From Calcarisporiella thermophila CBS 279.70 (Eukaryota > Fungi > Calcarisporiellomycota): a stretch of DNA of 64,000 bases. The stretch covers positions 185,299 to 249,298 of the forward strand of contig NW_027192220.1 in assembly GCF_041956535.1 (NCBI RefSeq), written 5' to 3'. Each line of letters begins with the position of its first letter. Position 1 is the stretch's first letter. A program made the translations under genes and the position numbers. Of this stretch, positions 1-64,000 are shown in pieces. Under the pieces are notes generated by a model that saw only the letters and a program-made list of their open reading frames with translations, was not told the DNA's origin and ran no database searches.

Positions 1-210
1 TTGTGCCATCGATTTACGTTAATTAGGCCGTAAGTATCATTGCATTCTTTGAGAGCTGCTGTCTTTCGGATGGATGCTAATGGAATATAATGCAATCAAT
101 TGTGCCATCGATTCCCGTTAATTAGCCGGTAAGTATCATTGCATTCTTTGAGAACTATAGAAATTCAGTTGAATGTTTATGAAATCTGCAATATAATGCT
201 AATGGAATGT
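1..210. repeat. Imperfect tandem direct repeat, period about 99 bp
   Basis: ttgtgccatcgatt..cgttaattag..cgtaagtatcattgcattctttgaga occurs at 1-57 and again at 100-156; atgctaatggaat recurs at about 74 and 197. Confidence 0.8.
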
Positions 211-911
211 TTTACCTTACATTATTGTGCTCTATGTGCTTCTAAGGCAATTAAGCGAGCATCTCCCCATTTGAACACCGTGATGTTGAATCTGGATCCC
301 GCATTAAAAGCTCGACCAGCCACGCAAGTAACAAAAGCAAAATATGATCATGGATAGTTTTTTTAATATCTATATATATCTCTACATAAATTTTATATTG
401 TCCAAATCAAATATTAACCACCTCCCTTCATTTAATATAGTTCAAATTTGTTTAATTTTAGCCCAAATAAGTGCCTTCTAAAAGCTTCACGACGTTTCCT
501 GCAATTTTTAATATAAACGAAATTCCCAGAGAAACCTCTGAAAACTTTTATATCTCCCCTCTCAATTTATTCGCTTCCTTGTAGAATATCAAATTGGTTT
601 AGAATTTGGTAGTGAGGGTTATTGGTGTGCTCTAGTGAATGGGAAAGCATCTCATCTAATTGTAAAAAGTTGGGCAAGGCTGTTCAATAGCTCTTGGTAA
701 TAAGGGGGGATGAAATATCCTTTAAGCCAGCACGCCAATCTTCCGCGAAGCATTTGATAATTATATGGCTTGAACTCGGATTTATCAATTTCTACTGTAA
801 ATTCGGTATATCTGATCAGACTTGGAATCTCCTCCTTAGTGCTGTCCGTCTTTCGTTTTGATTTGAGCATGTCTATATACGAATTGCTGTATAATTTACG
901 CACAAAAATTA

Positions 912-1840
912 AGGGAGTAATGCAGTGGTCGAGCAGGCGGAATAAGGTTCCCTCCGTTCCTCCATCAAAGTTATTCTCTAGCACTTCCAAATTCGCTAGT
1001 GTTTGCCCGTCAAGGATCAGCGAGCTCGACTGTCGAACGGGATCATAGGAGTGAAAATTGCCAAGGGATATCAGCTCCGCATCCAACTTCAGCTGTATTG
1101 TGATAAAGGGGACAAATACGTATTAATGGTTGAAGTGCCATTGATGTAGGATTGAAAACGTATTACCATTCTGAGATAGGAGAAGAGCCCTAATACATTA
1201 CAGTTTAGGTTAATTGATAGAGCCGTCCATCAAAAAAGATACTATTACCTCCAGCCGCTGATATTAATAACGGGCTGTTGGTTGCCATTTTGAGCGCAGG
1301 TGGCCAGGCTAGCGGTGGCGCCATTAGTAGGGAATATTAACGAATTCTGACAAAAAGTGGGTTTTGATCTTTACATTTCATCTCTTCCACCATTTCATCC
1401 CCTACCGCATCCTCCCCTCCTGAGTTGCTGCTCTTGAAATAGCCTGCAGTACGAATTTCATGTGTCTTTGGAGCCTTTTTCGTAGCAGGCTCATTATCGT
1501 CCGAGAAATTCTCAGCTTGGTTTGCAAGATCTTCTATCCAAAACAAATAAGCAACAAAAGATATATTTTTAAGACTTTGACAGCCTACCATCACTTTGCT
1601 CATTATCTTCAGCCGCCGGCCGATATTCATCCTCACTATCGTCATCCTCGGGAATTATCCATTTTGAATTACGCTGAAGCTTCTTCCAAGATGCCCCCGA
1701 GTCTGTAGGAAAAAAATAGTCATAACATAATGAGTGTAGGGGCATAATCATGTCCAAAGATATCAAAATGATTTGAAGGAATTTCTAGCTCTTCTTCCTC
1801 CTCTGATTCGAAATATCGTGGCCGCTTTTTAACGCGACCC
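912..1840 (-). pseudogene. MSH6: MSH6 (MutS-alpha) gene fragment, intron-containing, internally deleted and truncated
   Basis: LDAELISLGNFHSYDPVRQSSSLILDGQTLANLEVLENNFDGGTEGTLFRLLDHCITP matches the start of MSH6 domain III. Upstream exons read WPPALK..SPLLISAAGG and LFSYLRM, preceded by acidic/basic N-terminal-like exons (GRVKKRPRYFESEEE, DDDSEDEYRP). Similarity stops after HCITP, and no ATPase or mismatch-binding domain is present. Confidence 0.8.
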
Positions 1841-1955
1841 TACAAAAAATGAGTCCTTGGTCAATGCAGTCGTATCAAAATCCGTGGCCATTCCAGCATT
1901 ATCTCTTACTACCTCTCATCCACCTACTCATATACGCCAATCTAGATAATCACAA

Positions 1956-3930
1956 TCACAACCTCATCAACCGCTTACATAATCCATCCATATCCAACTC
2001 TTGCGCAAGCGACGCAACCCTAGATAGATACCTTTTAACCCCGGGAACCCTCTTGCTATCTTCTTTCGATGCTGGAGGCCGCTTTGTTTCCCTAGTGTCC
2101 TTTTTTATGAGAATTTTCGGCACTATCATTACCCATCCGTCTCGTGACGAGGAGCTGCGCGCAAATTGAATTATCTCTACAAGAAAATGAGAAATAAGTA
2201 GAAAATTTTTTGATCGACAAAGCCTTGAAGGTCTCTGGTCTCTGATCTCTTTCATAATGAAAGAAATTTATCGAAAGTCGGTTCTCTGGTGCTCTGTCAT
2301 TGTTGGTTGCTTTCAAGCGGCCTTCAAATGAAGAGGCCAAGTTTTTAACTGAGTTAGTTCCGACCGTGGATTCAATCAAAGAGAATCAGCGCGAAAGAAG
2401 TCCGTAATGGCCGTCGACCCAGCTCTTACCATGGTATTCAGCAAAAAAGTTCCATCGCACCTTTTTACTGTATTTGGACGGAAATTCATTGAGTAGATAC
2501 TGGGCCAACTCTTGGCACGTGAAGTGATGGTCACAGTCCGTCCAAATTTCAAGGCTGTCGACTTCACTAAGTGGAAGTTTCGAACAGAGCACTTCAAGGC
2601 AATCTTTGACGTAAAGTGCGTCATGACTCAGGATGTCCGAGAAGAAATCAAAGTGTTCTTTCTTCCCATCAGGAAAGAGCAATACCGTTCCCAGACAAGA
2701 GCACTGCTTTTTCGAAAAGAACACTTTCTCCGTCTCGACTGGCCCACCTCCCAAGCGAAGATTTTCCTTGAAATCGATAATGAGGAGCCTTTCGTTCACC
2801 TTTAAATTTTTAGCGACATCCTCAAACATCAGCTGTCTTTCCTCGACGAATTTTCAGTGTGAGACATAAACTGAGACTTTTTCTTCAAGTCTCTCGATAT
2901 GGTCTCAACTCTTTCTCGCAAATCACCATGTCTCCCACGATACATCTTCCAGTGCATTCATGGTAAACTTTTCGCAGGAGACGACGCAAACTGTCAAGGT
3001 TCTTCTTGCCCTCTACGCACACTTCGCACATATCCGTTTGTTTGGATGGTTGTTTGAAGTAGCTGGGCACAAGTGTATAAAATTTAGATTTAGACATTTT
3101 ATAATTGAGATAAAATATCTTAAATCTTTTAAAGATGTTCGATTTTGAATCATCTAAATACCAAACCTCGATATACTTCTCACTATCATACCCTTCGTCA
3201 ACTTCTTCTATCTCTTCCTCTCTTTTTATTTTTAGCGTTCTATTTGCTGCAATCCTAGAAGATTCTACAAGAAAATCCAAAACGATTTTGGGCACTATAA
3301 AACCGAGAATTCACGATAAGTCAAAAAGTTTAAAAATTAAAAATTTCTAAAGAATTATTACCTTTCTTGCGTTTAACTGCTCGCTTTGTTTCTAAAGTGG
3401 GAGTTAAGTCTGTTTGTTTGTTTGGCTGCCTCCCCTTCAGCCTTGTATCGTCTGTATGCAATAAAATAGGAGAGGTCAATAATATGAAAAAAATGTACGA
3501 ACTAGACATTACCATGTGAGGTAGACGATACAGCTTTCAACTCAACTTCCCGAGCAGTTCGCGGTTTGTTGTTATCAAACCTAAAGCCCAATCGTCTCAG
3601 AAATTCCCGGGGAAACTTCTCAGAGACTACAGAAAACAGTTTTTTTCTCGCTTCAGGTTTTTCACCGGCTTGCAGAAGTGCAAGTTGTCGAAGGGTACGG
3701 TAGTATGGGTTATCCGTGTGCTCTAGTAAATGATGAAATAAAATCATTCCATCTCGTGTATCAAAAAAGAATCTTGCTACTTCGTCTAGCTGTTCTCTAT
3801 AGGTAGATGAAGAGGAAAAGTCCTCCAAGCTCAACTGACTATTCTTCTGCGAAGAGGACAGTAAGAAACGAGACTTAATCTGGGAAATAAAACGAGGAAT
3901 AGATGTGGAGAGAGCCAACATGTTGAACAT
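1956..3930 (-). mobile_element. Degenerate DNA transposon; Sola-like (probably Sola2) DDD/DDE transposase pseudogene
   Basis: Collinear minus-strand ORF pieces carry KQTDMCEVC, IIDFKEN, EIWTDCDHHF and WNFFAEYHGKSWVDGHYG (DFxEN...WxD...HGKxxxDG). They are interrupted by a frameshift and stop near 2845-2890 and by further breaks. No TIRs identified. Confidence 0.7.
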
Positions 3931-5256
3931 AAAAGTGAGTCACAATAAGAATACAAAGATGTAAGATTTAGTATATGATTTTTAACGAATTCAAAAGTGT
4001 GGAGCAAAGAAGCGTAAAAATGGTTTCAAGAATAAATATTCTTGAAAATTTCTATTTTCAAGGAAATATTAATATTGTTGCAGAGCGTTCTGAAACGCTG
4101 ATTCTTCAAAATCTAAATGCGGTATGTCTGATCAAGCTTGGAAACTCCCATTTATTTATTAAGCACTGGTGCATCTACACTATATGCTGTTCCAACCGTT
4201 ACCCCGATTACATATGCATTTCTGGTAAAACTAGGATGTCATTGAATAGCACCCTGAATTTATGGGAAATTTATGTCTTTATAAATATTGATGTGTGCCA
4301 AAGAGACCCTAATACTTCGATATCCTCCCCACGATTCCATCTAGATATTTTTTATTTGCAACGGTGTCGCTTTTATTTTTTAACAGCATCTTATACCTAT
4401 GAAGCCAACTCGTACAACAATTCGAGATCGTGTGCTTGAACTTAACGGCAAGCTGTCATTATCTTTGCATTCTATTGAGTAAACAAAGAATCCCATCACG
4501 GGAATAGAAAAGAATTGAACAATACTATCTAGTTACTCTTTATAAGCAAGAGAAGATGTAGTGCCCTTTAAAATCAACCTACCTTTTTTTTCTGTGAAGC
4601 TTTTGGCAAGAAATGGGCCCCGCCTTGGGGAACAAATGGAAAGAAAGATAAATTTAAAAACAGATCTATAAATTGGTATAAAATTTTGATGATGATGAGA
4701 AGCTAAAAAATGCAATTAAGTATTTTTATCACTCTAGATATCGAGTTTTTTAAAAGATTTATTAACAGCTGCTGATGCTTTTGAACCTCCGGTTTTCAAG
4801 TTAGAGAATTTGGAGTTATTCTTAATTCCACAAACTAAGATAGAGCGGCCCCCTTTCTAACTCATGATAGCATTTCACGATAGAGTGAAGAATCCCTCGC
4901 CGTCACCTACTGTTCTATCGACTTTATTACGTAGAGCCCGGATTTAATGAGGTCATATATGTATACAAATCGAAATATGAAAGGCATCCATGACCAGAGA
5001 AGCGCTGAATTCGGCTTGGAAATTTCTAGTCATCCCACATTTGTCCTGACGTTATGAGGCCCCGCCCTCTCCTGACTGATCCATCCGGGTTCTCCCGCGG
5101 CGAGGAAGAAGTTAGAGCGACAACCCATGCGCTTCTCAACTTCCCTCCGCCCATATAAAGTTTGGAGAGAGGTGGGGGAGTTTGGTAGAAGAGGAGGAGA
5201 GGAACGAAAAGCCGACCCTCAATGCACAAACCAACTGGGAGATTCCAAGCCTGAGC

Positions 5257-5333
5257 AGACATACTTGATTTAGAAATAATTTCTAAATCAAGTATGTCTC
5301 TTCTGCTAAAACCAAATTTTGGTTTTAGCAGAA
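5257..5333. repeat. Two adjacent perfect inverted repeats (21-bp and 16-bp arms, 1-nt spacers)
   Basis: agacatacttgatttagaaat-a-atttctaaatcaagtatgtct (5257-5299), then one C, then ttctgctaaaaccaaa-t-tttggttttagcagaa (5301-5333). Confidence 0.95.
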
Positions 5334-6079
5334 TCTTCAGAAAATCGAAATAATGCTTAATAACGCTTAAAAAAGTCACCTCTCGAGCCACGTTTTTGGT
5401 TTAAAGAATATCATTGAGAAAATGAAGGAATTTAGAAACCAAGGAACTTGGGGATAAATGTCGAGAGACGTATATGTAAAGTAAGATAAGGCCAGTTAGT
5501 ATCGTCATCCACATTGTCCTCAAGTTGAATCAAGTGCAGCACGATAAGAATTCCCAAAATCTCCCTTTCAGAGAGAGATGTCATGACAATTGTTTAAAAC
5601 ATATCAATTCGGTTTGAAAGTTTTAATGCGATCAAATAGCAAAACGCAAATACGTCAAAAATTTAGCGTGAAAGACACTCAAGAAGAGAGAAATTAGCGA
5701 TGCATGATTGGCCGGGATTCTTTTATAATCACGATAGGCACATTCAAAAAATCAAGCATGAACGCTCTCAGTGATATTCAAGTACAAATAGAAACGCCCT
5801 TCATAAAAATCGAGAAATTAATGGCGAATAGAGCAGTTTCTCTGCTCCACTATTTTCAGCTAGTATGATAAATTCATTCCAACTCTTATAAAGTGGGAAG
5901 CGAAAAAACTATATATATTTTGTGTATGGACGTGCGTATATAGAAAATAGAAAGCATTTCAATTGGGATGTTGAAGAAATAAAAGCAAACAAATAAATCC
6001 AAGATTAAGATTAGGTTTAGTACGAGTAAATACAAAGAGATTCATTCAACTAGAGCTGTTGCCGTGACGTTTCGCCCAT

Positions 6080-9000
6080 TCAAACTTGCCCAACGGCCCG
6101 CGCCAACCGCTCCCGTTCCTCTGAAGACAGGTAGCCACTGCAGAGCTCGCCGAACCAAGACTCCTGCGAGCAGCGTTTGAACAGGTCGACGTAGAACTCC
6201 TTGATATCCATGGTATAGATGGGAGAGGCCTTCACCTCCGGGTCATCCTCCGCGTCCTCGCCCTCGTCACCAAACTCGGCCTCCCCGGTTTCAAGCAGGT
6301 CGGAAAGGTAAGCGAAATCTTCCGCTGGGGCGAATGGAGACTCATCAAAGTCCTCCCACTCGCCGCCGTCTTCCTCTCCTTCCTCGTCTGCTCCACCTCG
6401 TGCAGAGAAGCCAGGCTGGGCCAAGTCTGAGTGACTCAAGAAATCCACAGCGAGAAGCTTGGTGATTTTGGCAGGAAGAGGGATGACCGTGTATTGGTCG
6501 GGGTTCTGGCGAGCACGAGAACGCGTTTTGATGAGGTTTGCGGAGGGATCTTGGGGAACAATTAGATCCCCTTGCACATGGATATTTGCAAGCCGCGGGT
6601 CGTGAGAAAGAAGAAGCTTCGAGAGCGCAATAGCACTAGGGGGTAACAAAGGAGGGACATGAAATGACAAGTCAGATTAAGCAGAAAGAGTGGAAGGAAA
6701 TCCCAAAAAAGTATATGAAGAAAATTGAAGACTTACTTGACTTTAATATCGTAGTACCCATGGAAGTTCTCAAAGTTCTCGCACCAGAGACGCATCACAA
6801 TCTCCAGTCCACTCTGTTCCCTCACCGTGACCTCGCTCAGGAAGGCGACCACCGTCTCCAGCTGCCCATTCACCAAGAGATGAGCAAAGACCCCGATCAA
6901 ACTCTGAACAAAAGTGGGTGTGGTGGCCGCGGCCAGTCGCTGCACGACTGCATTCAGAAGCTGGGGCATGATGGGGGTGAGCTGCTCCCCGCCCTTCTGA
7001 ATCAGCTTTACAATCAAGTCGCCAACAAAGAGCGCGGCCGACTCGGATTGCTCAGGATGGAGCAAACGGGCCACGAAATCCATCAGCTGGTGAAGGCCAC
7101 TTCTGCCCGATGCGTCGTGCCACTGGAGCAACTGCGAAAAACCCTTCTGTACAATATACTTGAGGCACTCCTCACCATTTTGAAGGATGGTCCGGTCGTC
7201 TGTCGACATTAACCGGGGCATCAACGATGGGAAGAGGTTGAGGATTAGGTTATCGGGAAGTGCCGGAGGCCCTCCCTTGACAAGGCTGGTTACCAGTTCG
7301 ATGGCGGATGCTACGACACCGGGCTCGGCATCGTTGCTAGCAATGATGCCCGCCATGACAGGTAGCGCCCGATCACGAAGTGCCGAGTAAACCGTAGGCT
7401 GGGATGCGAGAATCTCAAAGAGCTCATTGATGATTCCAGCGATGATGTGGTCTGTAGGCCAAAGAGTAATATCGAGACAGCCTACATGAGGATACCAGCA
7501 TGGTTCAAGATTTAAATCCTTCAATGTGCTTACCCGAAGAGTGCTTCATCCACACGTCCAAGAGCAGTGGCCCAATGATATGCTCATAGGCAGCCACCCG
7601 CTCTCCGCTCACCCGTAGTGCCCCAATCATGGCCTCCAGCACTAGAATTAGGGAATCCTCCGTCGTCAGGGGGACAAGTCCGCACACGCCCTCGAGTATC
7701 TGCTCTTGATAGGTTACGAAGTACTGGGGGTCGAGGTACTTGCAGAAGTTATTGATTGCCCGTAAAGCAGAGACTTTTACGGGCGCCGAGGACGAATGCT
7801 GGAGAGAGTGTACGGCGGCAGCGACGTATTGAGACGCCAGTTCACCAGGAAGAATTTTGGCAAATTGGCTGGCAAACACAAAAGCACGGCCTTGGAGGAA
7901 GGGGAATTCTATCGGAAAAGAGGGGTTAGAAAGGGGGAGGAGGGGGGGGATTGACCGCACGCTATAGTGCATTACCTTCGGCTCGCATGTGCTCCAACAC
8001 AATATGGTCAAAGAGTCCCTTCAGGTCAAAAGCAACGCTTCCCTCCTCGAGCCCCTCGATCAACTCTTCTGCGGTGCGCCCAATGGCCAATAAGCTGGCC
8101 TCAATACTCTTCCACCACCACCCGTGACCCTTTTGTTTCTCCTGGGCGGCCTCGTCTAAATGGCGCTGCACCGAGCGCTCTAGCGCCGCAAAGAGCGCCG
8201 TAGGGAAGCGCTGTAACAGGTTGAGAAGTAGATCTTGTGCGGCAATGCGAACATTGAACGAAAAAGTCTCGTCGTCTTCGTCGGCCACAAAGCGATTCGG
8301 ATCGGCAGCCCACGTCTCGCACTGTTCCTCGGTCATTTGCATGTATGAAATCGCCACCCAAATCACCTCTCCCAATAGTCGCCCATCTCGCTGTTCACCA
8401 AGGAAGAGGGGCTCTGCGGCTTTCTTCCTTGCCGCCGAGCCAAGGAAATCAAACTCTGCGTAGATCAGGGGCTCGAACCCAACGGTTTCCCCGTCGGAAT
8501 CGACCTCGTCCTCCAGCGTTTCCCCGTCGGAACGCACATGTTCCAGGACGAATTGCTCACGAAGGTGCATCAAATCCATCCATACAGGCTCGAGCACCCG
8601 CATCATATAGGGGCTGATCATTTTTGAAAATTCGTTGAGCAGGCGATTCAGAGTTCTTACGATCTCTGTTCTCAGGTACCACTCGCCCTGGCCGTTCCCA
8701 CTCGACGCTCCAGGCTGCTGTTGCAGGATCCCCACGAATACCTCCATCCAGCCATCAATGATGGGCACAAGGAATTGGGTTACATCGGGATAGGTTTCCT
8801 TCAGTGTGTACACCATGTCGACGCAGTGTCGGAAAATGCTAACGGCGCGCGCACGCGTATGAGACGAGTACTGGGTAGGGGAAGCCACAATACGGTGAAG
8901 CTCGGCGCACATGGGCGGTGCAAGTCGAGGAAACTGCTGGTCCGTCATATCGTTTGAGACGAACTCTGCATCACGTTTGAAAAATTAAAAAGTCAGCTGC

Positions 9001-9638
9001 TGCCTCGTAAAAAATATTCAGCTCCATTTATACCATTCAGCACTCGCATCGCTCCATGAACCTCCTCGGGTCTTCCTCGTAGTCCTTCAACCAGTCTTTC
9101 CGCCAGTTCCGGCCACTCCTCTGGCCAATCATTATGTGCAATTTTTGACACTACGTACGCGCTTGCGACTCTAATTCTACTATCCCCATCAGAAAGCCCG
9201 GCAAAGATGGTTTGACGGACGATTGATTTGTGCGCCGAGGGGAGTTCGGGCCCGCGAAACCGCTCCGATTTCGCGGTCCAGTGAGTGTCTATGTAATTTT
9301 TCAACGCAATCCCTGCAGCGTGGAGAAACGGAGGAAAATCGGGAATTAAGGATAAAAAAGAAATAAGAAGTGAAAGAGATGCAAGTGTTAAGGATGAAAC
9401 AAAAAGGATATTTGACGATGGGCGATTTCGATTCCAGGGTTGGCAACGAGATTGGCGAGCGAGACAGCATAATCTATTTAAACATCCGTTAAGGAACGTG
9501 CGATGCAGTTTCACGGATGCATCCAATTGGAGTACCTGGCACATTTTCTAGTTCTCTCAGCCGTAGCTCGGCAGCTATCCGTTTATTAACATCCGATGAC
9601 AGCGTCTGACCTAGGGTTTCGAACACTGTTTGGTCCAT
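6080..9638 (-). CDS. KAP114: Importin-9 / Kap114 karyopherin-beta (multi-exon)
   Basis: N-terminus MDQTVFETLGQTLSSDVNKRIAAELRLRELE, then HRQ|AAGIALKNYIDTHW, IAHNDWPEEWPEL, WAADPNRFVADEDDETF, WWWKSIEA, FLQGRAFVFASQF and IKTRSRARQNPDQYTVIP, with an acidic C-terminal loop. Exon phases checked for exons 1-3. Confidence 0.93.
9320..9411 (-). other. U12-type (minor spliceosome) AT-AC intron, intron 2 of importin-9
   Basis: Minus strand reads CAT CGT CAA|ATATCCTTTTT...atccttaac...atccttaat...ctccAC|GCT GCA GGG ATT. Removing these 92 nt keeps phase 0 and restores RQ-AAGIALKNY. Confidence 0.88.
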
Positions 9639-9905
9639 GTTTCTGACAAAAAGTTTGTCTAAATGGGCCGATGGCCGAGTACGAAGTAAATTTTGTTTAC
9701 GCGCCTCAAATGAAAGCGCGTCACAAATCCAGGCTCACTCCGGCCGCAACCCCCTCTCCGTGGTAGTAAGGTTATGAGCACTATGCATTTGTGAATATGA
9801 AATGTATATTTATGATAAAAGAAGAAAGCTATACATTGGAGAGTAAGAAAAAAAAAAGCCTTCTATTAATAAATTAGCGATTCCCCCCCGAGAATAGATC
9901 GCCAT

Positions 9906-10203
9906 TTATTGTCCTCGTAAACGCTCAATTTCACGATCCTTCTCGTCTAGAGCCTTTAGCAAGTGTACAATGCGATATTTGAGTTTTTCGTTCTCATTGA
10001 CCAGCTGTTTCACCACTTTATCTTCACTGAGCTGACTACTCGAGGGGAGCTGATGGGTGTCCAAACCTATCATATATCCAATTGAGATACTTTCAGATGC
10101 ATTGCTGAGCGAGAAAAGCCTTACGCGAGATAATCTCCTTGAGCTCTTGAACCTGTGCAGTAAGTCCCTTGATGGTTATCTCAACCGGTGTTGGTATCGA
10201 CAT
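9906..10203 (-). CDS. 79-aa coiled-coil microprotein resembling the ArgRS N-terminal leucine zipper (exons 10203-10125 and 10066-9906)
   Basis: ATG, a 58-nt GT-AG intron and TAA give 240 coding nt: MSIPTPVEITIKGLTAQVQELKEIISRLDTHQLPSSSQLSEDKVVKQLVNENEKLKYRIVHLLKALDEKDREIERLRGQ. It is absent from the ORF track because of the intron. Confidence 0.82.
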
Positions 10204-10580
10204 AATGAATAGTACCAATGGCCCAATGTGAAAGAATGGAGGAGTCTATTTGAGTGTTCCCTAAGCGAGCCTCTTTATAAACTGCGCCGCAATAGAGGGG
10301 TGAAGCAAATTTATTGAAACAAAACGGTGAAGAAAAAAACTAGCATATATGTACAAAGTCAAAATTATATATCATATAAAAGGAGAAACATTTAGAGAAG
10401 TTTAAACCAAATAGAAGCAAAACTACTACCATTCCGCAATAACAAAACAGAGGGGAGAAAAAAAACAACTATATGAAAAAAAAAGGAAAAAGAACGAAAC
10501 AATATAATAAAAAATTAAAAAAAAATCAACAAACAATTAATTCTAAGCATCTATCAATATTTGTTAGGTAATGGGGTTCA

Positions 10581-11897
10581 TCAAAAGTAGTATCCTTTCT
10601 CTCCGGTGACTCCCAGTCGCGCCAGATTTCTTCGACCCTTCATGCCTCCAAGAGGATGGTCACGCCCGTTCGCCGATAGAGCGAACAGGTCACGATCACG
10701 CAAACCGCACCCATACTCTCGTCCATGAATGGACACGCCGCCAAACTCTCTTCCATTCAGGGAGGCAGCGCCATAATCCCGGCCCACTCCACTGAGGGAC
10801 ATCCGCCTATAATCTCTCAGGCCACTGCCATTTTCTCTGCCCTCACTGGCGATATATCCGCTTGTGGGGCCGCTCGGAGAATGGAGTGGGCTCTTCCGCA
10901 TACGCTCTTCTCGTAGCAAGGCAGGAAAATGCAACAGAAGTTCAGTCAAGACTCGCACTTGCTCGTCACTTCTGCTCTGCATTTCGCGCCATTCTCTCGG
11001 GCTGATGGCGGAGGCGGAGGAAGCGTTGCGGAAGGACTGGTTAAGTGCAAGGGTGAGCTGCACAAGCTCGGAGATGTTCCGTGTCACAAAGGCAGATTCG
11101 TCGCTCGCGTTGCTCCCTCGTCGACTTGACAGGCTCCCACCAAAATGACTCGGGCTACTTTCACGATAAAAGCTTCGCCCGAAGAGCTGGTGGGCATCGT
11201 GGAGAAGCCGTTGATGTTGATGCAATGGCGGAGTCGAGGGCCGGTATGTATCTGACATCCGAGGACTCGAAGAGCCCGACTTGAACGATCTTGTTTCTGC
11301 GCCAGCGCAATAGTCATACCGCTGCCTCTGGGAGTGGTGCGATGGCTGGGCCTGGGGGGGCGGTGGGGATTGGATTTTCGGTGGTGTGGCAGAGAACGAG
11401 ACTAGCGTATCGGCGGTGTATCGGTGACGATTCTTTTCCAGTCGGATTATTCGGGATTTCATCTCCTCAATCTCATTCCAAAGGGTTTGCTCGCGAGCAT
11501 TCGACGTGGGTGGTTGCTGAGTCGCCGGCGGATGAGGGGAGAGCGAATGGTGGTTTGGATGCAAAGCCACGGGCGAAGTAGATATTTTAGTATGCTTATG
11601 GGAACCAAGGTGGGTCAGGGGAGAGGCATCACTATCGATCCCCAAAGGTTTGGGAGAGGCCGGGGAAACACTTTTCGCCCTGTTTTCGTTTCTTCCGGCC
11701 CAGGTTTCTTTGGTTTTTTCTTCTTGCGGTGAGAATGAACTTGCCCTCAGAGCTCGGGCTGTTAATCTTGCAGACTTTTCCATCCCCAACGACTGGTGAT
11801 GATGATGGTGCTGGTGGTGCTGGTGGTGCTGTTGTGATTGCTGATATTGCTGTTGTGGTTGTTCCTGTTGCTGCTGTTGTGACTGAGGAGTAGTAAG

Positions 11898-11928
<31 letters not shown>

Positions 11929-12608
11929 CGGTTGATTGAAGACGCAAAGGTATTTCGCCTTCGCCCTCGATTCACGCTGCCCTTTTCGATTTCGGGTGAA
12001 GAGTCTGGTGTGATGATGAATTTATGCGAGGCAGCACGACGAAGTTCCTCCTTTGATATAACAGGTACACCAGCATACAAGCGCTCTACCACGCTGCTTA
12101 GACGTTTTTCACGCGCACTATTATACATTCGAGATGGCTGTGATTTTCGTTGTTGTTGCTGGAGTTGTTGTCTTTGCTGTTGCAGCTGTTGTTGTGGCTG
12201 TAGTTGCTTTGTTCTCTTTTCCTGTCTCATTGCCCCCTCTCCAATTTCTTGCGATATATCCTCCTCTTCTTCTATTACATCGTCATTATCTTCATCATAA
12301 TCACCATCGGCGCTATGAGGGTAATGGCTTAATGGATGGTTTAAGGGAGGTAGGAGAGCTGCAAGCTGATCATCCTCGTCATCCTCATCCTGCGACTATT
12401 AAAAGAAGAACGAAACACAACCAAGAGTATTAGTATTGAAACCATGTGTAATCTAATCGCTAGCAGCAACAAAGGCGAATTGTGTTGTTCCATTTTATTT
12501 TCTAGCTCTCCAACAACTCCCCTTTGTTACCCAGCGCAACATGGACGCGCGCGAGGCCTCACTTACCAATTGAGAACGCGAATAAGGAGGTGTTAACGCG
12601 GAAGCCAT
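10581..12608 (-). CDS. Low-complexity Gln/His/Ser-rich protein with short coiled-coil motifs (possibly Mto2/SPA18-like)
   Basis: Exon 1 (12608-12567, MASALTPPYSRSQL, GTAAGT donor) splices in frame to exon 2 starting at 12395, continuous with the 549-aa ORF. Contains poly-Q/H tracts and motifs LWNEIEEMKSRIIRLE and RSDEQVRVLTELLL. Confidence 0.75.
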
Positions 12609-13037
12609 GAAGCGAAATGTAAACAATGGCTGGTCGCAAGTCGAAAGGGAGGAGGGGGACGTTGGGGAGCCAAAGGGACTCTTAGGGGAGAAAGAAGGAA
12701 AGGATGGCGATATTTTGAATGAGCGGACAAACTGGGTGGCGAACTGAAAAAGAAAGGGCCAGGTTCAGTTATAAACAAAGAGGAGAGCCGTCAGCTTTGA
12801 TCTGGCCACTGAAATTTCAAATATGCCCCAGACTTTAGCGTCCGACGATGTTTCGCTCTCATATCAGAAAATGAGCCCCACAGCCGAACAATTTCTCACA
12901 CATGCCCAGATTGCCGTGGGGGCTCTCCGATTCTGCCCACCAACTTCTCTTTATTTCCCTCCACAACCTTCACAGTCAATAAATAGAATTATTGCGGCCA
13001 ATGCCTCTACAAACATTCCGGAGCAACCAAAATAGCC

Positions 13038-14159
13038 TCAGCGCGGGTGCGAAAATCCCACCTCGCTATCCCCCTGCGCATCTGCAAGGCGGATCAGGTT
13101 TGCGTATTTACCAAGCAAGCTGGCTGGGAGCATTTGTCGGAATCTCTCCTCTCGCATCCAGCTATGGCCCCCATTGGGAGCGCCAAATAGGTTACAATTA
13201 GTTCTCTCTTTCCCTCTCTCAATCAGCATGGCATCAAGCTCCGAGGAGCCAAGAACACGCACCTTAAACCATGCTGCAGAATGTTCTGCGCCCGATGCGC
13301 TCCTCCCACGGTACATCCCATGCACGCATGGAGCGTCACACGGCGCTGTTTGCACGAGTAGCGTGCGCGATGCAAGATGTTATTGTTATAGAACACGGTC
13401 TGCCCAGCTTTGAGCTTCACGACCTTTTCGCCGGGCAGAGGAGCATAGCCATCAGAGATCATGGTGTCACGCTCTTCAGGGGTGCGAACCCTCAAATGAG
13501 ACCCAGGAACAACGATGAGAGCATCGTCGTCTATGAAGCATGAAGCATTGGATCAAAGACCATCTCTGATGTCAAGACGGTCGGATGAAAAAAAAAAAAT
13601 ACCATAAAGAGCCGTGTTCCATTGCGTTCCGTAATGCGGAATCTTCAGCTTCTCTCTTTCTTCTTCTTCAGTGGCGTCTATGGGGATAGCGTCCCTATGC
13701 CAAGTTAGCTGATAGTCGCTCTCTCGAGGATTTATTAACAAGTTAAAAAGTTCGAGCTGCAATTCCTCCTCCTTCACTCCCAAAATGTCACAAACCGCTC
13801 CAAGGAGAGCTGGCGAACCATACCATTGCGCGAATATCGGCTCGCCCAAGTCTGGATGCATCACATGCTGGATGCCCCAGACATCAGGGCCGTCCTCCGG
13901 CCAGGGCGGGAACTGCACACCAGCAATCCTCCTATAAATTCGTGTATCATAGCAATAAAGATAATTAGCGAATCGCCATTCGCCATCTATGCCATTGGAT
14001 GAGCGATGCTCACCGATGCTTCCACTCATCATTCCTCGCCTTGGCAATAATACGCTCGCAAGCCTCCTTGAGGGGCTGCTCCATCTCGGGCGGGATGAGG
14101 CCATCCACCACCACATAGCCGTCCTCGTCCAGCTGCTGTTTAAGCGAGTTTCCTCCCAT
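13038..14159 (-). CDS. Phytanoyl-CoA dioxygenase (PhyH) family Fe(II)/2-oxoglutarate dioxygenase
   Basis: LDEDGYVVVDGLI N-terminus, LTWHRD (HxD), KLKAGQTVFYNNNILHRA (distal His) and RVTLH; GT-AG introns. Confidence 0.88.
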
Positions 14160-15332
14160 CTTGCTAGTCGATTTGGGGGGCCGTTCCTAGGGCTGGTGAG
14201 AAAAATGGGCTTTCGAATTTTCGGGCTTGCACTACCCTTATGACCCTGCGGTTAAACTTAAGGTTCCACCTCTCCTCCCTTGCCTCGTTCCATTTGAGGT
14301 ATATGAAAGCCAAGCCACGCTTCGGTCCTGGCTCCATCAGCTCTCTGCGAGGCAGAGTCTAGAAATTCTCCATTTGGCAGGAGCCCCGCTCGACCGGAAA
14401 AGAGCAGAGGAAAATCCATCACAGGAGGAATGTGCTGGGAATTTGATAAACGCGCGGGCCAACTTTCTCCCATCTCTGGCGACGTCGCGGGCGTTTCGAA
14501 TGCGGCCACGCTGCTGGCCAACGGCTCAGCGGCCATAGTACCAATCGGGCATCTGGTCACATTGCTTTATTCGATGATTAATGCAAAATGGACCCAAGAT
14601 CGAGGATAAGCCACGCGGCTCTATGTCATGTCAACCGGTATTTTTAATTTCAATCCGATGCCGCCGAGAGAGGGGGCGAGCCGGCCCCAAGCCAAAGCCC
14701 AATCCCCTTTTCTGAAATGGACAAGCCCCTCCGGCATAATCGACATGCCCAATAGGTGGGATCGGCTCTTCAAAACGGGAATCGGTTCAACTTTTTTCAC
14801 AAATGAAGAGCTGATAAAAATAGAAACCGAGAGCGGTGGCCTTTCCTCGCTCTTGGGCGACCGGCCGCGACAGCGTCGTCCTCTGTCGCGGGCCTCGCCG
14901 CAACCCTACATAAGCTGCTGGCCGGTTCTGGACATGGGGCTGCCATATTGGGGGCTGTGTTCAAGCCGCCGCTTCGCCGAGGCCAAGATATCGATACGAA
15001 GAAAGAGAGGTTTGCAGCTCCGCAAAAAGGTCGGTTTGCGTGCCCGGAAAAGGTAGTACGGGAAACTCAAATCTAAGAACCTTCATTGTGAAGTGTAAAA
15101 ATCATTTTCGACCTTTGTTTACTTGTTTGTTCGGTGTCCAAGAAATCTGATTTCTCATCCATCGGCTCCGCGATCGTCAATTATGCCCTGCCGCTTAATT
15201 CACTAATCTCTTCGTCATCGTGCTCTTTCTGGTGTATTTTCTCACTTCATCCCGTCGCCGTCGCCCCTCTCTCTGTCGCCATTCTGTTCGCATTAGGACT
15301 CGACCGACGAGCTCTTATCCCCTCATCCCAAT

Positions 15333-18300
15333 ATGCGGCCATCTCTGCAATATTCCCTTACCGATGAGGAGGGTAAGCCCTATCGAAAAAAGTCGCTCGT
15401 ACGTCCCGAACGACTCCGCGTCGATATCTCCAACCGCCTCTTTCACTACCTCACACGTGTAACTAAAAGCAGCCCCGACATCCCTCTCTCCCAACCAACG
15501 CGAATGCATTCCGAGAATCGGCCGCTCTCGGCCGCTCAAAATGGGCCGCGAGGAAATGGAATCGGGCTGTTCCGCGAAAGAACGGGGAGCAAGAGGCATT
15601 CGAACAAGCGTTCGGTCGAATTCAAGTGCTCCTCGTGCTGGATCCTCTTTTGCTATGCTATCACGTTTTTCGCGCCCCCTATCTTGCTTGCAGCTTGCGG
15701 TGAGTGTGTTGCCTGGATAGTTCCTTTTTTTTAGCCTCTCCCCCCCCCCCCGTCTCTGTGCTAGTTGCCATCCCCCCACTCACCCAGTTCCATAACCTAG
15801 GCAAAAAGAACTTGCAAACCCAGCGTGCTTGGCGCGAGAAGATGGGCCTTCTCTTCATCATATTCCTGCTGTGTGCAATGGTTGGGTTCATTTCCTTCGG
15901 CTTATCCAAGGCCCTCTGCAGCTATCCTTCCCGTATCCGAACTGGGAGCTTGGAGGCCTCGCAAGTGATCATCAACGGCGATGCCTATGATCTGAGCCAA
16001 GTTCAACATCCTCCCATCGATAACGTCCAAAACCCAAACCTCCTCTATCTACCCGTTAACGCAACAACTAAAGATATCTCATTTTTATTCCAGAATGTGA
16101 ATCGCCATTGCTTTGGCCTATTGAAGGTGAAGAATGGGGTGAATTGGGGCCAAAACGAGCTCGGCCAAGTCCCCAACTACTTTCCCTGCGTCATACTAGA
16201 TCCTCAACAACCCAAGCAGCCAGAGCCTCTGGCGAATCCGCAGCGCAAAATGTGCCATCTATCCAATCAGGCTCGGGCTGCCTACCGCGGCCTAAAGCCG
16301 GTCGGAGAACTGTATTATACCTGGGAAGACGTTCAGAATCCCAGCGCCCATCTGATAGTTTACAACAAGTAGGTTGAAAGAACCCCATCTTTGTCTGGTT
16401 ATCTGCCACTAACGCGTGGATGATGGTTATCCTTTTTTGTGTTCCAAGTAACGTGCTGAACCTTGATCTTCTCCGCTGGCTCCCCCAGGGGACCTTTGAT
16501 ATGCCCTCGCTCTTCCAGTACCTCCTCGACCCTGTCGAGGCAGACAAACTCCGAGGCAGCGACGTGACGCATCTGGTTGCGAAATTGCAGCAACAGTCGG
16601 CGGCCAACTGCTTGGTGGATATCATCCGCGTGGGCGTGCTCGATGCAAGGCCGTTTGGCTGCCTGGTCTCCGACGCCGTGCTCTACCTCATCCTCGTCGT
16701 GGTGCTGGGCGTGGTGATGTCAAAGTTTGTGCTGGCGGTGCTGTTTGGGTGGCTCCTCTCGTGGAAACTTGGAAATTTCAAGAAGGGGTCCAGGGAGGAG
16801 CGAAGGAGGCGGGAGGAGGAGATCGAGAACTGGGCGAAAAACATTCAGGAGGTAGCCCCGGCCATCAGGCCCACCCATCGGGCCATGAGCTCGCTCTTCA
16901 ACCGCCTGTCGAGGGCGGGCGGGGGAGGGGAGAAGTGGGAGGGCGGCGGTCCGGATCTCGCGAATGGATTGCGATCCTCCTTCCTCTATCCCCACTCGCC
17001 CCATCTCCAATCAAGCACAGCAAGCTCCGCGACGACCACGCCCGGCCAGAGTCCGAACCTGGTCCCCACCCTGGACAGCGACGTCTCGAGCCACTTCAAC
17101 CTGACCCTGACCAAGCCGGTGCCTTGCCCGATCCCCTTGTCCCCCTACGTGGTGCCTCAGCCGGCCCCCGATTACGCCCCCTTTGGCTTCCACTTGCTGC
17201 ACACCATCTGCCTCGTCACCTGTTACTCCGAAGGCGAGGAAGGCATCCGCACCACGCTCGACTCGCTCGCCACCACCGATTACCCCAACAGCCATAAACT
17301 CCTGCTGGTCATCGCGGACGGGAAAGTGACGGGCGCCGGCAATTCGAAATCAACCCCCGAGATCGTGCTGGAAATGATGCAGGATTTGATCGTGCCAGCG
17401 GACCAAGTGCAGCCGCAGTCGTGCCTTGCCATTGCGGAGGGCGCCAAGCGACACAACATGGCCAAAGTGTACGCCGGATACTACCGCTACGATCCGCGCA
17501 CCGTCCGTCGTTCGCGCCAGCAGCGCGTGCCCATGGTGCTGATCGAGAAGTGCGGGACGCCCGAGGAGCAAGGCGAATCGAAGCCGGGAAACAGGGGCAA
17601 GCGTGACAGCCAAATCATGCTGATGGGTTGGCTGCAGAAGGTGATCTTCGACGAGCGGATGACGATGTTCGAGTACGAGCTGTTCAATTCCGTTTGGAGC
17701 GTCTCCGGCGTGTGCCCCGACAAGTACGAGCTTCTCCTCATGGTACCCCCCCCCATCCGCTCCATCGGGCTCCTGCCTTCCCTCTTCTGCATTGGATGCT
17801 AATCGAAATACTCTCCTCATCTTGTGCTTGTAGGTGGATGCGGATACGAAGGTTTTCCCGGATTCCCTCTCGCGGATGGTGGCCTGCATGGCCCGGGATG
17901 CCTCCATCATGGGCCTGTGTGGGGAAACAAAGATCAGCAACAAGACGCAGTCGTGGGTCACGATGATCCAGGTCTTCGAGTACTACATCTCGCACCACCT
18001 TTCCAAGGCGTTCGAGTCGGTCTTCGGCGGGGTCACTTGTTTGCCGGGATGCTTTTGCATGTACCGTATCAAGGCGCCCAAGGGCTGTGGGGAGAGCTGG
18101 GTCCCCTTGCTGGCCAACCCGGATATCGTGGTGAAATACTCCGAGAACGTGGTCGACACCCTGCACAAGAAAAACCTGCTGTTGCTGGGGGAAGACCGCT
18201 ACCTGACGACCCTGATGCTGAGCACGTTCCCAAAGCGAAAGATAGTTTTTGTGCCCCAGGCGGTGTGCAAGACGGTGGTCCCCGACGAGTTCCAGGTGCT

Positions 18301-19948
18301 GCTCTCGCAGCGAAGGCGATGGATCAACTCGACGGTGCACAACTTGATGGAGCTTGTGCTCGTGCGCGACCTGTGCGGGACGTTCTGCTTCTCGATGCAA
18401 TTCATCGTGTTCCTTGAGCTGATCGGCACCGTGGTGCTCCCCGCAGCCATCTGCTTCACGGTCGTTCTCATCATCTACACGGTGTACACGCTGCTCACCA
18501 GCACCGTCACGCCCGAATCCTATGTCGCGCTGATCCTTCTTGCGCTGATCCTTGGCCTGCCGGCCCTCCTGATTGCCATCACGACCCGAAAGGTGGTGTA
18601 TATCGGGTGGATGCTGATCTACCTCGTTTCATTGCCGATCTGGAACTTTGTGCTCCCAGTGTATGCGTTCTGGCATTTCGACGACTTTTCGTGGGGTCAG
18701 ACGCGCCTGCTGGCGGGAGAGTCGCCCAAGTCCCAGGCCTCGCACGGCGACGATGGAGGAGAGAGCGAGGCCTTGGACCACCGGCGAGTGGTGATGAGAC
18801 GTTGGGCCGACTTCGAGAAGGAGCGGCGCATCCGGGAAGCCAAGGAGAAGGGGCTCCCCCCGCCGAAATTTTTCGAGGACGACTTCACCCTCGCGCCACC
18901 ACGAAGTCCCTACTTGTTTGGCACGGACTCGGGGGTGAACTCGAGTGCGGAGAGCGTGGAATATGTAGGCTCCACCTCATCCTGCCGACACCTGATGGGC
19001 TCCTCCTCCTCGCTTGTCCCCGGCCGGGATGGTCGAGGAAGTAGTGTCAAGTCAGCGGCCACGGGGGGAGAGCATGTGGCCATGACGACGTTTGAAAGCC
19101 ATGCACAGGGCGACCATGCCCCGACGTTGGAAATTAGCCACGGCCAGCCGCATCTCTCGCAAGCTTCTGAGACGGCGCAAGATCTTGTGCCAATCGGGAC
19201 CCTCTCCGGAAGCAAGGAGGCCACCTCCGTGACAACCTCGGCACCCCATGCTCAAGAATCCCACGAAGCAACCGCCTTTGCACCCTCTCCAACCCCTCTC
19301 TCTGCCAAACCCCCTCTCGATGGCGCTCAACCCTATACCTCTTTAGCTCCCCGGCCTCTCCCGCCCACGATCCATAGGGGCCCCATGAACCGGTACTCAG
19401 GGGTCATAAGCGCAATTTCCCCTCGCCGGATCAGCTCCCATGGCATGTACAATAGAAATTCTCTTCAGGCAAAGCGTATCAGCACCACCCCCATGCTCCT
19501 TGGACCTTTAGGCGCCGGCCCCGGCTCCCCCACACCGTTGGACGAGGCGGAGGTGCAGAGTCGGATACGACACCGAACCCATCTGTTCGAGGGCTCTCCT
19601 TGGAGTCAAGTTGAAAACCTGAAAAATTCTGAGCCATACCCAGAACTCGAACAAGCAACCGCCTCGAAGAGTTCACCAGGGACAGAGGCTGACCACAATC
19701 AAGAGGGGCAAGCTCCAACTCGGGAACAAACCCTTCAAAATGAGCCAACTCAGGAGCATGACCAAGTACAAGATCAAGAACAAGAGCCAGAGCCGGAGCG
19801 AGACCAAGTGCAGGCGCAGGAGAAGCAGCAAGAGCAAGAGGAGCCGGAACCGCGAGAGCTCGCAACCACTAATGCCGAGGAACCTGAAGAAGTGCCAACA
19901 GAGGGCGCGCATTTACACGAAATAGAGGATCGACAAGAGAGCAAGTAG
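15333..19948 (+). CDS. CHS3: Chitin synthase class IV (Chs3-like) with cytochrome-b5-like region and long low-complexity C-tail
   Basis: [60 protein letters not shown] and WHFDDFSWG; three GT-AG introns. Confidence 0.95.
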
Positions 19949-20239
19949 ATATAGACCACACCCTGTTGTGACAACACTATTTATTTTTCTTTAATTCCTT
20001 CATGTTTATTTATTCTAAACACAAACCCCAACTCCTCCCTATATAGACTGTTTACCCATGTTCTTTTTATTTAAATTCCTCATATCCCCTTGAATCATTC
20101 CTTCATCTTCCTCAATGGCACTTCCTAGCTACTGAATGTATTCTTCTAATTGCAATATATCTCTTTCCGCTACAGCTCTAGTCTCGGCGGGAGGAACGCC
20201 TCCTTGAGAGTGGTTGACATGATGCAGAAATGGCTTTAT

Positions 20240-22450
20240 TTACAAAATTGGGTTGCGCTCCAACACATACAAATCCAAATAGATGCCCTCGGTAAGAAGT
20301 TGAGGGAGCTGATCGAAATTGACATGGGGAAACTGCCGAGTGATTCGCCGGAGCTGGACGCCGTGTGGAAGCTCCTGGGCTGCGACACGGGCTGTCGAAG
20401 GCGCTACTATCAGGGTTCTAGAGAAAGAGGGGTAGAAGAATTAGGCAGCGCTCCCAGATCCTCCGTAAAGCTGGGGATTTACCTTCGATACACCCCATCG
20501 CTCCCTCTTGCAAACAAGAGATCTCCTCGTTTACTAACTTCAAGTGAGGGTAATGCTTGTCTTTGGTCAAGCAGTCGTCGGACCCTCTCCCACTCCATCC
20601 CCGCGGCGTCTAACACCTCCACTCTCGGGTGATCCGGTGAAGCCGTAGAGTTGGAGGAGGGTGGGAGAGAGCCAAGGAGATGGAGGGGAGGCATATACGT
20701 CTTCCAAAAAATGACGGTAGTCTCCAAAGTTTCATTGCCAAGAGCTTAGGTCAGGTAGAAAAGAAAGAATAACAAAAAAGGATGAGCTAGATGGCACGTT
20801 GTAAAGGGGAGAAAGACAAAGATACCTTGCTTGCTTCGAAAAGCATGCTCGCGACATTTCAGCAGCTCGCCATCCCTGAAAGGGGTGCAATTTCCAACAA
20901 ACACCGCCTCTCGTTGTAATGTTGCCATCATTGGCACAAGTCCCGCTTGATGAAGCACGCCATAGACCAGTAGCAATAACCCATTGAAGAGGAACCATGT
21001 GAGCTTGAACTTTCTCGAGTGCACCACTGGAGAGGCGAGGGAGGAGAGCGGAATGCTGAGGGTAAGAGGGAGGAGAAAACGCGCCTCCTGGTGAGGAAAC
21101 AGGGAAAGAACTAGGGTTCCCATCACGCTTGAATAGTAAAGAACTGGAGGCGATTTAGGATGCTTCATCAAAAGACAGTATGCAACGAGGGGCTAAGCCT
21201 ACCTGTTCGGAACAGCGAACCCGCGGCCCACCGGCCCCATCTTAATGCTTTTACCAAATGGATGAATGCTAGTATGGCCCCAGGGCCAAAAAGAAGTGGG
21301 GTATTAACAAGGATGTGCAAGTACCGGGGATGCAACCCATGTTGCTCCAGATTCTCGGTCGCAGCATTGTAGAGTAAGTTGTTGAGGGGAGCCATGTGCA
21401 CCCCGTGATAATAGAGGGAATCGGCCGCAATACAGAAAAGGGCGGCAGTAAGGACGCCTGAGATGAAATGGAACAGAGCCCAAAGGGACTTGGAGGATAG
21501 GTGGGCGGCGCTTGGCGGGCTGTAGAAAGGACGGGAGAAAATCAAGAGATAGGCGACCCCAACGGGTGCCCCAAATCCCAGAAACGTAATGCGCGTGAAC
21601 ACCCCGAGCACCAAGAAGGCTCCCAACACGAAGCTCCACCGGCCCACAACTTTGCTCTCAGCCGTCGCTTTACATAAAGCGTATACTGCCAGCATAAGCA
21701 ACACCGTTTCGAGTGAGTTCGAGAAGGGCCTCATTAAGAAGGTGTAGATAGGGTATGAGCTTGCAAAAAGAGCAAGAAGGGAATAAGGATCGAGGTTGGT
21801 CTCGCGACTGGCAAGAGAGTAGAGGCAGTAGTCTATAATGGATGAGAGTAGATGCGTAGGTGAGAAAAAAGCACGAGAGATAAAAAAAAGCATCCCAGCC
21901 AAACGGATTGAATACCTATCAGTAGAGATAACACAAAGCATACCATTCGCTGAGCAATGAAGAGAGTCCAAGTATTGACCATATCTAATGACGAAGACCA
22001 GAATTAGTATTTGGAAGACAAGAATCAAGGGCGCATCTTGCTCGTACCAAGTCCCGTAATAGATTCAAAACCTCCAGCGATGCACTTCAATAAGTAGAAT
22101 GAAAGTCCAGTCGTTGCATAACTATTCAAGATAGTAGGGAAACAAGCGCTTAGGGAGCATTACCAAGCGAGAAGAAAACACAGATGCCCTACACTGGCAC
22201 GATGCTCCGGGATGGAGAGCCTTCATCGAATTCCCATGGCCGCAGCGTCTGATACCCGAAGATATCGCCTAAGTCAAGGGGAATGGGGGTTACTGATTCT
22301 CACGGAGCGATTGCTAGGACAGTGGGCAAATCATTTACCGGCTGCGATCTCTGGCGATTGGAAGAACTCATCGGGATGGATGTAACCCGGAAGCAGAGCG
22401 AGAAATGCCCTCGCGACGACCAAGCCAAAGTAGACGCGTCGTGAGCTCAT
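20240..22450 (-). CDS. SMP3: GPI mannosyltransferase 4 (Smp3 / PIG-Z), glycosyltransferase family 22
   Basis: LPGYIHPDEFFQSPE, RPFSNSLET, HGLHPRYLH, SLFPHQEARFLLP, GVLHQAG, FWKTYMPP and C-terminal PHVNFD. Multi-exon; internal boundaries approximate. Confidence 0.9.
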
Positions 22451-22711
22451 CTCGTGTCGGTTCAATTTATTGAAAATAAAGAGCAGATATGAAGGTTCCA
22501 CCAATTACCGTGTTGATTATATGAAGAATTGCAAGTCCGCCGTGCAATCCCCTTTTCGGACCTTGCGTCCTCTTGGACGCTCGCTCTTTGTTTGATAATC
22601 ACTTTGCAAGGAGAACGTTGGGCCTGCTTTGCTTCTTTCCCAGCCTTTGCCCGAAGCGGTTCTCTAGTCAGTCTATTTGTTATCCTAGCCTCGTCGCTTC
22701 GCTAGTTCAGC

Positions 22712-23703
22712 ATGGCCAGCAAGGCTCAATTCCTGCGCGAGTACAAACTTGTTGTCGTTGGCGGTGGAGGTAACCACGTCATTCGGTGATCCTTGCCCGT
22801 TCCATCGCGCCATGATTTCTCTGTTTTTGTGTCATTAGGTGTCGGCAAGTCTGCGCTCACGATTCAATTCATCCAAAGCCATTTCGTCGACGAGTACGAT
22901 CCTACGATCGAGGATTCGTACCGCAAGCAGTGCATAATTGATGATGAAGTCGCCCTCCTAGACGTGTTGGACACGGCAGGACAAGGTACAAACCCACACC
23001 CTCCCTCATTTGTTTCTCCAGCTTTTAATTTCAAATGTCCTCACCGCTAACCCCTTTCCATTTTCACAGAGGAATATAGGTATGTCCTAACCCCCCCCCC
23101 CCATAGAATTTACGGTCTGCTCTTTTATTAATGGATTCTCGATCCCCATCTGGAACTAGTGCCATGCGCGAGCAATACATGCGCACAGGAGAGGGTTTCT
23201 TGCTGATCTACTCGATTACATCGCGCTCATCATTTGAGGAGATTTCAATGTTCCACCAGCAGATCCTGCGCGTCAAGGATAAGGATTATTTCCCAATGTG
23301 TGTTGTAGGGAATAAGAGTGACTTGCTGCACGAGCGGCAAGTATCCACACAAGGTATGGTCCCAATACTCTAATGTCAGCGGGCCCAGACAATGGCCTTT
23401 GCTTATACTTCTGTCGATCGCTTTAACCCCCCTCCCCTCCCAAAATATCCCCTAACGCCTTGTATACAATTTGCCGTAGAGGGTAAAGAGCTTGCCCGCT
23501 CCTTCCAATGCCCCTTCCTTGAATCCTCAGCGAAGGACCGTATCAATGTCGAGGAGTCCTTTTACGAGCTTGTCCGCGAAATTCGCAAATACAACAAGGA
23601 GATGGCGGCTGGTCGCGGGGGGCGAGAAAACGGCAACGCGGGACGGTTTCAGATGGAGGAGGAGGGGGAGGGTGGAAGTGGGTGTTGCTGTGTGGTGATG
23701 TAG
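22712..23703 (+). CDS. RAS1: Ras GTPase
   Basis: [68 protein letters not shown] and CAAX CCVVM; includes a 10-nt microexon at 23070-23079. Confidence 0.97.
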
Positions 23704-25583
23704 AAAAGCTGGTGATGTGCAGGTTCAATTTGAATGGGATTCGGCACGGTCTGATATCATTTTTGTTTGACTATCCACTCTCTTTCCCTCCTCTCTTTAT
23801 CCACTCCTCTCCTCATTGCCAGAATTTATATATAATTATATATATTCTTCTATAATCTTATGATAGCTTGAGAAAGAAATAAGTTTGTTTTATTAATTAT
23901 AACATCCGCTCTACTACTAGATCTTGATTCCCCCGCTCATCTGTTTTTTTCTTCTTCTTCTTTCGATTCCCCTCTTGCCATTTCTCATCCACCACTTCTA
24001 TCCTTTACTCTCTTAATGACCCACTGCCCATCTCCTTCCACTCGATAATATTAATTTATAAAATGACGCAAAAGTCACTCATCCAACGGAACCCCGTTCC
24101 TCTCGTTCTTCAGGCCGTGCGCAAACAAGTCTCTGTGAGTAGAACGGGCCGCAAGCGTTAGAGTTATGAAATCTTATGTCATGGAATATTACGCAATTAA
24201 TTTGGCTGTGTCTCGGAGGCTGGAAGCGCCGGAGCAATGACCACTCAAATTGGTGACTGCATACATTTTGTGTCGAGACATGGAACCTTATCTAGCCTGA
24301 GAGAGGGATGTTCAGAAATTTTCGTGGGGAGATTCGACTGCATTTTTTCCATTTGGCACAAGGATTTACTCGAGAAAAGCCGTCACGCGGCCAAAATATC
24401 CCGACATATGCATCACAGGTGATGCTCAGAGATATAGCACACGACCATGACAAAGCAAGGTCTTTACTTGCATACGACATGTTCTATTGAAGCAAGGATT
24501 GTTTACCAATATAATCGATCTAGAATAAACCGGTCCCCAGGCCAGTGAACACGAGACAAAGGGGCCCAACATGAAAACTGCTCTTTACTCGAAGGATGAG
24601 AATGGGAGCACTGTGTTGAATGGACGCCATATGGCATTATCTGCCGGTGCACAAATTACTTATACCAATCTCTTTACCTGATAAGTTGGCGAAGAAAGTC
24701 TTGGATAAAGAGTCTCGGCTAATTGCTCGAAGGCACAATAGGTTTCCAAGGATGAGAGGAACCACGATTGGGCAAACGGCTCTTGACCTGGTCGTGGGCA
24801 AGCGCAAGGGCCAACCCCCACATGAAATGCGTAATGCTTACTAACTGCGCTGTTCTAACCAGTCCGTTGGATGTAGCTTGAAACGCTCGATATATCAGAT
24901 TTGAGCGGTAACCTCCGAGACTTGGGCATTGAAATGGTTGGATATTGAACAGAGTCGATTCTAGAACACTGGACTTTCATTTCAATACATCTTTTCTCCT
25001 GGGAATTCTGCTGGGTTCTATCTCCGAAACTTTCATAGCTGATAGAAAATTTTCCACTGCGTTCCAAGCACTCGAACGCTCACTATCACAGGAACGGGAA
25101 AGCTGTGAATCACTCACATGGGGGCTCTCCAATACATCACCACCCTATTTCTCGAAAAGTATTTGAACTTTGAAAAACACATGTTTATACTAGATCAAAT
25201 ACTTCACTACAAACTATGCCTATTTTGGCCATCACTCCACATTCAGAGAAAAAGAAGGATGCTCGAGTGCTTTAATAGAGGTGTGAACGTGGTCGATAAA
25301 GTGGCCGATCAATTTCGCAATACCCCCAGGGCAGGAAAGGGATTATAAAATACGCTTCAGCTGTTTCAATTTGCCGTGTTTAATTAACAATTCTAATTTT
25401 CGATAAATTTCTATAACGGCTTATTCTGCAACATGTTCCAGGCTATTTTAAGCCGTTAAACAATATAAAGTCATGGGAGCTTCCACGTAGGTGAGCTTAA
25501 ACGCTATGCTCGATAGTTGATTTCCAGGCGGTGTTCTGTGGTTCCAAAGCAGTCAGCTAGATCTATATGAATTGAGTTTTGTG

Positions 25584-26915
25584 ATGCAAAAGCTCGTTCT
25601 GAGATCACTCCCCTTTAATGATGCCCAATCGCCTCTGAGTTGTGCTGGGCTTAGACCCTTCACGCCTTCGAGCCTAGATTCGACTCTGCGCTTTTTTCCT
25701 CGGGCGCAATCCCCGCATTCTATCTCCGTGCGTGTGATCGAGAATGATCCAAGGGAGGCCAAGTTCACCCTACTAATCGAGTTGCCCGAGAAAACTTACA
25801 CGATAACGCGTCAATACAAGGAGGTTGACTGCTTTGCGCGCGAGCTCATAAGGCAAGCAGAACCGGGCTGTAGGAGAGCCGCTGCAGCAAAAGAATTCTT
25901 GAGAATGGGGGAGATGGCGCATAAATATCGCCTCCTCAGACAACTTCGGTGTGGAAGAAAGGGGCCTGAGATGGACGAGGGGTATGTGGGCCTGTTCCTG
26001 TCATTGCTTCTGAAGGGGGTTGAGCATCCCCAGTCAGAAGACCGGTTGGTGGCCGAGTTTTTGTGCATTGTGCCAGAGCACGAGACTCGAATGAACGCGG
26101 GACAAAAGGTAGCGAAAAAAGCCACACATCGCGTTGAAGATCATAATAAGAGTAGTCTCTCCTTATGCATCCTTAATAGTAACCATCCGCCCGCCTCTCA
26201 TGATGTTCCGCCAGCGAACTACAGGACACCCATGGAGCCCCGAGGGATGTGGCGGCTGCCCGAGCATCCCCTCCGTGGCTCCACCCCCTCTCCTCTCAGA
26301 ATTTGCCCCTGTCAACTAGCGTTTTTCGATATTGAAGATGAAGAAGATAATGCGCCCTTTCGACCCCCGGCAGCCATAGCTGCGGAACTGGTAGGCAGCC
26401 ATTCTTTTCTCTACCTAGATCGCTTTTCCTATTACCCGTCGGGTTCTAACTCCTCCCTTCTCCAGGACCAATCCTCAGTCACACTGGTGCGTTCCTCAAA
26501 GGTCAAGCCTGCTCAAACCGTCCTTGAGGTTACTACGAAAAGCGCAGCGGATATTTCACGACCTTGTGTCCACTTTGCGGAAACTTCCACCACACCATTG
26601 GGCATTTTGGAGCCACAGGCTACGCCGGCTTTGGTGAGGCTACGAGTCATCATCGATCCCGATAAAATATTGTACCTCGAAGCGGAAGGAAGCACGTCGG
26701 GATTTCGCAAGGTTCTTGACCAAGTCAAAGCGGAGCTTGTCAGGGATGGCATAGCAACGAGGGAGTGTGCGTTAGGATGGTATGGGCTGGTGCACGCAGG
26801 GTCGAATAGGAGGGTGCAGCGCATTCTCCTACGGATTTCCAGCGAGGAGCAGTGGGTGCAGGCAGCGCATCTGTGGGATCGCGAGGAGACAGTCATTTTC
26901 ATGAATGAAGTCTGA
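25584..26915 (+). CDS. Intronless protein with a degenerate N-terminal PX domain and a C-terminal PB1-like domain
   Basis: About 443-aa open frame. FTLLIELPEKTYTITRQYKEVDCFAREL and YVGLFLSLLLK..EDRLVAEFL fit a PX pattern; VRLRVIIDPDKILYLE..FRKVLDQVKAEL..LRISSEEQWVQA fits a PB1 pattern. Confidence 0.6.
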   Translation: MQKLVLRSLPFNDAQSPLSCAGLRPFTPSSLDSTLRFFPRAQSPHSISVRVIENDPREAKFTLLIELPEKTYTITRQYKEVDCFARELIRQAEPGCRRAAAAKEFLRMGEMAHKYRLLRQLRCGRKGPEMDEGYVGLFLSLLLKGVEHPQSEDRLVAEFLCIVPEHETRMNAGQKVAKKATHRVEDHNKSSLSLCILNSNHPPASHDVPPANYRTPMEPRGMWRLPEHPLRGSTPSPLRICPCQLAFFDIEDEEDNAPFRPPAAIAAELVGSHSFLYLDRFSYYPSGSNSSLLQDQSSVTLVRSSKVKPAQTVLEVTTKSAADISRPCVHFAETSTTPLGILEPQATPALVRLRVIIDPDKILYLEAEGSTSGFRKVLDQVKAELVRDGIATRECALGWYGLVHAGSNRRVQRILLRISSEEQWVQAAHLWDREETVIFMNEV

Positions 26916-27043
26916 ATCTCTTGGAATTTTTTAATTATATATCCCTTGGTTTATTTAATTGATTGAAAGCACATGAATAAAACAACATCGGCATGTACAT
27001 ACTGATACATGGAAATATAGGAACAACCTTTATCCAACGGCAA

Positions 27044-28157
27044 CTATATCTTCAATGAAATCTTCCCTCTGACGCCCTTCTCAGATGCCTCCTGCGCCTT
27101 CGCTCCATCCTCCAGCGCATATGTTTGCGTCACCGCTCCCTTGAATTTGTCTCCCGCTTCCTCAAGAAACTTGACCATCTCTCCAAATTCTTTCACGGGA
27201 AGCGACACAATTTGCTTATACCTGCCATCGAAAATTAGTCGAGTGGCTATTTTGAACGCAAAATTGGCACCGCTCCATAGGCCAAGCGGCTCGGCCCCAA
27301 TATGCATGATGGACCACATGCCGTGACGTAGCGCCCCGCTTTCTTGAGCAGAGATTGCGCTCGGTAATAATAGTCGTCGCCTCCAACCAGATCAAGGACC
27401 ACATCAAACTGCTCTTCGTTAGCGAGCTCTTTCTTGAATGCTTGCTGAGTGTAGTCAATGACACGGTCCGCGCCCATCTCCCTGACATACTCTATATTTT
27501 TCCCCGAGCATACTCCCACAACATAAGCACCTGCAAGTTTCGCAAATTGCACGGCGAATACTCCGGTTCCCCCGGATGCCCCCAGAATAAGTACGCGTCT
27601 AGAACCAGGTGGTGTGATAGAACGAGGAAGAAGACCAAGGCTAAAGAGCCCATAGAATGACGTTAATCCAGCTGTCCCAGCGGCTGCAGCATCAGCAGAT
27701 GAAAGCTTTGGAGGGCGCTTGGCGACGTGGTCTTTACTTGGATTAATGGTGATGTATCTATACCGAAGAGATGTAATTCATTCCATCATCTTGTTTGTAC
27801 CCCTTTTTTTCTTTCACACTAATAAATACGCATTCAATGCCAGAAAACTTACTCGGAATAAGTGCCCTGCCCTGTTCCTAGCATGATAGTTCCACGCACC
27901 TGATCCCCGATGTCTTTGCCTACTTCCACAACTTCCCCGGCGAAGTCACCGCCCAGAGTAGAGGGGAGTTTAAGAGAAAGGGGGAAATTACCGCGACGAA
28001 TTTTCCATTCAGCCGGGTTAATGGAGGAATGAGTGATTCTCACCCGAATTTGAAGGTGCGCAGGTCGAGGGATTGGGACGGACGCCAATTTGAGGACCGA
28101 AGGGCCACCGTAGGCGGTTAGCTGAAGTGCCCTCATCTGTGTTGGTTCGTTTGACAT
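27044..28157 (-). pseudogene. MDR-family NADPH:quinone oxidoreductase, copy 1, frameshifted
   Basis: Paralog of the next two genes. A 1-nt deletion near 27311 (ggt cca _tc atg cat att) shifts the frame after YVTACGP, and there is a 5-codon deletion (GKD-----IGDQV). Confidence 0.75.
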
Positions 28158-28703
28158 ATTTGATATGAACAAAATGATTAAATATTGCTAGTCCAAAAGA
28201 CGTTTAACTCCATTCCCTCTCTTAAAACATTCCCTATATAGGCCTATTAATCTAATAGAGCTGAATCTGGGTTGCCAATTACCCCGGCTTGCCTTGCAAA
28301 GTGCGGATCTCACTGCAGCCCTATTTGGAGCCATCGGCTTGAGATAGAATCGGCCTGAAAATTACACTTATACATATGCACGTGTCATGCTCATTGCACA
28401 CCAACGTTACAGACGAGGGACACGTAAAAGTACAGTTAACATTACCGTGAACCACCCATTCAAATCAAAGTGTATTAAGACCTGATCATGTTGTTTTTTT
28501 CTGGGTTTCCGGCATTAAATATGGTTATTTAAATAAGGTGGGTTCATTTTCAACGAAACAATAATAGATACAATGGATGTAGATAGAGAACAGAAGGCAC
28601 ATGAAACAATGCAAATATGACAACTGTTGTGTTTAGTAGCGAAACGCTGGTTAATGGCCTCCCCAGTATACAGTGGATGATTATGCGGAGCTTGATGAGA
28701 TGT

Positions 28704-29853
28704 TTATTTTATTTCCAATGCAATTTTCCCCCGGACTCCTTTCTCCAATGCTTCATGCGCCTTTGCCCCATCCGCTAGCACATACGTCTGCGTCACCACT
28801 CCTTTGAACTTGTCGCCCGCCTCCTCAATAAACTGGAGCATCTCCTCATAATCTTTTAGCGGGAGCCCTACGATAAACTTGTACCCACCACTGAATAGGT
28901 AGTGGTAACCAACCTTGAATGCCATCTTGGCTCCGTTCCAGAGACCAACGCGTTCAGCTCCAATGTGACTGAGAGGCCCTACGGCCGTGACATAGCGTCC
29001 CCCTTGCTTGATCAAGGGTCTGGCTCGATGAAAGTAGTCGTCGCCTCCAACCAGATCAAAGACGACATCGAACTGCTCTTCGGTAGCAAGCTCTTTCTCA
29101 AATGCTTGCTGGGTGTAGTCTATGACACGGTCTGCGCCCATTTCCCTGGTATATTCTGCATTTTTCCCCGAGCATACTCCTACTACATAGGCACCCGCCA
29201 ATTTCGCAAATTGTATAGCAAATACGCCGGTGCCTCCTGATGCTCCCAAAACCAGGACGCGCTTAGAGCCGGGCGGTGAGTTAGAACGGGGGAGGAGGCC
29301 GAGGTTGAAGAGACCGTAGAATGATGTAAGGCCGGCAATGCCAGCAGCTGCAGCGATGTCAGAAGGGATGCCCGGGGGACGCTTGGCCACATGGTCATTA
29401 TTAGGAGTGACGATAACATATCTGTTAAAGGGACATAGTTCATTCAGTCCTTCCAACTACCTTTTATTTCGCAATTGCATGCTTGCAGCAGCAAAAGAAG
29501 GAAAAAAAATAAAATAAAATAACAAACACTTACTCAGCGTAGCTGCCCGCTCCTGCTCCCGGAAAAAGAAGTCCACAAACCTGGTCCCCGATTCTATATC
29601 CCTCGACGTCCTTGCCTACCTCCGCTACCTCCCCGGCGAAATCCCCGCCTATGTTGGCGGGAAGTTTAAGTGGGAAGGGAAGATTGCCGCGACGAATTTT
29701 CCATTCCACAGGGTTAATGGAAGAATGACGGACACGCACTAGGATTTGATTGTGCGCAGGTTGTGGGATCGGGACAGTGGCCAGCTGGAGTACGGATGGA
29801 TCGCCGTAGGCAGTCAGCTGAAGTGCTTGCATCAGGGCTGGGTCGGTTGACAT
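28704..29853 (-). CDS. Zinc-independent MDR-family NADPH:quinone oxidoreductase (RTN4IP1/Yim1/Ast1-like), copy 2
   Basis: SSINPVEWK, GGDFAGEV, VLVLGASGGTGVFAIQFAK, GADRVIDY and RGKI; one intron. Confidence 0.9.
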
Positions 29854-30324
29854 TTTGAGAGTTTTGGAGAGTCATATGAAATGCTTGGCTCTAATCCTTT
29901 TTCCTTCCACAAAACGTGCCTTATATACGCTTATTACTCGTCATATTAGAATTGCAATCCGCACAGCCTCCGAATAATGAGCTCTATTTCCCATGTAGAG
30001 TCAATTGGATTGATTCGAGTTTGTTACCCGCATGAACGACACCAGATTGCGACCTTCCTAGTCGAACTGATACCCAAAAATAGGCTTTCTCAATAACTCA
30101 GCCCAAATATTCCAAGCCAAAATTCTTGACTACCAGGGCAGCATAGGAAAGGAATTAAACTAGGCTACATGCATTAACAAAAGAGGTGGGCACAGCAGTT
30201 GGAATAGGTAAGAGTAACAAGTACATGAAATTACGCAAATATTACATTGCTATACTAGCCATCGAATCGTGGGTTAATGGGACTGATTGGTGCGCAGATT
30301 ACTAAGTGCTGCTAGAAAAGAGGT

Positions 30325-31436
30325 TTATTTTATTTCCAGTGCTATTTTCCCCCGGACGCCTTTCTCCAATGCTTCATGTGCTTTCGCCCCATCCGCTAGC
30401 GCATACGTCTGCGTCACCACTTTTTTGAATTTGTCGCCCGCTTCCTCAATAAACTGGATCATTTCTTTATAATCTTTAGCTGGAAGCAAAAGAATTATTT
30501 TATATCCGCTATTGAAAAGAAAATGATAGCCGGTCTTGAACGCCACCATGGCACCGTTCCAGAGACCAACGCGTTCAGCTCCAATGTGGCTGAGGGGCCC
30601 TACTGCCGTGACATAGCGGCCCCCTTGCTTGATCAAAGGTTTGGCTCGATAATAATAGTCATTGCCTCCGACCAGATCTAGGACCACATCAAACTGCTCT
30701 TCGGCAGCAAGCTCTATCTCGAATGCTTGCTGGGTGTAGTCAATGACACGGTCCGCGCCCAATTCACGTGCGTATCCTGCATTTTTCCCCGAGCATACCC
30801 CTACAACATAGGCACCCGCCAGTTTCGCAAATTGCAGGGCAAATACACCAACGCCTCCCGACGCACCTAAGACAAGCACACGCTTGGAACCCGACGGTGT
30901 AATAGAGCGGGGGAGGAGGCCGAGGTTGAAGAGACCGTAGAAAGCCGTAAGGCCGGCAATGCCAGCGGCGGCAGCGTCGGCAGAAGGAAGGTTAGGGGGA
31001 CGCTTGGCGACGCGATCCTTACTCGGATTGACAGTAATGTACCTGTCGAAGAGATTAAAGATATTCAATTCGTTGCATGTTCTCCTTTGTATAATTTTTT
31101 TAGGCGGAAAACCTACTCCGCGTATGTCCCTGTTACGAATCCCGGAAACACCATCCCACACACTTCATCGCCAACTTGATACCCTTCAACTTCTTTGCCT
31201 ACTTCCGCTACTTCCCCCGCGAAATCACCGCCGATAATGGCGGGGAGTCTAAGAGGAATGGGAAGATTACCGCGACGCATCTTCCATTCCACCGGGTTGA
31301 TAGAGGAATGACGAATACGGACCAGAATTTGATCGGGTGCAGGTTGTGGAATCGGGACCGTAGCCAACTGAAGTACCGAAGGATCGCCATAGGCCGTCAG
31401 CTGAAGTGCTTGCATCTGGGTTGGCTCTTTCGACAT
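30325..31436 (-). CDS. Zinc-independent MDR-family NADPH:quinone oxidoreductase, copy 3
   Basis: Same motifs and same intron position as copy 2 (after YAE), with an intact frame. Confidence 0.9.
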
Positions 31437-32225
31437 GTTTGAGGTCTTGGAAAAATAGATCGAGGGGATTAAATTTTTTACGAAAAACGACTTTATAAAC
31501 CTATATAAAGGATTTAAACCATCGATTGGGATTTCGCGATTTCTATGTAGAGTTCTAGGTTGCATAAACCACGAGTAGGATTGCAATATCGATTGAAAAT
31601 TCTTCCAATTTTCAGCTGAAAAAGGATATCACCCCTATCACGCTCGACCTATGACGCAGACAATTAAGATTGTATTGCTTCACTTCTCAGTTCTTTTTTA
31701 TTTTTAAATGAGCTCCTTGGAACTATAAGGATAATTCCAAATAAAATCAGACCATTGATTTTAATAGCACAATGGAAATAAGCGCGTAAATTAATATTTT
31801 TAGCATGTAAATTATTGTTAACCCTGTCATTATTTATCCTAATCGCCAAACGTGTACTGTAATAAATGCTCTGTAGTTAATGGTTTGCATCTTAGAAAAC
31901 ATCATAGTGCATTTAACAACATTGTTATTTCTGAGAAGCTTATTTGATAATCTGGCGTACTATAAGCATATAAAGGGATAAACTATTGCATTAGAGATAT
32001 GGACTGTTGTTTTACAGAAAGCTAGGTTTAAATCGTGGTGTTCCGACTATAGCAAGGGTAACTCCAACAAGGGTTCGCAAATTTCTTCAGAAATAATGTA
32101 AATGTCACCAAAATAAAAAGGCACATTTTTGGTAAGTGGGAATCCTAAAACCACAGTTAGATAGTCCTTGTAACCACAACTTATTTCTTGACAATTGAGT
32201 CTCTATATTGTGCCAAGTTAAAATT

Positions 32226-32882
32226 ATGAAGATTTATGCTTCAATTCTGTTGCTATTGTTGGCTGCGAGTGGGAGTAGGGCGTATGACGAAGATGTGACT
32301 TCAGCCTTGGTCAAAGGATTCAAGGGGGACTACGCCGCGGCAAACCAAAATCTCGCAAAGCTTACACCAGTAAAAAGAGAGCGCTATCTAAAATTTCTTA
32401 AAGATACCGACGACAAGATTGGTTTCGACCCCCGCAAGCATGTTCCAAAAATGGATGTTCCAGCTGCCTATGCTCAAGCTAGTGCGGGCTTTAGGATGCT
32501 TCTTAACGGCAAGTCTGATAAAGCATTTAAACTTTTCAGCAAGGGGGTCGCCCATCTCAAGCCTAGGTACGACAAGTGGAAGGCGAGCTTAGTTAAGAGC
32601 AACGGCGGTCAACTGCCCTATCTGGGGCCTGAAATGGAGCGGATCCTTAACAAAAATTTGCCCGTTGGAAAATGTGCAGATGCACCTTGCGATGTGCAGC
32701 ATTTGATCCCATTTGACGACGCTCCCATTGGTCGTGAATTTTGGAATGCGCTCGTTGCTTTTGCAGATAAGATTGCAGCTATACCGCTTAATTTCCCTCC
32801 TGGCGCCAACGAAGATGAGTATCTACAAGATCCCAAATATAAACCCGAATACAAACTCCCGTACAATAAGGATTCTTCATAA
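32226..32882 (+). CDS. Secreted hypothetical protein, 218 aa, intronless
   Basis: Signal peptide MKIYASILLLLLAASGSRA, then a helical-looking Lys/Ala-rich body with one Cys pair (CADAPC). The ORF is GC-richer than its AT-rich flanks. Confidence 0.8.
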   Translation: MKIYASILLLLLAASGSRAYDEDVTSALVKGFKGDYAAANQNLAKLTPVKRERYLKFLKDTDDKIGFDPRKHVPKMDVPAAYAQASAGFRMLLNGKSDKAFKLFSKGVAHLKPRYDKWKASLVKSNGGQLPYLGPEMERILNKNLPVGKCADAPCDVQHLIPFDDAPIGREFWNALVAFADKIAAIPLNFPPGANEDEYLQDPKYKPEYKLPYNKDSS

Positions 32883-33270
32883 CTTAGGTTGTGAAGAATC
32901 CTTATTGTAACTAACTATTGGTTGTTACTTATCATTGTAATTCAGAACTACAACAGCTGCCCTTTAACAGTTGTTTGTTCACAATATTGTTCTCTATATG
33001 CAAAAAGATAATATGGTATCCATTGAAGATCCTTTGGCATTTCTTTTGTAAAAATATTGACATGCAAAGAGACCCAAAACTAGTAATAAAGCGTGTAAGA
33101 GAAGTGAAGGATGATTTATAACATGATAAAGGGAGAATAAAATATATACATTGTTTGATATATATATATAATATCGGTATCCAATTGAATGGAAATTTAC
33201 TCCGCATACGAGTTTTCGATAATGTATACTCTAACCTAAGTCCGAAAACATATGTAATTCGAAAAATCCC

Positions 33271-33886
33271 GTGAGGTGGATTGTTAGGGGGGCTATCTAT
33301 CTACGTGAATACGACTATGTCGTTTGGCATCGTAAAGGTTCTCTAAATCCTGCTGACGCTCTTTCCGGACTCCCTGTCAATATGATTGGCGAAGGCGAGG
33401 ACGGGTCCATAGAGGGTGACGGAGTGGATGGTGAAGCGGCGATAGAGAACGGCGACGGTCAGAGAAAGAGGATAAGATTAGCTATAGACCTTGCGAAATG
33501 GATCGCAATTTATAAATACTTGACTGTGTTTCGGTATCCGAATGATTGCAATGAAAGAATGTGGCGCAAAATACGAAGATGATCGGCAAGCTTCCGAGAG
33601 GAAAATGGGAAACTGATTCTACGCAAGTCTCGGGTGGAGTATCCAATTGTGGTGCTTCACACTGGTATCGCGGAGGCGACGGTTTGGAGGGTTCACGAAG
33701 AGAGCCATTGTGGTATCAACAACACCTGGCGCAAGTAGAAAGAACGGTTTACTGGACCGCGACTGTTCGAAGTGGCCAAAAGCGTTGTTCGTTCTTGTAT
33801 TCGCTGCCAGGAGCGGAGAAAGGTCCGAAGAACTGTGGCCGGTCGAGAGCGGTAGGGTGTTCGAAATAGCGGGCATGTCCAACTAG
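33271..33886 (+). mobile_element. Ty3/Gypsy LTR-retrotransposon pol remnant (end of RNase H, linker and integrase HHCC zinc finger)
   Basis: YLREYDYVVWHRKGSLNPADALS (RNase H C-terminus), and VHEESHCGINNTWRK*KERF..VAKSVVRSCIRCQ (integrase zinc finger with an in-frame stop). Confidence 0.88.
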
Positions 33887-35253
33887 ATTTCCTTTGCATA
33901 AAAGTTTTCAAGAGCGATTACTCTAAATGATGAAGTAAATTAGTAGTATATAAGAACAAATATGCTTTTTATAAACATGATGTAAGATGAACATATCCTA
34001 GTGAAACGCGGTTCGAATGGTAGACAAAGATCTCGATAAAAATAGAAAACCGGTCTTTATTAGTAATATAATAATCGTAATAATAAATGATATATTCTCA
34101 ACTTGATAAAAATAGAAGATCGGTGAGTAGTAATAAAATAGATTAAATGGGTATATATGAAAAATAATGAATTAATTAATATGGATATGGCTTTTCTGAA
34201 GGATAACTAATAAATGCAGCATTTATTAAACAATAAACAAATAATAAAAAGGCAGCAATAAACTATCCCTATTCATAAAAGTATGATGAGTGAAATTAAC
34301 CGCCACATTACGAAACTTACTGCAGGTGAACCTGTTACACCTCGGCTCAAAAATTGAGCCCACGAAGGTATATTTTAGACTATTGATTTTTTCTTGCATT
34401 AGCTGAGGTGTCTATTCGATATCTGAGGCATGCGGATGGATTCCTTCGAGTTATAAATCATTTTACTATGAGTTTCTCGGACATTTTCTACCCCTCTTCG
34501 ATCTATTAACTGAATATAAAATTAGTATATAAGTTTTAATAGAAGTTAGTGTGTTGTATTTTTTAAAGTTGTTATAATAAATGTGATTCTAACGCAGTTA
34601 ATTTAAATTGTTGCTGCAATGCAGATAGCATCATCAGATGAATCGGTATATGCAGATGCTAATGAAGCCTTCTGCTCAATTATTTATCGGCGGTTGGATA
34701 GAGGCTCACACTTGTGGAATCCTCGCTGCATCATTGATTAAAGAGTATATTAGAATCGGATGAGAAAAGCTTTTTGCGGAACCTTCATGATTGGGATTTT
34801 AGCGAATTAAGAGTTAAGGATAGACTGGATAAGGAGTAGGGCAAAAAGCAAACAGAGCAGATAGCTAAAATGGATAGAGTGCATATGTTCATTTATATTA
34901 AAGAATGGTGTATGTTATTATGAGATTTGCAACCTAATCTTATCTTGTAGAAGCTACCTCCATCAATATCTGATATATACTCTTTCCTGTAAATGTACTT
35001 ACACAAAGTTACAATATTAATTTAAAAGTCTCACTTAATCAAATAAGATATTTTTGAATATGAAAGGAAATGAACATACATAGAGCAAATAAAGCTAAAT
35101 GACCATACAATGTATCACACGAGCAAGTAATGGGAATTTCAATTGAGATAATATGAAAAGAAGGGGATTCTTTAATTATTATTACTATATATATATTTAT
35201 TATAGTACCCTTTCCCGTAATTTGTGATTAATGATTCAAAAATCAGCAAAAAG

Positions 35254-35493
35254 TTATTCATTTACACACACATTGCCATGAGCCGGATTTAGCAATCCAA
35301 CAACGTTAATAGTATTACCACATGCATTGACCGGCACTTCGACTGGGACCTGGATAGCATTTCCATTCACGACTCCAGGGTTATTTACCGCTGCCCCATC
35401 CACACCATCAGGACTTATCTCTAACGGAGCTCCTTTCGATTGTGCAGCGAAAAATAAAAGAAAGAAACCAACATATACTGAAGTATATTTCAT
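35254..35493 (-). CDS. Secreted short chaplin (DUF320 / ChpD-H-like), 79 aa
   Basis: Signal peptide plus GAAVNNPGVVNGNAIQVPVEVPVNACGNTINVVGLLNPAHGNVCVNE, the chaplin domain with both conserved Cys. Intronless, with a TATA-like TATATAAG about 190 bp upstream. Confidence 0.93.
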   Translation of the reverse strand: MKYTSVYVGFFLLFFAAQSKGAPLEISPDGVDGAAVNNPGVVNGNAIQVPVEVPVNACGNTINVVGLLNPAHGNVCVNE

Positions 35494-36471
35494 ATCGGCA
35501 AAGGGTATATAGACTTTGGAGGGGAAAAAGGGATCGAATAACTTATACCTTTCGAAAGGTTGGAAAGAAAAACAATAATTGTAATCTATGGATAAATCGA
35601 AATAGTTGTGAGTACTGGCGTTATACTAACAGTTGAAAAGAACTGGTTGAAAAAAAATAGGTTGAGAATAGTATGGGCTCCTTATATATGATATGCGTAC
35701 TAGCCGTTAAGTGTTCGGTGTGTTTTCACTGTAACCGAATCTATTACCCCGGCGAAGGAGGCTTGCAGAACGCACCACATGAAGCATTTATAATTCCATT
35801 TAAAGAGTTATGGAAAAGTCGAATATTGTAGTGGAGCGAATAGCTAGTAGAGCAAGCACCATTTAACTTATTTTTCAAAATTATGCATCTTATCACGAAA
35901 CCTACATACTATATCATCATGCAGGAGTTGTCCCCATTGATATCTGATTTGTCTGCCTACCTGCAATAGACCCTGTACGAAGAAATGTTTGTAAATTAGT
36001 GTACATAAGAATAAATAGGCTTTTTATGAATATGTAGCAAGATGAGTATAGATAGAGCAAGTGTTGCTAAGTGGTTGTCTAATGAATCGTGCAGTCCAAT
36101 ATTGACTTATTACTTTCTGTGGTTTTGGTGATATTCAGATAAGCTCAGAAGCTAAAACGCATCAGCCTCCTTTTCGCTCTGTTGAACAACTCCTTGTGAT
36201 GCTAACAAAAATATTAAATTTCGCTGGATAAGAACACGGTGATCCGCAAAAATGGAAAAACAATGGAGGCTGCATCTACATTGAATGATGTCCCTCATAA
36301 AGCCTTAGCCGAAACGAATTTGCCAACATTTCTCATTATATTAGTGAAGACAAAATTGAGCTTTTCATCTCTAGTAGGAAAACTAAGGATCGAATACTAA
36401 CCTAACCTAAATCTTCGCTCATTTTATTTTCCGTTGCAATCTTTTGGTCTCTATAGAGATTCACTATTGCG

Positions 36472-37271
36472 ATGTACGGTAATAAAGGCATGGGATCCAC
36501 CGCGCTCAAGCGGTTAATGACTGAATATAAAGGTACGAAATTTGATTTAAGCGATCTATCAAAATTTGTTTCTAATGCCTTCTTCCTCGTTAGAATTGAC
36601 CGTCAACGCACCTGAAGGGATCGTTGCCGGTAATTATACTTTTGACATGCTGCCGAAATAAGAGTTTTTCATTTTTTTTCCATTTTTTGTTCTTCTTTTT
36701 AACATGTTATTAGGTCCAGTTACAGAAGAAAATTTCTTCGAATGGGAGGCTCTCATTGCGTAATTGCTTTATTCATCACTTCCATTGGATATCTCTAATG
36801 CTTTTCTTTTATTCTAACCATTAGTGGGCCTGAAGGAACTCCTTACGAAGGAGGACTTTTCTCCGCAATCCTCACATTCCCCCGAGATTATCCTCTGAGC
36901 CCCCCCACTATGAAGTTCACCTGTCCCATGTTTCACCCTAACATTTACCCGGATGGCACGGTATGTATTTCAATTCTTCACCCACCCGGTGACGATCCCA
37001 ATATGTACGAAAGCAGTTCAGAGCGGTGGTCCCCAGTTCAGAGCGTGGAGAAAATTTTGCTGAGCGTGGTGAGTATGCTAGCGGAACCAAACGATGAAAG
37101 TGGTGCCAATATTGAGGCTTGCGTAAGTACTCTACCCTTCCAGAAAAGATGTACGTTGAATTTCCAGGTAATTTATCTCACTTGTGCGCAACATAGAAAA
37201 TATGGCGATCCGATAGAGAGGCCTTCAATAAAACGGTGCGAGACAGTGTACGACAGACTTTGGGACTGTAA
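36472..37271 (+). CDS. UBC7: Ubiquitin-conjugating enzyme Ubc7 / UBE2G2
   Basis: [73 protein letters not shown]; four introns. Confidence 0.96.
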
Positions 37272-37585
37272 AAGGCCTGTTTAATGATGTGCTATGTGAT
37301 TCTTCTCGCTTTCCCCTGAGTTACCTTTGATTATTTTCCTCTCCCCCCTTTTTCTTTCCTCTCATCTACAAATATGAATCGTGTTACCTTTTTACAGATT
37401 TTAGTATCTTTAAAATGATAAGAATCTACTTGGTTGGATCTTATTACCTTACTGAATCCTGTATTTGAATGACTGAAGAAAATGAAGAGAAATGAACAGC
37501 TTTATTTTCGAACAGAGGAAATAGATATAAAAAACTAATTATTTTATTTGCTAGATTTATATGATCATTTAAAAAAGAAATTCGT

Positions 37586-39484
<1,899 letters not shown>

Positions 39485-39949
39485 TCTCTCTCAGAAAAAA
39501 ATAAAATAAAATAAAAATCTATGTTGTGTTAATGAAGGAATTCAACGAAAATAAAATTGCGCGAAGTTTGTTTGCAAGGGGCAAACATTCTCACGATTCC
39601 CAAGCCACCTCAGGCAGACTGAAGCGGGGTGGACCGAGGCAATAGTATTATGAATGGTATGGAAGATGGTATAGATTTACAAACAATAAGCGAGTAAAGA
39701 AAAAGCCTTAGGAAACAGAGAAAATAGATAAACCCAATCGAAAATATTATCAAAGAAATAAGAGATTAATTTTCAATGACCCTTGGATAGAGAAAAGAAT
39801 ATCACCCCATACCATTATTTCCTCACCAAATGTGTTATATACCTCCCCATCCAACTCTTCTTCACCATATTATAAAAAAAACAAGAAAAACAAACTATAA
39901 AGATATATATATACTTATATCACTTTAAAATGGTATAAAGAGAAATTAT

Positions 39950-40990
39950 TTAATAAGTATGTCTGTGGCGTTTAGATCGCCCGCGATCACCCTCCTCCAC
40001 CAGACTCTCGCCCGAATCTCCAGAAGTGTAGTCCTCCGAGTGCTCGTCCTCCTCACCCACCTCTTCCTCTTCCCCTTTTTCCTCTGCTGCCTCGTCATCC
40101 TCTTCATCCTCTTCGACCTCTTCATCCTCTTCGACCTCTTCATCTGCATCCTCTTCCTCCTCCTCTCCCTCCTCTCCCTCTTGATCTTCATCGTTCTCAT
40201 CATCATTCTCAGCGAATGATGTTTTTCTCCTGGGTCGTAGCATGTATCCTGCACCGGTTTGAGCTTGTTCCGTCTTGTCTTTGGTAATATTGACATCGAC
40301 GTGCAAAGAAGTCCTTCTCCTACTCTTCAAGGCTGGCAATTTTTTTGCTTTCTTTCTCTCTGCAATTTCCTCTTCATTAACACTGTTGCGTTTCCCCGTA
40401 CCCTTCTTGTTCGACTCAGCCAAAGGCTGCTTTACATTATCGCCTCTCGCAGCTTTTTTGGGCCTCAAATAGCGCCTCCGCGCATTGATGAACCAATTGC
40501 TTATCTGGCTATGTGTCAAGCGAGTATCACGTGCTAATTGTTGCTTTTGCTCCTCCGTGGGATATGGGTGGCGAATATGTTCGTTGAGCCTGTGAAGACC
40601 AATACAAGCTCTTTTACTAACTGACAATGAAATAGTTATAGAAAATGATACATACCAGGCACGCAGAATGGCAGTAGTAGGCTTGGGTAGGTTACCTCGC
40701 CTACGCTTAAGAGTTACTACGTCAGTTTTGCACAGATTATCTGAAGGAGATGAGGCCGAGGAATAGGCCGAGTCTGCGATTAGTAAAGGAGGAGATTGGG
40801 AGGGCCTATACCGAATGTGCTCGAGGAGGGCTTCGTGGTCTACCCATCGGAAAGCTTGTCCATTAATATGAATTCCGAAAAAAAAAACGCGATAAATTAA
40901 ATTTTACATTTGCAATTCTGCGCAATGCGCTCCCATTGGTGGCCATTCCCAATTAGCATTTCTCGGATATGCAACTTGTACATGCGGTAT
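39950..40990 (-). CDS. TALE/KN homeodomain transcription factor with acidic C-terminal tract (5' end uncertain)
   Basis: [18 protein letters not shown]|[39 protein letters not shown] (PYP loop and WFINARRR); E/D-rich tail. Confidence 0.85.
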
Positions 40991-41595
40991 GCATCATGGT
41001 GTCGATCCATCTGTTGACGCTCGTCATGATAGAGTACGAGGGGTGTAAACTGGCGCTTCTGTTGGATTTATAAAGAACGGGGAGGGTTAGAATTCGGTCA
41101 CTCACTTTAAAGTGAGACGGAAAATAAAGGGATATATATGAAATGGGCTAGTAATATGAATACTAGACAGGGAAAAAACAAACAAGAAAGAGTTAAACCA
41201 AAACATAAAATTTAATTACCTCCCGATCCCCGCTAGCCATCAGAACAAAGGGTATAAGAGATGGGATGGAATTTGGAGAGTCTTGGTTTGTGAATTAAGA
41301 GTGAATTACGACTTTCAGCATAGGTAAGAAAAAAAAGAAGGGAAAAAAAAAATAAAAAAATGGAACTGAGATTTTGAGGCTGACAGCGCAATCTACACGT
41401 CAGTTTATGAGATACCTGTGTACGCTGTCAAACCGATGAAATCATACAGCTAGAATTATATGCAAATAAGAATAGTGTCTTCCATTCCCTCGACATAAAA
41501 AATAGCGCAAATAAGAAATAAGCAACATATAAAAGAGAAAAAAGAAAAAGTATTAACAGAAATACAAATGCACCCCTTTCAATATAAAAACAAGA

Positions 41596-42816
41596 TCAAA
41601 ATCGCTTATTGTTGCTTCGTTGCATCATTCGGTATCCTAGTACACAAATACACACCACCCCACAGAACATGGCAAGCTTAATATAGAACATGAAGACGGA
41701 CCAAATGGTCTTCTTCGAGATGAAAGAGGAGGTTTGGGGTACCTAATGAGAAAAGAGTGTTTCATTAGTTAGGATGGCCCCATTGAATCCTACCCACGGA
41801 TGGAAAGGCACTAGTTACCCCTGGCTTGGTATTTGGCACGGTGATCAAGCTCTTGGTCTCCACGCTTATTATATCATGATTATCGCTCACATCACCGGTA
41901 TGTGCTGAGAAGCCCAGATAGAACACCGGAGGCAGAGTCACATTATTGAGGGTGAAGCAATGCGTCCACTCATTAAAGTCGGTATACTGGAGCTGGAGTT
42001 CGAGAAAGCTGTCGCGATAATAGGTTATTCTTGCTTTGGTGGGGAATGACTTGGCACGGAAGTCAGCTTCACATCCTGCGATTTGATTCGAAAACCCATC
42101 CTCCCCAAAATCATAGCTGGTGGTCCCGTCCCCTTGCATTGCCATCACGTAGGGGAAGTTGCGACCCTGCGGGTGCAAAATCCAAGTTAAGATCCTAAAT
42201 ATAAAACGAGAATATCACGAGCTCTAGGGCAGAACCACCTACACTCTTATGGCTATTCTTATAGGTATCAAAAAAGATGCCCAATCCTTCGAACTTGTCC
42301 ATGAAGCCAAACACGGGGCCGATTTGCGCTCGTTGCTTGGTTAAAAATACGGCAAAACCATCACCATAGAGATGCCCGCCTTTCCCATCGACCTTGAACT
42401 CGAATTCTACCTCCCAGTTGGGTGCACTGAGTGGCTAAATGCATCGTAATAGTTGTAAATACAGCCAGATATGGAAAACAAAATAAGAGAGAAGAGGTGA
42501 GAGCGCTCATTATTACCAGTCGACTCCACAAGTAACCTTGCAGCGATGGCTGATCTGAAGTCAGCCGTATATGCTTGTTGGTATTGATAATCGCGCTGCC
42601 CCCATAGTCCCACCAGCGATTCTGGAGCCCTTGATCTAGAAGCGACCAAAATGTATTATTGTAAACCGTTATACTTTGTTAAGAATGCATTAATCTCGAA
42701 TAATCACCAATATACGGGGCCTGTAGTGTATGGGTACGCAGAGATACAGATTGTTGCCCAAAGCAGAGAGAAGTGCATACAAATAGCAGCACCAACCATG
42801 ACGCGAATCTTGCCAT
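41596..42816 (-). CDS. L-type lectin cargo receptor (VIP36/LMAN2, Emp46/47-like)
   Basis: Signal peptide, LRTHTLQAPYI, WEVEFEFKVDG, LYGDGFAVF, GPVFGFMDKFEGLGIFFDTY, GFSAHTGDVSDNHDII, a TM helix and a KRF tail. Confidence 0.92.
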
Positions 42817-43163
42817 TAGTTATTTCCCTTGTTTTTGTTTCCCAGAACCTCCTCTAGATAAAATAATAAAGCAAGTTGATTCAAGTCGCCACAATTTCCC
42901 CCCATTTTCTCTTAAATTGCTGGCCCAATCGTGTGTTGTCCCTGAGAGGATTACCAGAATTCGTTATTTTTCTCTCTGAAATCAAACGATAAACCTAATA
43001 GATCTTACATAAAAAGTTTATTTAAGAAAGTAAAAGTTAACAAAGGAGAGGGGTGCGTTAAGAATAATCAAGGAAGTTGGTAAAAAAAGCGGTTTTTTTA
43101 ACATAATAATAACATCAGAATAACAACAAGAGTAGTGGAACTTCCGTCATCACCTGAAATAAG

Positions 43164-44453
43164 CTAGGGTCTCCTCTCGAAAGCTTGGCTCGACACCAAG
43201 TGAGCTACCTCCTGTAAGAAGTCATGAACCCCACTTAAATATTCTTCGCCAAGCAACTCCGTCGAGGGCATCGACGAGAGAAGCTCTGGTGAAGGCGAAG
43301 GGACGTGGAATTTATCCCGGCTAAATCGAGAATCAAACGGCGAATTATCAAGCTTTTCCTCGTTGCCACTCGAGAAATCCTCGATTTCAATCATATCTTC
43401 GTCTAAGCTTTCGCCATTTTCATCACCATCTCCTCTCCCTTCTTCGATAACAAAGTGAGGATTATTTGGATCGATCCCCAGTGATTTTAGTAGCAGCCTG
43501 ACATCTTCTAGCCCTAACGCAAGAGGGAACTCTACTCTAAGCTCCGAGTCCAGCACCCGAAGTTTCACATTATTCCCCAGGCGTAGAAGCTTCTTGAGCA
43601 TACTAATCACAACCAGCGTGTGCCGATGCTGAAGATAGGCATAATCCTCAATGCCGCTTATGAAGGCTGCGTCCAGGGACCGAAGGGTGTTGAAGGGAAG
43701 ATTGCAGCCCCCAAGCGGCGGGATTTCTAAAAGGAAGGAAATGTAAACACGGCTATGGCCGACGATATTCTTCTGCTCTGTGACCGTTTTTGGCGATGGC
43801 TCATTGAGGCATTGTGCAGATGAAACCCTTGAGGAAATGATGGCATCATGACCCTGAATTAACTTTGGCACAACCAAATTTTCGGCCCATTGTCGGGAGG
43901 ATTCAGTCGTCTTGGTGGAAACACTCCCACTGTTGGGCTTCATCGTGGGAATCCTCTGCTGCTGAGCATTGTCAGGGAGCCCTGCACCCATTTTCAAAAG
44001 GACGGATGAAAAAGGCTTCGGTGAAAGGTTTGCAAAAACCGAAGGGGGAGCCTGAAAAGCAGATGGTTGAACAAATGGACGCATCGTCGTGAAATTTCGC
44101 CCACACGCTCGCAGACCCAACATGGGCCTCGTCCTAAGAGGAACCGGCTGCAATGCAAATGGAGAGAATGGCCTCACCGTCCCAGTTCCCCGAAGTGCTC
44201 GAGATACTATTCCGAACTGCGCTGTTGAAGGTAAAGGCTGAGCTTTAATACTCGCTGGAAAATGCTCGAGGATGGCATGAATTATGCGTGATTGTTTTTG
44301 TGGATCAAGTTGGAGGGGTTGTAAATGTCTGAAGTTCAAGATATGGGGTGGAACTCGTTTAGGGGGACCTTTCCCTAGTGCCTCCTCAATCCGGGACGCG
44401 ATCAGGCGCCCCAAAGGATTGAGGAAGGAGAAAACTTTGGCTGGCCTTAGCAT
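43164..44453 (-). CDS. Hypothetical protein, 429 aa, intronless, possibly mitochondrial (Spg5-like architecture)
   Basis: Long uninterrupted ORF with a basic amphipathic N-terminus, RNFTT motif, YISFLL...LRVEFP core and acidic tail. Family call is tentative. Confidence 0.7.
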   Translation of the reverse strand: MLRPAKVFSFLNPLGRLIASRIEEALGKGPPKRVPPHILNFRHLQPLQLDPQKQSRIIHAILEHFPASIKAQPLPSTAQFGIVSRALRGTGTVRPFSPFALQPVPLRTRPMLGLRACGRNFTTMRPFVQPSAFQAPPSVFANLSPKPFSSVLLKMGAGLPDNAQQQRIPTMKPNSGSVSTKTTESSRQWAENLVVPKLIQGHDAIISSRVSSAQCLNEPSPKTVTEQKNIVGHSRVYISFLLEIPPLGGCNLPFNTLRSLDAAFISGIEDYAYLQHRHTLVVISMLKKLLRLGNNVKLRVLDSELRVEFPLALGLEDVRLLLKSLGIDPNNPHFVIEEGRGDGDENGESLDEDMIEIEDFSSGNEEKLDNSPFDSRFSRDKFHVPSPSPELLSSMPSTELLGEEYLSGVHDFLQEVAHLVSSQAFERRP

Positions 44454-46251
44454 GCCTTAGAGGATGATTAGCCTCTCTGCGCAAGTGATTATAAGGGAAG
44501 CGAACAAAATCCACGGAATTTTTTTTCCAGCTTGGCGTGTGACTTCTTCTTGCTGCGTCGATCGATGCGATTTAAAATGGAAATTTCCGTTCTAAAACGT
44601 TTCTTAAGCAAAGAGAGCTGACAGGCCATCCTATTAAGTCCGTGTTTATAAAAACTGAATTTCAGACATTTCCAAGTACACTGTCCAAGGATACTTTCAG
44701 ATTAAGACTAGGGACAATCCGGTATGACTACGTACGGCTACTCAAATCCCGCTCTATTCTCATGAAAAACACCATTGTCCACTTCTCGACGCAAGAGTTC
44801 CCCTGCGTATATTTGGAATGAGAATTCTCGGCGGATGCCGAATATCTATATACGCTATATGGAATCGACACTACCGACACGAATCTTCTCTCCCAACAGT
44901 AACCTTCTCCTTTTGGTGTCCATGACACGAGCGATGGCTGAGGTGGGTTTGCTTCGATCAACTTGGTAATGCAGAGATGTCATATCCACTTCTATCAATT
45001 TATTGAGGGAAGAGGCTGTTCAAGAGCTAATCTTCTTTTATTTAAGTTGGGGTAGAGACTTTTCTCTTACACAATTGCCGGTCCAGTACTTCTTTTCCTT
45101 GTATTTCGGAGCCGGTGTCTTCTCCACTGGAAAGAATCCATTTCACCGACACTCCTACAACTTGTACGTGCTTGCAGAGCAACCCTTCTTGTGTCGGTGT
45201 GTCTCTGGCTCAAATCCGGATTGTTCTTCGTTTCACTTGTTAATAAAAAGTTAATTTGCTCGGAGGCTTTCCTAGAGCTATTTATACAGCTTAACTTCAA
45301 ACCTTCTTATTCAGACGCACTTGTCCTTAGCGACTTATTTCCATTTGCATAGATGATCAAGATAATGCAGACGGGTCCAGGGCAGTGGCGGCGCTTGAAG
45401 TGCTCGTAGCCACCGATTTCCATACCCTCCTGGGCGAGCTAGGTTACATCACACCAAACCTTGCCATATTATTTTTCCTGTGTTATGGACAATCGCTATG
45501 TCCACAAGGAACTTGTTTATTTATTCGCGAGCCCCCTACCAGACGAATGATGGGGGGGAAGATCTGATTGGCGGAGAGCCAGGAGATTAGGGCCGTCAAT
45601 TACTCGGCGAAACCGCGGTAATCAGCGCTCGAGCCCTTCGTTATGAATCCGAATACTCGTGCGCAATCGCGCTGCCCTTGGGCTGCGAGTGGGGGAATCG
45701 CCCGAGCCACCAGGCATGCCCACCCAACAAGCATAGAGCGAAGGATGAGATGGTGAACTCAAAATGATATTTTCTTCTTACAAGTTGTGAAACAATGTGG
45801 AGCATAATTTCCCTAGTGAGTTTGAATTGGTGGTTACTCAAATAGCAGCGCTTGGCCATTTCCGCGAGTCGAAACCACGAGCCCCCTCCAATGGCCCAAC
45901 AACATTTGAGAAACACCTGCGGAAAGGGGGGTTGCGCCTGAGGCACAATGCCAAAAATATTTTAATGGACGTTAAAAAAGGCGGGGAAATCCCTTCCTCT
46001 TGGGCTTCTCTCTTCCTTTTCTCTTCCTTTTCCCCTCATAGCGCCGTTTCCTTCAGTTGCATTCTCTTCCATCGGATACTGGGGCATAGATTCTCACCAC
46101 CTCCTTCTCCGTATCCCCTCTCCCTCTTTTTGGTTCATCCGAATATCTACCGTGTGTTTCTCTTCCCTTGCTTCTCCCTTGTACTTTTCTTGCCCGTCGA
46201 AAGTGTTATATCATCGTCAAGACTAAGCGCACTGCAGCTATAGACACAAGA

Positions 46252-48214
46252 ATGTCCTCGCAGCTCCCCTCTAACCCCATCCTCCGCTTCATTGTCTGGC
46301 ATTACACTAATACATCCTACAATCGCTCCGAAAAGCAGCTCGAGCGCGAAAAGCATGTCCTTGGTTTAGTCCCCTTCAACCGCTGGCTCCTCATGCCTGC
46401 TGCGGTCCTCTTTCAGCTGATTTGCGGTAAGTACAGGGCTCATTTGTCATCGAGCATCCTGCTCGGTATTTATGCCTTCTTAACGCTCCCTTCAGGTTCT
46501 CTCTACGCATGGTCGGTTTTCAACAAACCCATCGACGTCGCTATTTACGGAGCTGATAGAGTAAGTACAGATTTTTTCTATTGTGTTCTGGTCTCGTGGT
46601 CTCTTCAATTCTAAATTTGTGCAACTTAACCCAAAAGGGGATGGCTCCGACAACGTTCTACATTGCGGTGGGATGCTTCGGTAAATCCAACTGATCCGAA
46701 GGACAAGCACCTTTCATTTTATCTAATCAGGGCATTGGTTGTCTGAATAGGTCTTGCTGCTGCCATTACTGGGCCTTGGCTCGAGAGAAATGGCCCAAGA
46801 ATTGGCGCTTACACCGGCTCCACGCTCTTCTTGCTCGGCAACCTCCTCTCAGCGGCGGGCATCCATTTCAAGCAGATAGGTCTCGTCTACTTCGGCTATG
46901 GAGTGGTGGGCGGCACTGGGCTAGGGATCTGCTACATCTCGCCGGTCTCGCCTCTCCAGAAATGGTTCCCCGACCATCGTGGCCTGGCCAGTGGGCTAGC
47001 GGTGTGTGGATTCGGCGCGGGATCCATCGCTCTTGCGAAAGTGCCTCTTCCCCTACAGGCTTTGGTCGGCCTTCCTCTCACCTTCGTTATCCTTGGATGC
47101 ATCTACTTCGTCGTGATGATTGCTTGCTCTGTAGTTTTCCGAGTGCCACCTCCTGGATTTACCGTCAACGGGATGGACATCAGTGGCCGCTCTGCCGCCA
47201 ATAAATGGGATAATTCAGACAATAAAGAGCAAATGGTCGGAGACGAAGAGAAAAAGGACCCCGAAGCCCAAGTCGTGAGCATTGCGCCCGAGCCAACCAT
47301 CTCCATGACGCTCATCGAGTCCATCTTTAGTCGCGAATATAGACTCATGTATATCATGTTTTTCGGAAATTGTAAGTTGAATAGAATGACGAGCGGTGGC
47401 AACGATGATTCTAATGCATTTTACTCTGCCACCCCTTCCCCCCCATTAGCAATTGCTGGGTTGGTCTTCATTTCGCGTCTCTGTAAGTGTTTTCTCTCCC
47501 CCTCTTCATACAGAATGTAGGATTCTAAATCGCGTATCTCTTCCAATAGCCAACATCATCTCCGACATCTTTGGGAAGGGCAAAGATGAGGCTGCGACGA
47601 TAGTGTCCATTAACGGTGGCTTCAACCTTGCAGGGCGGCTGCTCTTTAGTGCGGTATCAGACTATGTGGGAAGAAAGACTTGCTTCGTCTTCATGTTGAC
47701 GGTTCAAGTCATCATCCTCGGGTCCCTCTCCACCACTATGTTTACCCAGGCCTACTGGGCACACAACATCATCGTGTGGATTCTGACCTCGTGCTATGGC
47801 GCCGGTTTCGGAATCATCCCTGCTTTCCTCACCGACATGTTCGGCCCATCCAACATAGGTGCCCTCCATGGTATCATTCTCACCGCATGGGCGATTGCAG
47901 GGGTGGGGGGCGGTCTCGTGTTCACCGCCGTGTACAACTCGCTGATTGCAAGTGGGCAATACACCGCCAACTCCGTCGAGGTGTACAGCATCAACTTGTG
48001 GTGGATCTTTGCCGTTGCCCTGGTGGGCTTCCTCTTTTTGCTGCTGATTCGAACCAGCGTGCGAGATAGATTGATGCCGCCCGCCGAGGGAGAAATCCTG
48101 CGTATTCGCTTCTTTGGGCAGCTTATTCGCCTGCGAAAGTCGGGGGTTGAGGTCGTGTCCAAGAAGAAGGAGAACGAGGAATGGGAGGAGTTCTACATGC
48201 AGCAAAAGAACTAG
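46252..48214 (+). CDS. MFS transporter, oxalate:formate antiporter (OFA) family
   Basis: GSLYAWSVFNKP, GPWLERNGPR, GLGICYISPVSPLQKWFPDHRGLASGLAVCGFGAG, FNLAGRL and YGAGFGIIPAFLTDMFG. Confidence 0.92.
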
Positions 48215-48926
48215 AACATTGTTTTGGATATGATACACTTGGCTTCTCTTGCATACATTTTTTTTTATCTTCTCATCTTATTATCAGAACAACTTTTTAA
48301 TTTTCTTTCCTTATTTATTAATCTTTTTTTTTTTGGACGCTTTGGATATTAAACTAACGTTTTTATACCACCTTACCATAGTGATTAGTCACCGTATTTC
48401 TATTAATATAACTTGCCCCCTACTTTATTTGTTTACCTTTTTCATATAATCAAACGTTTTATTAGACTAGGCCGTATGAATAGAGGTACGATTTCTTTCT
48501 CTTAACATTAACGTTAACGTGGAAGGGTCCCTTGTTTGTTGGCTTGGGACCTTATTCATAAGCAAATCGCATCAAGCATAACCAGCATATGGGCGGTTTT
48601 CTGTATTGAGGGAGCATACCTGCAACAAAGTGTTGCGTATTGGGCAAACGGTTGACGGAGATCAATGTATTAGAGGGGAGATAGTGCTAAAGAGCAAGCG
48701 TGGGTTGTGTTTAGGCTTGATATTGATCAACTTCACTTTACAAACGCGTACATAGGGGATGAATAACCAAAACTAACGAGAGACAGGGCGAAAGAACGAA
48801 GGCGGATATCAAATGAGAGAGAATAAACAATGAAAAATCGTTTTAAACTACTTTGGGAGAGGGAGCACTGTACTAGGGAATTGTAAAGATATTTACAATA
48901 CATATTAAGCGGTTCTTTATCCGTTA

Positions 48927-49532
48927 TTAGTCCTCCTTCTTCTCCCCCTCATTCACCAGCTTGCCCACGATGTTGTACTTGCCCTGGAAATGGGCCTCCC
49001 ATTCATCCAGGGCCTCCCGCTCTTCCGCGGTCAAATCCTCAAGCGTGTCAATGGGTTGGTCAAGGGGAGTTAGCATTTCGGTGGAGAAAGACTCCTTCGC
49101 CAAGCCGCGCGAAGCATCGCGGCCAGCAAAGTTTCCATAAGGCCCGTCTATCAATTAAGACCAGGAAAAACGTCAGCCATTAGAAATTATCCAATGATGG
49201 TAACGAAGTAGCCAATTAGTCATTCAAAAGTGACATTTACCGGGTCCGTAAAAGTTTCGGCCGCGTGTTACATCGAACACATTGCCTTTAACTGCTAGTA
49301 GAATGGGAGCGCTCGGATCTTCACGCCCATTGAAATGAGCCAGTTCACGAGGGGTGTAATGGCGGAATACGATCACGGACGGATGTCTGGGCTTTGGAAG
49401 CGCAGCAGGGCGGGTGAAACAGTTACGGAGGGCGTACACTAGCACGGCGAGGAGAGCCCAATTAATCGGATTGGATTTGAGTTGATCGACAAGCGTGGTA
49501 AGTGAAAGACTGAAATTCGGCATCCTGGGCAT
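48927..49532 (-). CDS. DAP1: Membrane-associated progesterone receptor / Dap1 (cytochrome-b5-like heme binding)
   Basis: N-terminal TM helix, YTPRELAHFNG, LLAVKGNVFDVTRGRNFYGP|DGPYGNFAGRDASRGLAK and W..HF..KY..VGKL. Confidence 0.93.
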
Positions 49533-50176
49533 GAAAAATATTGATGGTCAGAAGGCCAAGAGAGTTGCAATTTTTGCCACGAAGTGAAAAAAAAAGTGCT
49601 ATTTCTATCCTATGTTATGTTAAACTTCCAACCACACCTTCGGGATATTGGCAAGATAGTCTGGAGCAATTAGCCGCGGAAACAGCCCTACCGGAACCTG
49701 AATTTATACTTGGATGATTCAATTCCCAACGAATACCCACCCCAACCTTGAATATCGATGGTAGGGATCAGCTCGCCTCACTTGGAGTTGGACTATATGA
49801 CTTCACTTTTCCGACAATGGACTTGCTCCTTGATTCGCGTGTCCCCAGGCTCGTAAGCAAACCCTTTATGGCTAAATCCGAGAGTACCGAAGGATAAAAA
49901 CTCTCCCAAAATAAAGAATAAGCCATTAGTAATGAATAAAGCGCCTGTAATCCCTGTGCTGATACTCAAATCCTTTGGTCAGCCACACTAGCGAGGCTAA
50001 CTGATCATCGATGTGAACCAATCGGTACAAGGATCTAGGAAAGCAGAGGTCCAGGGAGGGTTACAAATTAGTTGAATTTGTAAAATATCCTCTCCTCAGA
50101 AAGGGACGGCAAGATAATCAAGCCCAAGTGAACTAGGTAAACATATCTATTTCAGTGAGCTAGCTGAATGGGCGTT

Positions 50177-50210
50177 TGGTGGTGGTGGTGGTGGTGGTAG
50201 GTGGTGGTAG
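50177..50210. repeat. (GGT)n microsatellite
   Basis: About 10 GGT units with one interruption. Confidence 0.85.
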
Positions 50211-50481
50211 TTCCCGTCTCTAATGTCGCAACAGTGAAATCTTTTTTCCTAGGACGCGCATGGTTTGATACCCAGAGTGGGTTGGGCTATTGACGCTTCA
50301 AATCAATAGGACACAAGTCCTAGTGGATGGGTACTTTTTTTGCAAAAAAAAAGGCGTATTAACAAGGCAAATTACAGGATAAAGCAGCAGTAGAGAGAAA
50401 AAGAAAAAAAAAACACACATCTGTCTCTAATTGCAAAGCTGGTAAATAAAAAAAACATGGTGAAAATAGAAGCAACAAAGT

Positions 50482-53400
50482 TCACATCCGCGTCATTGCC
50501 CATTCTCGCTCTCTCTCTAACTTTTCTTTACAGGAGTAGTGCACCACAGCGCCGTTCGGAAAGACCACGAATGCACTGTTCCCAATTCGTTTTGTACATT
50601 GCGGACACATCCGATCCTCGGTGATTTTCACGGCTCGAGACCGATAATAGACCAGCTGCTCTCTGATTTGCACTTGTTCCGCACGAAGCAGGTTCAGCAC
50701 TACTTGGTTGGCTCGATAGTTCTTGTTCGTTTCGCGGATATATTTCTCGAAAAAGGGGTAGAGCTCTGAGATGCGGATCTGCAATGGAAGAAGTCGCATT
50801 GCTTCGAGTGCATTAACCTGAGAGCCGTGTCTGGAGAGGAGTTGGACGGCATCTTCAATCTTGGGGGAATGTCCTTGTGCAGGGAGAAGATAGACTCGCA
50901 GTAGGGAGAGATAAACATCGCGGGTCTGCTCGTCCTCGGGGTCATAGTGACGATTGCAATAGCTGTGTGTGGGGGAAATAAAAGTGAGAAGGAAACAGTG
51001 CGAGCCGGACGAAATGGCAAAATGCACTTACTCCTCCGCCATGCCGGGGTCGTTTAGTTTGTGCACGTAGATGTTCAGGGCTTGGTCATGCTGCCCAATC
51101 CGACTTAGGAGAATCGCACGCTCATGGTATAGACCTATTAAGATGCCAGATTGTAGTTGAGCATTGGCAAAACCATGCCAATCATCACGGATCATGCATA
51201 CCATCGATCGGAAGTTGGCTCAATACTCTCTCTGCCCGATAGTAGGTGGATTGCTCTAGGAAAAGCAGCAGTTTTCTTCGTTCGCTGCTCATCTCTTCGT
51301 AATGGGCTTGGCCGTCGAGCTCTCCATGCTCTTGCATCTTGGCCAGATAGGAGCTAATGAGCCGGTTGTGGAGGTCCGGGGTTTCATCACCTAGGTTGTG
51401 GATGATGTATTCAAGATATTGGATCGAGAGATCAAGCGAAAAGGTCTCTAAATGCTCAAGCACTCGCTCGCGTGGGAGCTCCTCGACGCCAGGGTATTCG
51501 TCCATGAAAATCTGCAATTAGATTGCATCAGCCCCTCTTCCGATGATGGCCGGCGTGAAAACAAACACAAACCTGCATCCCATTTTCCGGGTCGACTTCA
51601 AGCACCCATGTCGAATATTCCAGAATCAGATCAAGGTGCTCGGAGTCCAGTCGCTGCAGGTAGGAGACGGTCGGCCAGATGCCCCGCAGCGGACCCTCGC
51701 CCGACTGTCCGATCCTGTTAAACACACAAATTGCAGTTAGACCTAATAAGGAATAGGAATGTGAACCTCAACGAGTAGGACCCGTACTCTTTCAATAGGT
51801 CCAGGGCTTTGCGATGCAGTCCCTTCCCGTTATACATATCCACTAGCTCTCGATACCTCTACAAGAAAAAAGGTTAGTCTCTATTCATGAGGCTCATCGA
51901 ACAGCTCAAGCGCAAGCAACCTTTCGTTCCAACAACAAGTGCTCCACCTCGTCCACCCGGCAATGGTTTTGCACTCGTAAAAGGGGGCCCACCAAGGCTT
52001 CATTGGTCATCATATAGGCTTTTAGCAAGGTCGTGTCCACCAATTGCGCCATGGCACTCAGTTCTTCGTCGCTCTTTGCGTCCATCCCGGATCCAGACGA
52101 GGACACGGAAGATGCCAAAGGCACCGGTCGTGACCCATCCTCGGCCCGCTGATGCTCACGCTGTTGGAGGGCCTTGTAAACTTTCTGGCGTCTATCGGTC
52201 AAAAACCGGATGAGATACTGCGTTGCTTCCTTGAGATCGCCTTCACTCAATGGAGATGAAATGGTTTCGTTGTCAGAATGGCTGTGTTGAGAGGCATCTT
52301 CCTTTTGATCCCGTAGATCTCGCCCCTCCTCTTCTGTGCCGTCCGAGTCGGGTGTCTCCGATGTCTCGGCATCCCTTTTGTCGTCTGCTTGGGCTCCGTT
52401 TGGTTTTGCACTCGCAAGCGAGCCGGCAATCGTTTCAGGGTATAGGGCAATGACTTCGCTTGGATCGGTTTCGAGCTCTTGGAATATTAGGATGGCCTCA
52501 TCGAAGCGCTTTTGGAGGAAAAGATAGTGCGCATATCGCGATTGAATTTCGCGCATTTTTTGCTCCTACATACAGACTGTTGGATACACCATTTGGAAAA
52601 GCGACCTACGTACTTAAGAGTTACCTTGTCATCAAATAACACCGGCTCGATTTGTTCCAGCAGACTTAACGCCTCCTCAAACTCGCATTTCTCCACGAGT
52701 TGATCCACCTTTTGGAAGAGCCATGATGCATGATCAGGTTTGCCATCCAATTATCTCGAGAAATGCTCACGAGTCTATATTGAAAATGGGACTTACTTGA
52801 TGAGCAAAGCTGTAGGGTGTAAGTCTTGACAACTGGGTTGAACTTCCAATATAGAGAAGTTTGCCTTGATTGAGCAATCGCGCCTGGGGCAACTCGATGA
52901 TTTGGACCAAAGTTTGCGACGCAATGTTGCGTACTTCGATATGTCTGGGAAGGATGGCAACCAAGTACGGGTATGAATAGCCTTTTTTTTTACAAATGAA
53001 GACAAACAAGAGGACAGGGGTGAATCATTGCTAAAATTCGTCAACCTCACATCACAGCATACCCATTATCTCTGGAGGCTCAGACCACTCGATGCCTTCT
53101 TTTCTAGTAGGAGTTCCGTCCAATCCAACAAAAATGCTAACATCTACACGTAGGGCAGAAGATGGAAGAAAAATCAATTAAAGCTGCATCCATAAATAGC
53201 CAACCACTGAGGCCATTACTCTCTTTCGCCAACAAAATCTCGTTATTTGGCAACCGGGTAATCAAAGGTTTACTGTAGCGTGTGCCAAAGGAAGACACAT
53301 TCGCATAGAGGGTATTCCATGTGCCAAGTGCAGTCGAAGTGTCATGAGTGGGTGGTGGAGTTAATAAGTCTTTGATGTTGCCCGTGTTGATATCTAGTAA

Positions 53401-54183
53401 TGCGTAATCGGAGGTGAATCCGAGGCAAATCTTGCCTGAGCCAACCCAGGCCATCGCACGCACCCTATCTGGCAGTGGCAGCTCCTGACATTCGGATAAG
53501 TGAAGTTTAAACAAGGGTGCGGGCGTTGATGTAAAAGATAGATAAATTATGCGTACCTTGGTGTCTGAAAACTCAGAGTCTTTCCATATGAATATAATGA
53601 GCTTTTTCCGGACTGCTACGAAAAGCCGCGTAATTAACTGAGGAATGCCGTCCGTCTCGCTCATTTCCACGCAAGTATTGAGGCAAAAAATATTAGCACC
53701 ACGAGTTTTCGTCAAATGATTGCGAAGGGTGAGGGTTCGGAGATCGTGAAGACTAATAAGTCCATCTAAAATGTAGATATTAAATAAAAAAATAAATGTT
53801 CCAAAATCGCGGATTAGCATCAAAGGATAGGCCAGAGTATATATATTCCGACCTACCTGACAATGATACTAGAGCATCGATTTCCTTTATGATATCCATT
53901 TGCTCAATAGGGCGCCTGGAGAATGATTTCTTTGTCTCCAAAAGAGTGACCGACACTTCTACATCATCGCCAACGACAAGAGGTTCTTTGACCTCATATA
54001 CATACAGCTGACCGTTGGCAGTACCAACGAGCAGGCGATCGCCTATGAAAAGCAGAGAATGCAAGATCAGCCTAGTTAAAACGTAGCTGGCCAAATAACA
54101 CAATGGCTACCATAGGCAAAGATGGATTCGATCTTCACGGGCAGTTTATCTAGCGCGGTTGATACTTGAAATGCATCGTGCAT
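50482..54183 (-). CDS. VPS39: HOPS subunit Vps39/Vam6 (CNH domain, clathrin repeat, C-terminal zinc finger)
   Basis: MHDAF N-terminus, GDRLLVGTANG, YSYPYLVA, VDTTLLKAYM..LVGPLLRVQNHC and CPQCTKRIGNSAFVVFPNGAVVHYSC. Confidence 0.93.
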
Positions 54184-54597
54184 GGCGACACAGCGTGTGA
54201 GGATGGAGGAGATTGAATGGGCTTAAGCGATGAATGTGAAAGGGGAGAGAGAATACAATCGGATTGGGAATATATGCGCGTGGAGGAGAGCAGGGAAAAT
54301 GTCTAAATCGATGCAAAAATTGTACTATCTGAAATCTAATTAAATGGACGACCATTTGTGCACCACTCTATGCCCACCGTCAAAACCTCTTAAGAGGCTT
54401 CCGTGTAGGTGCATTTTTTAGGGAAAAGTCCAAAGGAAAAAGCCCAATTCCTTCAGACCCTAGGCGGACGATATTGTACAGAAAGAAGACGATGCAATAT
54501 TTATTATATGATTAAGCTATTCTACCCTTAGAAATGCCAGATAGGAGAATGAAGAAATACACATAATGGAACAGAATTATTAAAGGATGGCAAGAAT

Positions 54598-54990
54598 CTA
54601 ATTTCCTCCACGTCCACGTTGACGGAAGCCTCCCCGACGCAAACCCTTCGCCTTTCCTCCAGCCCCGCCAGCACCAGCACCAGCACCAGCGCCGGCTCCA
54701 GCCGCGGCCGCACCAGCCCCTCCTCCAGCAGCTGCCCCTCCCAAATTCTGTCCCACCGCGCCGACCACGTTGGCGGCAATGTTAAGACCCTTAGCCGCGC
54801 CCATGTTGCCAGCGCCTTGGGCTCCAGCGCTGAGACCCTGCTGTACTGCACTTAGGACGTTGGAGGCGATATTTAATCCAAATCGTTTGTCATGGTGTAC
54901 CGTGTTGGCTGCCTCCTGCTGGCTCTCTGCAGAAACGGCCCCCAGTATCATGAAAAGGGCCAGGGAAACAAGGGAGAATTTGGCATGCAT
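54598..54990 (-). CDS. Small secreted prepro-peptide with KR site, two amphipathic repeats and Gly/Ala-rich then Arg/Gly-rich tail
   Basis: MHAKFSLVSLALFMILGAVSA (signal), ESQQEAANTVHHDKR (pro-region), then FGLNIASNVLSAVQQGL...KGLNIAANVVGAVGQNL. TATA-like TTTATAAG about 100 bp upstream. Confidence 0.8.
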   Translation of the reverse strand: MHAKFSLVSLALFMILGAVSAESQQEAANTVHHDKRFGLNIASNVLSAVQQGLSAGAQGAGNMGAAKGLNIAANVVGAVGQNLGGAAAGGGAGAAAAGAGAGAGAGAGGAGGKAKGLRRGGFRQRGRGGN

Positions 54991-57669
54991 GGTAATAGGA
55001 AATGTGGGTTGCAAAGTAGGCTTGGAGAAATGTCAAAGGCTATTTTTTTTTCTTCTCCCAAGCACGTCGGCGGATCCGCCGTGCTTATAAAGGTTGTCGC
55101 CGTGTTGCATCCGGGCTCCATCTTTTTTTGAAAAAAAAAGCTACCCGCATCTATGTGAGAGAGGGATATTGATTTTAGGTGACGTTTTTCCCGCTTTCCC
55201 GGATTTCACAGTTCGGATTTACGACGAGTTATTTGAAAAAGGGAAATTATAAGCAAGGATAGCGGTGCGATACATGCGGCCGTGTGTAATGGGTGCCAAT
55301 TTGCCGTGGAGAGGGTTGGATTGATGGTTGCCTTCCCAATTCGGCTCCTTAAGCAGAAACCTGTGGGCCTTATTAGTCATAGCCTTTAGGCGGAATGCTG
55401 CGGGTAATCCTAATTGCGATAAATGGAACACGGATTTTTTGTTTTGTTCGGATTCTTGTGCTGAAGGAGATTTCAGGTGGGTTAAGATCCCTGATTTTGC
55501 GAGCTCACCCAGCCTGTTAAGCTACACGAGGCGGTCTCTTCCACTGAGCCGCGATCAAAGTATATCTTGTAAAACAAGTTCTCGTAATAATGCGGCCACA
55601 GGGGACCCCTCAGCATCCGCCCGGTCAACATAACGCGGATAATATCATATTTAGTTCAGATTGAAGTGATCAAGCTAATATTCAGATTCAATAGGTGCCG
55701 TTTAGCTAACAGGGCGGAGGTTACCCCATCTCACTAAGCACATTCACACCAGTGACACTGGTGAAATAAAGCAAAAAGGGTGGTCTTCTGCCTAAGAGGT
55801 TTGAAAGGAATTCAGCATAGAGGGAACTCGGTCGACCAGCTATACGCTTGGCCATCACTATTAGATGGCAAAACCTCTTGCAACCAGACTCATAAATCCC
55901 ATTGCCTGCTTGATGTTTAGGCAAGCAGATATGGGAGCAAAAAGGTAGCTTTTAACTAGGCCTATAGAGTTTATAAGGAGCCTTAGAAAAAACATACAAT
56001 AAAGGCCTTGGGGCTTTTCTCCTCGAAACACTTTATGGTGAACCATGCGGTTCAGAGGACTATAGTCTCCCCTCTAGTCACTTGACCTTAAGGGTTGTCG
56101 CAGTTTGAGAGAGTTGGTTTCCTCACAGGAATACTTGTCTTTATCTTGATGAGGGAGCAGAAAGTGTTGTCCTCATCTCCTCCCCCCAAAATGGCCTACC
56201 CACTCTGGTACACTGCATTGCTTAGGCGATGTCGGAAAAGAACCCACTTTGAGCCACGCTGCGTCTTCATTCAGTTGGGTGTTTATACAGAGTGTGAACA
56301 TAGGGTAGGACAATCTTAGCCGGCAGAGAACGATGTTCGCTCTGTCGTCCATTGAACTACAAAGGCTGAATAAGTAAATCAGGAGGTGAATCGAACCCGG
56401 GCCCAACCTGGTCAGTGTTCCTGGTGCAATGATTTTCCCAAATTTCACCTGATAAACTGGGAGCCTATTTTGATCCCAGCACTAAGATGAGGTACATTGG
56501 ATGGCGGTGGCACTATTTCTACAGGTATGACTAGGTAGAGCCGACGCGCACCAAAGTAACTTGAGGATGATCGGGGGGACTAAAGTGTTCCAACTAAAGT
56601 GCTCAATTTGCTTCGCCAGAGTAGGTTAAAACGGGATAAGGTAAGTGGCCGTACCGTGCTTAGCCCGTACGGCGCCATGATCATAGGATCATTTAGTCAT
56701 CATTTATGTGGTGATGCTTGGTTCAATGGGTGTGTTCAGCCATCTTCATTAAGGCTCAATCTCCCCCCTTCAAGTACTAGTCCATTTAGGTTGTAGAGGG
56801 TGTATACCTCAATCCGTCGATTCAACTCTATTTAATAAACTCAAACTTAGCATTCGGAGCCCCTGGCCTACCATGCAAAAATAGGTTTACTTTTGCAGCG
56901 AGTGCTCTATTACATTTAGTATATCACCACAAGGCGATGGAGCGACCGCTTGATTTAATGGCAAACCATAGGCCTACAGGGTTGGTTCAGGGATGAGGAG
57001 ATTTCAGATTTATAAGAAAAAGGAAATTAAAATTTAAAGCTGGGGGGTCGGAGTATACCGGAGGGGGGATTATTAGGCGTCGGTTGGAATGGTTTGTTTT
57101 TTCAAGCGTACAACTGCGTTCACTTCGCATCTTCGAATTCATACGGCGGTAAAATGGGCAAACCGTAGAGGTCGAGTGTTTTGAGGCGTTATTATTTTAC
57201 TCTTTCTATATCCAACCGACCCTTCCCCTCCTCCTCCTATTCCCCCCTCCCCCCTAACCCAAGAGGTATCCCAGGCACGCATTGATCTCTATCAAGAGAA
57301 GCGGGATACCATCGATTTCAGGGACCAGCGGGGTTTGCAGGATTTACCACGTTGGCCAAAGTCGTGTAGGCCATGAGGTTTCGTGAGTGGCTAAAAACCT
57401 AGAATACGGCTGGTTATGTAATGGCCATGCATTTAGAGCGATTTTGTGCAAGCATCGTCTATTGTTTGTATTCCACTCGAAGGTCCCAATGCCTTGGCTA
57501 CTAGGTGTGGCCAAAAACCACACCAAGATTGGGCTAGCCGGAATTCGAAAACCGGGTGAGCCATTCAGATATAAGGCGGTTGATCTCTCGAAGCTCTCTC
57601 TTCATATAGCAACCCTCTTGGCTCATTGGATTGTGGCTCCCCTTCCTTCACTTTCTCCCTACTCCCCCC

Positions 57670-59062
57670 ATGCGTGTTATCCCGCTTTTTCTCTTCTCTC
57701 TGGTCGTTCTATCCAACCACGCCGATGCGTGGGGTGCGGAGGGTTTGTATCCGTCGTCTTTAATCACAATGCCGTTTATAAACCCCAGGCAAACCAACCC
57801 TGGACTATTCTATAGGCCACACTGCCGTTGGCAAAGTAGCTCAAAAGTACCTCTCCTCCAAGGCGGCTTCTGCGGTTCGTGAAATTCTTCGTGAAGACGG
57901 AAAGTCGACGTTAGACGAGTGAGCTATCATTCTATTCGGCTGACTACACTGAAAGCATACTAATATAGAGTCTATAGGGTCGCAAGCTGGGCAGGTAATG
58001 GTTTACTCTGGGGGGAAGTGGGCTCCTGATCCGAACCTTTGTCCTTCAATCCCCCCTCCCTCCCCCGCTCTGCCCCCTCCTCCCCCTGCTTGGAGTCTCA
58101 CCCGTTTCCTATGTCTATGTAGATCAAGTGAAGAGAAAGCTCAAATGGAGCTCTCCTCTACACTACTATGACCCCCCCAACGACAATCCCCCGGAGGCCT
58201 GCACTTTCGGTTGGAAGTCGGGTGGATCGGATGTGGTCAATGCCATTTACAACTATACCACTCGGCTCGAGCAAACGCAGGGCGCCCAGCGCTCGGAGGC
58301 GCTCAAGTTTCTCGTTCACTTCATGGGCGACTCTCACCAGCCGCTTCACAGTATGCTGTTTCATTACCTCATCGAAGCCGTCCCACGCCTAACCCATTTT
58401 GTCTCTCTTGGATAGTCTGCGGGAAGCTGAAAGGAGGCAACGATGCGCCTGGTAACTTGCCAGTGTCTTCTCGGCATAGCTACATTCCATCACTAATCTA
58501 TCTCGGTTACGCATAGCTACCTTTGAAGGTTCCAAGACCAACCTTCATTCGGTGTGGGACAGCGGCATCATCAAGGTAGTACCGAAGCCTCTTTCATAGG
58601 TCGTCATTTAGCTTATGTTGTCTATCATAACCATTTCTCCAGAAACTTGACCAGGAGATTGAGACATCGCTCTCCGACCACGTGCTCAACCTCATCGACA
58701 CCCGCTGGAAAAATGAGGCCCAATCGTGGCCATCTTGTTCGTCTTCCTCAACTAGATCCGCCACTCCAGCCCGCAACAAGACCGAGCGCAGAAAATCTCG
58801 CAGGCTCTCCCGACGAGACGATCACAAGAGTTCCCAAAATTCCGATGGTGAATCGGCCAGCGAGGCTCCCTCCGTTTGCCCTGACCAGTGGTCTCGCCCC
58901 GTGGGCCAACTGAACTGCGATCTGGTATGGAAATACTACTCTGAGAATGAGGATTTGAGCGAAGAGTATTATAAGCGGGTTCGGGATGGGCTTGTGGTGG
59001 AGAATTCCATAGCGCGAGCTGGCGTGCGCCTTGCTTCTGTCATTAATTCTGTTTTGGGTTAA
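57670..59062 (+). CDS. Secreted S1/P1 nuclease
   Basis: Signal peptide then WGAEGH, VASWAD (17-nt microexon 57978-57994), SSPLHY, ALKFLVHFMGDSHQPLH, GGN, NLHSVWDS and RAGVRLA. Confidence 0.94.
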
Positions 59063-59424
59063 TGGATGACTTTGTTTTTATTGGTATTTCTACACGCTTC
59101 ATAACAAAAACTCAATAAACAGAATCTTGTTATTATTTAAGTCGCACCTTCAAAACCAATAAAAAGATAGACAAACTTGTATTCGGCTCTGCCTCAACCT
59201 AGATCTTAGTCACCTTGTGGGCTCCCCTCTCTGCCTCGTGTACCACTTCAATCGCTTCACTGTTTTAGGTGTATGAATATATTAGAAAATAAAACTATCG
59301 TATTTGGTCGTTACAAAAAAAAAAAAAATTAGACAGACATTTTTTTCTATTTTCTCCACGATATTAAGAAAATAGGAACTGATTAAATAAGGCTTACTAT
59401 ATAATAACATGACGGGTTATTTGG

Positions 59425-59453
59425 GAGAAGCAGAAGCAGAAGCAGAAGCAGAA
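59425..59453. repeat. (AGAAGC)n hexanucleotide microsatellite
   Basis: About 4.5 tandem units in the intergenic/3'UTR region. Confidence 0.85.
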
Positions 59454-59550
59454 GAAGGAGGAGAAGTCGACGAAAACAAGAAGAAGAGTAAATAAGTGTA
59501 AAAGCATAACACTAAAAATTCAAAAGGATAATCCATAGAAGACCCAACGA

Positions 59551-61516
59551 CTACAATGCAATCACGTCTTCAATTCCAACCCGCTCGACTTTTTCGGCCT
59601 CCTGGGGCTCCTCCTTCGGAATATCCTCGGGACGAACCTCGGGGTTGATGGCAAAGGAGCCCTTGGGGATGAAGGTCGAAGCGAACATAAGCACCATAGC
59701 GACGATGGAGATGCCCACACCGACGACATAGAAGAAACCAAGTCTGATATTTCCCTGGTTCTTGTAATAGTCGAATACCATACCCATCAAAACTACAGAT
59801 GCGAAGAAGATCAGCACTTGGTCAAGGCAAAAGGTCAAAAGCGAAGTAGGCGGGTGCTTACCATTGTAGACGGTATAGACGACTAGGTAGGTGGAGTAGA
59901 GGAAGGCCATCACCGCTCCAAGAGGAGAGACAGAGTCATCCCCCACGTGGCCAGAGATCTGGGTCTGAATATAGGCGGCAAGGCTGACATCACCAGCAGC
60001 CCAACCTCCCGAGAGGAGAATCATGAGAGGAATCGCGGCACACACGAACGTCACCGGGGAATCTACAAGGAGGGGGAGAGGAAGGGATAGGTTTGGATTA
60101 GGGTGAGGCCCAGAGCTTTTTCGGGTCTAAACAGAGATCGATCACTCACCAGTATACAGGAAGGGGAAAATCCAGAGGGTGGAAAGCATGATGGCATCGA
60201 GACGAACCCAGGGAAGAGGGGTGCGGATCTGGGCGGAGAAGAGCAAGACGGAAAGGGCACCGAGCAGCTCTCCGAAGTTGGACGATCCGAGAAGCACTCC
60301 AGAAAGGGCACCCTGGTTAAGGACATTCTTGGCAAATGTAGGGAAGATGGTACTCTCAATGAAACGGTGCAACACTAAAGGAATGGCGTAACCAGGAATA
60401 AGCCAAATAAAGCGGCGGCTTGAGAACACGATCTTGGCACCCAGGTAGGCCGAATGGAAGTAGAGGGTGAAGAACCGGATGACGCTGAGTTTGGGTCGAC
60501 TGGTCTGCTCCAGGGTGCCAATCTTATCGGCGGTGAGGCGGATCTGCCACCACAGGACACTGAAGAAGCCAAAGAAAGGAGGTTAGCATTGATCCAACCC
60601 TAGACGAGCCAAACGAAGGGGAGAGGAAGGGGGGGGGGGGGGGAGGGAGCACTTACCCAGCAATGGGCATGAGCACAGCGAGGATAGCCAGGGGATAGCC
60701 GAAGCCAATGGCCTGCATGATGGGGGTGGAGACGAAGGCCCCGATGGTTCCGGCAATTTCATACCAAATGTGCACCAGGGCATCCATCTTTCGCAGCTTC
60801 TCGGGGTTGCCGCCCATGATATCTCGAGGAATGACACGTCTCAGGAGCTCCACCACACCCAGGCAGGCCCCCATGGGCAAGTAGAAGGCGAAAAGCAGCC
60901 AAGGGGTCCAGGTTCCTAGGACATTAGCCTGACCGCCGGTCGCCGCCTCGAGAATGACCATGATGAGGGCAAGGAGACCAAAGCCAAACATAGAGAACTA
61001 AACAACAAGAGCGTAGCAAAAGCGTTAGTCAATTGTTGGACAACAAGGTGTAGAAGCCTCAGTGAACGCAAGGGCGACGATACTTACGGCCAACAGACGG
61101 TTGGTTGGGACGTACTGGATGATTTGGGCACCGGCAATGGAGGCGAGAATTTGGGCCAAGTTGAAACTGGCCGTCAACACCTGATTCATGGTGATAGAGA
61201 TTCCCTTAGGGAATTTGGATTGGGCTTGGTTGGAGATACAGTTGTTGAGGAATTCGAACGCGAATTTGAAGAACATGATGCCTGCAGTGTAGATAATCAG
61301 GTTGCGCCGCTCCACCGTATCAAATCTGACCGTGAGGCGGTTGGAGAATATTCTGCTGATGAAGCCTTGCTGTGCGGTCGCGGCGTCAGCGGTGGATCCA
61401 TAAGCGCCCTCGACGTTCTGAGCCTTTGCACCATTCACCGCATTCCCCCCATTGCCGTAGGCCACGGCCTCTCTCTCTGCGCCATTGTCTGCTTTCTCTT
61501 GAATCTTTTCTGACAT
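59551..61516 (-). CDS. Multi-pass membrane protein, MFS-like conserved fungal family
   Basis: About 12 hydrophobic segments over several exons; motifs ERRNLIIY, VELLRRVIPRDIMGG..KLRKMDALVHIWYE, GSSNFGELLGA and GWAAGDVSLAAYIQ. Confidence 0.82.
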
Positions 61517-64000
61517 GGTGGGTGTGAGTGTGGGGAGGGGGAGAGGGATCTAAGGATAAGGCGATGGGGAGGGGGAGAGGGAGGAAGAGACGAGGTTATA
61601 GAACCTGACACAGAGAAAGAAAGAAGACTGGCAGGGCAAGACGGCAGTTGGGCGAATTGCATTTTTATAATTTTTTGAGTTGAAAGCCTACCGGGAAGTT
61701 GCTTGTACACGTGCCCAAAGGATTCGATATTAAGGAGTGACGGCGACCGTTTTACGTGTTTTTGTGCCAAATGCAGTCACACACATACCCATGTGCCCTG
61801 GAGAGACGACCTAAATGGCGACCACCGCTGTAAGAGTTTGTGGTAAAATTGCGGAGGGATTGCGGCTTGTAAACGAACTTGGGGCCCAACCTATCACCGG
61901 CGCGTGCTGCCTTGCATAGCGGCTTGCTTGAGGCGGCGCGCAGGGGAAAGCCGGGCCCAGTCGCCTCCATTAACCTTGTGCAAACCCACGGCGCCAGATC
62001 GGGAGGGCCTGCGTCCCCATACGCCTAGCAGACCTTAGCCGCTCGACCGCGTCGGCTGCGCTGCAAAACCGGCGACCCACGCTGGTCGCGCCGCGATTCG
62101 GAATGCGGCCCCGCCCGGTGCTCCTCTCCAGCAATCACAAGGATGGCGGAAGCGAACCTAGAACGCTTGCGCTTGGCTGGCAATATTGCCGTGCAATCCA
62201 ACTCAGCGTGGCCGCTTCCAGGTTAAGGTTTAATTTTCCCATCCAGGGAGGGGGAAGAGGGCTAAGATCCAAGGGTGATTCAATTCCGATGAAGATCTTC
62301 TCGTCGGAGTTGCGCCGCATTTTCTCGCGTGGGCAAATTGGAGCTCGGATTGCCCCCACGTTGCCGCCCAGATTGTCCCACCGTGGAGCATCCTGCCATG
62401 GAAACCCTCGCGGCCAATCCCACGCCGCCTCAAGCAGGCGCCTAGGCGCGGGCCCACCAGCCAGTGCTCCATGCGCGCCTTATGCGGCAGTGAATGGGAG
62501 CGTGGGGGGAGGCGCAGCGTAGAAGCTTGGGCCTGCATGAGGCAAAACAAGCCCTCTCCGTTCTCCCCTCTTACGCAGCTTTTCACATGCAGAACCAATT
62601 CAAACACGGCGGGCAAAAGAGCCCCCCCCGGCCTGGTTGGCCGCGCTTGGATCTTGCGTGAGCAAACTTCTTTATTCAAGGGAACGGGCTAACCGTACAA
62701 ACTCTTAACCCTAACAGGGAATCAAGGAGCTAGCCAGTGGCGCCACCCGCCATTCCAAAAGTAACTCCAAGCAGGCATCCAGTAGGGCGGTCGGGCAGCT
62801 GGCAACAGCCACCCTAGTGGTCTCGCTGCATTCCTTGACAGCTGGGAAACAAGGTCGATAGCACGGAGAATTAAGGGACGCGTGGAGTCGATGTGTCCTC
62901 GAGCGCACAAGCATAGGGCGGCGCGGGCTCGAGGCATGCGTCGAGTCTCGCAGGTGGACCGCTCGCAGTGGCCGATTCGACTACGGAGCAGAAAGCGATC
63001 GCATGGAACGCCGCTACATCGGCCTGAACCAATCCTTGTTGCCAGACGGTACAATACCAAACGGCACAAGAATTTACCCGTCCAGCTCTTGGGCTACATG
63101 ATACGAAGAGGCCATGGTAAAGCCGTTCTATATAGAGATGGGCGGCCGATGAAACTCTTGTTTGCTTGCTCGATTTGGTTGTTTGAGCGATGCTCCAAGC
63201 TCCGAATTCAGCCAGGCGTGCAACTGGAAAGAATTCTCCGGTTGGATTTGCATCTGCCAAGTCGCGGCTGACACGCCAAAGCTAGGACACAAAGCCGACG
63301 TGACGCCATTACGGCAAAGGTAAAAGAACCAAGGCATCAGCTGGGTCTTGCCAATTCCCCCAGAGTCCGCAGAGGGCCCGACGGCCCGAACTATGCGCAT
63401 CGGCCTCACCCTGACCACAAGAAGCTCAGCAGACTGGAGGGTATGGGAAAGACTCAGCTGATGCTTCGATGCTACTACATTCGGCGCAACCCACACGACT
63501 TTGGGTTCTAGCGCGGGATGGGAGGCTGCCTTGCGGCACAGGACCCATTTGCTAGGTTGCTTTACATCAGGCCTCTCATGAGGATACTGTTGGCACAGAG
63601 CCATGGGTTAACCTCGGTCGGAGGCATGTCAAAGCCTTCTGCACCGCATTGGCACGATCTGTGGTTTCTCCCGGTACACTCCACCCCTTCGTGGCTTTAT
63701 TGAACGTCGAGCTTTTCTAACAAGCCACCTGCCTTGACGTGTTGACACCAAGTAGTTTCCAGTCCCCTCCTCCCTCGATTTATCTAGTCAATGACGGATC
63801 TCTTCATCACTGGTAACGCTTTCCATACTTGTGCGATCATGGACACATATCTTCCACGCATCCATTATTTCGTCGAACTTCCCCACGACAACAGTCAAGT
63901 GTTGCCATCCAATTCCTGGTTGTTATCTGAAGCGGAGATATCGCGTCGCGACTCTCCCTGAGAAAGCCTCCCCCTCCTTCCCCCGATACTCCCTGCGTGA

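Follow-up and report, generated by a model that had tools for sequence, protein, structure and literature searches.

The locus lies in a 64-kb window (the whole stretch of Calcarisporiella thermophila DNA analysed, on the scaffold designated here C30) and comprises a small gene of the chaplin family with a promoter-like element, together with a duplicated block, repeats, a retrotransposon remnant and a ubiquitin-conjugating enzyme gene. The features were as follows, with coordinates referring to the window:

33247..33876 (+), remains of a decayed retrotransposon pol gene (RNase H/integrase part), with 78-81% identity to elements on scaffolds C2 and C24
33935..33990 (+), left member of a pair of imperfect 56-bp direct repeats that enclose the LTR-like repeat and the chaplin block
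34003..34308, dispersed LTR-like repeat of ~306 bp, which ties the block to fungal DNA
34388..36000, duplicated 1.6-kb block (3' flank, gene and promoter), 76% identical to scaffold C1
35254..35493 (-), short-chaplin coding sequence, copy C30, intronless, 79 amino acids (ORF translation and Pfam)
35260..35400 (-), chaplin domain PF03777, amino acids 32-78, with two Cys, three GN motifs and four conserved Pro
35401..35430 (-), variable linker, amino acids 22-31, where the indels between paralogues are located
35431..35493 (-), predicted signal peptide, amino acids 1-21 (hydropathy, paralogue alignment, genome pattern search and comparison with bacterial signals)
35682..35704 (-), promoter-like element, a conserved GCTAGT motif followed by a TATA box, common to the chaplin loci
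35991..36045 (+), right copy of the imperfect direct repeat, at the end of the homology with C1 and C10
36472..37271 (+), UBC7-type ubiquitin-conjugating enzyme gene, five exons, head-to-head with the chaplin gene

Translation of 35254-35493 on the minus strand gave the intact 79-residue product reported in the preliminary description, and the complete chaplin domain recognised there, including both Cys, was recovered when the proposed profile was run: PF03777 (ChpA-C, the former DUF320) matched residues 32-78 with 74.1 bits (E 7.9e-21; cut-off 21), which demonstrates membership of the family. Two Cys are conserved in short chaplins and absent only in ChpE; in the window protein the pair occupied invariant columns of the alignment. 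The further hallmarks of short chaplins, three GN motifs and four conserved Pro (PMC7766987, PMC3079736), were all present (3/3 and 4/4, respectively), and Asn replaced Ser at two positions that are Ser in 96-99% of bacterial sequences. A hydrophobic stretch at residues 6-17 was followed by small residues; the signal peptide, termed fungal-style before, and its cleavage site were predicted from hydropathy and the -3/-1 rule only, and the peptide differed from the Ala-rich signals of bacterial chaplins. The predicted mature peptide had 58 residues, 5713 Da, a pI of 4.05 and a GRAVY of 0.31. The resemblance to ChpH, put earlier at roughly 70% identity, held for the sequence (34 of 47 residues, 72%, by hand count against the ChpH sequence given in that description, and 69-84% in the best local alignments with proteins that NCBI names 'chaplin ChpH') but not for charge, the pI of the window copy being nearer to that of the acidic ChpD/F/G class. 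Third codon positions were A or T in 55 of the 79 codons (GC3 0.29) and a TATATAA box, conserved at the other loci, was located at 35682-35688, ~190 bp upstream of the gene, in agreement with the A/T-ending codons and the TATA-like element pointed out previously. The scan for bacterial promoters gave matches at chance level only. The AlphaFold2 model was of low confidence (pLDDT 54) and uninformative, the PDB search found no relative, and no NCBIfam model matched chaplins, bacterial ones included.

Exactly three chaplin loci were detected in the genome assembly (28.16 Mb, 116 contigs), on scaffolds C30, C10 and C1, with PF03777 and a custom profile giving the same result; the C30 and C10 copies were intact and that of C1 was frameshifted. 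Features of the family outside the window were the following:

C10:350293-350535, intact chaplin paralogue of 80 amino acids (PF03777, 78.9 bits)
C10:350928-351324, chaplin promoter without a gene (orphan), immediately preceding the promoter of the C10 chaplin gene
C1:916483-916712 (-), frameshifted chaplin copy, with a 10-nt deletion between signal and domain

The C10 protein kept two of three GN motifs and four of four Pro, with a predicted pI of 6.71; GRAVY of the two intact proteins was 0.31 and 0.32, and the predicted mature masses were 5.7-6.0 kDa. In C1 the frameshifting deletion fell at the junction of linker and domain, within a run of short homopolymers of a 454 assembly, where a sequencing error is possible. 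The domain downstream of the deletion has, however, also lost conserved Pro, Asn and Leu residues; of the short-chaplin hallmarks, one GN motif and two Pro are gone altogether and another Pro falls at the frameshift. All three proteins began with the same signal peptide. The combined GCTAGT and TATA pattern, which was drawn from the chaplin sites themselves, occurred at four places in 28 Mb, every one of them upstream of chaplin genes: once on C30, once on C1 and twice in tandem on C10. The distal C10 promoter, the orphan, was 83% identical to 35613-35991 of the window, and the gene behind it was missing. The right direct repeat coincided with the end of the C1 and C10 homology, which suggests that the C30 copy inserted at this point. 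We infer that a tandem pair of chaplin genes once stood on C10, that one member was copied to C30 and C1, and that the original was afterwards deleted. Paralogues of a zinc-binding dehydrogenase/quinone reductase (window 28700-31590 (-) and C10:356193-357349 (-), 71-75% identical in DNA) were found within 4-6 kb of both intact chaplins, suggesting a larger shared duplication, and a near-perfect palindrome of 44 bp was located at C10:349956-349999, ~300 bp downstream of the C10 gene. Neither intact chaplin protein was present in a collection of 15 billion sequences that includes neighbouring genes of the species; the two genes are thus probably unannotated, which would explain why they have gone unnoticed.

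The UBC7 gene, whose exons were translated one at a time, started at 36472, 979 bp from the chaplin, and had GT-AG introns in accordance with the intron-rich UBC7 placed about 1 kb away at first inspection. On the opposite side, 950 bp from the chaplin, lay the LTR-like repeat, found at a dozen places in the genome; the pol elements on C2 and C24 were of the Ty3/gypsy type, as judged from their translations. GC3 was 0.29 and 0.23 for the C30 and C10 chaplins; among bacterial chaplin domains it was never below 0.47, and the median was 0.94. The fungal chaplins were also lower than housekeeping genes of the host (0.45-0.61) and than the hydrophobins on scaffold C18 (0.57-0.59), so that there was no sign of selection for high translation. 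This qualifies the codon argument of the preliminary description: the base composition of the window chaplin followed that of the local AT-rich island, which argues against Streptomyces DNA and gives no sign of high expression either. Contaminating bacterial DNA or a chimeric join might be feared in an assembly made from 454 data with SOAPdenovo (PMC11393059 supplement), but a GC3 below the bacterial minimum, the three copies, which have diverged and lie on separate scaffolds with AT-rich flanks in common, an LTR-like repeat specific to the genome on one side and a five-exon gene on the other, and a window free of N gaps leave such an origin with hardly any probability. In agreement with the preliminary description, which argued against high-GC contamination, the window chaplin is fungal DNA, physically integrated in the genome.

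Other genes were noted around the three copies. An intronless gene for a secreted protein of 218 amino acids (window 32226-32882 (+)), a singleton in its 90% cluster with no match in Pfam or NCBIfam, faces the chaplin in convergent orientation, with the retrotransposon remnant between the two. The C10 and C1 copies were set among BRCT-like, RhoGEF-like, NB-ARC-TPR and WD40 genes, and an intronless frame of 1268 codons for an NB-ARC-TPR (NLR-like) protein (C1:911476-915282 (+)) adjoined the broken chaplin. Amyloid signalling linked to this NLR-like gene was considered and rejected, because the chaplin peptide carries a predicted secretion signal and the intact copies had no NLR neighbour in the regions read.

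Named protein matches to the window chaplin came exclusively from Streptomyces, Kitasatospora or Streptantibioticus (47 candidates). A GTDB scan of 185,579 species yielded 70 actinomycete loci plus two weak strays, Atlas clusters containing a chaplin were 100% bacterial, the real matches among metagenome loci had 52-71% GC, and 9 of 301 sampled Actinomycetota genomes matched, with 8-15 domains each. No other eukaryotic chaplin appeared among 46 word-search matches, the best 150 of 1072 representative matches (judged bacterial from sequence features, a few by name), 15 metagenome loci and the Atlas clusters. Among the matches listed, every identifiable homologue was bacterial and every named one actinobacterial; as the protein searches covered 47 candidates and the best 150 of 1072, other early-diverging fungi may also carry chaplins.

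The window domain shared 37 of 43 residues (86%) with a chaplin of Streptomyces luteireticuli, and identities at the three codon positions were 0.91, 0.86 and 0.16, indicating that silent sites have been fully turned over while the protein was kept. Its nearest relatives constituted a subfamily present in S. luteireticuli, S. caatingaensis, Streptomyces sp. AV19 and uncultured soil bacteria (35-37 of 43 identities for S. luteireticuli and the soil contigs, 34 of 43 for AV19). In the tree, C30 and C1 grouped with this actinobacterial subfamily with support of 94/96, and they had in common with it the rare residues Glu45, His66, Val69 and Glu73 (alignment numbering), each seen in 5-10% of the sampled bacterial domains. 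The C-terminus with His and a terminal Glu was likewise that of this subfamily, whose members, unlike the fungal copies, carried bacterial signal peptides, had GC3 of 0.47-1.0 and stood beside a two-component system, OsmC and a cold-shock gene, a bacterial context. Short chaplins of uncultured soil bacteria, among the closest relatives of the fungal gene, showed unusually low GC3 (0.47-0.60) on contigs of 52-59% GC; the idea that these could be fungal contigs was discarded, as they are bacterial by context. A transfer from Actinomycetota to the fungus is well supported, and its direction follows from the age and diversity of the family in actinomycetes, as opposed to its detection in this single fungus. 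The donor would belong to Streptomycetaceae or a close uncultured relative, which is as far as 49 alignment columns can narrow it. The ameliorated bacterium-to-fungus transfer proposed at the outset therefore agrees with the bacterial-only homologues, with the nesting within Actinobacteria for which a phylogeny had been suggested, with GC3 and with the integration in fungal DNA.

Between C30 and C10, dS was 0.81 and dN 0.27, i.e., a dN/dS of 0.33 on a sample of 40 codons (bootstrap pN/pS 0.25-0.82); dS in the signal peptide was similar. The comparison of C30 with the frameshifted C1 gave instead a dN/dS of 1.08, and both pN and pS matched the divergence seen in the non-coding flanks; most of these changes fell on the C1 branch. 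Of the changes unique to one branch, 2 of 5 were non-synonymous for C30 versus ~12 of 13 for C1 (hand count). From a dN/dS of 0.33 as compared to 1.08 at the rate of the flank, it follows that the two intact genes are under purifying selection at the protein level and that the C1 copy behaves as a pseudogene. The changes in C1 may have been neutral or diversifying. These values also bear on whether a once-functional transfer is now decaying or barely expressed, with the family on its way to being lost. Such a fate would be in line with the frameshift and approximately neutral rate of C1, the C10 promoter left without its gene, the low GC3 in an AT-rich, retrotransposon-littered setting, the two Ser-to-Asn changes at near-invariant sites and the absence of both intact proteins from the collection, hence probably of a gene model. 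Annotation often misses small genes, however, and the two intact ORFs with a dN/dS of 0.33 at a dS of ~0.8, the different share of non-synonymous changes on the C30 and C1 branches, and the preservation of signal peptide, Cys pair and TATA element in both C30 and C10 speak against decay, which we consider unlikely, although it deserves to be kept in mind.

As regards kinship among the copies, DNA clearly united C30 and C1, which shared 24 of 26 synonymous codons (15 of 25 for C30 and C10; P = 0.05) and 1.6 kb of flank. An AU test on 49 protein columns rejected the monophyly of the three copies (P = 0.0002) and did not reject either pair tested (P = 0.17 and 0.11). The C1 domain displayed a rare Asp-Ala-Asn motif, present in 2% of 193 domains and, C1 apart, confined to the S. 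luteireticuli group, and a switch between Pro-Val and Asp-Ala recurred among the chaplins of Streptomyces of that group. Convergence, gene conversion among the copies, or the uptake of more than one chaplin gene are possible sources of this mixed signal.

Chaplins and hydrophobins are the textbook case of convergence for aerial growth, in filamentous bacteria and fungi, respectively. Three intact, intronless class I hydrophobins with 8 Cys each in the mature part were found in the same genome (PF01185: 80, 30 and 25 bits; cut-off 23), one on scaffold C25 and a tandem pair on C18 (~373.3-375.1 kb (-); 30 and 25 bits), the latter annotated in the species as uncharacterized proteins VTP21DRAFT_3664 and 3665. 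Class II hydrophobins (PF06766) were not found in the genome by a search run without a positive control, and a promoter common to chaplins and hydrophobins was sought and not found. The preliminary description had seen in the chaplin a replacement for hydrophobins lacking in the lineage, a notion in whose favour most early-diverging fungi surveyed are devoid of them, hydrophobins being rare but known outside Dikarya (PMC6784888; bioRxiv 10.1101/2022.08.19.504535). The hydrophobin profile suggested in that description nevertheless returned three intact class I ORFs, two of them annotated proteins of the species, so that replacement is contradicted at gene level and appears very improbable; the chaplin comes in addition to three separate hydrophobin genes. 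Class I hydrophobins (PF01185; SC3, RodA) are functional analogues of chaplins, being secreted, amphipathic proteins that form amyloid-like rodlet coats on aerial structures, and differ from them in their unrelated sequence and 8-Cys fold.

By sequence, the fungal genes are short chaplins; as a system, they are eukaryotic, lack long chaplins and rodlins, and stand beside hydrophobins. As in S. coelicolor ChpD-H, a signal peptide precedes a single hydrophobic domain of ~47 residues with two Cys, three GN motifs and four Pro (in the window copy), the mature mass is 5.7-6.0 kDa, and the GRAVY of ~0.3 compares with 0.16-0.60 for the bacterial proteins (PMC3079736). An acidic member (C30, pI 4.05) and a near-neutral one (C10, pI 6.71) mirror the acidic ChpD/F/G (pI 3.8-4.5) and the near-neutral ChpE/H (pI 6.8-6.9; PMC3079736). 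Unlike ChpD-H, the fungal genes are encoded by a eukaryote, with another signal peptide, a TATA promoter and AT-rich codons, and number two intact copies in contrast with about eight genes in S. coelicolor. A long chaplin, with two domains and a sortase signal, was not found by PF03777 and the custom profile across the whole genome, which contained three single-domain loci only, and the search for rodlins RdlA/B (NF041022) gave none in the fungus vs. four in each of two Streptomyces positive controls.

In S. coelicolor, the monomer of each short chaplin is surface-active, every one of these peptides can by itself form cross-beta fibrils in vitro, and a chaplin mutant can be made to grow aerially again by supplying them (PMC3079736). 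Because the fungal peptides keep the features tied to this behaviour and mirror the two charge classes, we favour, with a probability of about 0.6 and by analogy, a secreted surfactant or amyloid peptide that would supplement the hydrophobin coat at the air interface. An ancestor of C. thermophila, a member of the Mucoromycota whose saprobic lineage is the sister group of Mucoromycotina and was for a long time placed among ascomycetes (PMC6899921), took up a short-chaplin gene from a soil actinomycete, and the domain came to be driven by a fungal TATA promoter and preceded by a new signal peptide. The GC-rich codon bias was lost and the gene duplicated, leaving two intact paralogues, one frameshifted copy and one orphan promoter. 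The mature peptide of ~58 residues would be secreted through the ER with formation of the disulfide, and its monomer would lower surface tension and, where hyphae or spores meet the air, assemble into cross-beta fibrils, in the way of single S. coelicolor short chaplins in vitro. It would thus supplement the three class I hydrophobins and work without a long-chaplin/sortase anchor and rodlins. Against such a role count the broken copy among the three and the promoter without a gene, the GC3 below that of host genes, the two Ser-to-Asn changes, and the lack of long chaplins and rodlins, since robust aerial growth of Streptomyces needs long and short chaplins together (PMC3079736); the hydrophobins may, moreover, already be doing the work of the coat.

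Chaplins are also the material of attachment fimbriae and are known from actinobacteria that do not grow aerially (PMC4255298, PMC7766987), so that the fungal peptide could serve adhesion or contact with actinomycetes, sticking to surfaces or joining or disturbing the chaplin sheaths of neighbours, rather than an aerial coat of its own. The availability of hydrophobins for that coat and the closeness of the domain to bacterial sequences, which cross-seeding would favour, are consistent with this role; the constraints of self-assembly account for the conservation equally well, however, and we judge it improbable. Starting again from the surfactant or amyloid role, a bolder and rather doubtful extension would make this the only eukaryotic chaplin system, in which the acidic and the neutral peptide, together with the class I hydrophobins, build one mixed amyloid coat of bacterial and fungal components and hydrophobins or wall glucans provide the anchoring in place of long chaplins and rodlins.

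The fungal chaplin is real, integrated and selected, and apparently undescribed. Our literature search found no paper on fungal chaplins, on DUF320 in fungi or on chaplins in early-diverging fungi, and the term chaplin was absent from a survey of horizontal transfer in 44 early-diverging fungi and its supplements, a survey that does not name the genus Calcarisporiella. A fungus natively carrying both chaplins and hydrophobins, the former under purifying selection, shows that a bacterial solution to aerial growth can cross kingdoms. It opens to experiment the questions of whether short chaplins can function in the absence of long chaplins, sortase and rodlins, whether the two kinds of coat protein assemble together or have separate tasks, and by what means dry surfaces that repel water arise in fungi other than Dikarya. 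The scope is so far one species, which has many other candidate transfers, and the function is deduced from known chaplins. The SC3-type class I hydrophobin on scaffold C25 (C25:89065-89367 (+), intronless, 80 bits, GC3 0.36) is a candidate transfer from fungus to fungus: its exact sequence was absent from the protein collection, and its best matches all belonged to Agaricomycetes, with 52-64% identity (top seven named). A small ORF for a secreted SH3-like protein was located 4.5 kb from this hydrophobin, at C25:84593-84895 (+).
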